A stretch of 64,000 nucleotides of DNA. Source: a virus. Lineage: Duplodnaviria > Caudoviricetes. This document shows, one piece after another, positions 1 to 64,000 of the stretch (the stretch's first letter is position 1; the number at the start of each line of letters is the position of its first letter). The notes below the pieces were generated by a model. The model was not told where the DNA came from and searched no databases. It saw nothing but the letters and a program-made list of their open reading frames with translations. A program made the translations under genes and the position numbers. The stretch covers positions 314 to 64,313 of IMG/VR virus record IMGVR_UViG_3300035516_000188, one strand, 5' to 3'.

Positions 1-246
1 CTTGGTCGTGGTGGTGGGTTACTTGCCCTTTGTGGGCTTGGCTTGCGGTCGGATTACTTGTATTGATTGTGATGTTTATCTGTATTGGAGTGCAGACTGT
101 ATTACACAAGCTCACGGACATTTGGTAACTTGCCAGCGCATGAAACACGAAGCGAGGGACGTTCATTCGCCCCTCGCTTTTCTTACTCACTCGCTTGCGC
201 TCGCTTGCTTGCCGTGCCCGTGTCACTCGCTTACCTCGCCCTCGCG

Positions 247-768
247 TCACTCATTCTTGCAGTAGAAATACTCCCACGTCTTAGTCGGCGAAGTCTTTCC
301 GTCGCCATCGTCCCAATCCTCGTCAAAGAAGTAGAACGCAATGGCAGCTTTGATGATGGTCGTGTCGTCATTGATAACACCGCAAAGGTCTGCGTGATAG
401 CCGTTCAGAGCAACGTACACGTCCCAATCGGTCACGCCTGATGGTAGGCTTGCACCTTTGAAAAACTCTTTAAGCACAGAGCTTGTAGCCTCTTTCGTCT
501 GGTCTTGCGTCCAATACGCACCTTTGTGTTTCACACCGTCTTTATCCGTCCACGCCATCTGCGAAACGTCCCATTCGGCAAACTCTTTGTTGTAATGGCA
601 GTCGGTCATGATGCCTACTTGCTTGCGGAGGAATTTCCAATACATATCCTCATGCTCGTCTTTGAGTTCTTCGAGCATATCCGATACGTTTGCGATGGAG
701 AGCCACATTCGCTTTTCATCAAACTTCCCAGCTGCCTTTGCTTGTTTTACGATTTCTTGATAGTTCAT
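247..768 (-). CDS. hypothetical protein, last gene of the Cys-rich operon
   Basis: 173-aa ORF, ATG with A/C-rich leader; Trp/Tyr/Asp-rich C-terminus (YFFDEDWDD...KTWEY). Confidence 0.75.
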   Translation of the reverse strand: MNYQEIVKQAKAAGKFDEKRMWLSIANVSDMLEELKDEHEDMYWKFLRKQVGIMTDCHYNKEFAEWDVSQMAWTDKDGVKHKGAYWTQDQTKEATSSVLKEFFKGASLPSGVTDWDVYVALNGYHADLCGVINDDTTIIKAAIAFYFFDEDWDDGDGKTSPTKTWEYFYCKNE

Positions 769-826
769 AGTTTAGTAGTTTAGTACGTTAGTAACGTAGT
801 ATTGTAGTAAAGTAGTACGCGCCACG

Positions 827-1012
827 TCAGCACGTCGGGCAATGCCCATTAAATCTTGGTATCGGCTTGTAGTTGCCTACCATAGGAGCGGAGGGTTGCC
901 ATTCGTCCGGCTGTGGTTCGTTTGCGGTCGGCTGTGGTTCGCTTGCGTCCGGCTGCACCTCGCTCACTTTCTTTGCGCCCTCGCTTGCGCCCTCGCGTTT
1001 AACCTTTCCCAT
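827..1012 (-). CDS. small protein with EPQP repeats and terminal CxxC
   Basis: 61 aa ending YKPIPRFNGHCPTC; overlaps the 3' end of the upstream membrane ORF. Confidence 0.55.
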   Translation of the reverse strand: MGKVKREGASEGAKKVSEVQPDASEPQPTANEPQPDEWQPSAPMVGNYKPIPRFNGHCPTC

Positions 1013-1266
1013 AGCACATCATATAACTTGTTTAACTGAACGAGCAGCAAGCCTACCCAATTACTTAGATAGGCTGCAATGATTGACAACGTTACCGCAG
1101 TGATAGCGTCCGCACCTGATATTACCATAGCCGCCATGCAACCCCAAAAGCACGCGCACTTATAACATACAGCTATCTTTGATGCCACCTCGCAGATAGC
1201 CTCAAACAAGCCGAGATGCACACCGATGCAGACGGCTATCACTACGGAGAACATTGTTAGCCACAT
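964..1266 (-). CDS. small membrane protein with CYKCAC motif
   Basis: 100 aa, about 3 hydrophobic segments. Confidence 0.65.
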   Translation of the reverse strand: MWLTMFSVVIAVCIGVHLGLFEAICEVASKIAVCYKCACFWGCMAAMVISGADAITAVTLSIIAAYLSNWVGLLLVQLNKLYDVLWERLNARAQARAQRK

Positions 1267-1342
1267 ACTCGCTCACTTACGTTCGTTTGCTCATTTACTC
1301 ACGTTTGCTTGTTCGCTTACTCACGTTTTCACTCGCTTGCGT

Positions 1343-1801
1343 TTACCCCTGCGCAGCCGCTGCCGCGCTTGACACCGTTAATGCCAGCGGCGTCTCACTG
1401 ACAAATGCACGCGAGCAGGTCTGACAGCCGGACACAGCCACATCGTTGATTGTTACACCCTGCGTTACGGAAACCGTTACGGGTGTAGTCGTTGTGTAGA
1501 ACGGAATAGTGAAATTCGTAGACAACGGCTGTTGCTTGGTGCAGCAACAATCACCATTACACGGAACATAGCTGATAATACCCTCTACATGAACAGTCGC
1601 AACGTACTGCGACGTGCCTACCTTTGAAAAGCTAAGCACACTGAAACGCGGCGCAAACACCGGAGTGTTGTCGGCACACGTCTTAAAGCACAAACGCTGC
1701 GAGATGTTACAGAGAACGTAATACGGGCTTGCCGTGCTACCTGCCGCCAACGTCGCGTTGATTATCGGCGGCTGAATTTGATTAGAACAATTACAAGACA
1801 T
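1343..1801 (-). CDS. Cys-rich, predicted beta-rich protein
   Basis: 152 aa starting MSCNCS; also contains CNGDCCC and CQTC. Confidence 0.75.
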   Translation of the reverse strand: MSCNCSNQIQPPIINATLAAGSTASPYYVLCNISQRLCFKTCADNTPVFAPRFSVLSFSKVGTSQYVATVHVEGIISYVPCNGDCCCTKQQPLSTNFTIPFYTTTTPVTVSVTQGVTINDVAVSGCQTCSRAFVSETPLALTVSSAAAAAQG

Positions 1802-1826
1802 ATTCTTACTTGTTTTTTGAGGACTA

Positions 1827-2075
1827 TTACTTGTTATGGTCGCCGCCCTCGTTGGCTACCGGATATAGTGCTGATTCGACTGACGCAATCTTCGCGCTCG
1901 CGTCGTCTATCTTGGCGCTGGTCTCATCTATCTTTGCGGCTGCGTCGTCTATCTTCGCTCCGAGCGCGTCAATCTTTTCGCTGACTTCTTGGACTAACTT
2001 GTAGAGTTCGCAGACGTTCTGATTGGTCGTACCTACGCCCTCTGCAATCACTTGAAAAATATTCTTTTGCTCCAT
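1827..2075 (-). CDS. heptad-repeat coiled-coil protein
   Basis: KID-based 7-aa repeats (KIDALGA KIDDAAA KIDETSA KIDDASA). Confidence 0.7.
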   Translation of the reverse strand: MEQKNIFQVIAEGVGTTNQNVCELYKLVQEVSEKIDALGAKIDDAAAKIDETSAKIDDASAKIASVESALYPVANEGGDHNK

Positions 2076-2131
2076 ACTCTCTTGCGTTCGTTTCGCTCGT
2101 TTACTCGCTTTTTTCTTTTCGTTGCAAACGG

Positions 2132-2320
2132 CTATTTCAGATAGCTGTTCACAATCGGATTATCCTTTATCTTATCCAAAAGCGCAGCCATCTTCTTAGC
2201 CGTGATAGCGATACCTTTGCTCCGCTTGTAGTCCACGAAGTCAAAGAACGCTTGCTCGAAGTCGGCAATCTCTTGCTCGCTATCTGCGTAGATTGATACT
2301 GTTGCTTTGGTAGATTTCAT
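2132..2320 (-). CDS. hypothetical protein
   Basis: 62-aa ORF, ATG start, co-oriented in the operon. Confidence 0.65.
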   Translation of the reverse strand: MKSTKATVSIYADSEQEIADFEQAFFDFVDYKRSKGIAITAKKMAALLDKIKDNPIVNSYLK

Positions 2321-2377
2321 ACGCTATGCGTTTTAGTGCAACTTTATTGCGTTATTTTCATTTTATGTGCGTCACAT

Positions 2378-2773
2378 TCACTTTATCAACGGAGGAATTT
2401 CCGCAGCCGAGCCTCCTGCCGCACTCGCCGTTTCGCTTGCTACCTCGCTCGCGCTTTCCACAGTCTCCGCCACACTCGTCGCTCCACCTGCCCCAGCTCT
2501 AATCTGCTGAATAAAGCTGTAAGCGTCAATAAGGTCATTCTTGTTTTCTTTGATCCACCCAAAGAACTGACCTGCGCCTTGCTTGATTTGCTCGTAGATG
2601 GACGGATTAGGAATATCGAAATCGGGCATAGTCTCCACTCCGTCTGCCAAGAAATTATATAACCGCTCCGCTTTTTCAATGTCTCTATCACAAGCCATAA
2701 GGCAAGATAGTTTGAGCGATATTTTTGAGCTTGGGTTGATCATCTCGATTTTTATCTTTGGTTTGCCAAACAT
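2378..2773 (-). CDS. hypothetical protein
   Basis: 131 aa with Ala/Ser/Glu low-complexity tail. Confidence 0.7.
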   Translation of the reverse strand: MFGKPKIKIEMINPSSKISLKLSCLMACDRDIEKAERLYNFLADGVETMPDFDIPNPSIYEQIKQGAGQFFGWIKENKNDLIDAYSFIQQIRAGAGGATSVAETVESASEVASETASAAGGSAAEIPPLIK

Positions 2774-2902
2774 GGGGAGTTACTTAGGGGTTTGAAAGTG
2801 GAGAGAAGTTGGGGCGACTTGCGCCACCCCAACCGAGGTGCTTGCGCTGCGCTTGCTCGCTTACGTCGTGTTTGCGTCTGCGTGAGCTTGCTCGCGTAGG
2901 CG

Positions 2903-3412
2903 TTAGCCGTTGCAGCAACCGCAGTTCTGCTCGCTCACACGTTGGACGCGGAGAGCGCAGTTCTGCTGAATTACGCTTGAAAGCGGATTGGTGTTGCTAC
3001 CATTGAGCAATGCCAAAGCCTCTGCCGTAGCTAAAGCCTGCGACTGAGCGTTAGACGTACCGCCCGTTGCCGTAGCTCCGGTCAGTGAGCGCAAAGTCTG
3101 TGCCACGTCGATGTTGATGCTATCGGCGCGCTGGTTGTCGGCAACAACACGGTTAGCCAAAAGCGCAACGAGGTCAGAATTGGCCTTTGCCTGTGCGTTC
3201 ATCGTGTTCTGGTTGCCCATAGCACGAGCCTTAGACGCAGAATTGACCGCCCAAGCGCCAACAAGAGCCGTCAGCAATGCAGCACCACCGAGACCAGCTG
3301 CAAGAGCAACGCCAGTAATGGCCGTGCTGCTTGTATGTCTGCGGTGACAATACCCATCGCGTTCGTCGTCTCGGCGAAGAGCCATAACGTCAGCTATTGT
3401 CAAATTCTCCAT
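2903..3412 (-). CDS. protein with Gly/Ala hydrophobic segment and C-terminal Cys cluster
   Basis: Start reassigned to ATG 3412 (MENLTIADV) because a -7 promoter element lies at 3453-3460 inside the longer ORF call; ends QNCGCCNG. Confidence 0.7.
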   Translation of the reverse strand: MENLTIADVMALRRDDERDGYCHRRHTSSTAITGVALAAGLGGAALLTALVGAWAVNSASKARAMGNQNTMNAQAKANSDLVALLANRVVADNQRADSINIDVAQTLRSLTGATATGGTSNAQSQALATAEALALLNGSNTNPLSSVIQQNCALRVQRVSEQNCGCCNG

Positions 3413-3452
3413 GATATTAGGTATTAGGTTGCCGTCAATATTAACGGTACGG

Positions 3453-3460
3453 CAAAGGTA
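3453..3460 (-). promoter_or_regulatory. Bacteroidota -7 promoter element for the Cys-rich operon
   Basis: TACCTTTG matches TAnnTTTG; no -33 TTTG at the canonical spacing. Confidence 0.55.
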
Positions 3461-3521
3461 TGCCGTGTTTTCTTTTGGAAAAATTCTGTTGCAAATTTTT
3501 GCTAACTGATTAATACACAAT

Positions 3522-3554
3522 AAAAAAGCGGTTATGCTCACGCACCGCCGCTTT
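3522..3554 (-). terminator. intrinsic terminator
   Basis: AAAGCGG...CCGCTTT stem followed by a U-run on the minus strand. Confidence 0.6.
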
Positions 3555-3634
3555 ACCAATAACCTTTAAATACACATAGAAATACATCCTTTTACCATGA
3601 GTGAAAATGAAAAACCTCTATTTTTAAAACAACA

Positions 3635-3934
3635 CTAAAAATTACCTCTGTTAATCCACTTTGTTGGGCATACACCCAAGAACCAACGTAGATTGTGATA
3701 TACTCTCCGCTTAGGTTTGTCGCCGTAGTTCCGGCTACATACGCTGCGAACGTTTGTTTCGCTTTGCCCAAAGAAGTCCGATATATCTTTGGTCGTTGCG
3801 TCTACCTCCAGGCTTTCGCCCGTCATCTTGTAAAAATCTCGTATCTCGCTCGCTGTACACTTTCCCGTCTCTAATTGAAGCTTAACGAAGTCGCAGATGG
3901 CTATCAACTGCTTCTTCATGGAATCCGTTTCCAT
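3635..3934 (-). CDS. small cytoplasmic protein, possible regulator
   Basis: Likely start ATG 3934 (METDSMKKQL), overlapping the end of the upstream membrane ORF; DNA-binding role is inference. Confidence 0.55.
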   Translation of the reverse strand: METDSMKKQLIAICDFVKLQLETGKCTASEIRDFYKMTGESLEVDATTKDISDFFGQSETNVRSVCSRNYGDKPKRRVYHNLRWFLGVCPTKWINRGNF

Positions 3935-4356
3935 AGGAAGAGCTTTATTGCGTTTATGATTGAAATGATGATTATCAATGATATGCAAGAATAATCCAAG
4001 AACGCTACGTTGGTGCCAAACTCGTGAAAGTTGTCGATTAAGATGATCACCAACGGAAGCATCGGCAAACAGCACTGAATTTTGTGCCAAATGCAGAAAT
4101 GGAGCAACCGGGATAAAACAAGCAAGGATGCGCAGTACATCGGAGAGACGTAGAGCAACAAATCCAAAATACTCTGCGTTTCGTCATCAACAAAGAAAAA
4201 CGCGATGTTTCAAACAAGAACAAAGAACGTGTTTATGAATGGCAATAGTTTGACGAACAGTGTTGTGTCCTTCAATACCTTGGAGACGTATGCAAATGCG
4301 TCAGACGTATTTTGCGTACCGTCACCAACCTTTCTTTCTTGGTTGTCCTTTTGCAT
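3916..4356 (-). pseudogene. multi-pass membrane protein gene interrupted by one in-frame TGA
   Basis: ATG 4356 (MQKDNQ...LLPFINTFFVLV) is in frame with ORF 3916-4167; the only stop is TGA at 4212-4210; hydrophobic on both sides. Confidence 0.6.
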
Positions 4357-4441
4357 TGGTGTGTAGGTGAATGTTTATCTTAGCTTTCGGCTTATAAACC
4401 CCTTTCTTTTTCCCGGAGTTCTTCGGTTTGGTTTTCCCCAT
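4322..4441 (-). CDS. 39-aa highly basic peptide
   Basis: MGKTKPKNSGKKKGVYKPKAKINIHLHTNAKGQPRKKGW; 12 Lys, no acidic residues; below the ORF track cutoff. Confidence 0.4.
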   Translation of the reverse strand: MGKTKPKNSGKKKGVYKPKAKINIHLHTNAKGQPRKKGW

Positions 4442-4506
4442 ATTGGTTAGGTTTGCGCCGAGTGGCGAGGTTTTCGGTTTTGTCAGTTAGGTTTGAGGTG
4501 TGCGTG

Positions 4507-5031
4507 TCAGCTTTTTGCAAGAGTCAATCTTTGACCGTGCCATATTGGAACAGCGATATTCTCTTCTAAATAAAGCACTTGTTCCACTGCAAAATCATTG
4601 CTTGCAACAAAGTTCTCAAAGGCTTCCTCGCTTAAAAGTTCGATACCGTCCACTTCTTTGTCTGCCTCGTTCTTTACGCAAGCCTTAACGTCGGCATCGA
4701 GCTTGTTATACTCTGCGACGAACGCGGTGTAAGCCGCTTGTTCCTCAGACTCAATTTGAGCGCCGCTGCCACGTTTCCGTTCGTACTCTGCTGCCGCTTT
4801 GTACCGCTCATCATACCCATCCGCTTTAAGTTTTTCCACGGCCTCTTGCACGAGGGCGTCAAACTCTTCTGCGACTTTTTTGAGATTGTGTGCGTTACGA
4901 ATAACGATAAATTTATCTGCGTCAGCCATCTTCGTTAGCTTGGCTGAGCGGAGGAGGTTATATACTTGTTTTGCTTCGCTCTGTTTCATGCTTGAAGTTT
5001 CGTTGTTTATGGGCAAATTGCCTTGTTTCAT
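4507..5031 (-). CDS. helical hypothetical protein downstream of the tail fibre genes
   Basis: 174-aa ORF; start may be the internal MKQSEAKQ. Confidence 0.7.
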   Translation of the reverse strand: MKQGNLPINNETSSMKQSEAKQVYNLLRSAKLTKMADADKFIVIRNAHNLKKVAEEFDALVQEAVEKLKADGYDERYKAAAEYERKRGSGAQIESEEQAAYTAFVAEYNKLDADVKACVKNEADKEVDGIELLSEEAFENFVASNDFAVEQVLYLEENIAVPIWHGQRLTLAKS

Positions 5032-5035
5032 GTGG

Positions 5036-5066
5036 CAAATTTATTTGATTGTGGGAATAAAACAAA
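5036..5066 (-). promoter_or_regulatory. Bacteroidota sigma-A type promoter
   Basis: TTTG (5066-5063), 19 nt spacer, TAAATTTG (5043-5036). Confidence 0.65.
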
Positions 5067-5090
5067 TTGATTGGTGTTAAAAATATTAAA

Positions 5091-6698
5091 TTATAATTGG
5101 ATAGGCTCGCTAATATTCACAAACACGTTGGCTGAGCCTTTTGGTGTTGGAACGAGATTTAAGCTAACATTGGTAGCGTCGTGATGCTCGCTAATGCTGT
5201 TACCAATGATAATATTATTTTCATTGCGTATCATTTCCGGTGAAGGTGAAGTGAAGCCAACTGTTCCATTTTCCAAATAAGCGACCATTTGAATGCCAGA
5301 GTATTCAGCGTTATCTTTCACCGTTTGAGTGATGATAATCTTTTTAATCTCTTCTACGGACGATGAAATTACTTTCTCTTCTTCTACCGAGTAAGATATA
5401 GTGTCAATATCTACTAAGATTACAACTACTGATAGATTGAAATAAGCGAGTTTTCTGTTCCATTTGTATGTTATAGTATCGCCAAGCTGCGATGAGCCAT
5501 TATACTCAAAAAACAAGCCTAAATACACCGGGCTACCATCTACATCATCGTATGATATAATTGGCATGAACTCATTATTGTTCGCCGTATCTGCGTTGTT
5601 GAACGTTGGCATGTAATCGCCAACCCAATTTTTTATATCGAACAGAGAGATTCTTAGTCTGTGTTCGTCGATATTCGTTCCTGGCTTTTCAAGATTTTCC
5701 ATCTCATCAGTTGGAACCAACGTAAGATAGCCGCTATTGAGGAATGTTATGGTGGTGTTAACAAAATATCCGATGTCGTTCTGTTGTGTCAGTTCTTCGG
5801 CTTTAAGAGTAATGTTTCTCGTTACAGCTTTGTAGTAATCTGTATCGAAACTATTAGTCAGTGTAGAGGGCACAGTGTCACCGAAGAGTATCTTGTACTC
5901 TTCGGCTTCTTTGTAGATGCTCACCTTAAAAATTCCACCCTCCAAAACAGCAATGTTGTCTGTTTGACCTTGGTTGTTTGTAGGCTGAACATCGAAATTA
6001 TCAATCTTGGTTTGAGAAACGAAAGCCACAAGATAGAATGACGCATTGTTCACATCTTCCGGAAAAGCAATGCTTGAAAAAGCTGCACTGAGGATTTTTA
6101 TGTCTGTCATTCCGTTTTGCAAGCTGCCAATCTTAGATGATGACATCCTGCACCATTGGCACCACGTGCTTGTATTGTTCGCCCACTCGTCAGCAGCGTT
6201 GTTTCGATAAAGCGCGAGACCAAAATAGCAGTTAGAAAGTGCTGTGTCAAACTGTTTACCCGACGTGCTGTGTAGAAAAATATCCGACGTGTCAATCTGC
6301 CCATCTCGTTTCGGATTAAGACGGAGCGTAAAGTCATACGTCGTTCCACTCACAGCTTTGTACTGAGTGTTGATGCCGATAATCCCGTTGAACGGAGATT
6401 TTGCATCATGCGCATAACCGTCGAAGTCACTAAGGCGAAAAATCTTAGTTGGCTTTATGTATTGCCACGAGACAGCAACCGTGGGGTCGGTGTTGAACAT
6501 CTCTTGAATAGGAACGTTCAGTCCGTAGAAACACTTTTGTTGTATATCATCATCAGTGAGTTGCGAATATTTAGTAAACTCATACGGCTTCCTCTTGCTC
6601 CACTTATTTATATTTTCGCTCTTAGCCAAATCTGCTAAATTCGTATGTGACTCCTTTAAAACTGATTTTACGGAGCGGATTGTTGCTTTCGTGCTCAT
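5091..6698 (-). CDS. putative tail fibre / receptor-binding accessory protein
   Basis: 535 aa, beta-rich; 4-nt overlap with the upstream fibre gene. Confidence 0.6.
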   Translation of the reverse strand: MSTKATIRSVKSVLKESHTNLADLAKSENINKWSKRKPYEFTKYSQLTDDDIQQKCFYGLNVPIQEMFNTDPTVAVSWQYIKPTKIFRLSDFDGYAHDAKSPFNGIIGINTQYKAVSGTTYDFTLRLNPKRDGQIDTSDIFLHSTSGKQFDTALSNCYFGLALYRNNAADEWANNTSTWCQWCRMSSSKIGSLQNGMTDIKILSAAFSSIAFPEDVNNASFYLVAFVSQTKIDNFDVQPTNNQGQTDNIAVLEGGIFKVSIYKEAEEYKILFGDTVPSTLTNSFDTDYYKAVTRNITLKAEELTQQNDIGYFVNTTITFLNSGYLTLVPTDEMENLEKPGTNIDEHRLRISLFDIKNWVGDYMPTFNNADTANNNEFMPIISYDDVDGSPVYLGLFFEYNGSSQLGDTITYKWNRKLAYFNLSVVVILVDIDTISYSVEEEKVISSSVEEIKKIIITQTVKDNAEYSGIQMVAYLENGTVGFTSPSPEMIRNENNIIIGNSISEHHDATNVSLNLVPTPKGSANVFVNISEPIQL

Positions 6699-9600
6699 AA
6701 CTTCTGTGAACTTAAACCAGCTTTGTCGAGCAACGTGTTAATTCTGTCAATCACGTCGCTAAACGATTTATCATTGATAACAGCACCACCTGGGGCTTCC
6801 ACCTCAAACGTATTTGTCTTGATGCCAAAATTATCCGATTTCAGCATAATGTCTCCAGCTTCGAGAGAAAAACCACCGAGAGCGGTAATTGACACCGCGT
6901 TTGCAGAATGTAAGGCGAGGTTCGATGCTGAGAATATCCTCAGTGCTTCGTTCCGAACATACTCTATCGCGGCATCTTCCTTGGTGTAGAAAAACAGCTG
7001 CGTCGATAGATAATCCTCTTCGATGATTCCGATGGATTTAACCTCCGCCGACTCCTTGTATAGTCCGTCGTAGTTGCCAAGGGCACAAACATCTCCAGAT
7101 GCCACGAGGGTCGCGCCGTCGATTTTCAGCACGCTGTTTGTGTCATCCCAATAGATGCTTGCACTCCCAAGAGTGAGCTTATCCAACTTAGTATTTCCGC
7201 CGCGGATTGACCCGCCAATCTTCACGTCGTAGTTATCGTCAGCGAGGGCAAAGATGCCAAGATGACCGCCCTGCTCAGTACCGTTTGGGTTCCACCGAGT
7301 AAGTACCATGTTTCCTTTGATGTTGGCTAACTGATAACCGTAGTAGTCTGGGTTGAAGATTTTGCCGCCGCTTATTTTTCGGTTAAAGCTGATAACACCA
7401 CCATAATCAGACGAGTTAGCAAAGAGCTGCATATTGCCACCTATGATAAGCGTCGATGAGCTATCGTCCGTCTTGTCATAGTCCATCGTGCCAATCAACA
7501 GCGTCTTGGCATTGCCGTCGAGCGTCGCTTTTATCGTAGAAGGCAGAGGCAAAGAAATGCTTTTACTTCCGTCAAAGTCCACGTAAGCTCCGTAGTTTGT
7601 GCCGTCTCCGACACGCAGTTGCACACTGCTGGTAAACTTTGTTGCCGTGTCAGCATTACCTTTAAGCGTGGCTTTAATCGTCGAAGGTAGAGATATGCTA
7701 ATATCCGCGCTGCCATTAAACGACGTGGACGCTCCGTAATTTGTACCGTCGCCAATTTTTATGTTTCGTGCAGTTTCAAGAACTTTTGCCGAGTAAGCAC
7801 CTCCCGTGATGTTCACCGACAACTTTGTGTCGCACGCGGTTATTTCTCCGTTGTTTAGATATACCGGTAGGTCTGATGCACCAATCGTCGTCGTTGAAGA
7901 TACTATCTTGTTAGCGAAGTCAGCTGTCGCGTTAATTCTATCGCCGCAAGCCGTAGGTACACCATTTGATAAGTATATCGGTTTTGTTGAACCTCCAACA
8001 TCCGATGTGCCAATCTTCGTGACTGAGCCGTTGATTAGGTCGCTTAGCTTTGCATAGGTCTTATTTGCTGTTTCGCTTTTGAGATAATATTCTAACGTGC
8101 TATTTAATCCGTCTTGGTCAACGTAGTTGTCTCGAATATCAGCAATGTCGTTGTCAATACTCTCGAGCTTTGTATTGATTTCGCTCTTCGTGTAATAGCT
8201 TGCGATTTCTGTTTTCGATACAAAGTTTTCGGATACATAAGCTCGTGAAGCGACTGTGTTGAAGTCCACGTCGCCGCCCGAGAAGCTAACCGTCTGGTTA
8301 ACCCACTTAGATAGTCCGCTGTCCCAAACAAGCACCTGCCCATCATCTACGTCCGATACCGAAACGTCGAGAAGGTCAGAGAGATTGCTGGCTCCTCCTC
8401 CGCCATCTTCCGAGCTTTCCGTGTTTAAGGCACAGACATCACCCTCGGCGACCAATCCGCTGCCGCTTATTTTCAGCACTCCGTTTGTGCTATCAAACGA
8501 GAGTGTTGCTTTGCCGATGGTTATCTTAGACAGTGTTAGTTCTTCGGTTTGTAAGTTCTTGGCATACAACAAAGCATTGATATGTATCGGGTATTGCGGT
8601 GACGAGGTAAAAATTCCGACGTTGCCGCCCTGCTCCGTACCGTTCGGGTTCCACCGAGTAAGAATGAGGTTCCCCTTTAAATCCGCTAACTGATAACCGT
8701 AATACTTAGAGTTGTATAAAGCTCCATTGTTGATGTTTCTGTTGAAGGAAATGACACCAGTGTTCTCGTCGTTGTCGGAGAATAGCTGAAACCCCTTCCC
8801 GATTGTTAGCGTCGATGAAGAGTTTCCTTTGTTGTCGTTGATTTCAAGATTATCAAAGGGCACGTTGGGGTGCATCTTTGATATGCTGCCTTTTTCGTAA
8901 ATTGGGGTGATTGCCGCAAGCGTTCCCCAATTTGTGCTATCATTACTCGTCGATGTAACGCTGAAATTCGCGCCGTTAGCCACGATGGTACCGTCAGTGT
9001 TGAACTGTATCGCACCCTTTGCAGCATAGCCGGAGCCATTGCGTCTTACGAGCCACGTTGCACCTTCTCCCGTTTCTGAGTTATACTCTGCACGCGAGCC
9101 GCCTGCCCAAAAGACAATATCAGAGTCTGCACTCGCGCCCGACATACCCGCCGAGATGTTCGTTGAGTTACTATCTACGACGATAATCTGATTGGCTTGA
9201 CCAAACCTAAAAATAGCGTTTGATGCAAATAGAGTAGAGAAATACGTCGGGTTTTGGACGGAAATGGCATCCCAATAGTTATTCCAATTACCTTCGACTG
9301 CCGGATTAGGCTTCGTGTCTACCGACGACACGTGTGTTTTCTTGCAGAGATAAAGCGTGAAATCGCCGTTTGTTTCCGTGATGGAAACGCGGTCAATTCT
9401 TGGTGTAAGGTCGATGCCGCTTGTGTCTGATATTCCTAAATTTTGTATATCGGCGATAATCTGGCTCTTTGTTTTGCCATAGTCGTTACGATATAGTGTT
9501 TTATCATCATACTCTGTTTGGTACGATAAACATCCTTGCAATCCGTTTGTGCCGTTTTCGCCTTGTTTTGTCATCGCGACGGTGTTAGACACTACACCGT

Positions 9601-9844
9601 CAGAGTATGTTACTTTCGTCCACGTCCAAAGGTATAAATACCCGTTCGGATTGTAGTTTGAGGCTTCCGAGATAGACGTGTACCACGTGGCAGAAAAACT
9701 CGGCTGTGAGTTTTCCTTAGTGAACAAATAATAGGTGACGGTGCTCGTCACTTTTGGGCTAACACCGTCTTTACCGTCTGTTCCGTCCGTACCGTTCCTG
9801 GGGGCGCGTTTTACGGTAGTAGAGTTTGACGCAACGTAAGCCAT
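6695..9844 (-). CDS. tail fibre protein with duplicated modules
   Basis: 1049 aa; short collagen-like GxxGxxG stretches at the N-terminus; two copies of an ~120-aa module containing LTRWNPNGTEQGG; two GDGTNYGA repeats. Confidence 0.7.
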   Translation of the reverse strand: MAYVASNSTTVKRAPRNGTDGTDGKDGVSPKVTSTVTYYLFTKENSQPSFSATWYTSISEASNYNPNGYLYLWTWTKVTYSDGVVSNTVAMTKQGENGTNGLQGCLSYQTEYDDKTLYRNDYGKTKSQIIADIQNLGISDTSGIDLTPRIDRVSITETNGDFTLYLCKKTHVSSVDTKPNPAVEGNWNNYWDAISVQNPTYFSTLFASNAIFRFGQANQIIVVDSNSTNISAGMSGASADSDIVFWAGGSRAEYNSETGEGATWLVRRNGSGYAAKGAIQFNTDGTIVANGANFSVTSTSNDSTNWGTLAAITPIYEKGSISKMHPNVPFDNLEINDNKGNSSSTLTIGKGFQLFSDNDENTGVISFNRNINNGALYNSKYYGYQLADLKGNLILTRWNPNGTEQGGNVGIFTSSPQYPIHINALLYAKNLQTEELTLSKITIGKATLSFDSTNGVLKISGSGLVAEGDVCALNTESSEDGGGGASNLSDLLDVSVSDVDDGQVLVWDSGLSKWVNQTVSFSGGDVDFNTVASRAYVSENFVSKTEIASYYTKSEINTKLESIDNDIADIRDNYVDQDGLNSTLEYYLKSETANKTYAKLSDLINGSVTKIGTSDVGGSTKPIYLSNGVPTACGDRINATADFANKIVSSTTTIGASDLPVYLNNGEITACDTKLSVNITGGAYSAKVLETARNIKIGDGTNYGASTSFNGSADISISLPSTIKATLKGNADTATKFTSSVQLRVGDGTNYGAYVDFDGSKSISLPLPSTIKATLDGNAKTLLIGTMDYDKTDDSSSTLIIGGNMQLFANSSDYGGVISFNRKISGGKIFNPDYYGYQLANIKGNMVLTRWNPNGTEQGGHLGIFALADDNYDVKIGGSIRGGNTKLDKLTLGSASIYWDDTNSVLKIDGATLVASGDVCALGNYDGLYKESAEVKSIGIIEEDYLSTQLFFYTKEDAAIEYVRNEALRIFSASNLALHSANAVSITALGGFSLEAGDIMLKSDNFGIKTNTFEVEAPGGAVINDKSFSDVIDRINTLLDKAGLSSQKL

Positions 9845-9856
9845 GCATCATAGGAT

Positions 9857-10243
9857 TTAAAGTTTTCCGATAACCTCTGAGGCAATCTCTTTTGCGTGCG
9901 TGCGGTAGGCTTGGTAGGCTTGGTATTCCTTGATGTACTCCTGCCGCTTCTCTTCCGTGAGGTCTGTATCCTCATCTTTTGCCCGCTCTAAGTTGGCGAA
10001 GATTGCGTCACGGCTGTCAGCGTCGTATTTGTCGAGGATGATTGCCGAGACAATACGTGAATACGTGAACGGGGCTTGAATGTCTACATTGGTACACTTA
10101 CTGCCAATGCGTTTCTCTGTGTTTTCTCCGTCAAAGTTATCTGAATACTCGTGCTCTTCGCTATCAAAGAACAAGCGAAGCAAAGACCCCTCTTTGATAG
10201 CCTTTACTCCGCTAAACGTTTTGTTATCGCTGTAACTTACCAT
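9857..10243 (-). CDS. hypothetical protein between DGR RT and tail fibre
   Basis: 128 aa, helical C-terminus (EYQAYQAYRTHAKEIA). Confidence 0.7.
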   Translation of the reverse strand: MVSYSDNKTFSGVKAIKEGSLLRLFFDSEEHEYSDNFDGENTEKRIGSKCTNVDIQAPFTYSRIVSAIILDKYDADSRDAIFANLERAKDEDTDLTEEKRQEYIKEYQAYQAYRTHAKEIASEVIGKL

Positions 10244-10270
10244 ATTGCTTATCTTTATTAGGTGGATTAA

Positions 10271-10885
10271 CTACTCTTGAAAGATAAACGTGCTTTTCCC
10301 ATTTCCTAAATACTTCTTGATAAGAACGCAATCCTCTACGGGAAATATCTTCTCACCATTCAGTTCTCTGTTTGCTGCCTCTTGCAATACCTCAATAATG
10401 AACGGCGAGGTCGTGAATACCTTTCGCTGCCTACCGTCAAGCTCAATAAGCATGATGTATCGTCCTTCGCGGTCTTTGACCTTAACATCTGATACGAAAG
10501 ACAATACCGTGAATGTCAGACCTACGAGCTCATCTTGTCTGATGGAGTCCACGTCATAGAATTGCTTCCCATCTCTAAGTGCTCGTGCGTTCGCCTTTAT
10601 TCCTTTGCTCGCGAAACTCATGTCTCCGTCTGTGATTTTGTTGTATAGATTTTTGCCCTCGCAGTGTTTTAGCATTCCATATCCAAAAGCAAGCACCTCG
10701 TGTCTGCGTTTTGGTGTCTTTGCTCTGCTTAACTTTTTAGCAAAACTCTTTTTATTGCGTTTCCTGACCTGTGTGTAAACTCCATTGAAAACGTACCCAA
10801 GAAAATCAATCGACCTTCCTCTTCGAGGCTCTTTGCCGTTTTCGTTTGTGCGTCCCATAGTGGCTTTTACACGCTTCGCGACCAA
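10271..10885 (-). CDS. DGR reverse transcriptase part C (motif 7/thumb) fused to an extra C-terminal domain
   Basis: IDFLGYVF motif followed by a basic thumb (RKRNKKSFAKK) and ~115 extra aa; alternative ATG at 10858. Confidence 0.75.
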   Translation of the reverse strand: MVAKRVKATMGRTNENGKEPRRGRSIDFLGYVFNGVYTQVRKRNKKSFAKKLSRAKTPKRRHEVLAFGYGMLKHCEGKNLYNKITDGDMSFASKGIKANARALRDGKQFYDVDSIRQDELVGLTFTVLSFVSDVKVKDREGRYIMLIELDGRQRKVFTTSPFIIEVLQEAANRELNGEKIFPVEDCVLIKKYLGNGKSTFIFQE

Positions 10886-11138
10886 TAGGAGCTACCACAG
10901 CTGAATGCTTGACGATAAGTCCTTGCCGCGAAGATAACATATCTAATTGTCTTAACAAAAAATTTGCCTCACTTTTTGATTTTGCGAGCATTACTATATC
11001 ATCGCAATTCAAAGAAAAGCATTTTACATGGTACACCTCCTTAAAGATATGGCAAATCTCGTCGATGCACAAGTTGGCAAGTATTGGACTTAGGAGCGAC
11101 CCAATGGTAATGCCCATTTTCTCTCTTGCGCTGCTCAT
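10806..11138 (-). CDS. DGR reverse transcriptase part B (catalytic palm)
   Basis: GITIGSLLSPILANL (GxPxG..S..LANxY-type motif) and NCDDIV at the YxDD position. Confidence 0.8.
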   Translation of the reverse strand: MSSAREKMGITIGSLLSPILANLCIDEICHIFKEVYHVKCFSLNCDDIVMLAKSKSEANFLLRQLDMLSSRQGLIVKHSAVVAPIGREACKSHYGTHKRKRQRASKRKVD

Positions 11139-11703
11139 TGTCTAACTCGTCTGTGAGATTACTTTCGTAAGATAATTGGGTGAGGATAATAAGCTGAATA
11201 AACCGCTCATCTTTAAAGGTTCTGTGCAAGGCTTGAATGATGACGCTGTGAGGTATTGATTGAAAAAATTTCTTGAAATCCGTCTGAACATAGTATTGAT
11301 ATTCCGGGTAACGTCTTAGGAACATCTTCATACGTCTTACTCCGAAGTGTGTTCCTCTTCCCTCTACACTCGCGTAGCTGTCGTAGATGAACTTCTTGTT
11401 TAATCTATCTTTTATAACAAGATATATCGCCCAATCTAACAATCTCCACGGATAGAAATATTTCTTGTCAAGGTCTCTAATCTTATCATCGGCAGACTTC
11501 GCTTCGCCTTTGTGATATACCAACGGAGGAAAGTTCAGCGTCAATATCATACCTCTAAGTTTAAGCAACTTATTATCTTTGTCTTTAAGAAAATCCAAAA
11601 CATATTTCTTTCTTGTTTTTCCCCTTATCGACATTATTGCCGCCCTTCTTAGGTTATCCATGTCGGCTACCTGCTCAAGTAGATAACCTTTTATTCTTTT
11701 CAT
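11041..11703 (-). CDS. DGR reverse transcriptase part A (N-terminal/fingers)
   Basis: MKR start; KIRDL..KYFYPWRLLDWAI, YDSYASVEGRGTHFG and QTDFKKFFQSIPH motifs typical of DGR RTs. Confidence 0.85.
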   Translation of the reverse strand: MKRIKGYLLEQVADMDNLRRAAIMSIRGKTRKKYVLDFLKDKDNKLLKLRGMILTLNFPPLVYHKGEAKSADDKIRDLDKKYFYPWRLLDWAIYLVIKDRLNKKFIYDSYASVEGRGTHFGVRRMKMFLRRYPEYQYYVQTDFKKFFQSIPHSVIIQALHRTFKDERFIQLIILTQLSYESNLTDELDNEQRKRENGHYHWVAPKSNTCQLVHRRDLPYL

Positions 11704-11903
11704 TTCTCATAGTGTAATAAATGTTAATTTGTTTTTATTCCAGCATACTGGAGTCTCCCACGGTCGTTCAACATAGTTACTAAACCGTCTTGTTCTGATT
11801 CCTCAAAACCTTTCCGGATTATTTGTTTTCCGACATCTCGCAATCTTACATTGCGGGTCGTGGCTGAAAGTCCACGGTGCTTGCACCGATTTAATATTGT
11901 TGT

Positions 11904-12010
11904 GCGAGAAGCGATGTTCGAGTTCGAGTTCGAGAACGCGTTGTTCGAGTTGACGTAAAACGAGCCGCAATTCGAGCCGTTGTTCGCGTTACCACCCACG
12001 TGACAGAGCT
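11904..12010 (-). repeat. DGR template repeat (TR)
   Basis: 107 bp matching 12263-12369; AAC-rich; 24 adenines on the coding strand. Confidence 0.95.
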
Positions 12011-12176
12011 TCTGAACTTTCCCGCCAACTAAGCATTGCTGCTTAGATTTCGACCACAAAGGTAAGTGCTGTGACAATATTATCCAAATGTTTTGCCAAA
12101 AATGTCGAAAAAGTTTTATTTTTTTCTTTGCATAAGGCTTGTTTTAGCCTAAAAATCGTTCACTCAGTACTACAAA

Positions 12177-12209
12177 TCACCCCCGCCGCCTTACGGACGG
12201 CGGGGGTGA
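12177..12209 (-). other. GC-rich hairpin 3' of VR (DGR target-recognition hairpin and/or terminator)
   Basis: TCACCCCCGCCG / CGGCGGGGGTGA 12-bp stem with inner CC-GTAA-GG loop on the minus strand, 17 nt past the target stop codon. Confidence 0.7.
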
Positions 12210-12226
12210 ATAGTTCCGCCAGAGTA

Positions 12227-13528
12227 TTACGCAACAAACTTAATTTGTCCGTAGTATGCTGGGCGAGAAGCGATGCTCGAGCCCGAGGACGAGAACGCGT
12301 AGGACGAGTTGACGCAAAACGAGCCGCAATTCGAGCCGTTGGCCGCGGCACCACCCACGCGACAGAGCTGCCCAATAGAATTAGCCCAATAATTATCCGC
12401 CCAATACGACGTGGATGAACCACCAACAGTTTTTGGCAGAAAATCACAATGGTCACCGATGTACATGTACTTAACATATCCACCAGTTGTGCTGCGGGTA
12501 ATTTGGCGGTACTCACTCGCAGGATGTGTCGTGAGTTCGGTAGACGACGGGATATAATTGCCTTTATAAATAAATGCCTCCGTACCATCGTGCGCGTCGT
12601 TGGCGGAATTGCCGAAATATATCCCTTGAATATCTTGCCAATACCATCCGTAGTGGTCTTCAAAGCCGAGCAAGTTTACGCTACAAGCACCCGTCTCGGA
12701 GGTAACGTCGGTCATTGCAACCGTGCCCGTGTTATCGCCCAAAGAAGCTGTGAGGCCGGTGAGAGTGTTCTGCGTTTCTGACCACGAATTACCGCTACCC
12801 GTGCGGCCATTGCCTAACTTAGCTTGAATGTTCGTGTCGCCGTATTCAGACAGTGTAATCATGCCCATAAGCGTCCACCAAGACCAATCGCACAATCCCC
12901 ATCCGTCGCCGAAGTTGTGGGCATACGTCCAAAAAGTGCTAATGTAGTAAGATACATTTGACACGGTACCTGCCGTAGGTTTATACCCCGACCGCGACAC
13001 GAGCTTATTGCTCTGAACGTTGCCAAGATAAGCACCATAGCAAAAATACTGACCGCCGTTACAATCGCCAATGCGATACCCGCCAATAGGGTATTCGCTC
13101 ATCCAAAGCATGGGAACCCCAGTGTCGGCATCCTCCTTGACAAGATAATACAGTGATGGCCCAATCACCATAACCTGCTTGTCCGTTTCGTCGGCTGTTT
13201 CGCCCTTAGCTGTGAGCGTAGAGTCGTTTGGGTGTAGCTTTGTCACCTCGCCCGAAGATGTCATTAAATACCTGCCCACCCTGCGTTTCCACTCCTCGTA
13301 CATTGCCGTATTACCAGACACACCGTAATACGTCGAGGAATACGAGTCGGACTGCTTAATCGGCACACACCACGCAATCTGTGATAAGATAAGATTTCCG
13401 CCGTTGTTGATAATATCCGCAAGCGAAGATATTGGCAGTCGTCGTACAGACCCGCCAATCTCCACTATCACGGAGTTCGTCGATAGTGCCGACGACACCT
13501 GCGCGACACTTCCTAATGATTTTGACAT
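12227..13528 (-). CDS. DGR target protein with C-terminal CLec/FGE-like variable domain; probable adhesin
   Basis: C-terminus RVGGAAANGSNCGSFCVNSSYAFSSSGSSIASR, typical of DGR CLec folds; located among tail genes. Confidence 0.85.
   Translation of the reverse strand: MSKSLGSVAQVSSALSTNSVIVEIGGSVRRLPISSLADIINNGGNLILSQIAWCVPIKQSDSYSSTYYGVSGNTAMYEEWKRRVGRYLMTSSGEVTKLHPNDSTLTAKGETADETDKQVMVIGPSLYYLVKEDADTGVPMLWMSEYPIGGYRIGDCNGGQYFCYGAYLGNVQSNKLVSRSGYKPTAGTVSNVSYYISTFWTYAHNFGDGWGLCDWSWWTLMGMITLSEYGDTNIQAKLGNGRTGSGNSWSETQNTLTGLTASLGDNTGTVAMTDVTSETGACSVNLLGFEDHYGWYWQDIQGIYFGNSANDAHDGTEAFIYKGNYIPSSTELTTHPASEYRQITRSTTGGYVKYMYIGDHCDFLPKTVGGSSTSYWADNYWANSIGQLCRVGGAAANGSNCGSFCVNSSYAFSSSGSSIASRPAYYGQIKFVA
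12263..12369 (-). repeat. DGR variable repeat (VR)
   Basis: 14 mismatches to TR, every one at a TR adenine; lies at the 3' end of the 433-aa gene. Confidence 0.95.
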
Positions 13529-13557
13529 ATCTCTTTTCGTTTAGTTAGTTATTTTTT

Positions 13558-14583
13558 TTAGATTGTTACCGTAGCGATGACCGTCACGTCAGACTGCTTG
13601 GAATTACCTTTGTCATCCGTGTAATCAGTATCAGCCGTGGTAATCGTTATTGTACTGTCTGTCACGGTGCGTACCGGCTCGTTCCACACCGTGTCTACTC
13701 TGTAAACATCGTAGCTGTACGTCGGTGTGCTTGATGGTTTGTACTCCACTCCGTTCTTGTAAAGCACTGCGCTAACCACTACACTGTTGTTAGCATCTAC
13801 CTGCCCGCCGCTTGTTTGGAGCTCTATTCTAAACTCGTCGGCAATATCCAAGATGTTAATCGTCGCTTGCGCGATGGGTGTTGTCGAAGATGTTGACTCG
13901 TAGGCTTTAACCACAAAAATCTGTGCGCCGTCAACCTCGCTTCTGTTTACCTTGAATGACTGCGTGCTTGCATCCACGGTCACAGATTGCGTGCCCTTGA
14001 ACGCTTTTATCGTGTATGATGTCGGGTCTACGGTTGTTCCGTCCTTATACAGCGTTGCCGTCACAGTTGTCTCGGAGTTTGTCTCAGAAAGTATCGACGG
14101 AACAGCTTCGAGGTACAAATTATACGTGTTTGAACCCAACTGCGCGATGGTAATCGTCGTGGTCTTTGTGACCTTATACTCTGTTCCAAGCACCGTCGCA
14201 ACGGCTGAATACGTAAGCACATCGTCCGCGTTGTTGGTCTTGCTCGCAAGGTTGCCGATGATTTTCAGCCACCCGCTCGAGTTCATCGCAAACTTTCCAG
14301 TCGAGTCTTTGGTGTAGTCGCCCGATGTTTCTCCGCTAAAAACAAGCTCCGTGTAGTTGTACGTCCATTTATGCGAAGCAAGCGTGACAGTGTTGCTTCT
14401 CGAGGTCGAACACGTCGGCTTGATTATCGGCTGATTAGCTGCCACCGTAAAGTCCGGCTTCGCAACACCAGACTCATCAACACCTTGATAGAGCGGAATA
14501 CCGTTTCCCTCAAAGGTAAGAAACAAGCTGTCACCCGTCTTTAATCGGGTGATGGTGATTGATTGCTGAGCTTTTAGTTCCAT
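13558..14583 (-). CDS. tail/baseplate-associated protein, Ig-like repeats likely
   Basis: 341 aa, Thr/Ser/Val beta-rich, in the tail operon. Confidence 0.6.
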   Translation of the reverse strand: MELKAQQSITITRLKTGDSLFLTFEGNGIPLYQGVDESGVAKPDFTVAANQPIIKPTCSTSRSNTVTLASHKWTYNYTELVFSGETSGDYTKDSTGKFAMNSSGWLKIIGNLASKTNNADDVLTYSAVATVLGTEYKVTKTTTITIAQLGSNTYNLYLEAVPSILSETNSETTVTATLYKDGTTVDPTSYTIKAFKGTQSVTVDASTQSFKVNRSEVDGAQIFVVKAYESTSSTTPIAQATINILDIADEFRIELQTSGGQVDANNSVVVSAVLYKNGVEYKPSSTPTYSYDVYRVDTVWNEPVRTVTDSTITITTADTDYTDDKGNSKQSDVTVIATVTI

Positions 14584-14588
14584 GTTAA

Positions 14589-14825
14589 TTATCTAAGTTT
14601 AAATTTATTTTTCCTATCTTGGAGGATATTTTTTATCTCCGTAGTGTTGTAGGCTTTTCCGTCAAGAGTATTCAGCAGCTCGTCAAATGTGCCGTTTTTC
14701 TCTCTGTCTCGGATAAGCTCGTTCTCATTGATGATTATTTTGTTTCCATCTGCATCAACGTAATGCCCGACTTCCTCACCTCCTGCGGCAAGGAACTTTG
14801 TCTTATTTACGATACAATACCTCAT
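14589..14825 (-). CDS. small tail-region protein
   Basis: 78 aa, tightly packed in the operon. Confidence 0.6.
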   Translation of the reverse strand: MRYCIVNKTKFLAAGGEEVGHYVDADGNKIIINENELIRDREKNGTFDELLNTLDGKAYNTTEIKNILQDRKNKFKLR

Positions 14826-14828
14826 ATT

Positions 14829-16034
14829 TTAGTTAGTTATAAGAGTCTCTCCGTTCTCGTTCGTTAACGCTTCTCCGTTCTCGTCCGCCAACACAGAGAA
14901 TTTTCCTTTGTGTTCGCTTTCAGCATAGACCTGCAACCAATCGTCCGCGCTCGTGTTGCCAACACCCGCCTCTACAAGGTTTATCGTGCATTTCTCACCC
15001 GTCTGCCACTGCTTTGCCGTGACGTTAGCTGTGTTGCTGAACCAATTAATATTAAAGTAATACTCCGGGTTGTTGATAACCGAATTGTCCGTCTCCACCC
15101 GAAGAGCGTTTCTGTGATACTCATCAGAGGGTTGGATGCTCATCGAAAGCGCGGGGGCGGAGTTATATCCCTCCTCTTCTCGCTTGATTTCAAACTGCTG
15201 ACCATCTTTTCGCTCATCTCCCACGTAAAGCTCGATAAGATATACCTCGTGGTCGATAAACCGACAGTCTATAATCATCTCGTCGGTGCCTATCTTCACA
15301 ACCTCCAAGCCGTCAACTTTCAGCTCTTCTTTTTCATCATCCGTTATTCGGAACAGCTTTATTGTGAACCCTTCGGTTATCTGCTCCGTGCCGTGGCAGA
15401 CGTTGATGGGCATAGAAAACAAATACTGCTTACCGTCAAAACAAGCGTCTCTGTTATTCTCTTTGCCTACTCCGTATAAGTTATACAAATCATACGCGAA
15501 CAATCTGTCTTTTAGCTGATTGTAGTTAAATGTTGTAGTGTTTCCCAAAGATAAACCATACGCATCGTCAGCTTTTTCTACCGTGCTTAGATTTATCACC
15601 TCGGATGACACTTCGATATTCACACCCAATCGTGTGTCTGTGAACGTGCCCTTAAACTGCAAATCAAAGCTCTCCGTGGGCAGCACATTGCGGGAAATGC
15701 TGATGCTGCCTCGGTTATACCCTTCCGATGTCGTGTCAATACTTACCAACGCTTTCCAATCGTCAAGCGTCGTCACGTCCACTCCATTGACAAGCCATTT
15801 GATGCTCGTCTGCGCCAACAAGATGTTTGCACTCGGATAATCCCAACTGCCATCCGTGGTCTTGGCTATCACCTCGGGCAAGATGACCAAGGGTGTTACC
15901 CCTCTGTCAGGCTCAAAGGTTCCGCCGTCGTAGACCTGCGTCTGTGGACTCGCCGTGCTTCTCACCACAAGGTTTACCATCGAGGTGAGCGGTTGGAAAT
16001 CCTTCCTAATTTTAGTTGTCTTACTTTTTTGCAT
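14829..16034 (-). CDS. tail/baseplate-associated protein
   Basis: 401 aa, beta-rich, tight operon spacing. Confidence 0.6.
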   Translation of the reverse strand: MQKSKTTKIRKDFQPLTSMVNLVVRSTASPQTQVYDGGTFEPDRGVTPLVILPEVIAKTTDGSWDYPSANILLAQTSIKWLVNGVDVTTLDDWKALVSIDTTSEGYNRGSISISRNVLPTESFDLQFKGTFTDTRLGVNIEVSSEVINLSTVEKADDAYGLSLGNTTTFNYNQLKDRLFAYDLYNLYGVGKENNRDACFDGKQYLFSMPINVCHGTEQITEGFTIKLFRITDDEKEELKVDGLEVVKIGTDEMIIDCRFIDHEVYLIELYVGDERKDGQQFEIKREEEGYNSAPALSMSIQPSDEYHRNALRVETDNSVINNPEYYFNINWFSNTANVTAKQWQTGEKCTINLVEAGVGNTSADDWLQVYAESEHKGKFSVLADENGEALTNENGETLITN

Positions 16035-16040
16035 ATTTTT

Positions 16041-19000
16041 TTAGATTATCACATCCGCCTCTACTTTATCCGTGTCATAGACCGCCGTAATCACAAACAA
16101 CGTGCTTTGTCCGTAGACGTTGCTGTCAATGCCCAAATCGTCGTAGGATATTTCTATCTCGCCGTTGAACGCTTGGGCTTTCGCGCTTGCGTTCCATACA
16201 GCATCATCCTCAGAATAAGCCGTCTCTCGCGTTATCGACCAATCAACAAGCGAGTTGTCTACGTCAAGATAGCCTCTTTGGCACGTACACGTGACCTTCA
16301 ACGTCTCACTCGTGGCGAGTGCTGTCTGCCCCTGCGTGTCAATGTTGATTTTCAACGGCGCATTGACAAAGAAATTCTGCGTGCCGTAGTAATAGAAATT
16401 ACCTAAGACTACGCCCGTGCCGTGGAACTGCTTGCCGGAGAGGGAAAAGCCTTCAAGCACGCCGTCAATCTTGTAGATGTTAGCATCACCATACGTCCAC
16501 GTCGTCATGTTCTGCAAGCCAATCGTGTACTTTGTGGTTGAGTAGATGCACGATTGTCTGTCCGTGTTTGTGGGGTTGGCGTAGCACGCAAAAGACATTT
16601 GTGGCTGGGGGTGGTAGGCGTAGGGCCAATCATCGCTTGTTCCGCGTAGTACATATCTAAACAAGCTGTGCTCATCGTCGAGGATTTCCGTAATTCTGAA
16701 ATATACCGTGCAGAAACCAGCAAAGAGCATATTCATGTTACGGCTATCCTCGTCCTTGGTAGCGTTAAGCGAAGTGAACGAGTGGAAAATACCCATGCAC
16801 AAATCGTCTACATCTACTGCGCCGTACTGACCATCTTGTAAATGCAGCTTGATAATGCCGGAGTTCATCTGCTGCTTGTTGTCATCGAGGTCTACAATAA
16901 CTTCTTCAATCAATCCTGCGCCGTGTGTGATCCACTGAACACCGACAAAGACACTTACTTGGTTGTATCTAAGTTCGGGGACTTCAAGAAAGTCCGTAAG
17001 CGTCAAGCTACGCAGCTGCGCGTTTCCAGCTGAGTCAATCTTACCCCCAGAGCCAAACAAGCCGCCCTCGCTATATTTGCCGATATTCAAGCCACCGCCA
17101 GCGTTCACTTCGCCGTCTACGGATAAATCTCCGCCAACACCTAAGTCATAGGGTGTCTTGTCTACTGTGTCTTTGCGAAGATATTTCTTGTCGCCGACAG
17201 ATGTTACTACCTGCTTGATATTACTAAGCGCACCGACCTGCTTGCTGATAGCCTCGACCTCTCCTTGCAGCGTTGCCACCGTGCTTAAACTCGTCTCATA
17301 ACCTTCCGTGAGTGTTACTTCAACGTCGGGTAAGATGTTGTTCGCATCTTCTGTATCAGTGTAACTGTAAGTAATTGAGTTGATAACCAGATTTTCCTCT
17401 GCGTTATCCGTGAGCTGCTTGTTTCTGAAACGCAAGACTGCGCCGAGTTTGAGCTTTGAAAGCAACTTCTCTGCATCGCTCTTGCTGACAGCCTGCGCCA
17501 AACGTATCTTATCCAGCGTGAGCGTCCACGTTGGCTTGATGTCTTTTACCTCGTCAAGCTCATCTTGTTTGTATGCGTCCAGACGTTCCTCTGCCCAAAG
17601 AACATACTGATGCGGCATATCAATACCCGTAAAGAAGAAGTAATCCCCCGGTTTACCTTGTCGCTGCGTATTCGGCACAAGCAAGCCTAAGCTCTCGTAA
17701 TCTGCGTCGGACTTTTTCAGCGTGATTTTCCATTCGGACTTTACACCGTTGTACTCCTTAGACGTATCGTAGGTAACGTCGATAATCGTAAACTCGTAGT
17801 CCTCGCTTGTCGAGAGGTAGCCGGACGCGAAAACAACTTTGGCTTCATTGCCAACGTTATCGCCAAGAATCTTTTCCCATACGCGATTGGTGTACGCTGT
17901 ATCTTCTTCGTCGTCCGACTTCGTTGTGCCCCAAATGTTCTTTACCCAAATATCAAACGTGTTCGTCCATTTGTCTGAGGTATCGGAAACAAGCGTCATG
18001 GTGGTGCCTTCGAGAGAGGCAGTCCAAAAAGCCTTCTCCACACTTTTAAGGGTAATCGAAGTCTTTAACTTTCCAGCCGCAGTGACTATATATCTTCCAG
18101 GAGGTATATAATCTGTTGAAAAACCAGCATCAGCTGTGCTATATACATTACCGGACGAATCAGAAAAAATAAGCGTTAGTTTATCAAGCAAAAAAGACCC
18201 GCTCAGGCTGTCACCTGAATAATAATATCCAGATTTTTCTGGATCAAATATATTGTACGGCATATAATACCCTGCCGTTATACTTAAAGTATAATTCAAA
18301 GAGCCGTGATACCCTTCCGGTATCTCGACAGTAGCCGCTTTAAATCCTCCATCCGCATCTGGTTCTCCATTAATAATAAAGACCAAATCTTCATCGCTCG
18401 GAGTAAATTCTTTATCAACATCAAGAACAACGTCATCTCCACCATTACATATACCAGAATATTTCCACAACCCCACATCCACCGTATAAACATCCGTATC
18501 AGAAATGTTCTCAACAGTGTCCGTAGTAATCTGTTCCACTTCAACCGCCTCGTCCACGCGACCATAGGGAGAAACTTCTACGCCTTGAATAGATGGATAA
18601 ATATCCTCGTTGTTTTCAACAGCACCCCAAATCTCGCCGTACTTAGCAATGCTCGCGTCGTCCTTGACGTACTCTATCGGGTCAAACTTTAAGTCCGTGT
18701 AACCCTTCATGTACGCATCGGTCTTGTCTGCGTAGTCCGTTCCGTTGTAATGCTTAGCTTTCCATCCGCGAACGTAGTCACGGAACGCTTTGCCGCGCAG
18801 CTCTGAAAAAGAAATGTTCGCAAGTTCTGGAATCCAATCCGGGTCTGCCTCCCATGCCGTGTTATTGGGGTCTACATCTTTGTAATATCTGTAAGGTAAG
18901 TTCTTTTCGCCGCCACGACCCAACACAACGTTCTTGATGTCCGCATCTTGAACATTGCGCTCGATTTTAAGCAAGCCACCCTCAAAGTAGTTTTCAAAGA

Positions 19001-19601
19001 TGTGCGAGATTTCATCGACCGTGTAACCGAAACAGATGTAGTAAACATCCGTCGATGCGTCATGTGTGATGTCCCAACGAACGGCGTAAATCTCGTAAAC
19101 TTTCTGCAACAAGTCCCAAATGTAGGTATAACTGATTTCTACGCTTGTTGTCGCAGTGTCATATTCCCATGCAGGGTTGAGCTTGGATTGAATTTTCCCC
19201 TTAAACCAATAGTTAAGTACGCGATTAAGCAAGTCATTAAAGCCAGAAAGGTTAAGCGCAACCGAGGCAATATACTTATCTGCAATCGCCGTGCCGGTAT
19301 CTTCCGACGTAAGCTCTACAAAATAGAAGCGTTTTAACTGCCATACAGCCCAATGATAGAACGTCAAATCAAAGCCAGTGCGCAGCGTTTCACCAACAAC
19401 ACCTTGCGGTATGCGATACGGTTGTATATACTTCTCGCCGTCAAACTGCAACTCCCAATCATACGAAAAGTCGGGGACTACGCTCTCATCAATCTTGATT
19501 TGAGTTTCAATAGTCCTCTCCCCCATCTCGTTTTTCGTGACAGTTGCTTGGCTAAGCGTCACGTATGATGGTAAGTTTAGTTCTTTGATGTCGTTTATCA
19601 T
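16041..19601 (-). CDS. baseplate hub / Tal-like tail protein
   Basis: 1186 aa following a Dit-like gene; FEGGLLKIER and VLGRGGEKNLPYRY hub-like N-terminus. Confidence 0.65.
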   Translation of the reverse strand: MINDIKELNLPSYVTLSQATVTKNEMGERTIETQIKIDESVVPDFSYDWELQFDGEKYIQPYRIPQGVVGETLRTGFDLTFYHWAVWQLKRFYFVELTSEDTGTAIADKYIASVALNLSGFNDLLNRVLNYWFKGKIQSKLNPAWEYDTATTSVEISYTYIWDLLQKVYEIYAVRWDITHDASTDVYYICFGYTVDEISHIFENYFEGGLLKIERNVQDADIKNVVLGRGGEKNLPYRYYKDVDPNNTAWEADPDWIPELANISFSELRGKAFRDYVRGWKAKHYNGTDYADKTDAYMKGYTDLKFDPIEYVKDDASIAKYGEIWGAVENNEDIYPSIQGVEVSPYGRVDEAVEVEQITTDTVENISDTDVYTVDVGLWKYSGICNGGDDVVLDVDKEFTPSDEDLVFIINGEPDADGGFKAATVEIPEGYHGSLNYTLSITAGYYMPYNIFDPEKSGYYYSGDSLSGSFLLDKLTLIFSDSSGNVYSTADAGFSTDYIPPGRYIVTAAGKLKTSITLKSVEKAFWTASLEGTTMTLVSDTSDKWTNTFDIWVKNIWGTTKSDDEEDTAYTNRVWEKILGDNVGNEAKVVFASGYLSTSEDYEFTIIDVTYDTSKEYNGVKSEWKITLKKSDADYESLGLLVPNTQRQGKPGDYFFFTGIDMPHQYVLWAEERLDAYKQDELDEVKDIKPTWTLTLDKIRLAQAVSKSDAEKLLSKLKLGAVLRFRNKQLTDNAEENLVINSITYSYTDTEDANNILPDVEVTLTEGYETSLSTVATLQGEVEAISKQVGALSNIKQVVTSVGDKKYLRKDTVDKTPYDLGVGGDLSVDGEVNAGGGLNIGKYSEGGLFGSGGKIDSAGNAQLRSLTLTDFLEVPELRYNQVSVFVGVQWITHGAGLIEEVIVDLDDNKQQMNSGIIKLHLQDGQYGAVDVDDLCMGIFHSFTSLNATKDEDSRNMNMLFAGFCTVYFRITEILDDEHSLFRYVLRGTSDDWPYAYHPQPQMSFACYANPTNTDRQSCIYSTTKYTIGLQNMTTWTYGDANIYKIDGVLEGFSLSGKQFHGTGVVLGNFYYYGTQNFFVNAPLKINIDTQGQTALATSETLKVTCTCQRGYLDVDNSLVDWSITRETAYSEDDAVWNASAKAQAFNGEIEISYDDLGIDSNVYGQSTLFVITAVYDTDKVEADVII

Positions 19602-19643
19602 TGTGGTAATAGGTTTTCGTCGTTCTTCGCCCGCGATGCGACG

Positions 19644-20117
19644 TTACTCAAACTCACAAAGGCTTGGCTTGTTTACGCGTATCTTAAACTCGACTTCTGC
19701 ATAGTCGTATGTCACACCGTTCTTTATCATCAAGCTCTTTGCCGTCGTTATCGGGTAAGGATAACCAACAATCTTGTGGTGCTTGTAATCGTTGTAGAAC
19801 GTTACCTGCTTGAATACTTCGATGTCGCTTCCTTGCTCCTCCGGCTCTGACAGTGACTTATTAAACGCTGCAATTTTCTTGTTCGCGTTATCCAAGTCAC
19901 TGTTCTCTGCCAATACTACAAACTTAGCTGTGTAGTCAAATGCCTTGCGCGTAGTTTTCGGGTAAAGATTTTCTCCGCTCTGACCGGGGTACGTCGTTGT
20001 CTCAAAAGAGTTAATTTCAGCACCATAGACGGTATCTGAACTCTCATAGATAAATCCGTATGCGTCAAAGGCGTCTTTGATTTCTCCGTCGGCGATTTGT
20101 AATCTTACTCGTATCAT
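19644..20117 (-). CDS. distal tail (Dit)-like protein
   Basis: 157 aa directly upstream of the hub gene; position and size. Confidence 0.5.
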   Translation of the reverse strand: MIRVRLQIADGEIKDAFDAYGFIYESSDTVYGAEINSFETTTYPGQSGENLYPKTTRKAFDYTAKFVVLAENSDLDNANKKIAAFNKSLSEPEEQGSDIEVFKQVTFYNDYKHHKIVGYPYPITTAKSLMIKNGVTYDYAEVEFKIRVNKPSLCEFE

Positions 20118-20150
20118 AGTTTAGTTTAGGATTTAGTCCGGGTTGGATTT

Positions 20151-20513
20151 TTAATACCCATTCTGCGGGTCGCGGTTTTGGCACTTAGGTACTACGCATC
20201 TGTATTTTTGTAAGTCAAGCTGCAACGAGCCTTTTTCTTCCGTAAGTTGCAGGATTTTTGCGTTTTTCTCGTCGGTAATCTGCAATATCTGCGCGTTCTT
20301 GTCTCTAAGTACATTGGTCTGTTCTGCAAAACGCTCCTCTTTTTCTTTGAGTTGCTGCTGCAAAAACTCAATCTGTTCTTTGAGATTGTGAAACTCGTCT
20401 GTGTCGGCTTGCGCCTCTTTTATCCTGCCGTCTTGTTTTCGGTAAACCAAGAACTTCACAAATTCAAGTCCTCCGAGCGTCCCCAAAACGGTAATTAACA
20501 TCTCCCAACTCAT
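20151..20513 (-). CDS. holin- or i-spanin-like membrane protein
   Basis: Single N-terminal TM, long coiled coil, C-terminal CxxxxC. Confidence 0.5.
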   Translation of the reverse strand: MSWEMLITVLGTLGGLEFVKFLVYRKQDGRIKEAQADTDEFHNLKEQIEFLQQQLKEKEERFAEQTNVLRDKNAQILQITDEKNAKILQLTEEKGSLQLDLQKYRCVVPKCQNRDPQNGY

Positions 20514-20995
20514 ACCAACTCGCTCTCATATCTTGTAAATTCTACATTGTCATTACTGATAGCCGAGATGCTGTTGTCGCCAAAGATGTAAATCGGAACG
20601 CGAATAGGCTTAAAATACTCCTTTTCACAGCCGATAGACATTGTGCTGCCATTTGCAAAATAAAGCATTGGGATTAGAGCTTTTTCAGCATTAAGAGCCA
20701 CATTGATGTGCCCTGTACAGTTGTGGAAAACGTAAGCCTGCAAGTCATTAAGTAACTCTCCGTGAAAATGCTTGTCAATGAAAATGCCAAACGAGGCAAG
20801 TTCTTCTTTGTCAAAGTTTTCACGTAAGAATCTAAGTGACGGATAATTACGTTCAAGCGACCAATCTATTGTCTGAACGTAATACATAATAGCACGCTCA
20901 ACGTCCGGAAGTGTCTTAATCACTTCGATACCTTCTGCGCAAGCGTGATGCAAGCGCGCATCTCGCAAAAGTTTTTCTTTGAGTGCTTGTTCCAT
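20510..20995 (-). CDS. hypothetical protein
   Basis: Start reassigned to ATG 20995 (MEQALKEK), just downstream of the promoter at 21017-21048. Confidence 0.65.
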   Translation of the reverse strand: MEQALKEKLLRDARLHHACAEGIEVIKTLPDVERAIMYYVQTIDWSLERNYPSLRFLRENFDKEELASFGIFIDKHFHGELLNDLQAYVFHNCTGHINVALNAEKALIPMLYFANGSTMSIGCEKEYFKPIRVPIYIFGDNSISAISNDNVEFTRYESELV

Positions 20996-21016
20996 CGTAT
21001 TAGTTTTAAGTTGCCA

Positions 21017-21048
21017 CAAAAATAGAGAATATTTAACACCATAGCAAA
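21017..21048 (-). promoter_or_regulatory. Bacteroidota promoter
   Basis: TTTG, 20 nt spacer, TATTTTTG. Confidence 0.65.
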
Positions 21049-21061
21049 TTTTTATATAAAA

Positions 21062-21094
21062 AAGCGCGTGATGGGTTTGTGCCGTCACGCGCTT
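21062..21094 (-). terminator. intrinsic terminator after the endolysin/spanin genes
   Basis: AAGCGCGTGA / TCACGCGCTT stem followed by T-rich tract on the minus strand. Confidence 0.6.
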
Positions 21095-21128
21095 GATCGC
21101 TTAGGGTTGCGCACTCGCTTGCGTTGCG

Positions 21129-21569
21129 CTATCTCCTGCGCTTAATTATCCAAACGACGATATAACATATCACAACAAGAACAATCGCCACTGCGCAGAA
21201 TATTCCAAAGTGATATAACGACTTCTGAAACTTCGATAGCTCCTTCTGAATTATTATCGGAACATCCACTGAATCACGCTTTTCTATAAATACGCTATCC
21301 GTGCGCAGCTTGTCCCGGTAAATCGTTCTGTATTTCTCGATAAACACCGTGTCTTGCTTTTCTTTTACCGATATGCTGTCACGAATGTAGACGCTATCCG
21401 TGTTGTAAACAAGCCTATCTCGATATTCAACTTTCGTCGTCTCGACGGGGACTTCTTTAATAACTCTGCATGATGCCGTAAGCACCATGCAGAGAATACA
21501 ACAACAAAAAAGAGAAAATAAAGTGCGCCGTGTGCTTCCAGCATGACTGCGCAAAGAAAAAACATCCAT
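21129..21569 (-). CDS. candidate unimolecular spanin (lipoprotein with C-terminal TM)
   Basis: N-terminal basic plus hydrophobic signal ending LTASC; beta-repeat (DSV/DTV) middle; C-terminal TM followed by KRRR. Confidence 0.6.
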   Translation of the reverse strand: MDVFSLRSHAGSTRRTLFSLFCCCILCMVLTASCRVIKEVPVETTKVEYRDRLVYNTDSVYIRDSISVKEKQDTVFIEKYRTIYRDKLRTDSVFIEKRDSVDVPIIIQKELSKFQKSLYHFGIFCAVAIVLVVICYIVVWIIKRRR

Positions 21570-21571
21570 GA

Positions 21572-22021
21572 TTAGTCGTATTTTCCAAAGTAAAAATCAG
21601 CTTCAAACTTCCTGCGCCGTGCAAGCCCTGCAACGACACGACCACAAGATTTATCCCATCGCAAGAACTCATTGCGAAGCTCCGGATTGTTAGGGTTTTT
21701 AAGCAGAATATAAAGCAGCGAAGAGCCTTTGAGAGCAAACAGACCGACGTTGAAAGAGAACGATACAAGCGCGTCAAACTGACTCTGTGTTATTTTCACA
21801 GACTTTGTAAGGTTCGCTACACCAGTTTCAAATCTACCAAGGTCGGAATTGAATAACTCGATAGCTTTTTGAGCCGTGATTTTCTGATCAACGCTGACAT
21901 CGCTCCCGGTATGCCCATAACCTATTGTTAAGACACCCGCTGCGTCTTTGTAAGCTGTAAGTTTGCAGCCCTCAAACTGACGCATATACATCTTCATTTT
22001 TTCGCTTGTTTTCATAAGCAT
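21572..22021 (-). CDS. endolysin, GH24 phage lysozyme
   Basis: FEGCKLTAYKDAAGVLTIGYGHT catalytic E-x8-D-x5-T motif; QFDALVSFSFNVG; GLARRRKFEA. Confidence 0.9.
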   Translation of the reverse strand: MLMKTSEKMKMYMRQFEGCKLTAYKDAAGVLTIGYGHTGSDVSVDQKITAQKAIELFNSDLGRFETGVANLTKSVKITQSQFDALVSFSFNVGLFALKGSSLLYILLKNPNNPELRNEFLRWDKSCGRVVAGLARRRKFEADFYFGKYD

Positions 22022-22041
22022 TAGGTTTATTTTATTACTGT

Positions 22042-22063
22042 GGGTGGGGACTGCTCCCCACCC
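22042..22063. terminator. GC hairpin after the tape measure gene
   Basis: GGGTGGGGA-CTGC-TCCCCACCC perfect 9-bp stem. Confidence 0.5.
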
Positions 22064-22075
22064 GGTTTGTTTAGG

Positions 22076-25000
22076 TTAGTTAGTCGTCAAAACGTAAGTC
22101 GTCTGTACACCGCGCTGCTTGATAACCTTGCCAAGCAATCCTGCCATGCTTTCGCAAGCCACCGCAGCTCTCTCACAGCGGTCTACCGTTGCTTGCGTGT
22201 TCGCTGCAATCTGCGGCAAATAAGCCAAATGCTCGTTCTGCAATTTCACCAAGTCAAGATACTCCGTGCTGATAGCCGGAACGGTCGGGTCGTAGTTAGC
22301 ATTGCCACCGAGCAAAGATACAATTTTTGCGGTTTGTTCGGCAATATACGGAACATAAGAGATATAATAGTTCTGCGTATTGATACCTGCTGCCAAGCCG
22401 TTGATGCTTTCCTCGCTCGCCGTAGCAATGTCGCGCGAGATGCCCGTGAGGTCTGTATCTGAATCGCGCAAGCTGATGCCATACTTTTCGAGATACCTTG
22501 CAGCCATGTCAGATGCGTTCACCATGCCAGTGGTCTGTTCATCCATCATTTCAAGTAAGTTTTTCCACCACTCTTCGTTGTACTCATAACCAACTGTCGC
22601 GCTATCAATGTAATCAAAGATAGGCTGCAACTGCTTCTCCATAATCTTTGAAAATATCGAGTTTACGACCATGTTGTTAATCATGTCCTTAAACTTCGAC
22701 TTAATCGCGTCAGTGGTGTTCGAGAACGACGCATAAGCATCCAGCCAAGCCTCCGCAAAGTCCGTCGCAGCAGAACCGATGTCGTTTCCGGTCAAGAACT
22801 CCGAAAACTTTGTTTCAAGTTTATCCAGTTCTTCTTGCGCATCTTTCATGCTTTCGATGTAACTGTTATAAGCGGACTTATCCATGTCCTTGCCTTTGGC
22901 TTTCTCCGCCTCCGCTTGTTTTCTGTAAGCCTCGACCTCTTGTTCAAGTAGATTTCTCTGCTGTTCCAAGTCGGTAAGATAGTCCGAGCCAAATGCCTTG
23001 TTCATCGCATCTTCGAGATTGTTGTACGCGCGCTGCAAATCACTAAGTAATTCAGACTGACGCTCAATCTCGTCGTTGTACTCTTTAAGACGCTTCTTGC
23101 GAGAGTAAGAGAACATCGTAGTAACAGCCGAAACCACTGCGGCAATAACAAGCATCCACCAACAAGCGGATTCGATAGCAACGACTATCGCCAGCGTCGC
23201 AGTAAGCACTGTGTTCACGGTTTCAAGCGATTCCGTCCAACTGTCTATCATCATGCCAAGCTCGCTGTCTTCGGCGACACCGAAAGCGTCAGCAATAGAC
23301 TTAGCACTGTTGGCAAGACCCTGCATGAATGCAATAGATGCTTCTGTGGATTCCTTGAACTTCTTTACAGCCGCTAATTTATCATCTTCCGCTTCGGACT
23401 GTTGCTGTTCAGCATCTGTAACACCTTTCCCGGCTGCCTGCAACTCTTTTTCTGCCGCCGCAAGTTTCTCTTTAAGGTCAAGCAACTCGTCAGTCAAGCC
23501 AAGCTGTTTTTCAATGTTTGCTCCGTCTGTTGTTTCTGCAAGCTGTATCTCTTCCTCTTTTGCGGCGATGTCGTCTTTGAGGTTAGCAATCTTTTGGTCA
23601 ATCGGAATACGCGCTTGCGAGAACTTTTTCTGTTCAGACAAGAGTGTTCTGTGTGCCGTGCGAGCATCTTTTACAGCATTGACATACTCTTTAATAGACT
23701 GACCCATCGCTTGGAACGGATTGCGCGAGTTGAGCTTGTTTTGCAGCTCTTCCAAACTGTTCACAAGTTCTTTAAGGCCAGTAATATCTTCCGTCCCTTG
23801 TTTTGCGGCAATAAGTTCTTTGAGCTTAGCAATTACTCGCTTGATTGTTGCCGTAGAAACCTTCTCCAAGTCACCAAATGCCTTGATATAATCATTCGAG
23901 TTTTTGAAAATCTCCACATCAAGTTTCGACAGCTGCTGCATCTCGCGGTCATAAGAAAGGTTCATAAGGTTAATCTTCTCTGTGTCCGAAAGATTTGTAT
24001 TCTCCATGATTTCCTTTCGCCGCTGCTGTTCCTCGCGGATAACATCCGTCTCCTGCTGTTCGAGGCTTTTAGCCTTTTCAAGCTCCTTGTACCACGTCTG
24101 AATTTTCGCAGCGGATTCTTTAATACCGTTCTGCACCAACGTCTTAGCCAAGTCCTTGTTGCCCTCAATGAGCTTGTCCTTGTAGTCGTTGTAGATACGC
24201 AACAATTTAGAGTAGTCTACCTTGCCAGTCTTTGGGTCGATGGCTTGCTCAATCGGGATAGTCACGCTCTCATCGTTCGACTGAAACGCCGTCTGAATCT
24301 GCTCGACAATCTCCCGCTGCAAGTCGTCACCAGTACCGCCGTAGATAGATAGCGTCAAGTTTGCTGCAAGCGAGTAGTCATGCGTCTGCTCAAAAATCTT
24401 GTCGTAGAAGTCCTTTGCGGCTTTCGACTGCGCGATTTGCTCGGAGAGGGTTTTTAGCTTGGATTCCATGTCTTTCTGCAACTTATTAGTGCGGAAATCC
24501 GTCTGAGCATTAAACAACTCCTGCAAAAGCTCTTGATACTTTTTAATCATCCGGCTCTTTGTGTCCTTAGCCAAGATAGCCTGCACCCCAAGACCTTCCC
24601 AAAGCTTTCCACCCATCTTGTAGATACGCTTCTTTACTTCGGCAATAGCCTCGTCGTACCAGTCGACCAACTCCTGACGTGTACCATCGAGCGTCTTTAC
24701 GTCAATTCCAAGCGATGCACCACGGTAGGTCATGATGTCTTGTTCTTGCCCAAGCGCCATGTTTTTCTGCATCGTCTTGTTCAAGTTTTCAACGCCTGCT
24801 TGGAAATCCTTCATGAACGCAGAGCGGTTTTTCATTAGGATAATCCACGGATCTTCACCGGAGCCACCGTGACCGTTATCTAACAAGTGAAAATTATAAC
24901 GTTCTCCAAGCTTTGCCCATTCGTCAGACGCTTTGTTAAGCCATTCAACGAAATCGCTTATCTGCTTGTTTGCGGCGATTGCTGCAACGTTCTCTTGCAG

Positions 25001-28000
25001 TGCGTATTTCAAGCCTTCACGCTTCATCAGCAATGCAGCGTATTCCTTGTTATTGGTATCACCAAGCAACCTGTCGATATTCTCCTGAATACGCTCTCTT
25101 TGGTCTTGCGTTACGGCAAGCGCCATCTCACGCTGCAAAGACGTGTACTGCAATGCAACGCCGTTGAAACGTGCGTCGTTGATTGCGGTTTCAGTATCGG
25201 CAAGCTCTTTTTTCTTTTCCGCTTGCTCTTCGTCAAGTCTTGCTTGCTCTGCCGCAATCGTAGCATCGTTGATACCAACCGCTGCAATCTTTTTCTTGTC
25301 TTCCTCGATTGATTTTGTCGTAGACGCCCATTTGTCGTAGAGGGCAACTACGTCGGTCGTGTTCTGCAAGTCGCTTTCTGAAATCTTGTATCTTGAAATA
25401 TAATCAGGGTCAATAATACCCTCCTTTTTGTTAATCATCAATCCTCCAAACGTTCCTTGTACATCCTTCGCCAGCGACGAAAGTCCCAACTGTGTTACAC
25501 GCTCCTTAGCTGCGTTAGCAGCATCATACTCGGCCTCGGCAAGTTCTTTGACTTTCTTAATCTGCTTGTCGTACTCGGAGTTGGCGTTGATGAGCGCAGT
25601 AATCTGCGCTTGTTTTGTTTTTACAACACCTTCGCCGATGTCTTTCAGTTCAAGCTCCAAAGAACACATCTCCTCGTTCTGTTCAACTGAAAGCTCTCCA
25701 CCGAGTGCTTGCAGTTCTGCGACGCGCTTACGCTTGTTTTCAATCTCCAAGATTTCATCGGAAAGCTGATTAACTTTTGCAAGGCGCGTCTCGTACTCCT
25801 TCGAGCCGTATGTCACGTTGTTCTGCATGATTTTTACAGCCTTCAAGCTCTTTTCTGCCGTGTCAAGCTTTCCTGCAATCGCAGCAATAATCTCGTCAGC
25901 AGAATTAAGCGAGCGCATATCGTTCTCAGTAAACAACGTCGGGAACTCTGACGTAATAATCGCTTTGATACCCTCAACGACCGCACCCATCGCCTCCGTG
26001 TTGACCGTCGGGATGATTTCAAGGTTGGCCCTCAGACGCTCTTTGTTGATAGCCTCAATGACAGCTTCCTTCTTCCAATCTTCCCATTCTTGCTCGGCTG
26101 CAACCTCGTCGATAGACATACGGATGGTCAACGGCTCTTCCTCGCTGTAAATATCAACGTACTTCTTAATCTCGTTCATAACCTCATTAAGGTCACGCTC
26201 GAAATCGTTCATCGTTACGCCACCCTCAAACGTCTTATTCATGAACGCCGTAGTGATTCGGTTAATCTCGTTGTAGTTAGCAATGATTCGCTTTGTGTAC
26301 TGATACTCGGATTCATTTCTTCGCTTCTGAGAGATGGCCAACTTTGCGTCTACGCCGATTCTCTGAGATAACATTTTGTATGAATCCAAGTCGGTAGCTT
26401 TCAAGTTATCAACGTAAACTCGCATACGCTCCAAGTCGTCAGAAAAATCCTTGTTTACGGTGAGCTTAGACCAAGAACGTGACAGGTCTTTCATATCCTC
26501 GGCCAAGTTTTCTCCAAAGATTGCCCAACCCATAATCTCACCCTGATACTCCGTGTTGGCAAGCGCGATACCCATAGCGATTTTTTTCGTAAGGTCGTTG
26601 ACTTCTTTAAGCTTAGCTATCCACTTATCAACAACCTCGTCAATATTATCCTTGTCAAGTACCGAAACATCAATCTGATACTTCAATCCGAACTTATCAA
26701 GAATCTTCAAAATTTGCTGTAACTGCTCGCGCTTGTCCTTAAAGTTGGCCGCTGCAAACTCTTCCTCAGTCTGTGTCGCTGCTTTTGTGGCCACTTTGAG
26801 CGTATTGTATGCCGCCTCGATGCGGTCAAGCTCCAACTGCGTTTCTTTGTATCGGTCGTTGACCTTCTTGATGGCTGCTTCGCGGTCGGCGGATGCTTTG
26901 TTGTAGTCAGCTATTAGCTCGAAGCCGGCTGTAAGCACGGCAATCGGCCAAAATGTCTTTAGCGCTGTTCCGACTTTTTTCAACGTGTACCACAAACCTA
27001 CAAATTTTGCTTGAACATTGGCTGCCAAAACCTGCACCTTATTCATGCCCTGAATCTGCGCAAGCTGCTCTCTTGTATAAATTTTCTGAGCAATAAGCGC
27101 CTCCGCAAGTGCTCGTTTTTCTTTTGCAAGACGTGCAACTCTGATGCCAGTCGCGGAGTTAATCTTGTTTCGGACAATATACTCCTCCCACTCTGCCTGC
27201 GTTAACTCTGTTTCACGAGCAATCGCCAAAACCTGTTCAAGTCGTAGCTTTGTGTATAAGCTAGTCTTTCGAGCTATCTCTGCATTGTGGCGTTTCTGAG
27301 CCAAAATGTCGTTGTACGCCTGCTTTGATTGCAGATTGTAAAGAGGCACCAGCCCGTTCATCGCCGCCTTATAAGTCAAGAAACCAATAGTGCTCGTTTG
27401 AATAATGCTCGCCAGCGCAGTCCAGTGATTCATCAAGTCAGAAATGGCTTGAATCATCGACTTCATCGCAGAATTTATTTCGGCTGTATTACCGATTTCG
27501 TTGTACATAATGCTTGCAGCATCGCCCAGCTTCGCCCACATACCGTAGAGCGTCTGTGACTGCTTTTCCTGCATATTGTAGAACATACCTCCGGCATCGG
27601 TCATATCCTTGAATATCTCCTCGACCATTCCAAAAGAAACAAGTCGCTTAGATACTCTATCCATAACCTGCTCGGCAGAAACCGTTCTACCTTCAAGTAG
27701 CGTGAACTTCTCTGCAAGTAACTCAACAAGCGGAATACCAGCCTCCGTTGCTTGTCTGATTTCTGAGGCGCGCAAATAACCTGCTGCTTTCACCTGACCA
27801 TAGAACAGCACAAGTCGTTGCATATCTACACCCAAACCGACAGAAACATCTGCCAGTCGCTTAGTCGTGTCAAATAGTTTATCCGTCTCGATACGATATG
27901 CGGCAACCTGCTTGGTGTAAGTCACCAAGTCCATAATCTTCAACGGAGATTTGAGCGCGAATGCTTTGATGTCCGCAAAGAGTGAGTTTGCCTTAGTTTG

Positions 28001-29917
28001 GTCTTGAATAATCGCACCCAGTGATACGCGCTGTAACTCAAACTGCGCGGTTACTTCGCGGACGTTCTTCAAGAAACCCATCAACGCACCGAAAGAGGCA
28101 TACACGGCCATACGTCGGATAAGTCTATCGACGTAAGTTTCCTGACGGCGATACTCGTCTGACACTTTCTTTACCGATGCCTCATGCTGCTTGTTTTTTA
28201 CTTCCGCCGTGCCTGTCAGTTCTTTTACCTTTGCTTGGGCTTTTTCAAGCTCAGTCGAAAGTCGCTTGACTTCTTCTGCAATGCGCAAGAACTTAGCGCT
28301 GCCCATGTCGCTGTGCTGCAATCTCTGCTGCTGCACCTGCAACTTAGCGGTAATCGCCGCAACGGTCGTCTCCTGCGCTGCGAGGATTTTTCTGATGCGG
28401 TCGTTCTCTGCGCGTTTCTGCTTGATAGCGTCCAGCTCTGCCTTATGCTGCGCCTTGATACGCGCTTGTTCCTGCTGGCGCTGCTTGATTGTCGCCGTGA
28501 TTTCCTTCTCACGCTGGAGCTGTGCATCTGCCGCAGTCAGCACCATGTCGTTCATCTCCTTCTGTATCTGCTGACGCTGTTTTAGCAAGCTGTTTGCAGC
28601 CGAAGAAAGCGTACCATCGGTGTTGAATACGCCACCGCTCTGACGCAGTTTGTTGAACTGAATTTCAATGTCGTTAAGCTGTTCTCTGTACGCCGTGAGC
28701 TTGGTAACGTTATCGGTAGTGATAACATCTCCGAGGCCTTTGAAAGCCTTCTGCTGAAAGTCTGCCAAACGTTGATTTGCTTTGTCAAGCTCTTCGGCAA
28801 GCCTGCGGATTTCAAGCGCGGTCTTGTTGAACATATCCGAGCCAACCTGCATCGACTGAATGCGCGTGTTGTATATCTGCAACTTCGCCGTGATATTAGC
28901 AATTACATCCTCTTCTGCTTTGAGGGCTTGCGCAATCTTGAACGCTTCTTGCGCTTCTTTTGCAGCTGCGGAACGTCTTTCGTGTGCCGCTTGATTTATC
29001 GCAGCGCGTTTTCTTGCCTCCGCATCTTCGCGAGCCTTTGCCTCCTTCTCTGCGCTTGCCATGTAAGCATTGTAACGCTCAATCTCAGAAGCGCGCATCT
29101 CCGCATTCTGCTTGGCGATGGCGGCTTTCTGCGTGGCAAACTTCTTATCTTCCGCTTGCTGCGTAGCTGCCACCTCGCGCTCTTTCTCAGCCATGTAAGC
29201 ACTATACCTCGCGTCCTCCGCCGCCTGCATCTCCGCATTCTGCTTGGCGATGGCGGCTTTCTGCGTGGCAAACTTCTTATCTTCCGCTTGCTGCGTAGCT
29301 GCCACCTCGCGCTCTTTCTCAGCCATGTAAGCACTATACCTCGCGTCCTCCGCCGCCTGCATCTCCGCATTCTGCTTGGCGATGGCATTGCGTGTGGCTT
29401 GTGCTTTTTTATCTTCCGCTTGCTGCGTTTTCTGAACTTCCTTGTCAGTCTGTGCGAGCCAAGCGTTGTAGCGTTTTAGCTCTGCGTCTGCGGCTTTTTC
29501 GGCTGCTTTTACCTCCTCCTCCGCCGCGCGTTTCGCCTCGCCAGCAATCTTTGAGAGCGACTTTCCGTAGGATGCGAGGGCGGTGGTGATTTCATTGTAG
29601 CGACCAACAATATCACTTCCTCGAGCCGTTAGCTCGCCTCCTCCATCATACTTTTCAGCATTGGATAGGGATTTCCACTCTTTCTCCAGTTCTTTTAATT
29701 TCTCCACCATGCCGCTTATATTCATGGTGTCGAACGCGGACTTAAAGTCTTTGAAAATAGTCGGGTCAAACCCAGCCTTAATCGTTATCGGGTTGTCTCC
29801 AAACGTCTTTTCGAGCCGTTTCAGCACAATCTCCGCGTCCTTCTCCGCTTTCCTTGTACCTGTATCAAAGTCAAACCCAATCGGGAACTCCAAACCACTG
29901 CTTGTTGCCATACGCAA
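22076..29917 (-). CDS. tail tape measure protein
   Basis: 2613 aa, coiled-coil rich; tape-measure domain motif (AFALKSPLKIMDLVTYTKQVAAY...GQVKAAGYL..EIRQ..EAGIP); follows tail chaperone genes. Confidence 0.9.
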   Translation of the reverse strand: MRMATSSGLEFPIGFDFDTGTRKAEKDAEIVLKRLEKTFGDNPITIKAGFDPTIFKDFKSAFDTMNISGMVEKLKELEKEWKSLSNAEKYDGGGELTARGSDIVGRYNEITTALASYGKSLSKIAGEAKRAAEEEVKAAEKAADAELKRYNAWLAQTDKEVQKTQQAEDKKAQATRNAIAKQNAEMQAAEDARYSAYMAEKEREVAATQQAEDKKFATQKAAIAKQNAEMQAAEDARYSAYMAEKEREVAATQQAEDKKFATQKAAIAKQNAEMRASEIERYNAYMASAEKEAKAREDAEARKRAAINQAAHERRSAAAKEAQEAFKIAQALKAEEDVIANITAKLQIYNTRIQSMQVGSDMFNKTALEIRRLAEELDKANQRLADFQQKAFKGLGDVITTDNVTKLTAYREQLNDIEIQFNKLRQSGGVFNTDGTLSSAANSLLKQRQQIQKEMNDMVLTAADAQLQREKEITATIKQRQQEQARIKAQHKAELDAIKQKRAENDRIRKILAAQETTVAAITAKLQVQQQRLQHSDMGSAKFLRIAEEVKRLSTELEKAQAKVKELTGTAEVKNKQHEASVKKVSDEYRRQETYVDRLIRRMAVYASFGALMGFLKNVREVTAQFELQRVSLGAIIQDQTKANSLFADIKAFALKSPLKIMDLVTYTKQVAAYRIETDKLFDTTKRLADVSVGLGVDMQRLVLFYGQVKAAGYLRASEIRQATEAGIPLVELLAEKFTLLEGRTVSAEQVMDRVSKRLVSFGMVEEIFKDMTDAGGMFYNMQEKQSQTLYGMWAKLGDAASIMYNEIGNTAEINSAMKSMIQAISDLMNHWTALASIIQTSTIGFLTYKAAMNGLVPLYNLQSKQAYNDILAQKRHNAEIARKTSLYTKLRLEQVLAIARETELTQAEWEEYIVRNKINSATGIRVARLAKEKRALAEALIAQKIYTREQLAQIQGMNKVQVLAANVQAKFVGLWYTLKKVGTALKTFWPIAVLTAGFELIADYNKASADREAAIKKVNDRYKETQLELDRIEAAYNTLKVATKAATQTEEEFAAANFKDKREQLQQILKILDKFGLKYQIDVSVLDKDNIDEVVDKWIAKLKEVNDLTKKIAMGIALANTEYQGEIMGWAIFGENLAEDMKDLSRSWSKLTVNKDFSDDLERMRVYVDNLKATDLDSYKMLSQRIGVDAKLAISQKRRNESEYQYTKRIIANYNEINRITTAFMNKTFEGGVTMNDFERDLNEVMNEIKKYVDIYSEEEPLTIRMSIDEVAAEQEWEDWKKEAVIEAINKERLRANLEIIPTVNTEAMGAVVEGIKAIITSEFPTLFTENDMRSLNSADEIIAAIAGKLDTAEKSLKAVKIMQNNVTYGSKEYETRLAKVNQLSDEILEIENKRKRVAELQALGGELSVEQNEEMCSLELELKDIGEGVVKTKQAQITALINANSEYDKQIKKVKELAEAEYDAANAAKERVTQLGLSSLAKDVQGTFGGLMINKKEGIIDPDYISRYKISESDLQNTTDVVALYDKWASTTKSIEEDKKKIAAVGINDATIAAEQARLDEEQAEKKKELADTETAINDARFNGVALQYTSLQREMALAVTQDQRERIQENIDRLLGDTNNKEYAALLMKREGLKYALQENVAAIAANKQISDFVEWLNKASDEWAKLGERYNFHLLDNGHGGSGEDPWIILMKNRSAFMKDFQAGVENLNKTMQKNMALGQEQDIMTYRGASLGIDVKTLDGTRQELVDWYDEAIAEVKKRIYKMGGKLWEGLGVQAILAKDTKSRMIKKYQELLQELFNAQTDFRTNKLQKDMESKLKTLSEQIAQSKAAKDFYDKIFEQTHDYSLAANLTLSIYGGTGDDLQREIVEQIQTAFQSNDESVTIPIEQAIDPKTGKVDYSKLLRIYNDYKDKLIEGNKDLAKTLVQNGIKESAAKIQTWYKELEKAKSLEQQETDVIREEQQRRKEIMENTNLSDTEKINLMNLSYDREMQQLSKLDVEIFKNSNDYIKAFGDLEKVSTATIKRVIAKLKELIAAKQGTEDITGLKELVNSLEELQNKLNSRNPFQAMGQSIKEYVNAVKDARTAHRTLLSEQKKFSQARIPIDQKIANLKDDIAAKEEEIQLAETTDGANIEKQLGLTDELLDLKEKLAAAEKELQAAGKGVTDAEQQQSEAEDDKLAAVKKFKESTEASIAFMQGLANSAKSIADAFGVAEDSELGMMIDSWTESLETVNTVLTATLAIVVAIESACWWMLVIAAVVSAVTTMFSYSRKKRLKEYNDEIERQSELLSDLQRAYNNLEDAMNKAFGSDYLTDLEQQRNLLEQEVEAYRKQAEAEKAKGKDMDKSAYNSYIESMKDAQEELDKLETKFSEFLTGNDIGSAATDFAEAWLDAYASFSNTTDAIKSKFKDMINNMVVNSIFSKIMEKQLQPIFDYIDSATVGYEYNEEWWKNLLEMMDEQTTGMVNASDMAARYLEKYGISLRDSDTDLTGISRDIATASEESINGLAAGINTQNYYISYVPYIAEQTAKIVSLLGGNANYDPTVPAISTEYLDLVKLQNEHLAYLPQIAANTQATVDRCERAAVACESMAGLLGKVIKQRGVQTTYVLTTN
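29095..29386. repeat. 132-bp tandem repeat (about 2.2 copies) in the tape measure gene
   Basis: GCATCTCCGCATTCTG recurs at 29095, 29227 and 29359; encodes a 44-aa unit. Confidence 0.9.
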
Positions 29918-29926
29918 TATTTTTTG

Positions 29927-30439
29927 TTAGTTCATTACTATTTTTTGTATCTCTTCCGGGGTTGCGTGGCGCACTTCGCTCGTGCTGCTCGCGCCCTTGC
30001 TTTCCGCGCCTGCCGCACTCGCCTTGCTTGCCGCGTCAGCCTTCCCCAACTCCGTATTAAACCCAAACCGCTTCAAGATGTTACCCATCTCTTCGTTGCT
30101 CTTCGGCTTGTATTCTTCGGGTTTTTTCTTGGGCTTAACCCACTGATAATCGTAGTCGTAATACTGCTTGTCTATCAGCATCATCGCTATCTGATTCTCC
30201 GTGTCAAGATACCAATATCTTAGCCACGCCCAAAGATTGTAGTTCCCGTAGAGCTGCTTGATTCTGTCGTTGTCAGAATCAAACTCGAACATGGCGCTTA
30301 CTTCTTCGCCTCCTCCTTTTTCGGCAAAGCGTCCTCGTCCAACATACTTTCCGCACTCTCCTTTCTCTTTTGCCAGTTTTTGACGCTTTCCCCAACCACG
30401 CTCATAGATTGCACGAGTAGACTGCTTGTAATCTGACAA
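29927..30439 (-). CDS. tail assembly chaperone extension (gpT-like, -1 frame)
   Basis: Overlaps the chaperone ORF in the -1 frame; lies just upstream of the tape measure gene. Confidence 0.6.
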   Translation of the reverse strand: MSDYKQSTRAIYERGWGKRQKLAKEKGECGKYVGRGRFAEKGGGEEVSAMFEFDSDNDRIKQLYGNYNLWAWLRYWYLDTENQIAMMLIDKQYYDYDYQWVKPKKKPEEYKPKSNEEMGNILKRFGFNTELGKADAASKASAAGAESKGASSTSEVRHATPEEIQKIVMN

Positions 30440-30897
30440 TCGGCTAAAAAAAAAGCTATCTGCTTATCTCCGCTTGTACCTGCCGCGTTAATCGCCATGA
30501 TTTCCTCGTCACTGCGGTACATAAGCCAATGCCATGCAATCCAGTACACAAGCGGGACAACCGCCCATAAGCCGAGAATGTAATACGCAGCTGTTTTGGC
30601 GTGCAAAGTGTAGAGTTTGCTGTTTACTCTCTTCGCCTCTTTGAGCGAGATACCTTGCTTATTTTTCTGCTGCCACCAGTACAACTCCGCGTTAAGCTCG
30701 TTGATTTTTCGGCGGGCAAACTTTCTAATCTGTTTTACTTTGTAGACCTTGCCACCCACAGCAACCGTCTGCGGGTTTGCTGTCTGTATTTTATTCTCTG
30801 CCTCAAACATCTGCCTACCAGCCTCAAACAACTTTGCTTGCTCGCGGGCTTCTGTGTCTTGCTGCGACTGTGATTGCTTGTTCGTTTCCATGCTCAT
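30298..30897 (-). CDS. tail assembly chaperone (gpG-like)
   Basis: Between tail tube and tape measure genes; contains slippery sites U9 and G-AAA-AAG. Confidence 0.65.
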   Translation of the reverse strand: MSMETNKQSQSQQDTEAREQAKLFEAGRQMFEAENKIQTANPQTVAVGGKVYKVKQIRKFARRKINELNAELYWWQQKNKQGISLKEAKRVNSKLYTLHAKTAAYYILGLWAVVPLVYWIAWHWLMYRSDEEIMAINAAGTSGDKQIAFFLADCQITSSLLVQSMSVVGESVKNWQKRKESAESMLDEDALPKKEEAKK

Positions 30898-30919
30898 CTT
30901 TTTCTCGTTGTTGTGTAAT

Positions 30920-30952
30920 AAAAAGGGCAGCGGTGAAAATCACCACCGCCCT
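30920..30952 (-). terminator. intrinsic terminator after the major tail gene
   Basis: GGGCGGTGGTG...ACCGCTGCCC stem with G-U pairs, followed by TTTT. Confidence 0.5.
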
Positions 30953-30979
30953 CAAATAACCAATGATGCGTTGCTTAGT

Positions 30980-31573
30980 TTACGCCGTCTCTCCCTCGGT
31001 TTCGTACTTCGGACTGCCGTTGATAATCATGCCAGTCTTGAGGCTCTTGGTGTCTACATACTCTGCCGTAGCCGAGATGTGGATGCGCCACAGCTTGCTG
31101 TCGAGGTTAAAGTTACCGATAATCTTTGCCTTCGGGAACAAAAGCATCTTGTTAGATTCATCGTTCACAACGGCAATCGGCCGAGTGATAACCGGGAGTT
31201 CGGTGCCAAAGCCGATAACGCTCGTAATGTTCTCGATTGTTTCGGTCTTTCCGGCCTCGAATTTGATTTCTTTGCCCTTCAAGAACGTCTCAATCATTTT
31301 GTTGCTCGTAGATGCGATGTCGCAAGAGAAAGCAAGTGTGCCAGTCGACGGGTTGATTACGATAACGTCGCCTTGCTCGTCCTTGATGCTGTCAAGTGAG
31401 GGTTCATCGCCGTCCCAAGAGGTAGAATCCTCGACAATCTGACCGAGAGACGTACCTGCTGCCGTGACTGTTGCAAGCGTCGCAGAATCATAGCTGCTCA
31501 CCTCGTCAAAGAGTACAATGTCGGCTTGACCGTTAAAGACTTCGGTCACAGCCGCGTTTGTAATTGCTGCCAT
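30980..31573 (-). CDS. major tail tube protein
   Basis: 197 aa, beta-rich, canonical position; followed by a terminator. Confidence 0.7.
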   Translation of the reverse strand: MAAITNAAVTEVFNGQADIVLFDEVSSYDSATLATVTAAGTSLGQIVEDSTSWDGDEPSLDSIKDEQGDVIVINPSTGTLAFSCDIASTSNKMIETFLKGKEIKFEAGKTETIENITSVIGFGTELPVITRPIAVVNDESNKMLLFPKAKIIGNFNLDSKLWRIHISATAEYVDTKSLKTGMIINGSPKYETEGETA

Positions 31574-31595
31574 AGTATTAGGTTTTTAGAGTTAA

Positions 31596-32048
31596 TTATT
31601 GATTTGTGCGCCACGTTACGTTAAGTACCGTTGTGGCATAACCAGTCGTAGTGCTGACCGTTGTGGGGGTAATCGGTGTGGGTGTTAGCTCAAAGTAGTA
31701 ATGCAAGCCGTTGTAATCTACCGATTTGCAATGCACCAACGTCTCAACCTGCTTTACCAACTGCTGTATTCTGTATTCTTTTGCAGTGATTGTGTTGTCG
31801 TTGCTTGCCTTGCAAAAAACAGATAGAGCCAAGTTCCCGATAAACAATCCAAGCGGTTTTGTGCGCGACTGTATCTGTCCGTTGTAATAGCACGAGATAA
31901 AATCATCAGCCAAGCCAACATTGGGGCGCTCGTAGTTCGCGTAGACTTTAAGCACGCTGCTCGTAGTCTCCGATGTCTGAACAACGACTTTATCTTTGAG
32001 CAACGACTGCAACGCTTTGTCTGCTTGTATGTCTGATATGTTTGGCAT
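31596..32048 (-). CDS. tail terminator-like protein
   Basis: 150 aa; synteny. Confidence 0.5.
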   Translation of the reverse strand: MPNISDIQADKALQSLLKDKVVVQTSETTSSVLKVYANYERPNVGLADDFISCYYNGQIQSRTKPLGLFIGNLALSVFCKASNDNTITAKEYRIQQLVKQVETLVHCKSVDYNGLHYYFELTPTPITPTTVSTTTGYATTVLNVTWRTNQ

Positions 32049-32101
32049 AACTTTCGCTTGTTTTTAGACCGTGTTTGCTCTTTTTAGCTTGCTTCTTGGG
32101 G

Positions 32102-32680
32102 CTATTCGTAACTGAAACCGATAGGAAACGGAGATTGGATTCTTGATTTGACACGTCCCAACAACCAACTTTCCAGCTTATTGAAGTAGTCAATACCACG
32201 CATTGCAGGAGAACCAACCTCATTTACTCGTTCTGCGTATGGAACTGCGGAAAACAAAACTATCCAAAGCCCTGTTGAGTATTTTGCTACGCCCGCATTT
32301 AAGACTTTTTCCAAGTTTGCAGAGCCGTTAATGTTGATTATTCCAGAACGTCCGCCATTATTCGTCATGTCTTGAAAATCTTCGGCAATCTTCGGCGGTC
32401 TATAAGCATAGAGAATACTGTCAAAATAAACTCCTACGCCAGTAGAATCTCGCATATTGGAAGTATAAATCGGGTATTCTTCATTACCATTAGGAAGCTC
32501 AAAGCACTCTTGTATATGCTCAACTGCTTCATCTGCAATCTCACAAAGGATTTTTGCAATTTGAGGCTTGATTGTTGTCTCTGTGAATCCATTGAGTGCA
32601 ACCTTTATCACCTCGCGATTATGCACCTTCATCGGGGAGTGCCCCGACCGTATTCTTGCAGGAAGTTTTACTCTTCTCAT
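32102..32680 (-). CDS. neck/tail completion protein (HK97 gp10-like)
   Basis: 192 aa; TSNMRDS and AVPYAERVNE motifs; synteny. Confidence 0.5.
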   Translation of the reverse strand: MRRVKLPARIRSGHSPMKVHNREVIKVALNGFTETTIKPQIAKILCEIADEAVEHIQECFELPNGNEEYPIYTSNMRDSTGVGVYFDSILYAYRPPKIAEDFQDMTNNGGRSGIININGSANLEKVLNAGVAKYSTGLWIVLFSAVPYAERVNEVGSPAMRGIDYFNKLESWLLGRVKSRIQSPFPIGFSYE

Positions 32681-32688
32681 ACGCTTGT

Positions 32689-33018
32689 TTATGTTCCCGT
32701 AGCCTTAGTTAGCTCAATTCTCGTGTACTCTTTGCGAGAGAGCGGCATACGAATATCACGCGCAACTTTAACGACACCTTTGAACTCTCGATATTTAACC
32801 GAAAAGCCTTCAACAACATCGTTCTCCTTGACTTCTACGTCGTTGGATGGTAAGTAAACAACATCGTTGCGAGTAACAATCGAAAGCGAAGTCTGACCGC
32901 CTTTCTGATAATTACAAGCACCCTCGTAGACAACATCGCTCGCGAGGTTGCCCCAAGTGTCGTACTCGCCGTTCGGTCGAAGTACCTTGCAACTATCTTC
33001 AAACTTTATTAGCTTCAT
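32689..33018 (-). CDS. head-closure/stopper protein
   Basis: 109 aa, beta-rich; synteny. Confidence 0.5.
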   Translation of the reverse strand: MKLIKFEDSCKVLRPNGEYDTWGNLASDVVYEGACNYQKGGQTSLSIVTRNDVVYLPSNDVEVKENDVVEGFSVKYREFKGVVKVARDIRMPLSRKEYTRIELTKATGT

Positions 33019-33061
33019 ACTCGCATTGTTGTTACTTCATACTCGCTACGCTCCTTACTCG

Positions 33062-33472
33062 TTACCACCCAAACATCGTACCAGCGTCAAACATACCGTT
33101 GTCGTCAGTCGGGTCTACCTCCTTCTCGCACTCAATCTCATCACGGAGACTGTCTGCGAGCTTTCGGTAATAGTCTCTGTCCGCTTGCGTGATTGTATAT
33201 CCGCTTAGTGACGACTTAACATCGCCAATCTGTTCACTCCGAGAACCGCCACTGAATACCCCCGAAACGGAATAGTAGATAGAAGATTCTGCGTATTTAA
33301 GGCTCTTTTGCAAGCTCTCGTCTGCCGCGATTTCTTCAATATCGCCGTCCAAAGCGAGCTTATCCAACTTCGTCGGACGTGCAAAGATTGGCGACAAAGC
33401 CGCACTCTCAATCACGTCGTTATCAAATGGATAACCTGCAACTTTCGACCTCAAATAAGCCTCTACCGTCAT
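33062..33472 (-). CDS. head-tail connector/adaptor
   Basis: 136 aa directly after the capsid gene; RSEQIGDVKSS motif. Confidence 0.55.
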   Translation of the reverse strand: MTVEAYLRSKVAGYPFDNDVIESAALSPIFARPTKLDKLALDGDIEEIAADESLQKSLKYAESSIYYSVSGVFSGGSRSEQIGDVKSSLSGYTITQADRDYYRKLADSLRDEIECEKEVDPTDDNGMFDAGTMFGW

Positions 33473-33499
33473 ACTATTACACTACGTTTAGGTTAGTTT

Positions 33500-33556
33500 G
33501 CGTCGGCGCGCGTGCTTGCACGCACACGTTACTCGCGCTTACTCGCGCGCCGACGC
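33500..33556. other. 13-bp GC stem-loop downstream of the major capsid gene
   Basis: GCGTCGGCGCGCG / CGCGCGCCGACGC. Confidence 0.6.
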
Positions 33557-33570
33557 TTGTTTTATTTATC

Positions 33571-34833
33571 TTATCCCTCCGAGCCAGTAGCTTCGGTCGT
33601 TCCTTCGATTTCGTAGTAGAACATCTTCTTAGGCATCGTGGGGATGGCTAAGAACGAAATTTCCGAGATCCAAGTCTGCTCACGAGTGCGCTTGTCGTAC
33701 AGATACTCCAAGATACCCCAACCACCGAAGATGTTGGTGTAGATGGCAGAAGCATCAGGACGAACGACTTGAACGGGATAGATTGTGCCGATGTTGCCAG
33801 AGGGACGAACAAGAATTACACCGTCGTCGAAAACATCAACCTTTTCGGTCTCAAATTTCTTCGTAGTGGCGTTCAGCTTGTCTACACCGACAATCGTAGT
33901 GTTCACAATCAAGTTGTCAGCACCAATGGCACGAGCAAACCAGTTCTTGATGAACTCGTCGCCCTCCGAGAGATACTTTTCAGTACCAACGGTGAGTGCG
34001 TTGTCATTGTTCTTCGGCACAATCTGCAATTCGGGACGCAAAGAGTAACCGAGCTTTGTCAAGATAGCCGGATGCTCAACAAAAGTGTAGAACGTATTCG
34101 CGTTGGTCTCGACAGTCACGTTCTGATAGCCGTGATACTTATCGAGCTTCAATTCACGAATTTTTCTCTTCAACGTGAGGATCGGGTCGGCTGTCTCAAC
34201 GTAGGTTACGTTGCCGTCCGTGTCTTTCTTGTACCAAGCGTCAGTGACTACGTTCTTTTCGGGAACGCGAGCCTCAAAGTCGATGCCAACCAAGCCACCT
34301 TGATTGTTGTCCGAAGTAAGCGTCAGCTTGCGCTTAGATTTCATCTGACCTACCTGATAAGAAAGCGATGCGTTGTGAGAATCCGGAATCTCCTTCAACG
34401 TGTCAAACAAGTTGTTGAACAGATACTCGCGAACGCTCTGATAAGGAGACTGCCCGGTGAGCTGCCCCATTGTTGCGGCTTTATTTGCAGCAAGCAACTC
34501 GCGCTTGTAGTCATTCTTGCCGCGCACAATCTTGCGACGCTGCGTCGGGATGCTCTGCGAGAGCTTCGTGAGTTCTACCTGCTTACCACGAGCAAGCGGT
34601 TCTGATTCGCTGTCTACATAGGTAGCCATACCACGGAGGTAGTCGCTAATCTCTGCAAACTCGACGTTGGAATCCAACTGAATCTCGCCACGGTTAAAGC
34701 CTTCAATGTTCAAATCGAGAGTTTCACGCCCTGCAAGCGCAGTCTCGTAATAGGCGGTGAGCTTCGAGGTTGAATCCAAGTTCAACTCCCGAGCAATGTT
34801 GTCTAATCCAGACAGAAGAAAATTTGCATCCAT
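33571..34833 (-). CDS. major capsid protein
   Basis: 420 aa after scaffold and decoration genes; followed by a strong hairpin. Confidence 0.8.
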   Translation of the reverse strand: MDANFLLSGLDNIARELNLDSTSKLTAYYETALAGRETLDLNIEGFNRGEIQLDSNVEFAEISDYLRGMATYVDSESEPLARGKQVELTKLSQSIPTQRRKIVRGKNDYKRELLAANKAATMGQLTGQSPYQSVREYLFNNLFDTLKEIPDSHNASLSYQVGQMKSKRKLTLTSDNNQGGLVGIDFEARVPEKNVVTDAWYKKDTDGNVTYVETADPILTLKRKIRELKLDKYHGYQNVTVETNANTFYTFVEHPAILTKLGYSLRPELQIVPKNNDNALTVGTEKYLSEGDEFIKNWFARAIGADNLIVNTTIVGVDKLNATTKKFETEKVDVFDDGVILVRPSGNIGTIYPVQVVRPDASAIYTNIFGGWGILEYLYDKRTREQTWISEISFLAIPTMPKKMFYYEIEGTTEATGSEG

Positions 34834-34836
34834 ACG

Positions 34837-35205
34837 TTAAACCTCCTTTACAAAAACAATTTGAGATAGAGCCTTCTTCTGAGTTGCAGTGATGGTCGGC
34901 TTAATACGAGATTCAAGCAACGTTCCTCTGACAACAATCGTCAAAGAACAAGCCTGCGTGCCCATAACAACGTCTTGATAAGTCAAGCCGAGAGGGGAAG
35001 AGCCGTTTAGTGTAGCTTCGCCGCCGGGCACGTCTACGCTAATCGGAGTAGCAGCAGGAATGACCGTGCCTTCGGGGTAAGTGTCACTAACTTTCAGAAC
35101 AGCACCGCCGGGGTAAAACTCCTCCGTTCTGTCCCAAATGTTAATGCGCTCCGCACCTACGACGGGGTATTCCTTTACTCCAAATGAATTACCTTGATTT
35201 GCCAT
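34837..35205 (-). CDS. head decoration / auxiliary capsid protein
   Basis: 122 aa between scaffold and capsid genes; GTVIPAATPI and VVRGTLLESRI. Confidence 0.6.
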   Translation of the reverse strand: MANQGNSFGVKEYPVVGAERINIWDRTEEFYPGGAVLKVSDTYPEGTVIPAATPISVDVPGGEATLNGSSPLGLTYQDVVMGTQACSLTIVVRGTLLESRIKPTITATQKKALSQIVFVKEV

Positions 35206-35218
35206 AGTTAATTAGGTT

Positions 35219-35947
35219 TTAGTTAGTTTTGTCATCTTTCGGGAGACGACCGGACGCTTGATAAATGCGCTTGATTTCCTCCACGTCAAACTCGTCTGCC
35301 TTGTTGTTGGCTGAACCATCAAGCGGCTTGCTCGTGTCAATACCCTTCTTTGCAACAGCCTTATCGAAGTACCCCATAGCTTTCTTCACAATCTCTTCGG
35401 ATGACATTTTGTTTCCTCCAAGCTCGTAAATCTCCATTGTACGCTCCCAAGCATCATCGGCTTGTTCTGTGTACTTCTTAACGTAGTCGTTGTTTTTGAA
35501 GTTCGTCTGTGCAAGCGCCAAAGCCTCCTTCGCAGTTTTCTCTTCCTTGAAAGCATTGAGCTGCGTAGTGAGCGGTTCTACCGCTTGTTTTACAGCTGCC
35601 GCAATCAACTCCGCCATTGACGGCTCGTTCTGCTGATTGTCTTTCTTGGCAGGTTCTTGATTTTGGTCTTTGTTCGCGGGTTCAGTCAGCTTTCCAGCCT
35701 TGTCCTCCAAATCCTTAATCTTCGCTTCTTGCTCTCGAATACGAGCAGAATACTCCGTTCTCAGCTTGTCTGACTTACTCTGAAATGCTTTGAGAAGCGG
35801 TTCAGCACCTTTTACAAAGTTGCTAATCTCTTCGTCAGTTTTAACATAAGTTGTTCCGAAAGTGGCTACACCTTCCAAAGCCTCTTCACTAAGCTCCAGT
35901 CGTCCCTTGTACTCCTGTCGCAGTGCTTCCGTGATTTTTTGCTTCAT
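35219..35947 (-). CDS. capsid scaffolding protein
   Basis: 242 aa, helical and charged; synteny. Confidence 0.6.
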   Translation of the reverse strand: MKQKITEALRQEYKGRLELSEEALEGVATFGTTYVKTDEEISNFVKGAEPLLKAFQSKSDKLRTEYSARIREQEAKIKDLEDKAGKLTEPANKDQNQEPAKKDNQQNEPSMAELIAAAVKQAVEPLTTQLNAFKEEKTAKEALALAQTNFKNNDYVKKYTEQADDAWERTMEIYELGGNKMSSEEIVKKAMGYFDKAVAKKGIDTSKPLDGSANNKADEFDVEEIKRIYQASGRLPKDDKTN

Positions 35948-35993
35948 AGCTTAGATTTATATTGGTTAATGCTACTCGATTTAGGTAAAAACA

Positions 35994-36033
35994 CATTGAG
36001 CCACCCGCGATATATACCGCGAATGGCTCAATG
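35994..36033. promoter_or_regulatory. RNA hairpin in the leader of the head operon
   Basis: CATTGAGCCA / TGGCTCAATG stem with inner CGCG/CGCG pairing. Confidence 0.45.
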
Positions 36034-36224
36034 ACCTTAATATATATATGGATATGAGAAAGAAGTGACTTCTTGTTTTCCGCTATTATTTGAGGCTTAT
36101 AAGTCCAATAAAAATGTGTTTTTCATGGTATTAGACCATTAATCAAGTCCTCTCTTATTACAACATAACTTTACAATAGCAAAAATTTTTAGAAGAAGAA
36201 TTACCTTTTTATTTTATCCATGCA

Positions 36225-36419
36225 CTATGCGGGTTCAGTCACAATGCGACCATTATGAACTATAACCCTAATTTCTCTGGAACATGATTTACACCATACT
36301 TTGAAGCTGCCTTCAACTTCTTCGGTGACACACAGTAGTTTAGGTTTATGTCCGTGTTTTTCACATTCAGAGCAATACACTCGTTTTGTATTCACGCTTA
36401 TCGTTCTGCTTGTTGCCAC
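36225..36419 (-). CDS. small Zn-ribbon protein (Mu Com-like)
   Basis: CSEC...KLL...VWCKSC pattern; true start probably downstream of 36419. Confidence 0.55.
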   Translation of the reverse strand: MATSRTISVNTKRVYCSECEKHGHKPKLLCVTEEVEGSFKVWCKSCSREIRVIVHNGRIVTEPA

Positions 36420-36467
36420 AAAAATAGCACATAATTACGCACACTCCAAAAAAAATATTTACTTTTG
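36419..36467. promoter_or_regulatory. divergent Bacteroidota -7 elements (head operon leftward, terminase rightward)
   Basis: TATTTTTG on minus 36426-36419; TACTTTTG on plus 36460-36467. Confidence 0.5.
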
Positions 36468-36525
36468 CCTCAAAATAAGGCTGTAAATGCCTCACAAACC
36501 TTAAATTACTAATATTTTCTACCGA

Positions 36526-38265
36526 ATGCCGCTACGGTTAATTGATAAAAGCATAATATTTCCTAAGCCTTATCCCAAAGTGACCAGAAAGCTGCCAACA
36601 GTAAAAGATGAAGGATGGACGAAAGTTGATGGCTTTACTCTGAGAAAAGGGATTGATTTCATACCACAAGTAGGAATGCAAGAGTCTGTGTGCGCTTGCG
36701 AAAGTAATCTGATATTCATGTGCGGTCAAGCAACGTCCGGAAAAACGTTTACCATGTATCTTAAAGCGCTGGGCGGTGTAGATAAATTCGGTTTTACTTC
36801 GCGTATTATCTCCGTGCGCGCTGTCGACTCGCAAAAAGGTTCGTCTATATTCCGAGACGGTGTGACAGTGCTTGGAAATTTCTCAAACTGCGATTACTCC
36901 TCATCCGGAGTCCCAACTTTTTCTTATCCGCAATGGAATAGCAACTTGCAACTTATTCACTCAAACTTTAACGTCAGAAATCCAGCCGAGTGGAAGCTGT
37001 TCCAAGACTATGCTAAGAAACAACAGTCGTCACTGATTATGGTGGACGAGGCAACAGAAATGGAAGAGTTTAAAATGTTTGCATATTGGTTTATGCGAAA
37101 TCGTGATAACTCCGGTATGATACCACAAATGATATGTTCTTTTAACCCACTATATGGGCATTGGACGAACGATATGCTTATCGAAGCTGGGTATATTGAT
37201 ACAAGCACATGGCACCTGCAACGAGACATGATAGGCAAAACAAGGTATTTTTACGTTAAAGGGGATGACCCGCATGGTATTATTTGGGGCGACACTCGAA
37301 AAGAAGTAGCAGATGCAGCAGGATTACGCGATAAACCAGAAGACGTTTCAGTTGGTATCACAAGATACGACTACGTAAAATCATTCACAGTGTTCACCGC
37401 GAACGCTGCCGACAACCGCGAGCTTGTTCACGCAACCGGAGGTCAGTCTGTTGCAAACCTGCACGCAGTTGGTGCAACACAACGTGCCGTGATCGGCGAG
37501 GCTTATTTTGGGCCTATCGAGAACGAGGAAAACTCAGTATCTCGTAAAATGATACTCAATCTTTGGGAAAACCCGGAAGATAATGACGAGATAATGTATG
37601 CCACAATGGACGTTTCTTCGGGTAAGGCAGAAAACGATAAGTCGCCGATGATTATATGGAGAGGACATCGGGCGATTGCTGTCGAGTTTTTTAGTGGAGA
37701 ACCCACAGAGATGTCTGGGTGGATTAAACGCACGCTTGAAAAATACAACGTACCCATCAGCAACTTTGCCTACGACGCAACCGGACACGGCTATTGGATG
37801 CAGGGATTAACAGACGGTATTCCGATTACATGGAATAAGCGCGTGATGCAAGAGTATGATCAGTTCGGGAACCCAGTGACACTGGACGAGTTTTTTAATC
37901 TTCGCTCACAGCTGCTTGGAAAAACAGAAGTGTTACTGAAAAGCGGAATATTATCTTGCTCTATTCCACAAGACACGAAATTCTTGTATGGTCGAAAAGG
38001 CGAAACGCGCAGATTTTTAGATGTACTTTTCGACGAGATGGCACTATTCAACAAAACGACCAAAAACAAGAAAACGTACTATCGCAGTACGGACGAGTTC
38101 AAGGAAAAGTTTCACTTCTCGCCGGATATTATGACAACAATAGGTTTGCGCGCAGTATTCGACCTCGACGCACGACCACGAAAACAAGCAGCGCCAGAAG
38201 TTAGGGACGACGCTTACGATGATTTCTATTCAAACAATTATGATACAACATTTTTCGATAACTAA
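36526..38265 (+). CDS. terL: terminase large subunit
   Basis: PQVGMQ, Walker A GQATSGKT, Walker B IMVDEATE, nuclease acidic residues (ATMDVS, YDATG, SPD). Confidence 0.9.
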   Translation: MPLRLIDKSIIFPKPYPKVTRKLPTVKDEGWTKVDGFTLRKGIDFIPQVGMQESVCACESNLIFMCGQATSGKTFTMYLKALGGVDKFGFTSRIISVRAVDSQKGSSIFRDGVTVLGNFSNCDYSSSGVPTFSYPQWNSNLQLIHSNFNVRNPAEWKLFQDYAKKQQSSLIMVDEATEMEEFKMFAYWFMRNRDNSGMIPQMICSFNPLYGHWTNDMLIEAGYIDTSTWHLQRDMIGKTRYFYVKGDDPHGIIWGDTRKEVADAAGLRDKPEDVSVGITRYDYVKSFTVFTANAADNRELVHATGGQSVANLHAVGATQRAVIGEAYFGPIENEENSVSRKMILNLWENPEDNDEIMYATMDVSSGKAENDKSPMIIWRGHRAIAVEFFSGEPTEMSGWIKRTLEKYNVPISNFAYDATGHGYWMQGLTDGIPITWNKRVMQEYDQFGNPVTLDEFFNLRSQLLGKTEVLLKSGILSCSIPQDTKFLYGRKGETRRFLDVLFDEMALFNKTTKNKKTYYRSTDEFKEKFHFSPDIMTTIGLRAVFDLDARPRKQAAPEVRDDAYDDFYSNNYDTTFFDN

Positions 38266-38283
38266 CAAGTAACAACTAAAACT

Positions 38284-39999
38284 ATGAACATTACAGAAGA
38301 CTTAAAAAAGCCGTATTGGGTGCGAAAGGTTCACGAGGGGTACAATGAACGTGAGCCAAGGGTTTCTCGCATCGCCAATTTCTACGAGTTCCCAACCGGA
38401 CAAGCACAGCCTGGCGAAATCTACCTTACAGAGGAAGATTTTGTCAGAGAAATCCAACAGTCAGCTCACAAGCAGATGAGCGAGATGCAATCATCGTGCC
38501 CGGTATGGGAACAGCAAACAGATCCGAACGACCCATCAAAGAAACGTTGGACGATAGACCACTTTGACGACGTGGAAGTCACCACGGCTGGTATTCAGAA
38601 ACGCGGAGCAAACACGTTCATTTCGCACATGAGTGGCAAAGGTTTCGCAGTGTCAAACGAGACAAAGAACGAGGCGGACGCTTTCGAGAAACTTTGTTCT
38701 TGGAAGGATTCTGTCGGCATCAACACAACAGCCTTCACAGAAATTTGTACTTCGCTTGCTTACACCTGCGAGGCGCTTATATATCAGTACAAGACAAACA
38801 ACAACAAAGACATCGAGTACAAAGTATTCTCATACTTGAACGGCGACTTGATTTTTAAGTCGGTAGACGAGAATAACGACCCGGTATATAAGCGCAGATA
38901 CACTGTCAAAGGCAAGATTGCCATCGACGTGTTCACTTGCAAGCGAGTACAGACTTGGGTCGCTTTTGTAGACGGAGATCAGAAATGGTGGGATGCCGTG
39001 AAAGGTTGGTTTAATCAAGCAAGCGGATTATCAGCCGTAGGTACAAAGTCGGAAGATGGCTATGTGTGTGTTTCGGACACAGCGACATCAACACCCGACC
39101 ATGTGAACCCTTGTACTTATTTCCGTTTACCGGACTTGCGCAGTGGTGACTCACAACTCAACATCGAGGCATACGAAAAAGCAGAGTCGCTCGTTGCCGA
39201 GGAATATAAGGAAGATGCGTTCCCGGACTTCTTGATTAAGGCAGAGAAGATTGTCTCTCTTCCGCCAAGAAGTAAGTACGGACGTAAGACGTATGGTGTA
39301 AAAGGCTCTGCTGAAAATCTGAAAGCATCCACGGCGGAGTATATCAAGCCGGCAGACGCAAGCAACATCGCGCAGTTAAACCTCGACACTAAGTGGAACG
39401 AGATTAAGAACGCTATGATGAGCGTCTACATCGATCCGGAGATTTTGAAGTCGGGCGCAGACAGCTCAACGACTATCAAGATACTGTTCACTCCAGAGCT
39501 GCAATACTGCCAGATAATGTGGCCTTTCTTTTTCAAACCGCTTAAACACATGATGAACGTGTTTAAGGAACTTGTCGGGCAGGTGGAGGGAGAACCAACT
39601 AAGTTCTCCAAACTGCGCATCTCGATTGCGCCCGATTTTTGGATACCAAACAACACATCCGAAGAGATTGAAAACACTTGCAAGCTCGTTTACGCTGGCG
39701 TACTTTCACAAGAAAACGCACGCAACATGATTGACTTGCAGTATGTGAACGATGCCAAGATTGTGAACCAAGAAAAAGAGCTTGATTTGTTTAGAACAAC
39801 TTACGTTCCGCTCAAAGCTAAGGCACAAGCAGAAAAAGACTTTGGTCTCACGGACGTTGCGAACGATGTAGTTGTAAACAAAGACATCTCAAACAATTCA
39901 AGCAGCTCAAATTCAAAAACTGCATCAGGCTCTGACAACCCATACAAGCCGACAACCAAGCAAGACAACAATCTGAACAGAGCTAACATTTCCAAATAA
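38284..39999 (+). CDS. portal protein
   Basis: 571 aa directly after terL; size and helical C-terminus. Confidence 0.75.
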   Translation: MNITEDLKKPYWVRKVHEGYNEREPRVSRIANFYEFPTGQAQPGEIYLTEEDFVREIQQSAHKQMSEMQSSCPVWEQQTDPNDPSKKRWTIDHFDDVEVTTAGIQKRGANTFISHMSGKGFAVSNETKNEADAFEKLCSWKDSVGINTTAFTEICTSLAYTCEALIYQYKTNNNKDIEYKVFSYLNGDLIFKSVDENNDPVYKRRYTVKGKIAIDVFTCKRVQTWVAFVDGDQKWWDAVKGWFNQASGLSAVGTKSEDGYVCVSDTATSTPDHVNPCTYFRLPDLRSGDSQLNIEAYEKAESLVAEEYKEDAFPDFLIKAEKIVSLPPRSKYGRKTYGVKGSAENLKASTAEYIKPADASNIAQLNLDTKWNEIKNAMMSVYIDPEILKSGADSSTTIKILFTPELQYCQIMWPFFFKPLKHMMNVFKELVGQVEGEPTKFSKLRISIAPDFWIPNNTSEEIENTCKLVYAGVLSQENARNMIDLQYVNDAKIVNQEKELDLFRTTYVPLKAKAQAEKDFGLTDVANDVVVNKDISNNSSSSNSKTASGSDNPYKPTTKQDNNLNRANISK

Positions 40000-40000
40000 C

Positions 40001-40035
40001 ATAACAGCCGGGACAATCACTGCTCCGGCTGTTAT
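40001..40035. terminator. bidirectional terminator between convergent portal and SSB genes
   Basis: ATAACAGCCGG / CCGGCTGTTAT 11-bp stem. Confidence 0.6.
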
Positions 40036-40078
40036 ATAGAAACACATTAAAAAAACTGAGAAAATTAAAACGTATTAA

Positions 40079-40504
40079 CTAAAATGGGAGTTCTTCGCTT
40101 TGATTTTGTGCCGTGAACCTCTGCGCCTGCTGCGATGGCTGCGTATAAGGCTGCGCTGGCTGTGCATAAGTTTGAGCGGGTTGTGGTTGCGCATAAGACT
40201 GAGCTGACTGAACGTATTGAGGTGCTTGCATAGACACCTCTTTCCAAAGCCATGTGCTAATGCTCGTAAACCACTTTCCGTTGCTTTCTCTACTCTCCGG
40301 AGTAATGCTAAACGTATAGTCGCCACCGAGTTTTACCTGCGAAAGCTCGGTGGCTTTCTTCATGTTTGATAAAGCAACTTTTCTTGTGTAAGTTCCTTCT
40401 TGGTATTCTACGATAACCGTAGCTTTCTGCCACGGGTTCCCGGTTGACTTGCTCACACCTTGCTCAATAGGCAAAATTTGAACTACTTTTCCTGTAATCT
40501 CCAT
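40079..40504 (-). CDS. single-stranded DNA-binding protein (DUF3127-like OB fold)
   Basis: MEITGKVVQILP...W.K...ESRE.NGKWFTSI, Q/P-rich linker, acidic EELPF tip. Confidence 0.75.
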   Translation of the reverse strand: MEITGKVVQILPIEQGVSKSTGNPWQKATVIVEYQEGTYTRKVALSNMKKATELSQVKLGGDYTFSITPESRESNGKWFTSISTWLWKEVSMQAPQYVQSAQSYAQPQPAQTYAQPAQPYTQPSQQAQRFTAQNQSEELPF

Positions 40505-40524
40505 TTTTATAACTTGTTGTATTG

Positions 40525-41058
40525 TTAGTCATCATCGTCATCGGCGATGTTGCCTTGTTTTATATTCTCTTCAACGAAAGCCTTGTATCTACATTGAGAA
40601 CACGTCTCCGGCAAATATCTCTGAGGGGCAATAATAGTTTCTTGTGTCTCTTCCAAGATGCCCATCTTGTCGGCGAGCTTTACTGCGGTGTCTACTTGTT
40701 CAAGCGTCTCTGCATCATCAATGGCATTCGCCACCTTGTCTTTTAGCACAATAGCAGAACGCTTAATCTTCTCTTCTGTGTTCTCGTCCTTTTTTACAGT
40801 TCCGTTTTGTTTTCTATCTAAAAACGATTTTATATACTCTCTGTATCGAGATATGAAATCCCTTGTTTGAGCCATAGCAAAAAATTGCTCACTATAATGG
40901 GATAGAACTTTTGGCATCATCTCGGGGTGAACGAACATTTTATAAGCCTCAGTCCTATCGCACCCACTCAAAACACACCAAATAAGGCATTTTATCTCTT
41001 TTTGTTCAAGCTCCCATTTAGCCCCAGGTATTCCCATTGGGATTAAACTCTCTGCCAT
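40525..41058 (-). CDS. possible terminase small subunit
   Basis: 177 aa; RTEAYKM helix-turn-helix-like N-terminus; CxxC near the end; not adjacent to terL. Confidence 0.3.
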   Translation of the reverse strand: MAESLIPMGIPGAKWELEQKEIKCLIWCVLSGCDRTEAYKMFVHPEMMPKVLSHYSEQFFAMAQTRDFISRYREYIKSFLDRKQNGTVKKDENTEEKIKRSAIVLKDKVANAIDDAETLEQVDTAVKLADKMGILEETQETIIAPQRYLPETCSQCRYKAFVEENIKQGNIADDDDD

Positions 41059-41059
41059 T

Positions 41060-41485
41060 TTATCTATATTGATTGTTCAGATACTTTTCTATAAATGACT
41101 GAAACTCTTCAAGGCTACGGATAACGATGTACAAATATCCTTGTTCTGTAACTAATCGCTGCCATTCCTTTTGAGCCTCAGATTGTCTGCCAATATCAGT
41201 CTTAAATTCGATGCAAGCAGCATGATAGCCGCTTCTTGGCAAGAATAATATTGCGTCCGAAACACCAGAAACAACACCCATTGTTCTGCGCCTTGCACCC
41301 TCTCGCAGCTGATCTTGCTTAGATAATCTATTCGAGGTACTTAGCTCGTTCTGAACGGCAAAGTAGAGATGTCTGGTCTCCGGATGCGTGTTCCATAACC
41401 AAAGAACGGTAGACATTTGAATTTGTGCCTCCGGATTTCCATGGGTTCGACGTTTGATTTCCGGTTTAGGAGTTTCAATTATCAT
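41060..41485 (-). CDS. VRR-NUC domain nuclease / Holliday junction resolvase
   Basis: EAQIQ, GVVSGVSDAIL, CIEFKT..GRQSEAQKEW. Confidence 0.85.
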   Translation of the reverse strand: MIIETPKPEIKRRTHGNPEAQIQMSTVLWLWNTHPETRHLYFAVQNELSTSNRLSKQDQLREGARRRTMGVVSGVSDAILFLPRSGYHAACIEFKTDIGRQSEAQKEWQRLVTEQGYLYIVIRSLEEFQSFIEKYLNNQYR

Positions 41486-41488
41486 GCG

Positions 41489-41496
41489 CAAATATA
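41489..41496 (-). promoter_or_regulatory. -7 element 3 nt from the VRR-NUC ATG (possibly leaderless)
   Basis: TATATTTG-CGC-ATG. Confidence 0.45.
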
Positions 41497-41534
41497 ATAA
41501 TTATATCGAAATATCGTTAATTCAAATCGAAAAG

Positions 41535-41565
41535 TTTGCGTTAATAGAATAAAAACGTATCTTTG
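41535..41565 (+). promoter_or_regulatory. consensus promoter facing the helicase 3' end (antisense)
   Basis: TTTG (41535-38), 19 nt spacer, TATCTTTG (41558-65). Confidence 0.55.
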
Positions 41566-41664
41566 CGTCGATAATTTGTTTTTCCACAATAAAATTATCA
41601 TCTAATTTTGTATTTAAGAGATTAACAAAAATACGTGCTGCTTGTGAAAGTCGCTCGTATTTTT

Positions 41665-43191
41665 TTATGCAGTCTCGAGACTTCTGCCAATCTGTTTCTG
41701 CTTAATCTTACTCCAAATAGTTTTTTTGAACTGATACCAATAAGCATCCGCTTCTCGGTCTGTTTTGCCCGGCGCAAGAATTTTGTATGCCTCGCTAAAT
41801 GCCTTATGCTCAACTCCTGCATTAGACAAACATACTTGCACCAAGATACGTGACATCTTCCAACCTTCAAGACGCTTTTCAGCAACAAACTTTTCAAGCG
41901 TATTTTCTTGAGAACATTCTTTGACTTCTTCCAAATGGCACTCGTAAACAAATTTTTCAGTTGGAAAAACCTTACCACAGCAAGGGCAGACTTTGCACGT
42001 TGACGGTATCATAGCTCCGCAGCCGTAATATCCGTTCTCGCCTTTCTCTTTTGGGTCGCATATTTTTGTCTGCGTCATGCCCGTGCTTGAATGAACATCA
42101 TGCCAAAGCGACCACTCTCTATCTTTGTCGTACATTCCAAAGCGAGCGTGATTTCTGCCAGCGTCCAATACCCAAAACTCGTGTTTTTTGTCTGTCACAC
42201 GGCTACCACGACCAACAGATTGCAGATACTTGCTTAGGCTTACAGTGCTGTAATTGAGTATCACAACTTCCACATCTTTTTGGTCGAAACCTGCGACGGC
42301 AACACCGACGTTCACCAATACAGTAAACTCACCCCTTGCAAACGCTTCAACGACTTCACTGCGCTTACCGCTGTACGTCTCGTCGCTGTCAAAGCTGCCC
42401 GAAAGCACATATTTTGCTGATATGCCGCGCTTGTTTAGCTCTTCCGTCATTTCAATGGCTTGTTTAGAGCTTACACAGAAACAAATGGCTTTCTTACCCG
42501 GAGTGATGCGCAGATACTCGTCAATGATACCCGTGTACACTTGCTTGTTCTCAAACCGAGCTGCCAGCTGTTTTCGGTTGTAATCCCCCGTGCCACTGTC
42601 AATGTTTACTCCGTCAAGACTGGGGGCAACAACAGAGTAATGGTGACACTCCGATAGATAACCCTGCTTGATTAAGTCTTTCACTGTGATGCTTACAACC
42701 ATTGCACCGTAGAACTTCCCAAGCTGTTCTTGATGCCCTTGCCGCTGTGGTGTAGCAGTGCAACCCAAGACAAAACAACCTTGCGATAGGTATGCGTGAA
42801 CAAAGTCTGACGTTTGAACATGACACTCGTCGATGATACAAATCTCGACGGTTTTCAGATATTCTCGCCATTCTTGTTTTTCAACTCGTCGGCGCAAGGT
42901 CTGTGCCATGCAACACACGACATTGTTTTCCGGTATGCTTGTGTACTTTGGGCTGATATAATCTACGTCCAAGCCAATAGACTTCATTGCACCGCCATTT
43001 TGTGTCAAAATCTCCGTTCGGTCGGATAAAATAAGCACTTTTCGGTCAAATCTTTGGCTGCGCAGCGCAATGTTACTGAATACGACGGTCTTTCCACTGC
43101 CCGTCGGCGCACAGAAAAGCACCCTGCGATACTTCGCAAGCGCAGTCTGTATCTCGCTTACGGCATTCTCTTGGTAAGGTCTAAGTTGCAT
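41665..43191 (-). CDS. SF2 DEAD/DEAH-box helicase
   Basis: LRPYQ, APTGSGKT, IIDECH, CTATPQR, YLQSVGRGSR; C-terminal Zn ribbon. Confidence 0.9.
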   Translation of the reverse strand: MQLRPYQENAVSEIQTALAKYRRVLFCAPTGSGKTVVFSNIALRSQRFDRKVLILSDRTEILTQNGGAMKSIGLDVDYISPKYTSIPENNVVCCMAQTLRRRVEKQEWREYLKTVEICIIDECHVQTSDFVHAYLSQGCFVLGCTATPQRQGHQEQLGKFYGAMVVSITVKDLIKQGYLSECHHYSVVAPSLDGVNIDSGTGDYNRKQLAARFENKQVYTGIIDEYLRITPGKKAICFCVSSKQAIEMTEELNKRGISAKYVLSGSFDSDETYSGKRSEVVEAFARGEFTVLVNVGVAVAGFDQKDVEVVILNYSTVSLSKYLQSVGRGSRVTDKKHEFWVLDAGRNHARFGMYDKDREWSLWHDVHSSTGMTQTKICDPKEKGENGYYGCGAMIPSTCKVCPCCGKVFPTEKFVYECHLEEVKECSQENTLEKFVAEKRLEGWKMSRILVQVCLSNAGVEHKAFSEAYKILAPGKTDREADAYWYQFKKTIWSKIKQKQIGRSLETA

Positions 43192-43210
43192 GATAGTTAA
43201 GGTTTTGTTT

Positions 43211-43522
43211 TTACGGCACGGATACCATTTTTATCTTATGCCATACGTTGCTCATAAATGGTATTTTTGCTTTCCAAAGCTCTTTTAGAGACAAAATATC
43301 TATACCATATAAGCTTTTGGATATTTCGCTTAGTTCATTGTCAAACCGACTGTCTCCATTGTCCCACGACATAAGAAACTCAAACCTTACAGTTTGACCG
43401 TCTTTAAGCCGATATATCTGATATGGGCTTGGAACTCCAATGGCATCAGATGGAAGCAAGGCAATATTCGCAAATTTAAGGTCAATGCTCGCTATTTCGG
43501 CTGTAATACTTTTGTTTGTCAT
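43211..43522 (-). CDS. hypothetical protein
   Basis: 103-aa ORF in the operon. Confidence 0.5.
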   Translation of the reverse strand: MTNKSITAEIASIDLKFANIALLPSDAIGVPSPYQIYRLKDGQTVRFEFLMSWDNGDSRFDNELSEISKSLYGIDILSLKELWKAKIPFMSNVWHKIKMVSVP

Positions 43523-43898
43523 ACTTCACAATAATGCAATAATCATCTCTAATAGCTCTTTTTGTGCAGCCGTTTCTAAGAGCTTCTGCAATCCAATGCT
43601 GCTGCATGATTTTCACAGAAGTGTCATAGATGTATTTTGCAAGGAACCCAGCAATATTAGTTTGCAATGGGACTTTAGCAATCATAAGTATTCTATGGCA
43701 CTCGTTATTCCAGAACTTTAAAATATCTCCGGGAACAGCGGTATTCAATGCACCATTATAGTATTCCCCCAACGGTAGCAAAAGCAAATCCGGTTCGTCA
43801 TCTGCCATTGGCAGATGACTTATCGGAATTATTTTCGGTTTTTTTGTTACAGAGTCTCGATCCATTTTTTGTTTCCTTTTATTGCAAAATACATACAC
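43482..43898 (-). CDS. hypothetical protein
   Basis: 138-aa ORF overlapping its neighbours. Confidence 0.5.
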   Translation of the reverse strand: MYVFCNKRKQKMDRDSVTKKPKIIPISHLPMADDEPDLLLLPLGEYYNGALNTAVPGDILKFWNNECHRILMIAKVPLQTNIAGFLAKYIYDTSVKIMQQHWIAEALRNGCTKRAIRDDYCIIVKYDKQKYYSRNSEH

Positions 43899-44449
43899 TT
43901 CTGAAACAAAGCATATCTGCTTGCAGATTTTGAATATTTGTTCAAATTATCTTGGTCAGTTTTTGCTCTGTCATAGCACATCATCTGCATATCCTCTATT
44001 ATTTCATCTCGCTTGATATTTTTAAGCTTATCTCCCCACCGCATAAATGGCTGAGACATGAAAACATCAATGTAAGAACTTTTTGGATAAGTCCAAAAAG
44101 ATTTCATACCCATATTGTAGAAGTCCTGCGATAGAGGTAAAAAGCATCCAAGAAAGTTGTTACGAGTAATCCTATTCATAAACTTTCGCATAGTTGTGAG
44201 ATTACGATTTCCCCTCAGCAAATAAGCAATGGTAAGCAGCCACTCAGAACCGTTTTTGAACTCATTGTCGCTCACCCTGCCATACGTTCCTGGTGTAACA
44301 GTTTTCCCAATAAGCTCATTGCAAAGCATCTCGTCATGCGACTCTTTGGCATCACTTACACCGTACTTGTATAAAAAATCAAACGTATATAGTATGCAAG
44401 AAGCCTCATGCTTTGTAATAAGCTCGTCTTGAACAGAAAGTACGCTCAT
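43847..44449 (-). CDS. hypothetical protein
   Basis: 200-aa ORF. Confidence 0.6.
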   Translation of the reverse strand: MSVLSVQDELITKHEASCILYTFDFLYKYGVSDAKESHDEMLCNELIGKTVTPGTYGRVSDNEFKNGSEWLLTIAYLLRGNRNLTTMRKFMNRITRNNFLGCFLPLSQDFYNMGMKSFWTYPKSSYIDVFMSQPFMRWGDKLKNIKRDEIIEDMQMMCYDRAKTDQDNLNKYSKSASRYALFQKCMYFAIKGNKKWIETL

Positions 44450-44454
44450 AGATG

Positions 44455-45267
44455 TTATTTTATATAAATTACTATGTTCCCACCAAAGCCAATATAGCGA
44501 AGTAACTGACCGGATTTCACCTTCTTTGTTATATCATACTGAGATTTTACACCGTGATAAACTTGGAAATCCAACAGCTTCCCAATTCTATGCGCTTGGA
44601 CGAGGGAGTTAATAGTGTCACAAATAGACTCGCGTGTTTCTTTGTCAGATGCAAAAACGATAATTCCTTCAATAATTGTTAGCATACAGCTGCCTTTCGT
44701 AAACTCGCTTTTTATCTGCTTACTACTCATGTTTTTCTGAGAAGCCGAGCCAACAATTCCTGCCCTCACCCATTCATCAAACATAGATGCAATGCCTTCT
44801 TTTGAAAGGGATAAAGATGGGTTGACAACAACGGATAGACCTTCTGTGTCTGTCTTATCATCCGATTGATATTCTTTATCACCGTCAGAGAAGTTTGTAT
44901 CGCTTGTTTCTTGAACTCCAAAAAGTTGCTCAAACTCTTCTTCATCCTTTGGTCTTAGCCCTGCAAGCCATGAATTTAGATTGATGATATGGCTTGTATG
45001 GTCTTTGTTGTAAGAAAACCAATCGTTAAAAACTTGAAAGTCTACTCGCTTGTTTACGAGAGTGATTAAGTCATCGTAGCTAATGCTATATTCCACGTCG
45101 TTTATGATAAAAACGCCACCTTTAGCGTCATTTACCCAAAAACAGTCTCTGCGGTTAAAACCGTACATTCCACACAATCTTACTGCAAACTCTTCCGCAA
45201 TAAAATCGTGCAACAAAAGAAGGTCGTCCTTCGACAATTTAGAAATTTGTTTTTTCGTAATTTTCAT
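44455..45267 (-). CDS. hypothetical protein
   Basis: 270-aa ORF. Confidence 0.65.
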   Translation of the reverse strand: MKITKKQISKLSKDDLLLLHDFIAEEFAVRLCGMYGFNRRDCFWVNDAKGGVFIINDVEYSISYDDLITLVNKRVDFQVFNDWFSYNKDHTSHIINLNSWLAGLRPKDEEEFEQLFGVQETSDTNFSDGDKEYQSDDKTDTEGLSVVVNPSLSLSKEGIASMFDEWVRAGIVGSASQKNMSSKQIKSEFTKGSCMLTIIEGIIVFASDKETRESICDTINSLVQAHRIGKLLDFQVYHGVKSQYDITKKVKSGQLLRYIGFGGNIVIYIK

Positions 45268-45325
45268 TTTCTATATCCATATATAATTTAAGCATTTTAG
45301 CATGCAACCTATTGGGTTACAATAC

Positions 45326-45901
45326 CTAAAGCTTTCCTTTAAATTCAGAAATAACGTGCCTCAAAGCTTCACGGTCTTTTTCTCGTTGAGCCTTGTCGAA
45401 ACGATCGTATTTAGCCACTTCTCTCATAAATGCATCGTTTGCCATTTCTTGCTCGTCAGATACTCCAGCCGCTGCACTCTCTGCTCGCTTTTCAAGCCGT
45501 TTTATATACTTATTCAACTCTCTATCCAACCCATCAACAAAACCCTGGTCTTTGCACATGAAATCAGATATTTGATAAAGTCTCGAGATATACCCAAACA
45601 AGCTGTTCAAGTCGTTTTTCTCTGCAATGTAAAACAACATCGGAGAAGCAATGAAGTCGGATCTAAATTTCATCGACCAGAAATCATTGTCTGTCTTAAT
45701 GCACAAAGTGTATTTGCGGAAAATAAATCTGAAACCACGAGATTGTACTTCTTTTACTTTCTTATTCAAGAAATGCACAATGAACCACCATACGATACGT
45801 TTCCACGTGGTTGACATAGTTGTTTTAATGGTTGACCACGGATTTTTAGCTGCGCCAATCTTTCTTTTAGAAGATGCGCTTATTTTTTTATCGTTTCCCA
45901 T
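45326..45901 (-). CDS. hypothetical protein
   Basis: Start reassigned to ATG 45901 (MGNDKK), downstream of the promoter. Confidence 0.65.
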   Translation of the reverse strand: MGNDKKISASSKRKIGAAKNPWSTIKTTMSTTWKRIVWWFIVHFLNKKVKEVQSRGFRFIFRKYTLCIKTDNDFWSMKFRSDFIASPMLFYIAEKNDLNSLFGYISRLYQISDFMCKDQGFVDGLDRELNKYIKRLEKRAESAAAGVSDEQEMANDAFMREVAKYDRFDKAQREKDREALRHVISEFKGKL

Positions 45902-45919
45902 CTCTGTTGTTATTTTTCG

Positions 45920-45950
45920 CAAAGATAAATTATATTTTTAATTGCGCAAA
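45920..45950 (-). promoter_or_regulatory. Bacteroidota promoter
   Basis: TTTG, 19 nt spacer, TATCTTTG. Confidence 0.65.
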
Positions 45951-45953
45951 ATT

Positions 45954-46973
45954 TTATACACGGCTTGTCGATAATAATTTTTCCAAATCCGAAAAATGCT
46001 CTTTGTTATAGATTTTTCTTATAACCAAATCGGCAATATCGTCTTTTTCACTCACATTGTTACCTACCCACCATTCGCAGACCTTGGCTTCTTTTTTATT
46101 CTGAGACCAATCTTGCACAGCGTCCATGTCCGGTAACAGCACGAACCTATTATCTAAGTTCTTTAAGTTTGCTTTCCCGCCACAAGATAACCATGTGTAT
46201 TGAGGAAAGACAATAGCACATATCAACGCGGTTTTTTCGGACTCTACCATGAAAAGCTCACTCTGGCTCGAATTGTTTTCTCTTTTCCCCGAGTTATCCG
46301 CGTCGTTCTCATCTTCTGCATCATCCACAATCAAGTTGCTTCCATAGAACGGTCTCGCCGTATATCCGTCTGCCGTCTTATAATGCCTGCCTCCCCCGAA
46401 AGAGTGGTCTCTATGCCCGTCAAAGCCATATTTCATGACTTTATCGTAACATATTCTACCTTCTACGTCAAAGTACCAAAACACAACGTTTCCTTTGAAG
46501 TCGCTCGTAACACCATATTTGCTCCATGTTTCGTCTGTTTTCTGAAATCCAAACAAACGAGTCATCCAAACAAATAATGGGCACTTTGACCTTTCGTTTT
46601 GCAGATATAAGTTGTAATCTTGTTTCGTGATATACCGCGCAGGTATCTCACCTCGTTCTCGCTGCCCAGGCATCACATAGTAATTCCCACAACCACGCTT
46701 TAAAATACTGATTGCTGCATACTTATTTAACGCTCCGCCAAACTGTATCAGCCAATCAATAATGCTCATGTGTGGGCCTCCTTGCTCAAAGACGTAAATG
46801 TTTCCGCCGTAGAGCTTGACCGTTAGCTTGTTTTTCCGATAAGGGTGTTGGTCACGATTGATATAATATCTTCCAATCCATGTGTTGTTATGCCATACCA
46901 AATCCAAGCCCATAATCTCCGGGATGCGCCTTAGAACGTCGTCCCAATAGATGTTTGTGTATAAAATACTCAT
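45954..46973 (-). CDS. TOPRIM-type primase-like protein (DUF6371-like)
   Basis: VFWYFD..GRI...KVMKY, MVESEKTAL, WLSCGG, LLPDMD. Confidence 0.65.
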   Translation of the reverse strand: MSILYTNIYWDDVLRRIPEIMGLDLVWHNNTWIGRYYINRDQHPYRKNKLTVKLYGGNIYVFEQGGPHMSIIDWLIQFGGALNKYAAISILKRGCGNYYVMPGQRERGEIPARYITKQDYNLYLQNERSKCPLFVWMTRLFGFQKTDETWSKYGVTSDFKGNVVFWYFDVEGRICYDKVMKYGFDGHRDHSFGGGRHYKTADGYTARPFYGSNLIVDDAEDENDADNSGKRENNSSQSELFMVESEKTALICAIVFPQYTWLSCGGKANLKNLDNRFVLLPDMDAVQDWSQNKKEAKVCEWWVGNNVSEKDDIADLVIRKIYNKEHFSDLEKLLSTSRV

Positions 46974-47027
46974 GTTCTCTTCTTCCTTTCTATCTTTTGC
47001 TATTGTTCGTTTTTCGTTTATTGCGTA

Positions 47028-47719
47028 TCAAAGTAATATATTCAACCGTTCTACGGCATACTCGTAGTATTCCTTATCTAACTCAATGCCTATGTATTCT
47101 CTTCCACAAGCAATCGCTGCAAGTATAGTCGTACCACTGCCCATGAATGGATCGACAATCACATAACCCTCCGGGATTATCCCGACTATCTTTTTCATAA
47201 CTTCCAGCGGCATCTGACATGGGTGGCTGTTTCCTTCTTTGCGCTTGCTTACGTTCTTGACCTGATTTACGTTTATCCAGTCGTACATTTTGCCCCCCCA
47301 ATGCCTTGTTTTATGCGTTCTTGTATGCGTTTGTCATTTAAGTTCTTGTAGGGCTGTATCACTTTACTAAAATCCGGCTTAACACCCCAGAAAGCAATGT
47401 CTCTGTGCTGCCTTGGTGTGTTCGAGTTATAAACCCAAGAAACAACCCGGTCCGGAGCTTTTGCTTTCTCTATCGCCAAACGGTACATACTTTCCGGGTA
47501 ATGCACCACCGCGCAGCAATCGCCGACAACTTCCGCGAGCCATTTGTAATACTCATCTTCGCGCATCTTGTCTTTGTAGGACTTATAGTGACAACCTATG
47601 TTGAACGGCGGGTCGGTTACTACACAAATCTTCTTGTCAGAACTTTCTGCGCAAAGTTCTGCGCGAAGCTGCCTAAGTATTGGCAGACAGTCGCCGTGAT
47701 ATAATTTATTCGTTTCCAT
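47028..47719 (-). pseudogene. beta-class N6A/N4C DNA methyltransferase split by a frameshift at a G7 tract
   Basis: N-half has GDCL and TDPPF; C-half has HPCQMP and DPFMGSGTT; the halves are one nucleotide out of frame at GGGGGGG 47299-47293. Confidence 0.85.
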
Positions 47720-47730
47720 GGCTCGCTTGT

Positions 47731-49218
47731 TTAGAACGGCAAGTCATGCGCATCATGTTTGATGCCATCATACAAGCCCATCTCTTCTGCGGTCTCAGCT
47801 GTTCCAATACAGAACCAAGCACCGTTGTTTCTGTGCTCTTCTGCAAACTCTTTTTCTCGAAACAGCTTGCCCAAGGATTTTGAGCCGACAGTTTTATATC
47901 CATTTTCGTTGCAGTATTTCTCGTACTCTTCGCGCCATTGCGCAAGCGACTTCCACCTTTGGTCTTCTTTACCAGTAGGCTCAACTTTGATGTAATAGAA
48001 GTCACGTAACCATCTGCGAGCCGAGTTGCTGTCGTCTCGAAGCTCTCTTTGTGCGTCGATAACTTCTTGACCCAACTTAATATTTCCATCATTGGTTAAT
48101 AGCTCGTTGTAACCTTGCAATATCCAGTTGAATATCGCTTTCCTTGCTTCAACTGTGCTTAGCTTGTATGAAAGCATCGGGTCTTTATCTTTATCACCAA
48201 ACTGATGCCTTGTACTGTATATCGGCAAGATACGTCTGTGGTGCCCCCAAGAGTCATCCGTCGTCGGCGGCATCTCATTAGCACAGCATAGCATCATCGG
48301 TGCTTTAACCTTGAAAACGCACGTTCCGTATGGGTGCCTGGCTTGAAACTCTTCGCCAGAAACAAAACTCTTGAAATCTCCGCCGGAAAAGTCCTCATTT
48401 TTCAAGTCGTCCGTGAAGTTCGCTAACTTCCCGTCCAACTCCGCCAAGTTGTACATCGCATCGCTGTTTTTAAACAGTTGCTTTGGACTGAACTTAGTAA
48501 ACAGCTCAGAACCGAAAACGTTGCTAATAGCTTTTGCAATAATACTCTTACCGTTACTACCTGGCCCAAGCAAAAAACACATGTACTCAATCTTGATTTC
48601 ATCGCGGTTTACTAACAATGCGCCACAGAACATCTGAAATGCCAAACGCATCTCTTCGCTCGGAATAATCTCTACAACTTTTTCGTTCCAAAGCTGCATG
48701 GAATAGTCCGGGTCGTAGTCAAAATCAAGCACTATGTCTGTCTGATACTTAATGCTGAAATCTTTTAGCTTGTGCTCCTTTAAGTCTAACACACCATTAT
48801 CAAATACTATGTATCGTCTATTAGGCTTGAATACCGCCTCCGGGTCATTCTCCATGCCCGATAGGCACTCGTTGGCTATGAACTTATTACTAAGTTTCTG
48901 GTAAACAAGCCCAATATCCATCTTCTCCATAGCTTTCTTTATAATCTCCTGCAAGAAGGTCTTTTTTGTAACCTTCTCGTAGTATTTCCCATTGAACACG
49001 TGCAAGACACCACTCACACTGAGCTGGAATATCTTACTATGCGTTCTATATATATACCGTTCAAACAAGTCGCAGAGCTTAGCTTCCGAGTTTTTCTGCG
49101 GTCTCGAGTCACCTTCACCGAATGGTTGTATATCCGTGTTATTGTAATTCGGCAAGCTCGGCATTATATTGTCATATAGATACCCAATGAGGTAATCTAT
49201 CGTTTCTGAACCTATCAT
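47731..49218 (-). CDS. D5/P4-family primase-associated SF3 helicase
   Basis: D5-N like VFDNGVLDL; Walker A GPGSNGKS; MLCCANEMP; HHRRIL. Confidence 0.85.
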   Translation of the reverse strand: MIGSETIDYLIGYLYDNIMPSLPNYNNTDIQPFGEGDSRPQKNSEAKLCDLFERYIYRTHSKIFQLSVSGVLHVFNGKYYEKVTKKTFLQEIIKKAMEKMDIGLVYQKLSNKFIANECLSGMENDPEAVFKPNRRYIVFDNGVLDLKEHKLKDFSIKYQTDIVLDFDYDPDYSMQLWNEKVVEIIPSEEMRLAFQMFCGALLVNRDEIKIEYMCFLLGPGSNGKSIIAKAISNVFGSELFTKFSPKQLFKNSDAMYNLAELDGKLANFTDDLKNEDFSGGDFKSFVSGEEFQARHPYGTCVFKVKAPMMLCCANEMPPTTDDSWGHHRRILPIYSTRHQFGDKDKDPMLSYKLSTVEARKAIFNWILQGYNELLTNDGNIKLGQEVIDAQRELRDDSNSARRWLRDFYYIKVEPTGKEDQRWKSLAQWREEYEKYCNENGYKTVGSKSLGKLFREKEFAEEHRNNGAWFCIGTAETAEEMGLYDGIKHDAHDLPF

Positions 49219-49269
49219 AGCGTATTAGATTGACGTTTATACTCGTTTTGACACACGCTTAGATTGCCC

Positions 49270-49776
49270 TTATGGACGAACCAAACGGAAATCAAAAACA
49301 TAAACGTAGTTAGGTAATTGCTTTAAGCCGAACTCCGAAGAGAATATAATCTGTGCAGATGTTTTTAAAGACTCGTCATCTTCTCCTTCCATATCGTAGC
49401 CGTTTTTCCTCCATTCATCCAAGGTGACATCTTTGAACGGCTTAATTTCTACACGAGTCGCAATGAACGCTTCTTTAAGCTCAGAAACAACCATATATTT
49501 GCGATTGTCTCTTTTGCCAGTATTATCCGGATTAATCTTGCCTTCTCTTATATAATCACCATACGTTCGCGAGATGGCTACCTCCAATCCAAGCGGTATC
49601 GGCAATCTACTGTGACATGCAGAAATGAAGTATTTGTCTACTTCATACACTTTGTTGTCTAAAATAACCCGGCTAAAACCTTTCCGAAAGTCCGGAGCCT
49701 TCAAAATAATCTTAGTCTTCGTTCCGTTAAGCAGCTTTTTCGTCATCTCACGACAAAAGCAGATTTTTTTAATCAT
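49270..49776 (-). CDS. hypothetical protein (ASCH/PUA-like possible)
   Basis: 168 aa; LLNGTKT..I near the N-terminus and YVYVFDF at the C-terminus. Confidence 0.5.
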   Translation of the reverse strand: MIKKICFCREMTKKLLNGTKTKIILKAPDFRKGFSRVILDNKVYEVDKYFISACHSRLPIPLGLEVAISRTYGDYIREGKINPDNTGKRDNRKYMVVSELKEAFIATRVEIKPFKDVTLDEWRKNGYDMEGEDDESLKTSAQIIFSSEFGLKQLPNYVYVFDFRLVRP

Positions 49777-50213
49777 CTTTTCTTAGTTTTGGGGTTACGC
49801 ACTTATGTGTTTCAAGCACACCTGAACATGCCATGATTTAAGCAAGCCATGCGTCAGCGCAATGCCAGTAAGCACACAAGCACTTACAATTTCTTTTTCC
49901 ACTTCTAAAAAAAACAGCTTTTTCAGTTATGTTCTGTTGCCAAACAAACCGTTTCCACTCGGTTTGCGTATCATGATCGGGTCTACGTTCACTCTGGTCT
50001 GTGTCTTACTCGGGTTCCAAGTTTCAACTCAGTTCTGTTCACAGTTCCAACTAAGCTCGACCTTTCTTGGCAACATTCCACGAACAATCCTGATTAAGCT
50101 GCCTTATATTTTGCTTATCGTATTGTTGTTTTCGTCTTTTCGTCTTTTCGTCATCGGCGCACATCCGCGCCTTCGCATCACTATGACACCCCGCATTTCG
50201 CACTGATGCCATT

Positions 50214-50658
50214 TCCACAGTGATGGCGCAAGCTCCACAGTGATGGCGCAAGCTCCCTTATTGTTCTGAGTCTCTTCCATCGCTTGCGCCGCAAATATAA
50301 CGTCATTTTCTCTAAATGCAATATTTTTTTTCAAAAAAAAGTTTACCTATAATTTTTCAAGGAACCAAGTCGGTTCGGCATGGGCGGATGAAGTCGGTTC
50401 GACAGCAGCGGATGGTGAACGACTTCCAACGTAGGAGCCAAGATGCTTCACAAGTAGAAGCAAGGCTGCTTTTACAATTAGAATGTTGACCATCTTCCAA
50501 GTAGAACACTGACTTCCAAAGAATAATCCCAAGCTCCGTTACTATAATCCCAAGCTCCGTTACTGATATGTACGCATACGCGCGCGCAAGCAATGCCCTT
50601 GAGACAACAAGCCAATGCCCTTATGACGGCGCAAGCCCTTATGACGGCGCAAGCCCTT
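50214..50658. repeat. cluster of distinct 18-24 bp tandem duplications
   Basis: 20 bp x2 (50214), 24-bp period (50367), 21 bp x2 (50523), 18 bp x2.3 (50617). Confidence 0.85.
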
Positions 50659-51080
50659 GTGACAACCTTTCCAAGTGACGATTTGTGACGAAAATGACAA
50701 TCCGTGACGAAAAATCATCACTCGTGACGAAAAATCATCACAAATCGTCACAATTATAGCACAAAATAAACATTTTACCCAATAAAATATGCAATTTGTG
50801 ACGATTTGTGACGATGTGACAATCTTGAAAAAAAATCGTCACGAGGTTAAGTTGTTGTTTATCAGTAAATTGCATTATTACTGTGACGAAATGACAATAA
50901 TTTTCAGAAATATATATCAGGTGTGTGCGCGTGTGTGCATGTGCGTGTGTGCGCGTGTGAAGAGTTTTTCTATTTTTTTTCGTCATTTCGTCACAACTCT
51001 TTGTAAGTTATTAAAAATCAGTCATTTAACTCGTGACAATCTTTGTGACAATATTTTTTTTGTGACAATCTTTTCGTCAC
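50659..51080. repeat. GTGAC iteron-like cluster, candidate replication origin
   Basis: 16 GTGAC/GTCAC copies in both orientations within ~420 bp of AT-rich non-coding DNA at the strand switch. Confidence 0.6.
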
Positions 51081-51551
51081 AACTGCACACTTTTACTACT
51101 TTTGTGCATATTTTTTATCTCCCTCGCAATCCACTTCTTGAGCTTTTAACACTTTTCAGACAGCAGTTAACACACTTTTAGAATATTATTTTTTTACTAA
51201 ACATTCGTTTGTTAATATTATGTTAATAAATATGCCTATATGTTAACTAAATTACTCGGTATAGCTAAAATATGTGAAAAAAATTTTTCAGAGTCACAAC
51301 GGCGCGCTTGCTTGGGCTTAAATTTTTGACCCCCGCACCCCCTTTGCGGCTTGCTTTTGTGGGGCACGCTTGATTAAACACCTCCGTATGTTTCTGTAAA
51401 TCAATGTAATGAATATTCTAAAACGTTCGTTTTTGAGTGTTCATTATGCCATTTTTGCACCCAAAAAGGGCATTTTTTGGGGTCAAATGTTAAAATTTTT
51501 TTTTTCGCAAAGAAAAATCTCCGAATATTTTTTTTCATTGCGAAAAATCCG

Positions 51552-51559
51552 TATATTTG
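51552..51559 (+). promoter_or_regulatory. -7 element for the early operon
   Basis: CGTATATTTGCA upstream of the first plus-strand gene. Confidence 0.55.
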
Positions 51560-51676
51560 CAGTACATAAAAGGAGAGATATAAAGCTTCACAAAGAGAGA
51601 AAAAATAACCTGGTGGAGCTTGAATTCTCCAAAAAAAAACGAGTTCAATTTTTTAACCTCTTAAATACATAAGATT

Positions 51677-51928
51677 ATGAAACGTTCAGAACTTCAAGCG
51701 AGACAAACGGCGAACAGAGAACGCGCTCGCAAAGCAATCGAAACAGAAAATTTACATTTTCATCACTCAGCCACGCGCCGCGGGTATTGCAGAGCCGAAT
51801 TTATTGGTGCGCCTGAGCTTTACGAGGGTCGCTTTGGCTCGGGCATCCTGGTGAGACGTGGAAACATTAAGTTCAACCGATATTGCCGGTCAAACCGTTA
51901 CGAGGTTGTTGACTATTACGTGAAATGA
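51677..51928 (+). CDS. first early gene, hypothetical
   Basis: 83 aa; TCTTAAA-N11-ATG start. Confidence 0.65.
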   Translation: MKRSELQARQTANRERARKAIETENLHFHHSATRRGYCRAEFIGAPELYEGRFGSGILVRRGNIKFNRYCRSNRYEVVDYYVK

Positions 51929-52036
51929 GAGGTGGCACCGCCGCCACGATTGGAAAACAGAATAGAACAGAACAGAACAAAATAGAAAGAAACAGAACAT
52001 ATATAATTATAATTAATCTCTTAAAATACAAAAATC

Positions 52037-53446
52037 ATGACACAGAATGAAATTAGCCGTTATTTGGCATCAGGTTATCAGCCGGCATTTGTTTCTGGCA
52101 CGAAGAGCAACGGAGGCATTTTTAATAACAAAGTGTGCGCATTCAATGAGAGTACTTCAACACTGTTGCATAACATTGCCTTGTTGAATAATAATGCAAA
52201 CGTTGCAAATAAGATGGGATTTTTGTTCGCATCCACGGTCGGCAAAAACGAGCTGCACACTTTAGGAATTACAAAGGTCGTTTGGTATGGCGATTCTGAG
52301 TGGGAAACGATTAACGAGCAAAAGACGTTTACACGCGGCGCGACGGCTGCGAGTGGTGCGACGACGGCGACGACGAACACGGGCACCTCTGCGACGACTG
52401 CGAGCGCGCCCGCCGTGGGGGCGGCATCGTCGGCACCCGCCGCGACTTCGCCCGCCGTTGGTGCTTCGCCCGCCGCGACTTCGGCACCCGCAGCCACTAG
52501 GGTAGATGCCGCAAACTTTGTAGGCGCGTTTGTCGGTGCAATCGCACCCGCGGTGACAGCTGATGTTTTGTCGCGCATCGAGCCTCGCATTAACGAAATA
52601 GCCGCGAGTGCTTGTGTTAGACAAGAAATTACGATCAAGAAATTAGACGGCTCTGTGAAAAAAATGAGCGGTGTTTTTCACCCTCTTTTTGAGTTGCTTC
52701 TTAAAATGCTGAAAAACGAATGGAATATTAACGGTTTTATTCCTTATTTATACGGCCCGGCGGGCACCGGGAAAAACTGTCTTTGCAGACAACTCGCTGA
52801 AGCTTTGGATGTTGAATGTATCGAAGTGTCGCGTCCTGAGATGCCGCACGATTTAGTAGGTGCAAATGGCGTTAACGGATATATAGAAACTCAATTTGTT
52901 CATGCGCTTTTGCATGGCGGTTTGTGCCTCTTCGATGAAGTTGACACGTGGCCAAAGAACGTTATGGAAAAAATTCACGAGGGTTTGGCAAATGGTGTTT
53001 GGGATATTCCGACTTTAGGAAACATAAAACAGCACGAAAAATTTTATCTCGTGATGGCGGGCAATACCGCCGGTCGCGGTTCGTGCGGCGCTTTTAAGCG
53101 TGAGCCGCTTGACCCAGCGACGTGTCGCCGAGTGTGCTCGCTGTTCATGAATTATGATGAGCGTATTGAACTTAACTGCTGCGGCGGTGACCGTGAGTTG
53201 TTAGACTTTTTTCACGATTTACGCAGTGCATCTTTAAAGTGCGAGATTAGAGTGTTAACAACACTCAGCGAGATGACAAAATTGCGCGGTTTGGTCGCTC
53301 TCGGTGTGTCGCTCCCTGATGCAATGAAAGCTTCTTTTATTGCTGATCTTGACGAAGATAGCCTAAATTGTTTGTACGGCGCGTTGAAAGTTAGCGGCAA
53401 ATATAAAGATGCTTTCGGCAAAATCGTCGCCGATCCGCTGTATTAA
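52037..53446 (+). CDS. MoxR-like AAA+ ATPase
   Basis: YLYGPAGTGKN, LFDEVD, MAGNT, PLDPATCRR; Ala/Thr/Pro linker. Confidence 0.85.
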   Translation: MTQNEISRYLASGYQPAFVSGTKSNGGIFNNKVCAFNESTSTLLHNIALLNNNANVANKMGFLFASTVGKNELHTLGITKVVWYGDSEWETINEQKTFTRGATAASGATTATTNTGTSATTASAPAVGAASSAPAATSPAVGASPAATSAPAATRVDAANFVGAFVGAIAPAVTADVLSRIEPRINEIAASACVRQEITIKKLDGSVKKMSGVFHPLFELLLKMLKNEWNINGFIPYLYGPAGTGKNCLCRQLAEALDVECIEVSRPEMPHDLVGANGVNGYIETQFVHALLHGGLCLFDEVDTWPKNVMEKIHEGLANGVWDIPTLGNIKQHEKFYLVMAGNTAGRGSCGAFKREPLDPATCRRVCSLFMNYDERIELNCCGGDRELLDFFHDLRSASLKCEIRVLTTLSEMTKLRGLVALGVSLPDAMKASFIADLDEDSLNCLYGALKVSGKYKDAFGKIVADPLY

Positions 53447-53450
53447 AATA

Positions 53451-53488
53451 GTGCCCGGTGGCGGGGCATCCACATCGCCACCGGGCAC
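53451..53488 (+). other. 13-bp GC hairpin between the MoxR and vWA-like genes
   Basis: GTGCCCGGTGGCG / CGCCACCGGGCAC. Confidence 0.7.
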
Positions 53489-53525
53489 GAAACGAAACGA
53501 AACAAAGCAAAACGAAACAAAAAAA

Positions 53526-54329
53526 ATGGAAAAAATAATATACAATAAATTTAGCTCCATGAACGCCTTCAGCAAATTTTTAGCTGATAGGCAGCCGTGC
53601 GGCGCTTTTAAAGATGAGTTCGATTTGGCGAGCGTTGAAGAAAGCGAGAGTAGAACAGAATTTACAGGCACCAAAAGTTATGAAGATGCCGACAGTTTAT
53701 TAAAATTCGGCGACAAAGATAGTTTTAAAAAGCTGTCTTCGGGTCGCGTAAAAGTAGACGACGGCGACGGTGTTTCACAGAAAATATATCATAACGTTGT
53801 CGGGTGCTGCGTAGATTTAGGCGCATATCTCGCCGGCGCGCCAAACTGCATGATAGACGTGCACGAAGAAAACAAAGGTGCAAAAACTATTAAGGTTTTT
53901 TATTCCTCATCTGTTGGATATTCTGTCGATGCTAAAGAAGTCGCTATTGTCGCGAATAAATTTTTTAACGCGATAAAAAAGATTGAGCAGAGTGGAATAG
54001 ACGTTGAATTATACGTTGGTTCGGTCAATAAAATGGGCAACGAAACAGCAGCTTTTAGTGTTCTACTAAAAAGATGTGGAGAGCAAATTAGCCTATATAA
54101 GTGCGCTTATCCAATTATTAACCCGTCGTTTAATCGCCGCCACTCGTTTAGATATAGGGAGGTCTGCGGTGTAAAAAATAAAAAATGGGTAGACACTTAT
54201 GGTTATACGGTGTTTGAACGGCGAGAGATGGAAAAAATAATAAATATGCCGTGTTTTAATTATTATTCATGCGAGAATTTAAGTGTAGATGAGATTATTA
54301 AGGCTATTTTAAGCGGCATGATAAAATAA
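53526..54329 (+). CDS. vWA-like partner of the MoxR ATPase
   Basis: Start reassigned to ATG 53526; VVGCCVDLGAYLAGAPNCM; degenerate MIDAS-like strand (FYSSSVGYS). Confidence 0.55.
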   Translation: MEKIIYNKFSSMNAFSKFLADRQPCGAFKDEFDLASVEESESRTEFTGTKSYEDADSLLKFGDKDSFKKLSSGRVKVDDGDGVSQKIYHNVVGCCVDLGAYLAGAPNCMIDVHEENKGAKTIKVFYSSSVGYSVDAKEVAIVANKFFNAIKKIEQSGIDVELYVGSVNKMGNETAAFSVLLKRCGEQISLYKCAYPIINPSFNRRHSFRYREVCGVKNKKWVDTYGYTVFERREMEKIINMPCFNYYSCENLSVDEIIKAILSGMIK

Positions 54330-54428
54330 TTTATAAAGAGCTGCCACGCGCTTTGTGACAGCTCTCAGAAACGAACTAACAGAAACAACAACTAACAACA
54401 ACTAACAACAAACTAAAACCTTTGAGTT

Positions 54429-54725
54429 ATGGAAAAAGAATTTAAAGCAACACAGAACGCACAGAGCACACAGAACGGCGGCGGCGCTTCACAGAACGGC
54501 GGCGGCAAATCTCGTGAAAAATTTATAGACGAGCTTACAAATTTAGCTTACAGACTGATCAGAAACGGCTGCACGGTCGATGGTGTTCAATCTATCATTG
54601 AGGATATTTTAAATATTATGGTGGATGAGTTTAAGCCAATAATTAACCCGGTAGAACGAGGCAAAATGATTAGTGAAGCTATTTCACGAGCTTTAAATCA
54701 ATATGCCGCCGAAATGGGAGACTAA
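54429..54725 (+). CDS. hypothetical protein with QNGGG repeats
   Basis: 98 aa. Confidence 0.6.
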   Translation: MEKEFKATQNAQSTQNGGGASQNGGGKSREKFIDELTNLAYRLIRNGCTVDGVQSIIEDILNIMVDEFKPIINPVERGKMISEAISRALNQYAAEMGD

Positions 54726-54821
54726 CAGACGGCGGCGGGCATCTTATATGCGCGCTTCGTTCATGAAGATGCCCGCCAGTCACACTGACGCAGAAAATAA
54801 TCATCTTAAATATAAAAAGCA

Positions 54822-55193
54822 ATGGAAACAAATTTTTTTAGAGTATCGCACGTTGCAAAAACCGCCTTAAAACAGATTGTTGCGGGTGTAGGCTTAAATG
54901 TTGTATATTCGTGGGGGTTGACTTCTACACGTGCGACGGTTGTAAACGGTTCGCCAGCTCTTAAACTCACTGTCTCAGGTTTGATCTACAAAGGTAACGT
55001 TTATGTTATATATGATGAGAGTTCAGATTTATATATTGTCAAAACAGAAAACGAAGAGCATCGCGGAGTATTCTGTGACGATTTAGGTGCACTATTAGAC
55101 AGTATAATTGAACGACCGCTATATATGAGCGACGAGGAATATAGACGGTTAGCAATGGAAGACAGCAAAAAGAAAATGTGCGAGGGTGCATGA
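54822..55193 (+). CDS. hypothetical early protein
   Basis: 123 aa; TCTTAAA-N11-ATG start. Confidence 0.7.
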   Translation: METNFFRVSHVAKTALKQIVAGVGLNVVYSWGLTSTRATVVNGSPALKLTVSGLIYKGNVYVIYDESSDLYIVKTENEEHRGVFCDDLGALLDSIIERPLYMSDEEYRRLAMEDSKKKMCEGA

Positions 55194-55345
55194 TGCACGG
55201 CGCACGGCGCACGGCGCACGAGACGCGGAGAACATTGATTGTGTGTGTTTAGCCGTCGCCGAACGGGGCGGCACTGTAAAAAAACAGTGCGCCGGGGGTC
55301 GAGTCTCCGGGGCGGCACAAAAAAATCTCTTAAAACAAATTAGTT

Positions 55346-55675
55346 ATGAAAAGATTAGAATTAAGTGACAAAGCAACTGTCATCGCTATTATGCTCCAAG
55401 AGAGGGCGCGCGACGTTTGGCAGCGTGTAGAAGTTAACGCGCTCAAGCCGTGCACGGCGAAAGATATTTGCGCCGAAAAAGAATTACATATTCTGACGGT
55501 TATGGAAGCGACGTTGAAGAAGTTCACGTTATGTTTAGAACGCACGGAGGTTGTGTGTCGGCGGTTCCTTTTGGTTAACCGCCGACACGGAGCGAACGAA
55601 GCGCCACAGAAGCGCATGGAACGCAAAGAACGCACGGTGCGACGAAAACAGATTACTAAAATACTAAAATACTAA
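55346..55675 (+). CDS. hypothetical early protein
   Basis: 109 aa; TCTTAAA-N11-ATG start. Confidence 0.6.
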   Translation: MKRLELSDKATVIAIMLQERARDVWQRVEVNALKPCTAKDICAEKELHILTVMEATLKKFTLCLERTEVVCRRFLLVNRRHGANEAPQKRMERKERTVRRKQITKILKY

Positions 55676-55702
55676 AATACTAACATACTAAAACAAGCGA
55701 CT

Positions 55703-55978
55703 ATGAAGCAAAAGTTTTTCAGTGTTATGAAGGGCTATTCAACCGCCCTCGACACGTCGGTTAATTACACGTCGGTGGTTAAATCTCACATGACGAGACA
55801 TGATGCTAACGTATATTATAAAGAGCTGCTTTTACGTGCATCCAAAAAATTTGGTGAAGCCGGTGGAGTAATCGGCGCGGGTGAATTTTTCTGCATGACA
55901 CCACAACCGAACGGCGACGGCTTTAGATGGTTAGGGTTCAAAATCCAAGAAGAGCTGAGCTCGGCTTTTGTTGGATGA
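55703..55978 (+). CDS. hypothetical early protein
   Basis: 91 aa; ATACTAAA repeat leader. Confidence 0.6.
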   Translation: MKQKFFSVMKGYSTALDTSVNYTSVVKSHMTRHDANVYYKELLLRASKKFGEAGGVIGAGEFFCMTPQPNGDGFRWLGFKIQEELSSAFVG

Positions 55979-56074
55979 TCACACCTCGCAGCGGTCGCCG
56001 GGCGACACTGGCGGCTGCTGCACAACGACACAACGACACAACGACAATAACAAACAAATAACAACAATAAGGAA

Positions 56075-57034
56075 ATGAAAGCAACGAACTATTCTAAGCA
56101 TGAAGAGCTTGCAGAAGAGTGGGCTGATAATGGCATGCAGCTACCGAAAGTAGGAGATTATATCTTTGGCATCACGTCTGGTTACAAAGGCGACTCTGGG
56201 AAATATAAGCACGAATTATCGGATCTTATTCAAGATGGAGGCAACCGCCCGCGGCTTATTTTAGTAGCACACGTTGTCAAAGTGGATGATTTATTCAACA
56301 CGGATTATAGCGAATTGATAAAGCAATATGACATTCAAGGAGGTTGTAACTCTGACGACGTAGATTTGAGCGACCAAGACAAACGTTTTTCATTGACAGA
56401 TGAAGAGCGTGCAACGATTTACACGGTTGGAGCCGTCGTAGTTGACAACACTGGCAGATGGCTAATCGTTGACCCGGAGGGCTATAATTATCCACGTTAT
56501 TTTTACAGCGCGCCGAATTACGAAGATATGTTTGAAGCCGAAATAGAACAGATACAACAAGACAGAGCTAAACAAGCAGAAGAGGAACGCAAACAAGAAG
56601 AGGCGCAAATGGCACAACACGCGGATGCATACGAGAAAGTTAAGCAGCAAATGAGCGTGGATTATAGCTATCTGACCAAGATGCCCGACTCTACTGCAAA
56701 GATTAGAAATAACATCGTGAAGATGCTTAAAAAATTTATGCCTGACGTTTCGTTTCGTGTTACGGCGAATAAAAACAGTTATTACGGTCAACCTTTGGTA
56801 AACATATATGCCCCGAGGAAATGTTTTGAGGAAACAGAGAAGCGATTTAACGAGCTTTGGGAGCGCACCTTTGGGCGATTGATGCCGATAGGTATAAAGG
56901 GAGATGTAAAACACAATCATTACGATATGCCTTCGTGGCATGAATATAAAGAGTTAACTTCATGCCCTATGATGGAACTCTTTGGTTCGTTCACGTTTTA
57001 TAAATTGGATATAGATTTCAAAGATGGGGCTTAA
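56075..57034 (+). CDS. early protein with possible LPD29-like C-terminal domain
   Basis: IRNNIVKMLKKFMPDVSFRV resembles the IRxxLKxxFPxxKFSV pattern. Confidence 0.5.
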   Translation: MKATNYSKHEELAEEWADNGMQLPKVGDYIFGITSGYKGDSGKYKHELSDLIQDGGNRPRLILVAHVVKVDDLFNTDYSELIKQYDIQGGCNSDDVDLSDQDKRFSLTDEERATIYTVGAVVVDNTGRWLIVDPEGYNYPRYFYSAPNYEDMFEAEIEQIQQDRAKQAEEERKQEEAQMAQHADAYEKVKQQMSVDYSYLTKMPDSTAKIRNNIVKMLKKFMPDVSFRVTANKNSYYGQPLVNIYAPRKCFEETEKRFNELWERTFGRLMPIGIKGDVKHNHYDMPSWHEYKELTSCPMMELFGSFTFYKLDIDFKDGA

Positions 57035-57126
57035 ACGGCGCAAAGAGCGGTCTGACGGCGCACATACGCTAAGTGCGACTGGATGAGTAGTAAGAAACAA
57101 ACAAACAAGAATAAATAACAAGCAAT

Positions 57127-57315
57127 ATGAACACTAAACAAAAACAGTATCATTACGAATATGACGTGATTAACGTCGGTATGTGCTACGGCGGTGCAAG
57201 GTCAGGACACTACCGGACGTATCAGGAAGCGCGGGACGCCGCTGCCGCGGAACGTTGCTGGGGCAACCGCGGCTCTTCCTGGTGGATTCGCAAGACGCGC
57301 GTTTATGAGCGCTAA
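57127..57315 (+). CDS. hypothetical early protein
   Basis: 62 aa; A-rich leader. Confidence 0.55.
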   Translation: MNTKQKQYHYEYDVINVGMCYGGARSGHYRTYQEARDAAAAERCWGNRGSSWWIRKTRVYER

Positions 57316-57350
57316 ACGAGACGAGTATAAACAACTAAAGCTATATAACT

Positions 57351-57671
57351 ATGGGAAAAATAACAAGACCATACGGAACGGCGGTCGGTTACTTCACGAA
57401 CGAAAAACCGATAAAGCGCGAATATCCGCGCACGGAACTAGACGAGGTAAAAGATAGCTTAGATTTCCTTCTGCAAAGTGTTGATGGAAGTTACTACACT
57501 ATCTTTGTAACGAGTAACGAACTAGCGAAGGAATTAACTAGCGTAGCGAAGTTGGACGAGAACCGGAAACGGGGCCGACGGGTTGAGAAATCAAGCGACA
57601 AGATATTTTCTCTTTGCGAGAAATATTTCAAGCGGGTAAGCGAGATTTACCGCTGGGCAGCAGACTTCTAA
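57351..57671 (+). CDS. hypothetical early protein
   Basis: 106 aa. Confidence 0.55.
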   Translation: MGKITRPYGTAVGYFTNEKPIKREYPRTELDEVKDSLDFLLQSVDGSYYTIFVTSNELAKELTSVAKLDENRKRGRRVEKSSDKIFSLCEKYFKRVSEIYRWAADF

Positions 57672-57761
57672 CAGGAAGAGCCAAGAGCGCTAACAGCGAA
57701 CAAGACTAAAATACTAACTTTGTGCCGTCGTGACAGGGCGGCACACAACAAGCAAAATAAT

Positions 57762-58058
57762 ATGGAAGCAACTGTAAGAAAAAAATACTGCATACGCGCG
57801 ATTAACGAGCGAGGGCGGGTAATTGTAAGCACGATGCTTAATGGTGTCACCAAAGATGCAATGGAATATTTCTGCTTAGGGTTAAGTTTCATTGACAACA
57901 TGCACTCGCGATACGTTGTAGCATACGAGGTGAACGAATACGGACACGCATATAAGATAGCTAAAAGCGTAGGAATGTGCCCAAGAAGCTATAATCATTG
58001 GGAATTCATGGATAGTTATTACGATGCTACGTGTGCTACGGCGAAAAGCGACAAGTAG
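57762..58058 (+). CDS. hypothetical early protein
   Basis: Start reassigned to ATG 57762 (MEATVRKK). Confidence 0.55.
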   Translation: MEATVRKKYCIRAINERGRVIVSTMLNGVTKDAMEYFCLGLSFIDNMHSRYVVAYEVNEYGHAYKIAKSVGMCPRSYNHWEFMDSYYDATCATAKSDK

Positions 58059-58088
58059 TAAACAAGCCAATTAATATTCAACAAGAAT

Positions 58089-58838
58089 ATGAATAAGTAT
58101 ATTTACAACCGCGTATCTACTGAAAAACAAGACTACGCACAGCAGATGCAATGCATCAACGAATATTTTGCGCGCATGGGCATTAACCCTACGAGTGTTG
58201 CCGAAGTAGTTACAGAGAAAGTGTCTGGTACGAAGAACCACACTGAACGCAAGCTAAACGACCTCATGAAAAAGTGCGCTAAGGGCGATATTATATATTT
58301 CTCTGAACTGTCACGATTAGGACGCAACATGGTGGACTTAAATAACATCGTAAACGACCTATGTAAGTTAGGTGTGACACTAATTCAATGCAAGGATGGC
58401 ACTGTAATAGAAAATGACTCTATTGCTGGCAAAGCACTATTATTTGCCTTTGGTTTAGCCGCAGAAATCGAAGTGAAGAACTTGCAGCAACGAACTCAGA
58501 TGGGCATGCAGGTGCGAAAAGAGATAGTGCAGAAAAATGGCTACTGGGTCAGCAAGACTGGCAACGTCCGCACACACTTTGGACGTGAAAAAGGCTGCGA
58601 TTTGGGAGATGCAAGACTGGCAGCGGCAGAGGCGGCGCACGCATCAAAGCAACGTTGGCAGCAAACAAGCCCTGCTTATCAGTTGGTTAAATCCATGAGA
58701 GCTGCCGGAGTGAAGATAGATGACATCTACACGGAGCTTGAAAAGAAAGACCCGGAAGTTTACTGTACACGCAGGGGCGGCAAGATTAGCCGCGCGATGC
58801 TCCAATATTGGTGTGCAGAGATTTCCAAGGCTGTTTAA
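58089..58838 (+). CDS. small serine recombinase (resolvase/invertase family)
   Basis: YNRVSTEKQ catalytic motif; EKVSGT; SELSRLGRN. Confidence 0.9.
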   Translation: MNKYIYNRVSTEKQDYAQQMQCINEYFARMGINPTSVAEVVTEKVSGTKNHTERKLNDLMKKCAKGDIIYFSELSRLGRNMVDLNNIVNDLCKLGVTLIQCKDGTVIENDSIAGKALLFAFGLAAEIEVKNLQQRTQMGMQVRKEIVQKNGYWVSKTGNVRTHFGREKGCDLGDARLAAAEAAHASKQRWQQTSPAYQLVKSMRAAGVKIDDIYTELEKKDPEVYCTRRGGKISRAMLQYWCAEISKAV

Positions 58839-58872
58839 AACATAGAATATTATTCTTAAAACTTAGAACATT

Positions 58873-58950
58873 ATGGGGACATTATTAGTATTTATCTGCT
58901 TTTTCGCTTGGCTTGGAGAAGCATTGCATGACGGTGGAGACCATAAATAA
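58873..58950 (+). CDS. 25-aa hydrophobic peptide
   Basis: MGTLLVFICFFAWLGEALHDGGDHK; TCTTAAA-type leader. Confidence 0.35.
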   Translation: MGTLLVFICFFAWLGEALHDGGDHK

Positions 58951-59026
58951 CGTGGTCACGAACGGTATTAGCCAACTAACTAACTAACTAACATAACAAA
59001 CTAACTACATAAACACATTAAAGAAA

Positions 59027-59755
59027 ATGGAAACAAGCATTATCAACATCGTCTCACTGACAGAAGACGAGCAGAATGGTTTCAAGAGCTTATTAAAAGC
59101 TAAGGAGATTGAGCCTATGTTAGAATTTAACGACGGCACAATGTTTCTTGTGGACGACAATGACGTAGAAACTATCCAAGAAGGAATGCCAAACATCGTA
59201 GATATTATCGACTGGCGCAATCCTGGAACAGATTACTTTGCCGCGCTTATCATGTTAAAATATCCCGATACTTCGCTTTGGAGCGAGAACACGGAGAAGG
59301 GCGAATGTGTGTGCGGTTTCAAGAGTTTCGACGATGCCCAAGAATATGCTAAACGTTTCGGGTGCAGGGTCGTTGAGCTTCGCCGGAACATACACAGAGA
59401 CGGAAGCTACAAGGTGAACTGTGTAGGTTGCACGGAAGCTATCGACACGGCGGATTTTCTTGGAGATAGCTATGACTATTTCAGAAGTAAGCAGGAAGTT
59501 TCTGAGTGCTATCGAGATTGGATAAAGGATGCACTTGACAGAGAAGAACGAGGCGACATTGATAGCTGGGCGGTTAAGGACTTAATCAGAGAGTGCATCA
59601 AGTCGTATATGGCAGCGAAGAAGTTATCAGACAACGAAATGGTCGTCTGCAATGGCAGCGAAGATAAGACGTTTGTTGGTGCCTATCCGATTTATTCTAT
59701 GAAGATTAGCGATGACAACGAAGAGAGAATTATCGGAGTCATGTATCTTGATTGA
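59027..59755 (+). CDS. hypothetical protein
   Basis: 242 aa. Confidence 0.65.
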   Translation: METSIINIVSLTEDEQNGFKSLLKAKEIEPMLEFNDGTMFLVDDNDVETIQEGMPNIVDIIDWRNPGTDYFAALIMLKYPDTSLWSENTEKGECVCGFKSFDDAQEYAKRFGCRVVELRRNIHRDGSYKVNCVGCTEAIDTADFLGDSYDYFRSKQEVSECYRDWIKDALDREERGDIDSWAVKDLIRECIKSYMAAKKLSDNEMVVCNGSEDKTFVGAYPIYSMKISDDNEERIIGVMYLD

Positions 59756-59895
59756 ACCTACTCTGCATGCACTTTGGGCGGTGCGCTGGCGGTTACATAC
59801 GACCGTCGGCGCACACGAAGCGCACACAATAAGTTAAATATTTTAAATTTACGAACATTTTTCATACTAAATATTTTTCGTTGCGAAAAATAAGC

Positions 59896-59903
59896 TACAT
59901 TTG
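59896..59903 (+). promoter_or_regulatory. -7 element
   Basis: TACATTTG preceded by TTGCGAAAAAT. Confidence 0.5.
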
Positions 59904-59930
59904 GCATGCAAATTAAGCCACAAAAACACT

Positions 59931-60176
59931 ATGATTACACAGAATATTCGTCAACGCAAGATAAGGAGACAAAACACCATATTAAACTGCGTAATTTTAT
60001 TTGGAGTGTCAATGTTATCGGCGGCGACGATATGCGCAATTATTTCTTTGATTGAGGCTAAATTCACACAAGCGATAATACTAATTGGTTTCGCAGCATT
60101 ATGCAAACTATCAATGATAGACCTGCCTGCTGCTTGCATCAAAGACGCTTCAAACTACTATGGTAAACGAAGATAA
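59931..60176 (+). CDS. small membrane protein
   Basis: Two hydrophobic segments; ATG 59931. Confidence 0.5.
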   Translation: MITQNIRQRKIRRQNTILNCVILFGVSMLSAATICAIISLIEAKFTQAIILIGFAALCKLSMIDLPAACIKDASNYYGKRR

Positions 60177-60188
60177 TCTACAACTACT

Positions 60189-60482
60189 ATGTTAAAACAA
60201 GACGCTGATGGACGTACCAAAGACTTTTGCATGGGTTTTGTCTTCTCAATATATGACTATACAAAACTTCGAGTTGCTGTTATACGCGCGATAGATTATA
60301 TGGAGCAGAAAATCTATGACGAAGCTCGCAGAAATTTTATGCGCAAGCACGGATTGAGTGCCGAGCAAGTCAGAGAGATTGTTCATGCTGATGACGACGT
60401 TATTGAGCAGGATGAGAATTACGAACAAGACTATCAAGACGAGAAACAAGAGTCGTGTGCGAGGCTCAGTGAACCGAGTTAA
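60189..60482 (+). CDS. hypothetical protein
   Basis: 97 aa. Confidence 0.55.
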   Translation: MLKQDADGRTKDFCMGFVFSIYDYTKLRVAVIRAIDYMEQKIYDEARRNFMRKHGLSAEQVREIVHADDDVIEQDENYEQDYQDEKQESCARLSEPS

Positions 60483-60515
60483 AGAACAGCACGCAATTTA
60501 ATACAGATCACGGAT

Positions 60516-61322
60516 ATGAAAAACGTTAGGTTATACACCGGAACAGATGTAAGCGAAAAACTTAAAGACAAGAAATACAAGTTCCTTCAATCGGATGGAG
60601 AGAACGGTACTTTGAGTAAAGATAAGATAAAGCTAATCATTGCAACGTATCATGTACTGTTTAGCAATGAAGCTGCGATACAAAATGTTTATAGTTTGGT
60701 AAACGTTATCAAGAAAACAAGCCTCTATCAAAGAAACGTAAAATTAAAGATAAACGACATTTACGATAAAGCCGATAAGTATTCGCGCAAGGTCAACAAC
60801 ACGTTCATGCTCGACAAAGGAAAGCATAAGCCGGAGAACCTTGTAATGTTCGCCGATATGAACGATTATTTGGATAACATTACGCTCCCGGTGATTGAAA
60901 ATACAAGGCTTGCAATACGCTTGGCGCTCAGTAAGGGTGTTGATAAAGCTGTAAAACAAGGCGCAATGGCAGTAGACAAGGTTGACACTGAGTTATTATC
61001 ACACGCTATACTCGCAGCCGATATGTGCCACATTGCCACGGAGGTACACAAAGCTGAGCTTATCAGAGCGCAAAACCTATGCGGCGGTGTAATAAATAAT
61101 ATCCAACCGTATAATCTAAGTGTGCTTGAAACATCATGTAAGTCTTTTACACGTTTGCTTTGCCGAGAAATGAACATTGACGGAGTTGCCATAAGTGAAG
61201 ACCAAGATATTTCGGCATGGATAAAGAATTTATGCAAGAAGATGTGCAGCGTCAGAAATATTGTCGATGCGATGAAAGTGCATGATCAAGATATTTGCGA
61301 CGAGGAAGTGCAGGCAAGCTAA
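60516..61322 (+). CDS. helical hypothetical protein
   Basis: 268 aa. Confidence 0.65.
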   Translation: MKNVRLYTGTDVSEKLKDKKYKFLQSDGENGTLSKDKIKLIIATYHVLFSNEAAIQNVYSLVNVIKKTSLYQRNVKLKINDIYDKADKYSRKVNNTFMLDKGKHKPENLVMFADMNDYLDNITLPVIENTRLAIRLALSKGVDKAVKQGAMAVDKVDTELLSHAILAADMCHIATEVHKAELIRAQNLCGGVINNIQPYNLSVLETSCKSFTRLLCREMNIDGVAISEDQDISAWIKNLCKKMCSVRNIVDAMKVHDQDICDEEVQAS

Positions 61323-61364
61323 TAGTAGTCAGATTACAACAAAGATATAATAAACTAAACGGCT

Positions 61365-61790
61365 ATGATTGACGACAAAAACAAGGGATGCGCCGCAGAA
61401 AGCGAGCAATCCATGAGCGACAACGAGAAGTCGGTGGATAAGCAAAAGTTGCCTACTGATGACCAAGTAGGAATGTATATCGAAGAGATTGAGGCAGCAT
61501 TGCAAGATGTTTCTACTGACTCCAAAAATAAGGTGCTTTCTTGCGTTTGCAAAATTCTCGACAATGCTCATAAACAAATGCTATGCTATGCAGATATGTT
61601 GAAAGCGTGTCGCAAGCAGCTTAAAGACTCTAATGACGAGCTTGAAATGACCAAGCTTGCGTTTGAAAATTCTAAGAAGGATTTCGCAAAGGCTTTGGAA
61701 GATAAAGATAGCGAAGCAAAGTGGAACAACAGCTTAAACGAACGAATCGCTTCTAAGTTTGCTGCAATAAAAACTATCATTGAGTTATGA
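61365..61790 (+). CDS. coiled-coil protein
   Basis: 141 aa; ATGA overlap with the next gene. Confidence 0.6.
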   Translation: MIDDKNKGCAAESEQSMSDNEKSVDKQKLPTDDQVGMYIEEIEAALQDVSTDSKNKVLSCVCKILDNAHKQMLCYADMLKACRKQLKDSNDELEMTKLAFENSKKDFAKALEDKDSEAKWNNSLNERIASKFAAIKTIIEL

Positions 61791-62128
61791 GTAGTGAGAT
61801 AAACAAGCTCGCGTGTAACGATTGTGCTTACAAATTAGCTGCCGATGAGAGTAAGAGGAAGCGCCAAGAGCTCGTGTTCAAGATTGAGTCGGAAATGAAG
61901 CGGAACAATGTTTCGTGTTTCTCTATCAAAGGAGGCTTGCACGGTAGATTTTTCCAGTTCGACAGTGACGGCTATCTGCGATATGGTAGTCTAAAAAACA
62001 ATAATGAAGGGATGTTTGCAACCGAGTTAAGCGAGGCTATATTGAAAAAAGCACTTGAACATCTAAATAGGTTGTGGAGAGCGTTTCACCCGGGTACGGA
62101 CGATGAACAACAACAAAAAATCATATAA
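61787..62128 (+). CDS. hypothetical protein
   Basis: 113 aa. Confidence 0.55.
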   Translation: MSSEINKLACNDCAYKLAADESKRKRQELVFKIESEMKRNNVSCFSIKGGLHGRFFQFDSDGYLRYGSLKNNNEGMFATELSEAILKKALEHLNRLWRAFHPGTDDEQQQKII

Positions 62129-62213
62129 AAACAAGTAAGAGTTATGGAAGCAAAAATTACCCCCCTATGGTACAGTCCGCACGGCTACGGCGAGCGCGGA
62201 GAAAGGAGGAGCT

Positions 62214-62561
62214 ATGTGTGAGACTAAGACCTGCACAAAGTGCGGGAAAACACTACCAATCAGCGAGTTTCCGCGTTGTTCGAGAAATTCTGACGGATTG
62301 GGGTATAGGTGTAAGAGTTGCCACAACGAATATTACAAGCTACACTCAAGAGCTATCAGAGCCGCTAAGCGTAGCGCAGCAGTCACACCGCGCGAGCTAA
62401 TGGAAGAGTTAGCCAAGCGTGGTTACACCGGGAAACTACACGCCCAGATTACTAAGCCGTGGGAGAAGCTATCAGAGGAACTTCAAGCCGCGCTTAAAAA
62501 AGAGGGTTTGCAAGGAGCTACGGTGGTCTTGGATAAGGATATTGATATAACGAACTTCTAA
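62214..62561 (+). CDS. Zn-finger protein (CxxC-x23-CxxC)
   Basis: CTKCGKTLPISEF...YRCKSC; PRELMEELAKRGYTGKL. Confidence 0.65.
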   Translation: MCETKTCTKCGKTLPISEFPRCSRNSDGLGYRCKSCHNEYYKLHSRAIRAAKRSAAVTPRELMEELAKRGYTGKLHAQITKPWEKLSEELQAALKKEGLQGATVVLDKDIDITNF

Positions 62562-62572
62562 CAACCAAAAAT

Positions 62573-63532
62573 ATGGAAATAACCTATACGCACACAGGAA
62601 AAATCTATGTAGATAGAGAACGTTCCTTAGAGTTTCTGACAGTTGGAGATTACGGCAAAGAAAACAACATCAAGGCTGATTTTCTTGGACTGAAAAAAGA
62701 GATTCATGGTGTTGCTAACACTGAAACAGACCTGACGAAAAAGTGGGTTGCAACAATCTCAACGCAACATGGTTGCCCGATGAGGTGCAGTTTTTGTGAT
62801 GTTCCGAAATTCGGATTTCATGGGAATTGTAGCATGGACGACTTAGAGTATCAGGTGCGCACAATTATCTTGAATGAATCTGTTGGCTACACCAATCGTT
62901 TTAATGTACACTTCGCACGAATGGGAGAGCCGACGTTCAATCCAGACGTATTGAAGTTCACAAGGAAGCGGCTACGCGAAGTTGTTCAAGAGTGCGGACT
63001 TTCGGCGATGACTGTTCACCCGGTAGTATCTACTATGTTGCCCGCAAACAATCAGTGGCTTGAAGTATTCCTGCATATTTGGTGCGACATAAAGAACAAC
63101 GTTTACAACGGTGAAGCCGGTCTGCAATTTTCCATCAACTCAACGAGCGACAAGCAACGAAATGAAATGTTTGCTGGAAAGAGTTTGTCGCTTCCTGCGA
63201 TTGCAAAGATTGCAAAATTTCTGCCAATGCCTGTTGGGCGCAAATACACACTGAATTTCCCCGTGACAAAGGACACAATCTTAGACGCTAAGAAGTTGTC
63301 TGAAATGTTTGACAAGGAGAAGTTTATAGTAAAGATTACACCAATTCACGAAACAAGTGCAGCAATTAGCAACGGGTTCAAGGTAACGGGGTATTCAGAC
63401 TACGATGTTTACCGTAAGTATGAAACACCGCTTCTTGAAGATGGTTGGGATGTGATTGTGTTTGTTCCGTCGAAAGAGGAAGATTCAGACAGAATAACCT
63501 GCGGAAACGCTCTTATCAGTGATAAGCAATGA
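62573..63532 (+). CDS. RlmN/Cfr-like radical SAM enzyme
   Basis: STQHGCPMRCSFC (CxxxCxxC), RMGEPTFN, LQFSINS, C-terminal ITCGNAL. Confidence 0.85.
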   Translation: MEITYTHTGKIYVDRERSLEFLTVGDYGKENNIKADFLGLKKEIHGVANTETDLTKKWVATISTQHGCPMRCSFCDVPKFGFHGNCSMDDLEYQVRTIILNESVGYTNRFNVHFARMGEPTFNPDVLKFTRKRLREVVQECGLSAMTVHPVVSTMLPANNQWLEVFLHIWCDIKNNVYNGEAGLQFSINSTSDKQRNEMFAGKSLSLPAIAKIAKFLPMPVGRKYTLNFPVTKDTILDAKKLSEMFDKEKFIVKITPIHETSAAISNGFKVTGYSDYDVYRKYETPLLEDGWDVIVFVPSKEEDSDRITCGNALISDKQ

Positions 63533-63789
63533 CCCTCCTAATCTACATCATTGTCGCGCTTGCAAACGTATTCCTGCATATTCTACGCAGCATACTCGTA
63601 ATCAAGTCTGGCAGACTTATAGCTTCAACGGCGAATTGTATCTGTTACACGTTCTCTGCGGTGGTTATCAAGTTCATAGCCGAGTTTGACTTATGGATAG
63701 CGATATGTGTGCAAGCGACGACAAACTTCATTGGGTGCTACCTCGCGATGTGGGTAGCGGAAAAGATAACTAACAAGAATAAGCAATGA
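63529..63789 (+). CDS. small membrane protein coupled to the radical SAM gene
   Basis: 86 aa, 3 TM segments, ATGA overlap. Confidence 0.65.
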   Translation: MTLLIYIIVALANVFLHILRSILVIKSGRLIASTANCICYTFSAVVIKFIAEFDLWIAICVQATTNFIGCYLAMWVAEKITNKNKQ

Positions 63790-64000
63790 CACGAGAACAA
63801 GAAATTGAAAAAGCTGCGCTTGATACGACCTATTGGTATAAAGAGCCAAAGGACGCATTTAGAGAGGGCGCACGCTGGGCGGACGAACATCCGCATTGGA
63901 TAAGTTTCGAGGAAGCACTACCACCGATAGGCGAGTATATACTTTTGCGGCTTGGCGGGTATGCTGGACTTGGTTACACTGTTGTAATTTCCAAGCGCGA
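63786..64000 (+). CDS. DUF551-like protein (runs off the window end)
   Basis: MTREQEIEKAA...GARWADEHPHWISFEEALP. Confidence 0.55.
   Translation, partial: MTREQEIEKAALDTTYWYKEPKDAFREGARWADEHPHWISFEEALPPIGEYILLRLGGYAGLGYTVVISKR

Follow-up and report, generated by a model that had tools for sequence, protein, structure and literature searches.

Eight co-oriented genes, g1 to g8, lie on the minus strand between 247 and 3412 of the window, the 64,000-nt stretch of a tailed-phage genome (Caudoviricetes; IMG/VR record IMGVR_UViG_3300035516_000188, positions 314 to 64,313) analysed here (Table 1). All eight open reading frames were found where an earlier note, made from the sequence alone, had placed them, and since tblastn finds a related protein for every one of them at other loci, they are genes rather than chance ORFs. 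The description of the cluster as a self-contained operon is borne out by a Bacteroides-type -7 box and by hairpins on both sides, all of them consensus or structure matches only. The box, TACCTTTG, is the sole TAnnTTTG on the minus strand of the cluster region, and 13 of 18 loci have the same box 22-80 nt 5' of their g1 homologue. Downstream of g8, a strong hairpin may act as a bidirectional terminator common to the operon and a convergent small membrane-protein ORF. At the other end, a second hairpin stands between the operon and the genes for the HTH-like and membrane proteins farther upstream, and likewise sets it apart from the tail genes. The terminator proposed there is thus present as a stem followed by U6, although its fold (-14.6 kcal/mol, z -1.9) makes it a plausible but modest one. 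The two overlapping genes beyond it are likely to regulate this operon specifically. At one related locus (L003) the module is preceded by the same pair, and a Bac_DnaA_C-type HTH gene takes its place at most others; an HTH gene lies ahead of the operon in most loci whose upstream flank is included.

Table 1. Features of the operon and of the lysis region in the window
Feature	Coordinates	Strand	Remarks
Operon-closing hairpin	150-179	-	12-pair stem; -24 kcal/mol, z -4.95
g8, 173 aa	247-768	-	acidic/aromatic, helical; Pfam DUF7841 (PF25223)
g7, 61 aa	827-1012	-	ends CPTC; start overlaps g6 end by 49 nt in another frame
g6, 100 aa	964-1266	-	three-helix membrane protein; CxxC at residues 34-37 (CYKC), basic C-terminal tail
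g5, 152 aa	1343-1801	-	Cys-rich, all-beta; best conserved module gene
g4, 82 aa	1827-2075	-	coiled coil; five KID-type heptads
g3, 62 aa	2132-2320	-	small, soluble; homologues in 13 loci
g2, 131 aa	2378-2773	-	soluble; conserved CxxxC near N-terminus
g1, 169 aa from ATG	2903-3412	-	Gly/Ala-rich hydrophobic helix, C-terminal CGCCNG
-7 promoter box	3453-3460	-	41 nt 5' of g1 ATG
Terminator-like hairpin, then U6	3512-3562 (hairpin 3522-3554)	-	RNA fold -14.6 kcal/mol, z -1.9
Two overlapping genes 5' of operon	3635-4167	-	membrane-protein gene and HTH-like gene
HTH-like protein, 99 aa	3635-3934	-	overlaps membrane-protein gene
Small multi-helix membrane protein	3916-4167	-	overlaps HTH-like gene
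Lipobox-type protein	21129-21569		sole protein of this type; outside the operon
Lysozyme	21572-22021		E 1.2e-38; about 17 kb from operon

The g1 protein consists of a short N-terminus, a 30-residue uncharged helix rich in Gly/Ala/Ser/Thr (67%), an Ala/Asn/Gln-rich helical domain and the terminal CGCCNG. Homologues were found in 14 loci. In 20 of 21 g1-like proteins, the hydrophobic segment has 19-30 residues with 52-67% Gly/Ala/Ser/Thr, and each carries one to four cysteines among its last 15 residues. Lysine and arginine are more frequent on the C-terminal side of the helix than on the N-terminal side (43 vs 31) and acidic residues are more frequent on the N-terminal side, a charge bias that predicts a cytoplasmic location for the long domain. 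Homologues of g2 are also present in 14 loci (tblastn E 1e-10 to 1e-38), with no family match in Pfam, PHROGs, NCBIfam or PADLOC; family searches with g3 gave no match either, and g4 returned only generic coiled-coil noise below the cut-offs of Pfam, PADLOC and NCBIfam.

The Cys-rich protein g5 belongs to a family of 371 clusters at 90% identity (E <= 0.001), with 52 representatives at 50%. It is about twice as conserved as its neighbours (~62% vs 30-44%), and its identity across related loci falls no lower than 47%. Seven cysteines are invariant among close members, and the N-terminal cysteines of g5 vary. The cysteine motifs pointed out previously are conserved and not noise. The AF2 model of g5 is a confident beta-sandwich (pLDDT 90.3) with no clear match to any solved fold: the best hit, to the Hsp20/CS sandwich, has a Z of 5.4 with an rmsd of 3.8 A across 85 residues, many such rows lie at Z 4-5, below the level that the tool regards as meaningful, and the family has no HSP20 or CS match in Pfam. 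The last gene, g8, matches DUF7841 well above the Pfam cut-off (E 1.2e-11; 45.3 bits, cut-off 25.2), as does the variant gene F14 (46.3 bits). Its AF2 model is helical and also confident (pLDDT 90.5), and a fold search with it found no match. DUF7841 was the single name returned for the eight products by Pfam, PHROGs, NCBIfam and PADLOC. No product has a characterised relative, but g8 is not an orphan.

Between these two genes, g6 encodes a membrane protein whose CxxC is kept in all 11 full-length homologues. Together with 10 homologues, it shows a length of 94-108 aa, three hydrophobic segments and a tail with a net charge of +2 to +7. This is the build of a class I holin of the lambda S105 type, with an N-out/C-in topology predicted from charge only. 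In five aligned ORFs, the g7 peptide has a variable N-terminus and a conserved C-terminus, YKPIPRFxxGCxxC, and the g6/g7 overlap is retained in other loci. The operon encodes two small membrane proteins, g1 and g6, and conserved cysteine pairs or clusters occur in five products (g1, g2, g5, g6 and g7). Signal peptides are absent from all eight products, and none is an outer-membrane lipoprotein of the Rz1 type, with signal and lipobox. The lack of signal peptides and the charge bias of g1 place the cysteines, by prediction, in the reducing cytoplasm, where metal bridging would be favoured over disulfide cross-linking in the living cell. Hence, of the disulfide- or metal-crosslinked structure suggested earlier, the metal-bridged form is favoured by this predicted location and the disulfide form is not, and a membrane-inserting role, also suggested, appears plausible.

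In all 20 related loci examined, g5 stands among module genes in unchanged order. The suggestion that similar clusters recur in gut Bacteroidales phages proved right, and neither of the two outcomes that the earlier note named as contrary to its reading was seen: gene order is kept, and fold search placed g5 and g8 in no ordinary tail-chaperone or lysis family. The carriers differ in virion type: besides crAss-like podoviruses, they include a prophage whose portal is P22-like and a phage whose tail-length protein has 2611 aa. In prophages, the module is located at the extreme end, beside an integrase or tRNA gene, in L013 and L004 (Pfam-confirmed), and in L015, L019, L011 and L007 by similarity or tRNA match. 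L013 lies in genome G001; among 401 genomes sampled within the order to which G001 belongs, only one had a DUF7841 match above the Pfam cut-off, which indicates that the module is not common prophage cargo. Altogether, we regard the operon as a mobile module with a promoter of its own, carried by gut Bacteroidales phages.

Bacteroides phage BF1-TP2 and crAss-like phages (p-crAssphage gp61-gp58) likewise encode a DUF7841 protein, together with a g1-like protein that combines a glycine zipper, a coiled coil and terminal cysteines. The related blocks are gp61-gp57/gp56 of p-crAssphage (Carjivirus communis), gp11-gp15 of cr3_1, and gp44 and gp40-gp36 of BF1-TP2. As in the operon, the first gene encodes a glycine-zipper helix, a coiled coil and terminal cysteines (p-crAssphage gp61, cr3_1 gp12 and BF1-TP2 gp40 are g1 analogues of this build), small helical proteins follow, and the DUF7841 protein is the last conserved gene. 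In addition, gp57 of p-crAssphage is a three-helix membrane protein like g6, and cr3_1 and BF1-TP2 have an HTH gene 5' of the block. In cr3_1 gp11, HTH and membrane parts are joined in a single protein, whose sequence similarity to the regulator-like pair of the window is motif-level only. Homology is firm for g8 (hhalign probability 99.9% against the crAss/BF1-TP2 proteins). For g1 and gp61, the likeness is one of build only (hhalign: window-type g1 family, 21%; variant-B family, 73% over 45 residues). On the other hand, tblastn against the phage collection gave no match for g5 or g6, g5-g7 (the Cys-rich sandwich, the CxxC membrane protein and the CxxC peptide) have no counterpart among the block ORFs read, and the small HExxH protease found 3' of the block in p-crAssphage and of the module in G094 is absent from the window operon. 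With its g1-like and DUF7841 core in common with these blocks, the operon is therefore an expanded version of a more widespread block that is itself uncharacterised.

The build of g6 raises the question of lysis. Like lambda S105 and other class I holins, g6 is about 100 aa long, with three helices, a predicted N-out/C-in topology and a basic cytoplasmic tail, and the operon resembles the Y-K-lysA-lysB-lysC cassette of P2 in that g6 is accompanied by another membrane protein and by soluble partners of small size. Unlike these holins, g6 has no sequence or profile match to any described holin family (Pfam, PHROGs, NCBIfam), and its ESM Atlas neighbours are unnamed. Nor is a conserved CxxC loop with a CxxC partner peptide known in any holin. 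As in lysis cassettes, the module often lies within a few genes of an endolysin: Peptidase_M15_3 in L015, Amidase_2 in L014 and gp47 in BF1-TP2. A GH108 gene is directly 3' of the module in L020, and in G094/L034 lysozyme-like, unimolecular-spanin-like and HTH-like ORFs, called by motif only, precede it. The p-crAssphage gp61-57 block also occupies a place equivalent to that of the crAss001 lysis cassette (gp27-30), after the tail fibres. In the window, however, g6 is not beside an endolysin; the lysozyme is some 17 kb away, adjoined by unimolecular-spanin-like and TM/coiled-coil proteins, and the lipobox-type protein is likewise remote from the operon. In p-crAssphage, lysozyme gp80 and membrane proteins are 25 kb from the block.

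A comparison with spanins is also pertinent. Disulfides of the lambda Rz cysteines were reportedly described by Berry and colleagues in 2013. This i-spanin is a membrane-anchored coiled coil whose cysteines, one of them beside the C-terminus, form intermolecular disulfides (PMC5295617). The g1 protein is alike in its single N-terminal helix, its helical/coiled-coil domain and the cysteines at its extreme C-terminus. However, an i-spanin is N-in/C-out with a periplasmic coiled coil, whereas g1, judged by its charge bias, would be oriented the other way round and have this domain inside the cell, and in contrast to Rz/Rz1 the operon has no outer-membrane lipoprotein, the unimolecular-spanin-like gene of the phage being elsewhere. 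Gly/Ala/Ser/Thr-rich composition is what lets the SAR helices of P1 Lyz, pinholin S21 and T4 RI leave the bilayer, and the helices of the g1 type (52-67% of these residues) are SAR-like in this respect; the C-terminal domains of SAR proteins are periplasmic, in contrast to the predicted C-in domain of g1. A further parallel is offered by the CD4/CD8-Lck zinc clasp and the Rad50 zinc hook, intermolecular zinc sites to which each chain contributes one cysteine pair. The membrane-adjacent loop of g6 and the C-terminus of g7 each have one conserved pair, and the coiled coil of g1 ends in a cluster of cysteines; the analogy is one of mechanism, not homology.

Based on these features, we tentatively favour, as a possibility well short of probable, a complex lying against the inner membrane on its cytoplasmic side, with a part in the control of lysis or egress. 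Since no product has a characterised relative, we infer this inner-membrane reading, and its topology, metal binding and protein contacts are predictions. The g1 protein would be held in the inner membrane by its glycine-zipper, SAR-like helix, with coiled coil and terminal cysteines in the cytoplasm, and g6 would adopt the N-out/C-in topology, with its CxxC loop on the same side. Made in step with g6, g7 would pair its terminal CxxC with that of g6 in the manner of a zinc clasp, and the beta-sandwich protein g5 and the DUF7841 protein g8 may be soluble partners. The g1-g8 complex would then control late membrane permeabilisation or egress as a timing device of the holin/antiholin type, accessory to the lysozyme and spanin genes encoded elsewhere in the phage. 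The nearness to endolysins in L014, L015, L020, G094/L034 and BF1-TP2 supports this reading, as does the presence of the module in phages of different virion types, a trait of lysis cassettes. However, the module has no match among holin, antiholin or spanin families in Pfam, PHROGs and NCBIfam; separate lysis genes lie far off in the window and in p-crAssphage; endolysin nearness may simply reflect that both sit at the end of the late region; L020 has g5 and no g6; and the high conservation of g5 is left unexplained.

Alternatively, though this seems rather unlikely to us, the module may supply a virion accessory, with g1-like proteins forming either a fibre of coiled coils or an ejection protein that penetrates membranes, stapled through the terminal cysteines, and the small proteins serving as its cap, partners or chaperones; cross-linking would await the exit of the particles from the reducing cell. 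The p-crAssphage block does sit among tail genes, gp61 being annotated as a 'putative tail protein', and the HExxH protease that follows in p-crAssphage and G094 is of a kind that often matures virion proteins. Besides, g5 is, like many decoration domains, a beta-sandwich, and disulfides hold the tail of crAss001 together (PMC10172136). Yet the module is missing from crAss001, whose other virion parts are conserved across crassviruses, and is carried by podovirus-like and long-tailed phages alike. Three membrane helices in g6 and the strongly hydrophobic helix of g1 would be odd in tailed-phage particles, and in the window the module has its own host-type promoter and a likely regulator, with a terminator-like hairpin between tail genes and operon.

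We consider it similarly improbable that the module is a moron for superinfection exclusion or lysogenic conversion, whose membrane proteins, expressed under a promoter of host type, would change the envelope of the infected or lysogenic cell and keep other phages from entering. Its own -7 box and flanking hairpins, features of an autonomous cargo unit, its location at prophage ends beside integrase or tRNA genes, which is the classic place of cargo, its mosaic distribution over unrelated phages and the resemblance of g1 and g6 to known small inner-membrane exclusion proteins all fit such a function. Nevertheless, crAss-like phages, which are considered virulent, carry the g1-like and DUF7841 core within their late operon, eight genes in conserved order are a large set for exclusion, and PADLOC gave no match to defence components except for coiled-coil noise in g4; the rarity of DUF7841 in the order of G001 counts against it as well. 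More doubtful still is an undescribed phage machinery, possibly not classical lysis, in which metal-bridged cysteine pairs from five small proteins build a scaffold at the cytoplasmic face of the inner membrane, with a core shared with the crAss-like phages, the most abundant phages of the human gut. Such a scaffold could be a membrane platform for assembly, or could serve the regulated, non-explosive release suspected in carrier-state crAss infections. Finally, the self-assembling shell that the earlier note proposed, akin to the Cys-rich proteins of the spore coat or exosporium (CotY/ExsY, SPOCS), is very improbable: the size and MSCNC N-terminus of g5 presumably resemble those of ExsY-type proteins and a neighbour cluster in the ESM Atlas contains SipL SPOCS (0.91, a hit that the tool marks as often due to chance), but neither g5 (E <= 0.1) nor 29 family members (E <= 10) matched CotZ PF10612, SPOCS PF12673 or any CotY/CotZ family of Pfam, no such fold appeared among Foldseek or VIA rows, the N-terminal cysteines are variable, and the hosts of these phages are non-sporulating Bacteroidales.

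The g5 family comprises hundreds of sequence clusters in gut metagenomes, and p-crAssphage and numerous other crAss-like phages carry the core of glycine-zipper/coiled-coil protein and DUF7841, none of these genes having a known role. CrAss-like phages are the dominant viruses of the human gut and are noted for delayed lysis, and both the timing and the mechanism of exit of Bacteroides phages are poorly understood. The question is open to ordinary genetics, as BF1-TP2 is cultured on B. fragilis and integrated prophages are also available. Should the cysteine pairs turn out to be metal sites between molecules, linking a membrane protein with soluble partners, they would also represent a new principle of phage-protein assembly.

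The eight co-oriented minus-strand ORFs described in the earlier note (g1 to g8, from the first to the last gene of the operon) are all present as described. Given that translated relatives of each are found in other loci, we consider these eight ORFs to be genes. The note also assigned the operon its own -7 promoter. In agreement with this, TACCTTTG is the only minus-strand match in the cluster to the Bacteroides -7 consensus TAnnTTTG, which served as search pattern, and the box recurs in 13 of the 18 related loci, 22-80 nt ahead of the first gene. This recurrence is stronger evidence for the predicted promoter than the lone match in the window. Predicted hairpins lie upstream of the operon and 3' of g8, the latter being much stronger, and the operon is delimited at both ends. 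What looks like a ninth gene 3' of g8 (MNVPRF...) is more plausibly the terminator hairpin. Similarly, a conserved, DnaA-box-like GACGGATAA upstream of the -7 box is actually the Asp-Gly-stop end of the HTH gene.

The spacers of the window operon are poor in T and carry AAGCGAG/CAAGC-type repeats throughout, and sequence of the same kind encodes the N-terminal half of g7. Loci L002 and L003 harbor the same genes closely packed, without these T-poor spacers. In ten loci, a conserved leader of ~70 nt separates the -7 box from the start of g1, with two predicted hairpins, an invariant CCAAT…AAGAGG core and a few compensatory changes; a search of Rfam returned no family match for it. The window's own leader lacks this element and has a short hairpin only. 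Upstream of the operon, in the window and in L003, two overlapping genes code for an HTH-like protein and for a membrane protein that has several helices and bears a C(I/T)WH(K/R) motif. Both parts are found in a single 233-aa protein, gp11, in the crAss-like phage cr3_1, where the similarity is at the motif level only. One possibility is that the pair acts as a regulator tethered to the membrane, perhaps with frameshifting joining its two parts. At the other end, an ORF for a two-helix small membrane protein (MPNKTLY…HKLTDIW) converges on the terminator hairpin of the operon.

At E <= 0.001, the Cys-rich g5 protein (152 aa) matches 371 relatives in the set clustered at 90%; at 50% there are 52 representatives. 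We retrieved 20 loci through g5; seventeen lie on MAG or genome contigs and three on viral ones, and nearly all are Bacteroidales. In every one of the 20, g5 lies amid module genes whose order is unchanged. Variant A, the window type, runs HTH, g1, g2, g3, g4, g5, g6, g7, g8. Variant B (L004, L015 and L021) runs HTH, F10, F13, g5, g6, g7, F14, in which F10 is a different glycine-zipper protein, F13 a different small protein and F14 a divergent DUF7841 protein (46.3 bits, above the Pfam cut-off; hhalign against g8, 91%). Compared within the same locus, g5 is far better conserved than its neighbors (identity of ~62% versus 30-44%). Three long proteins weakly matched by g5 (P0165, P0171 and P0172) are repeat or low-complexity artefacts. 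In L014 the module is interrupted by a 290-aa opposite-strand ORF between the HTH gene and g1 and by a 148-aa ORF between g3 and g4, which indicates that the operon tolerates insertions. The binning of module contigs L006, L007, L011 and L017 into Mycobacteriaceae, Azospirillum, Dialister and Acutalibacteraceae MAGs is almost certainly an artefact of Bacteroidales phage contigs.

None of the eight products has a signal peptide or lipobox. When all eight were searched against Pfam, PHROGs, PADLOC and NCBIfam, the sole results were DUF7841 for g8 and, for g4, coiled-coil noise, and PDB sequence searches with g1, g2, g5 and g8 gave nothing below E 0.04. Each of the 21 g1-type proteins examined contains an uncharged stretch of 19-30 residues, which in 20 cases is 52-67% Gly/Ala/Ser/Thr, and one to four cysteines within the last 15 residues. 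Lysine and arginine are more frequent after the helix than before it (43 versus 31) and acidic residues are fewer, so that, by the positive-inside rule, the long g1 domain is predicted to be cytoplasmic. The g6 protein has three helices and a basic tail, and every one of the 11 full-length homologues carries a CxxC at residues 30-37. Its overall build is that of class I holins, and charge counts place the CxxC loop on the predicted cytoplasmic side. In all loci where g7 was called, it begins within the 3' end of g6 in a different reading frame, and only its C-terminal YKPIPRFxxGCxxC is kept. A CxxxC is conserved in g2, while seven g5 cysteines are kept among close members and two (C38 and C126) family-wide. 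With all cysteine motifs predicted to face the cytoplasm, we favor intermolecular metal sites, in zinc-clasp fashion, over disulfides in the living cell.

The AF2 model of g5, which is confident (pLDDT 90.3), is an eight-strand beta-sandwich. Its best VIA-align matches are Hsp20/CS domains with Z about 5 and at best 5.4, below the level that is meaningful for this tool, and Foldseek returned no hit from PDB or BFVD at E <= 0.001. The g8 model, likewise confident (pLDDT 90.5), is helical, without a match by Foldseek or VIA-align (E > 1, Z <= 4.2). CE-clan proteases recurred among its weak structure rows, but a protease reading was discarded since the sole candidate cysteine is not conserved; endolysin rows with TM about 0.2 are meaningless.

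The window covers nearly the entire 64.3-kb IMG/VR phage record (linear, 89% complete), and the operon occupies one end of it, downstream of the last large tail-region genes. No close phage relatives, which might reveal whether the module is dispensable, were found through the 535-aa and 1049-aa tail proteins. We saw no tyrosine integrase beside the module in the window, unlike in several relatives. A 249-aa ORF elsewhere has at its start the motif YxRVSTxxQ, found in small serine recombinases, and could be an invertase or integrase. The window also contains a separate lysis cassette, in which the 120-aa protein resembles crAss001 gp28, annotated as 'lysis regulatory protein/holin'.

Coordinates of features in the window (unless a locus is named)
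Feature	Position	Strand	Details
Hairpin 3' of g8	150-179		-24 kcal/mol, z -4.95
T-poor spacers	180-246, 900-1012, 1267-1342, 2076-2131, 2774-2902	minus	5-14% T
-7 box	3453-3460	minus	
Upstream hairpin	3512-3562		-14.6 kcal/mol, then U6
Two-helix membrane-protein ORF	L001 ~70-440, ending at window 128	plus	
Membrane protein and HTH-like genes	3635-4167	minus	
Same gene pair	L003 3798-4477		
cr3_1 gp11	L023 3532-4233		
Conserved leader	L005 617-706, L007 702-791, L008 491-580, L011 158-247, L013 8505-8594, L014 7308-7397, L017 743-832, L019 2581-2670		
L014 inserted stretches	L014 6096-6968 and 8711-9157		
BF1-TP2 gp43-gp42	L022 3459-4714		
Lysis cassette	20151-22021	minus	
120-aa protein	20151-20513	minus	TM and coiled coil, CxxxxC end
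146-aa protein	21129-21569	minus	lipoprotein-type signal (…LTASC), C-terminal membrane helix; unimolecular-spanin build
Phage_lysozyme endolysin	21572-22021	minus	E 1.2e-38
249-aa ORF	58089-58838	plus	
Terminase, helicase, primase			encoded in window
Diversity-generating retroelement and tail target			encoded in window
Tail-length protein			2611 aa, encoded in window

DUF7841 links g8 to the cultured Bacteroides phage BF1-TP2 and to many crAss-like phages (hhalign of g8 against these homologues, 99.9%). BF1-TP2, cr3_1 and p-crAssphage each have a short block closed by the DUF7841 gene. The first protein of the block is built like g1: after a short N-terminus come a hydrophobic helix rich in Gly and then a coiled coil, and cysteines are found at the C-terminus or close to it. 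The block is preceded by an HTH gene in BF1-TP2 and cr3_1, and that of p-crAssphage additionally encodes gp57, a membrane protein with three helices, and gp56, a small HExxH protein. BF1-TP2 carries an insertion between its Bac_DnaA_C HTH gene and its g1-like gene, made up of genes for a histidine-kinase-like ATPase and a DUF4325/STAS-like protein (gp43-gp42). The prophage-like locus of genome G094 opens with lysozyme-like, unimolecular-spanin-like and HTH-like ORFs (motif calls only). Next in line are a g1-like protein rich in Gly and Cys, a beta-rich protein, a coiled coil, a protein with YGER repeats, DUF7841 and an HExxH protein. Homology of the block to the window operon is firm for DUF7841 only; for the g1 type it is suggested by architecture, with hhalign values of 21-73% over short stretches. 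No match to g5, g1 or g6 was found by tblastn among 50,697 GenBank phage records, PHROGs returned nothing for the crAss and BF1-TP2 counterparts, we found no fused longer DUF7841 forms, and a literature search on DUF7841 and BF1-TP2 found no paper. From these comparisons, we read the window operon as a probable enlarged variant of the wider block that gained g5-g6-g7 as a sub-module.

In L015 (Peptidase_M15_3), L014 (Amidase_2), L020 (GH108, directly downstream), G094 and BF1-TP2, an endolysin gene is only a few genes away from the module, and the endolysin and its membrane partners are distant from it in the window and p-crAssphage. The block is missing from crAss001, in which the lysis cassette gp27-30 follows the tail fibres; in p-crAssphage this place is taken by the gp61-57 block. 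As part of integrated prophages, the module forms the final block ahead of the integrase or a tRNA gene (Pfam-confirmed in L013 and L004; by similarity or tRNA match in L015, L019, L011 and L007). Of 401 genomes sampled from the order to which G001 (the genome with L013) belongs, only one had DUF7841 at or above the cut-off, which indicates that the module belongs chiefly to phages that are free or integrate rarely.

Among known kinds of system, a membrane-acting lysis-control device fits the operon best, given a likely regulator of its own, a host-type promoter, two small predicted inner-membrane proteins, signal-less partners and its frequent position beside lysis genes. We hold this reading tentatively because there is no family match, two carriers have full lysis cassettes elsewhere, and the strong conservation of g5 is left unexplained. 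A virion accessory and a superinfection-exclusion or moron function are each somewhat less probable, and the movement of the module between phages of different virion types makes a core virion part unlikely. The analogy with spore coats drawn in the earlier note finds no support in any sequence or fold test of g5. If the operon does control lysis, g6 would be a holin-like element and g1 a second membrane component with a SAR-like helix, and the soluble products may act as regulators.

Follow-up and report, generated by a model that had tools for sequence, protein, structure and literature searches.

A phage DGR reverse transcriptase encoded in three overlapping +1 reading frames: comparative data favour separate initiation over double frameshifting

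The DGR reverse transcriptase (RT) of BPP-1, bRT (PDB 8ub7), is a single polypeptide accompanied by an Avd pentamer, and carries out adenine-specific mutagenesis of a tail protein from TR to VR. For Quimbyvirus, an RT encoded “in all three frames” was reported and two programmed frameshifts were proposed (Benler et al. 2021, Microbiome 9:78, PMC8008677); the same publication describes adenine-site variation among near-identical Quimbyvirus genomes (PMC8008677). Quimbyvirus and LoVEphage match one and the same B. dorei prophage at approximately 95%. The three-frame layout is not new, since it was published in 2021 for Quimbyvirus/LoVEphage (PMC8008677), and no later paper taking up the three-frame RT was found in the searchable literature. 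Phages of the LoVEphage type belong to the most prevalent temperate phages in the human gut, and DGR RTs are under development as targeted-mutagenesis tools.

The window studied here (the whole stretch of DNA analyzed, 64,000 nucleotides) belongs to an IMG/VR virus record of 64.3 kb, which is estimated to be 89% complete. It encodes, on the minus strand, a DGR whose RT is distributed over three ORFs (A, B, and C). The features referred to below are as follows:

12227..13528, minus strand: DGR target gene, encoding a 433-aa tail protein (phrog_5302, tail protein, 2.6e-45)
12257-12369, minus strand: VR, at the 3' end of the target gene, with a 113-nt core
12177..12209, minus strand: GC-rich hairpin with a 14-bp stem following the target-gene stop (z -5.4)
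11898-12010, minus strand: TR core of 113 nt
11703-11041, minus strand: RT part A, 220 aa, with N-terminal extension, fingers, and motif A (TDFKKFF)
11138-10806, minus strand: RT part B, 110 aa, with motif B (MGITIGSLLSPILANL), catalytic NCDD, motif D, and a basic tail
11136..11138, minus strand: ATG of part B, lying within the frame-A codons AAT-GAG, with a frame-B TAG one codon earlier
10885-10271, minus strand: RT part C, an ORF of 204 aa from TTG 10885, with primer grip IDFLGY, thumb, and an extra C-terminal domain
10856..10858, minus strand: ATG of part C, lying within the frame-B codons TAT-GGG
10830..10847, minus strand: basic tract KRKRQR in the tail of part B, with R-x-R-x-R invariant
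10274..10555, minus strand: C-terminal domain of part C, tentatively OB-like (residues ~111-204), beta-rich, with pLDDT 85-90

The start coordinates of A, B, and C equal 0, 2, and 1 modulo 3, respectively, and therefore both RT junctions are +1. Parts A and B overlap by 98 nt, and the overlap between B and C amounts to 80 nt when counted from the TTG or 53 nt when counted from the ATG; the start of part C is likely the ATG at 10858 rather than the TTG at 10885. Part B is preceded by the context TAG(11144-11142)-ACA-ATG(11138-11136), and part C by TAG(10894-10892)-CTC-CTA-TTG(10885-10883). All RT motifs are intact and follow each other in order from A through B to C. Likewise, the Pfam profile RVT_1 was matched by A at profile positions 20-107 and by B at positions 115-186, and PHROG 1423 (reverse transcriptase) was matched collinearly by all three parts (A 96-265, B 282-364, and C 363-436, in profile positions).

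The TR and VR cores differ at 16 positions, every one of them at a TR adenine (16 of the 28 adenines), and the VR occupies the last ~45 codons of the 433-aa target protein. This pattern indicates that the DGR is active and has been mutagenising its target, with a functional RT. The 14-bp hairpin could equally be the terminator of the target gene. No match to PF05635/Avd was obtained in the 64.3-kb record, which is 89% complete and in which a divergent accessory protein could escape such a search; the intervals between VR, TR, and RT offer too little room for a further gene. The search for tRNA genes in the window and the Rfam search across positions 9800-13600 yielded no matches. The three ORFs, the motif order, the coordinates, the +1 junctions, the overlaps, and the TAG contexts that an earlier note on this DNA had described were all reproduced from the sequence, and its statement that TR and the VR hairpin are intact and the VR is A-mutated agrees with the 16 TR-adenine mismatches and the 14-bp GC hairpin found here.

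Compared to the closest described systems, the locus shows the same general organization. Quimbyvirus/LoVEphage (MW660583, PQ571265) carry three overlapping +1 ORFs with breaks at the same two loops as in the window. In both LoVEphage and the window, the ATG of part B is located 7-8 codons before G.PIG and the ATG of part C 16 codons before I(D/N)FLGY, and part B ends in a basic tail. Synteny is also shared, consisting of a ~340-aa protein, a ~435-aa target with a C-terminal VR, the TR, the RT, and a ~130-aa protein. However, sequence identity between LoVEphage and the window is limited to 46% for A, 45% for B, 44% for C, and 49% for the target (43-49% across the region), and the window has K-M-G in place of R-G before the motif-B Gly and NCDD in place of YCDD. 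Moreover, Quimbyvirus was reported with two VRs, whereas one was found in the 64-kb record of the window. With respect to BPP-1 bRT, the RT fold is matched by the structure model of P0003, a contiguous relative of the window RT, and adenine-specific TR-to-VR mutagenesis of a tail protein is common to both systems; in contrast to the single polypeptide of BPP-1, the window RT comprises three ORFs and an extra OB-like domain.

Nucleotide searches of the phage collection, in near as well as distant modes, returned no relatives of the window, whereas a protein-level search of the same collection did reach them. The nearest, though distant, named relatives were LoVEphage and the induced Bacteroides/Phocaeicola prophages BI-TP1 and PV4-TP1, with part A being 45.8% identical; BI-TP1 carries the same three RT ORFs in frames 0, +1, and +2. 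Representative bacterial genomes yielded no close prophage of the window lineage. When part C was searched with phmmer against 1.8 billion representative proteins, 132 matches were obtained, comprising C-only proteins (~190-205 aa), B+C proteins (~270 aa), and contiguous RTs (430-550 aa). Among 80 IMG/VR loci fetched, A lies in frame f, B in f+1, and C in f+2 in about 20 non-identical ones. Altogether, no fewer than 20 non-identical phage loci have this layout, cultured isolates of LoVEphage (~45% identity) among them. The three-piece loci share 40-60% amino-acid identity, and both breakpoints and both frames are conserved. The remark in the earlier note that Bacteroidales phages possess split RTs was right (BI-TP1 layout; PMC8008677), and the collection of homologous loci that it had proposed showed breakpoints and frames conserved in about 20 divergent loci rather than unique to the window.

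In a tree of 39 RTs calculated with IQ-TREE, the split RTs form one clade (support 81/89), to which a large group of contiguous RTs is sister. The window and the related locus L089 branch outside a core (96/93) that holds LoVEphage and all other three-piece RTs. The window thus adds a branch to a known layout, lying outside the well-supported three-piece clade, and the gene has long been fixed as three overlapping ORFs; as the window shows, the layout is old and has been stably maintained in a lineage beyond the core. The single-ORF RT P0003 is placed inside the core, as sister to L014 (98/97), and therefore represents a secondary re-fusion; it is a real gene, being present on 8 contigs with the same synteny. 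Further arrangements were also observed: L087 and L088 are two-piece RTs (A and B+C), and L046 is split at junction 2 only, whereas its 73%-identical relative P0010 is contiguous. The contiguous sister RTs (P0003, P0016/P0017/P0008/P0022, and P0010; Hankyphage-like P0023 group) are homologous to the window RT along their entire length, thumb and OB-like domain included, but they are single ORFs instead of three, and P0003 has neither the basic tract nor the ATG of junction 2. Since natural one-, two-, and three-piece RTs coexist, the mechanism behind the layout is directly testable.

Each of the three RT ORFs is under purifying selection in its own frame. Between the window and L089 (79% nucleotide identity, zero indels across the RT), substitutions fall predominantly on the third positions of the respective frame, namely 106 of 163 in A, 15 of 21 in B, and 60 of 88 in C, and the same was observed for nine close pairs pooled (A 671/1114, B 193/326, and C 549/874). 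At the Gly codon of RG.PIG, the substitution phase of frame A gives way to that of frame B. Past this codon, 60 of 96 substitutions in the frame-A tail are located at third positions of frame B, indicating that the tail is unconstrained, and the stop of frame A is not conserved, the TAA of the window corresponding to CAA in L089. In the window, part A is constrained until approximately 11113-11119 (...NEQRKRE) and is followed by an out-of-frame tail of ~24 unconstrained codons. Within the tail of part B, the three Arg of R-x-R-x-R are invariant in 19 of 19 sequences and are encoded by both AGA and CGN codons; their retention through both codon types therefore means that frame B is read across the basic tract. 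The N-terminus of part C, where it overlaps part B, is poorly conserved and disordered in the structure model. Judging from these substitution patterns, the absence of indels, the layout shared by many loci, and the adenine-only TR/VR differences, the three-frame RT is neither a sequencing error nor a product of decay. The preference of the earlier note for a split or recoded RT over decay holds, given the conserved breaks, the own-frame third-position substitutions, and the adenine-only VR changes, and the selection analysis per ORF that it had suggested yielded purifying selection in A, B, and C alike.

The comparison with the window adds evidence on the mechanism, comprising start codons, their turnover, and the RNA context. 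An ATG in frame B is located 5-8 codons before G.PIG in 20 of 21 loci, always in the form N-ATG-A/G, and in the sole locus lacking it (L024), a TTG is found one codon upstream of where the ATG normally lies. Similarly, 19 of the 21 loci possess a frame-C ATG 13-21 codons before IDFLGY, in which the ATG may be preceded by any of the four bases (N-ATG). Of the exceptions, L089 carries a GTG at the same codon in place of the part-C ATG of the window, and in L020 the usual ATG was lost and a new one occurs at -7. As a consequence of the N-ATG context, the upstream frame encodes D, N, H, or Y at this position, invariably with T as the synonymous third base. The background frequency of an ATG in the +1 frame is 3.7% per codon, with a NAT:NAC usage of 55:45, and naive binomial probabilities, in which kinship is ignored, are ~1e-16 for the ATG of part B and 6e-9 for that of part C. 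As a control on the same phylogeny, 34 other conserved D/N/H/Y columns were evaluated; their mean T fraction is 0.60, and only a single column outside the overlaps comes close to fixation of T. At the codon homologous to junction 2, the re-fused P0003 reads AAC-GGA, and the ATG is absent. Regarding the RNA context, 50-nt windows centred on the ATGs of B and C fold more weakly than the gene average (mean z of +1.30 and +0.68, respectively), as does the true start of ORF A (z +1.17), and their purine content is 72% and 67%, respectively, compared to 58% for the gene. B and C thus each keep a start codon under selection.

These comparative data favour separate initiation over double +1 frameshifting, and the synthesis of three separately initiated RT polypeptides is, in our estimation, slightly more likely than not. 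According to this mechanism, translation of B and of C would begin at the conserved start codon that each has within the ORF before it, by Shine-Dalgarno-independent initiation on unstructured, purine-rich RNA. The three polypeptides would then come together across two surface loops to form one RT, and the overlap would leave the frame-A tail and the first ~15 residues of C as tolerated by-products. Initiation of this kind is typical of Bacteroidota. A point that counts against separate initiation is the length of the open frame-A tails: beyond the junction, frame A runs on for another 5 to about 120 codons, and nothing suggests that early termination is selected for, which would be easier to understand if few ribosomes read the tail. 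From the two options left side by side by the earlier note, a split RT or double +1 recoding, the comparative data therefore favour the former on the basis of ATG conservation, turnover, and RNA context.

The alternative, as suggested by Benler et al. 2021 (PMC8008677), is that two programmed +1 ribosomal frameshifts produce one full-length RT, in which case a low efficiency would limit the RT and thus mutagenesis; we consider this the less probable mechanism. Both junctions are indeed +1, the frame-A tails are long and unconstrained, and constraint on A ends exactly where that on B begins, so that a +1 shift at this point would yield a seamless RT. In addition, at ~85% of the loci the last codon of the upstream frame is AGG or CGG and the next codon read in the +1 frame is GGN (Gly); AGG or CGG takes this place at both junctions in most loci, and AGG (9.2%) and CGG (4.9%) are the rarest Arg codons in the phage, as in hungry-codon +1 sites. 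Known programmed +1 sites are CUU-UGA-C in prfB, CUU-AGG-C in Ty1, and GCG-AGU-U in Ty3. The +1 change is common to these sites and the window, and a rare AGG or CGG is often the last upstream codon in the window family; however, the family has no conserved heptamer, P-site codon, or stop, and the rare codon is missing at junction 1 of the window itself (AAT-GGG; ACG-GGG in L089). At neither junction is a slippery motif conserved. The P-site codon would vary among AAG, GAG, GCG, CAG, and ACA at junction 1, and among AAG, GGT, AAC, AGC, GCG, and CGN at junction 2. Nor was a known Rfam element detected.

The AGG/CGG codons are, moreover, expected from the overlap, as they consist of the third base of a frame-B Arg (or frame-C) codon and the GG of the conserved Gly. 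The base before GG was A in 13, C in 5, T in 1, and G in 2 cases, compared to 39% A, 27% C, 20% T, and 14% G expected from the Arg codon usage of the phage; this is not a significant difference (chi-square calculated by hand ~5.6, 3 df, p ~0.13). A hungry-codon shift at AGG/CGG was therefore judged to be a by-product of overlapping coding. The frame-B Arg before the Gly is kept across the AGA and CGN families, and thus frame B is already read at this position. Frameshifting also leaves unexplained why the ATGs are conserved, why TTG, GTG, or a new ATG replaces them, and why they were lost in the re-fused P0003. ORF A terminates in a prfB-like sequence (TAT-CTT-TAA-G, then GAGG), which was rejected as a candidate site, because a shift at this point would leave out motif B and L089 has CAA in place of the TAA. 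If two +1 frameshifts nevertheless occur, they would constitute a rare double recoding inside a catalytic domain, without a canonical shift site.

Other ways of restoring a continuous product, namely transcriptional slippage, ribosomal bypassing, or internal initiation mixed with occasional frameshifting, appear improbable. Both junctions are situated in purine-rich, partly repetitive tracts, and A5-A6 runs occur at junction 2 in some relatives. RNA polymerase slippage needs runs of 7-9; the longest homopolymer at the window junctions is 4, which is far below this range, and transcriptional slippage was rejected for this reason. For bypassing, neither a conserved pair of take-off and landing codons nor a take-off stop is visible. 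Finally, a decaying pseudogene or sequencing indels, with a dead DGR, can hardly account for the locus: two frame breaks in a catalytic domain would normally imply decay, and A and most of B are missing from a related contig (L003), but the same two breaks are found in independently sequenced isolates and metagenomes, no indel separates the window from L089, substitutions track the codon phase of each ORF, the RT motifs are intact, the VR departs from the TR at adenines only, and adenine sites vary among near-identical Quimbyvirus genomes (PMC8008677).

Returning to separate initiation, the product could be a natural heterotrimer, in which the active site would be rebuilt from motif A (chain A), motifs B-D (chain B), and primer grip and thumb (chain C), and in which nucleic-acid-binding roles played by Avd in canonical DGRs may fall to the R-x-R-x-R tail of B together with the OB-like domain of C; for this reading, the chances of being right and wrong seem balanced. 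To our knowledge, an RT palm formed by three chains is without precedent, and we know of no other natural RT of such build. If the polymerase is indeed composed of three chains, the RT tolerates breaks at two defined loops, which would be useful for split-RT engineering. In the AlphaFold model of the contiguous P0003 (pLDDT 91.6), junction 1 corresponds to a coil between the helix 183-196 and the motif-B strand, and junction 2 to a loop between the strands 287-291 and 300-302. The best PDB match of this model was the Bordetella DGR RT 8ub7_A (E 7e-20, TM 0.87 on target).

For part C, the Foldseek search of the model against the PDB gave no match at E <= 0.001. Residues 19-91 of the model align to 8ub7_A (Z 5.2) and represent primer grip and thumb, for which group II intron RTs were also matched. 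The C-terminal domain had its best match in the SSB P12 of PRD1 (9gfq_A, Z 5.6, 87 aligned residues), followed by Rim1 and a bacterial SSB and, weakly, RPA70N. Based on these VIA Z values of 4.3-5.6, the domain is tentatively regarded as OB-like.

As a minor observation, the frame-A tail (GHYHWVAPKS in the window and RCSDWS in LoVEphage) resembles the 'YC.WAS..P' insert of the contiguous sister clade. Homology between tail and insert was considered and set aside: in a comparison with the DNA of L023, only CCGAT(T)GG is shared, and the ATT-GG of P-I-G leaves no choice but Trp, so that the resemblance is probably due to chance.

Junction 2, the change of frame between parts B and C of the DGR reverse transcriptase (RT), was gained or lost on more than one occasion. 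In the related locus L046, junction 2 is the only split of the RT, and it features an ATG in the +1 frame together with the same KRKRKRG tail. Unlike the L046 enzyme, the RT protein P0010, with which it shares 73% identity, is encoded by one ORF, and repeated gain or loss of junction 2 is therefore deduced. The RT loci compared are as follows:

L046 (IMGVR_UViG_3300050587_000121), 2157-3513: RT split into A+B and C
L090, 3001-4434: P0003, single-ORF RT
L003/L006 (IMGVR_UViG_3300036769_000084), L003:2447-4561: target gene, TR and incomplete RT

P0003, which consists of one ORF, was placed within the three-piece clade and was found on eight contigs with identical synteny. It features an additional 15-residue loop at junction 1, and at junction 2 the basic tract is missing and the ATG is gone (AAC-GGA). 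P0003 would be usable as a natural 'fused' control for experiments. At L003, the target gene and TR are directly followed by the last ~30 frame-B codons (the K/R tail) and then by part C, which is intact; the locus lacks part A as well as most of part B and looks like a DGR with a partly deleted RT. L003 and L089, the window's near relative, were both recovered from a single JGI sample.

Four further features of the window were considered, all on the minus strand:

11041-11115 (-): out-of-frame tail of part A, in frame A (compared region L023:2650-2830)
10274-10555 (-): C-terminal domain of part C, ~95 residues, predicted structure
9857-10243 (-): acidic protein of 128 aa, directly after the RT
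12177-12209 (-): 14-bp GC-rich hairpin

The tail of part A reads GHYHWVAPKS in the window and RCSDWS or RCANWRVHKP in relatives, resembling the 'YC.WAS..P' insert found just upstream of RGITIG in contiguous sister RTs. This likeness is probably due to chance, because the ATT-GG of P-I-G forces a Trp. The terminal domain of part C was modeled with pLDDT values of 85-90, and the best structural matches of this predicted model were OB-fold single-strand-binding proteins (Z 4.3-5.6). The accessory protein Avd (PF05635) had no match anywhere in the virus record of the window.

For the acidic protein, a search for a family match returned none; it shares 49% identity with a protein of 131 aa that occupies this position in LoVEphage, a relative with a three-ORF RT, and a counterpart of 126 aa also adjoins P0003. 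The hairpin, located ~18 nt past the stop codon of the target gene and ~48 nt past the VR core, may belong to the DGR as its hairpin, or may act as an intrinsic terminator.
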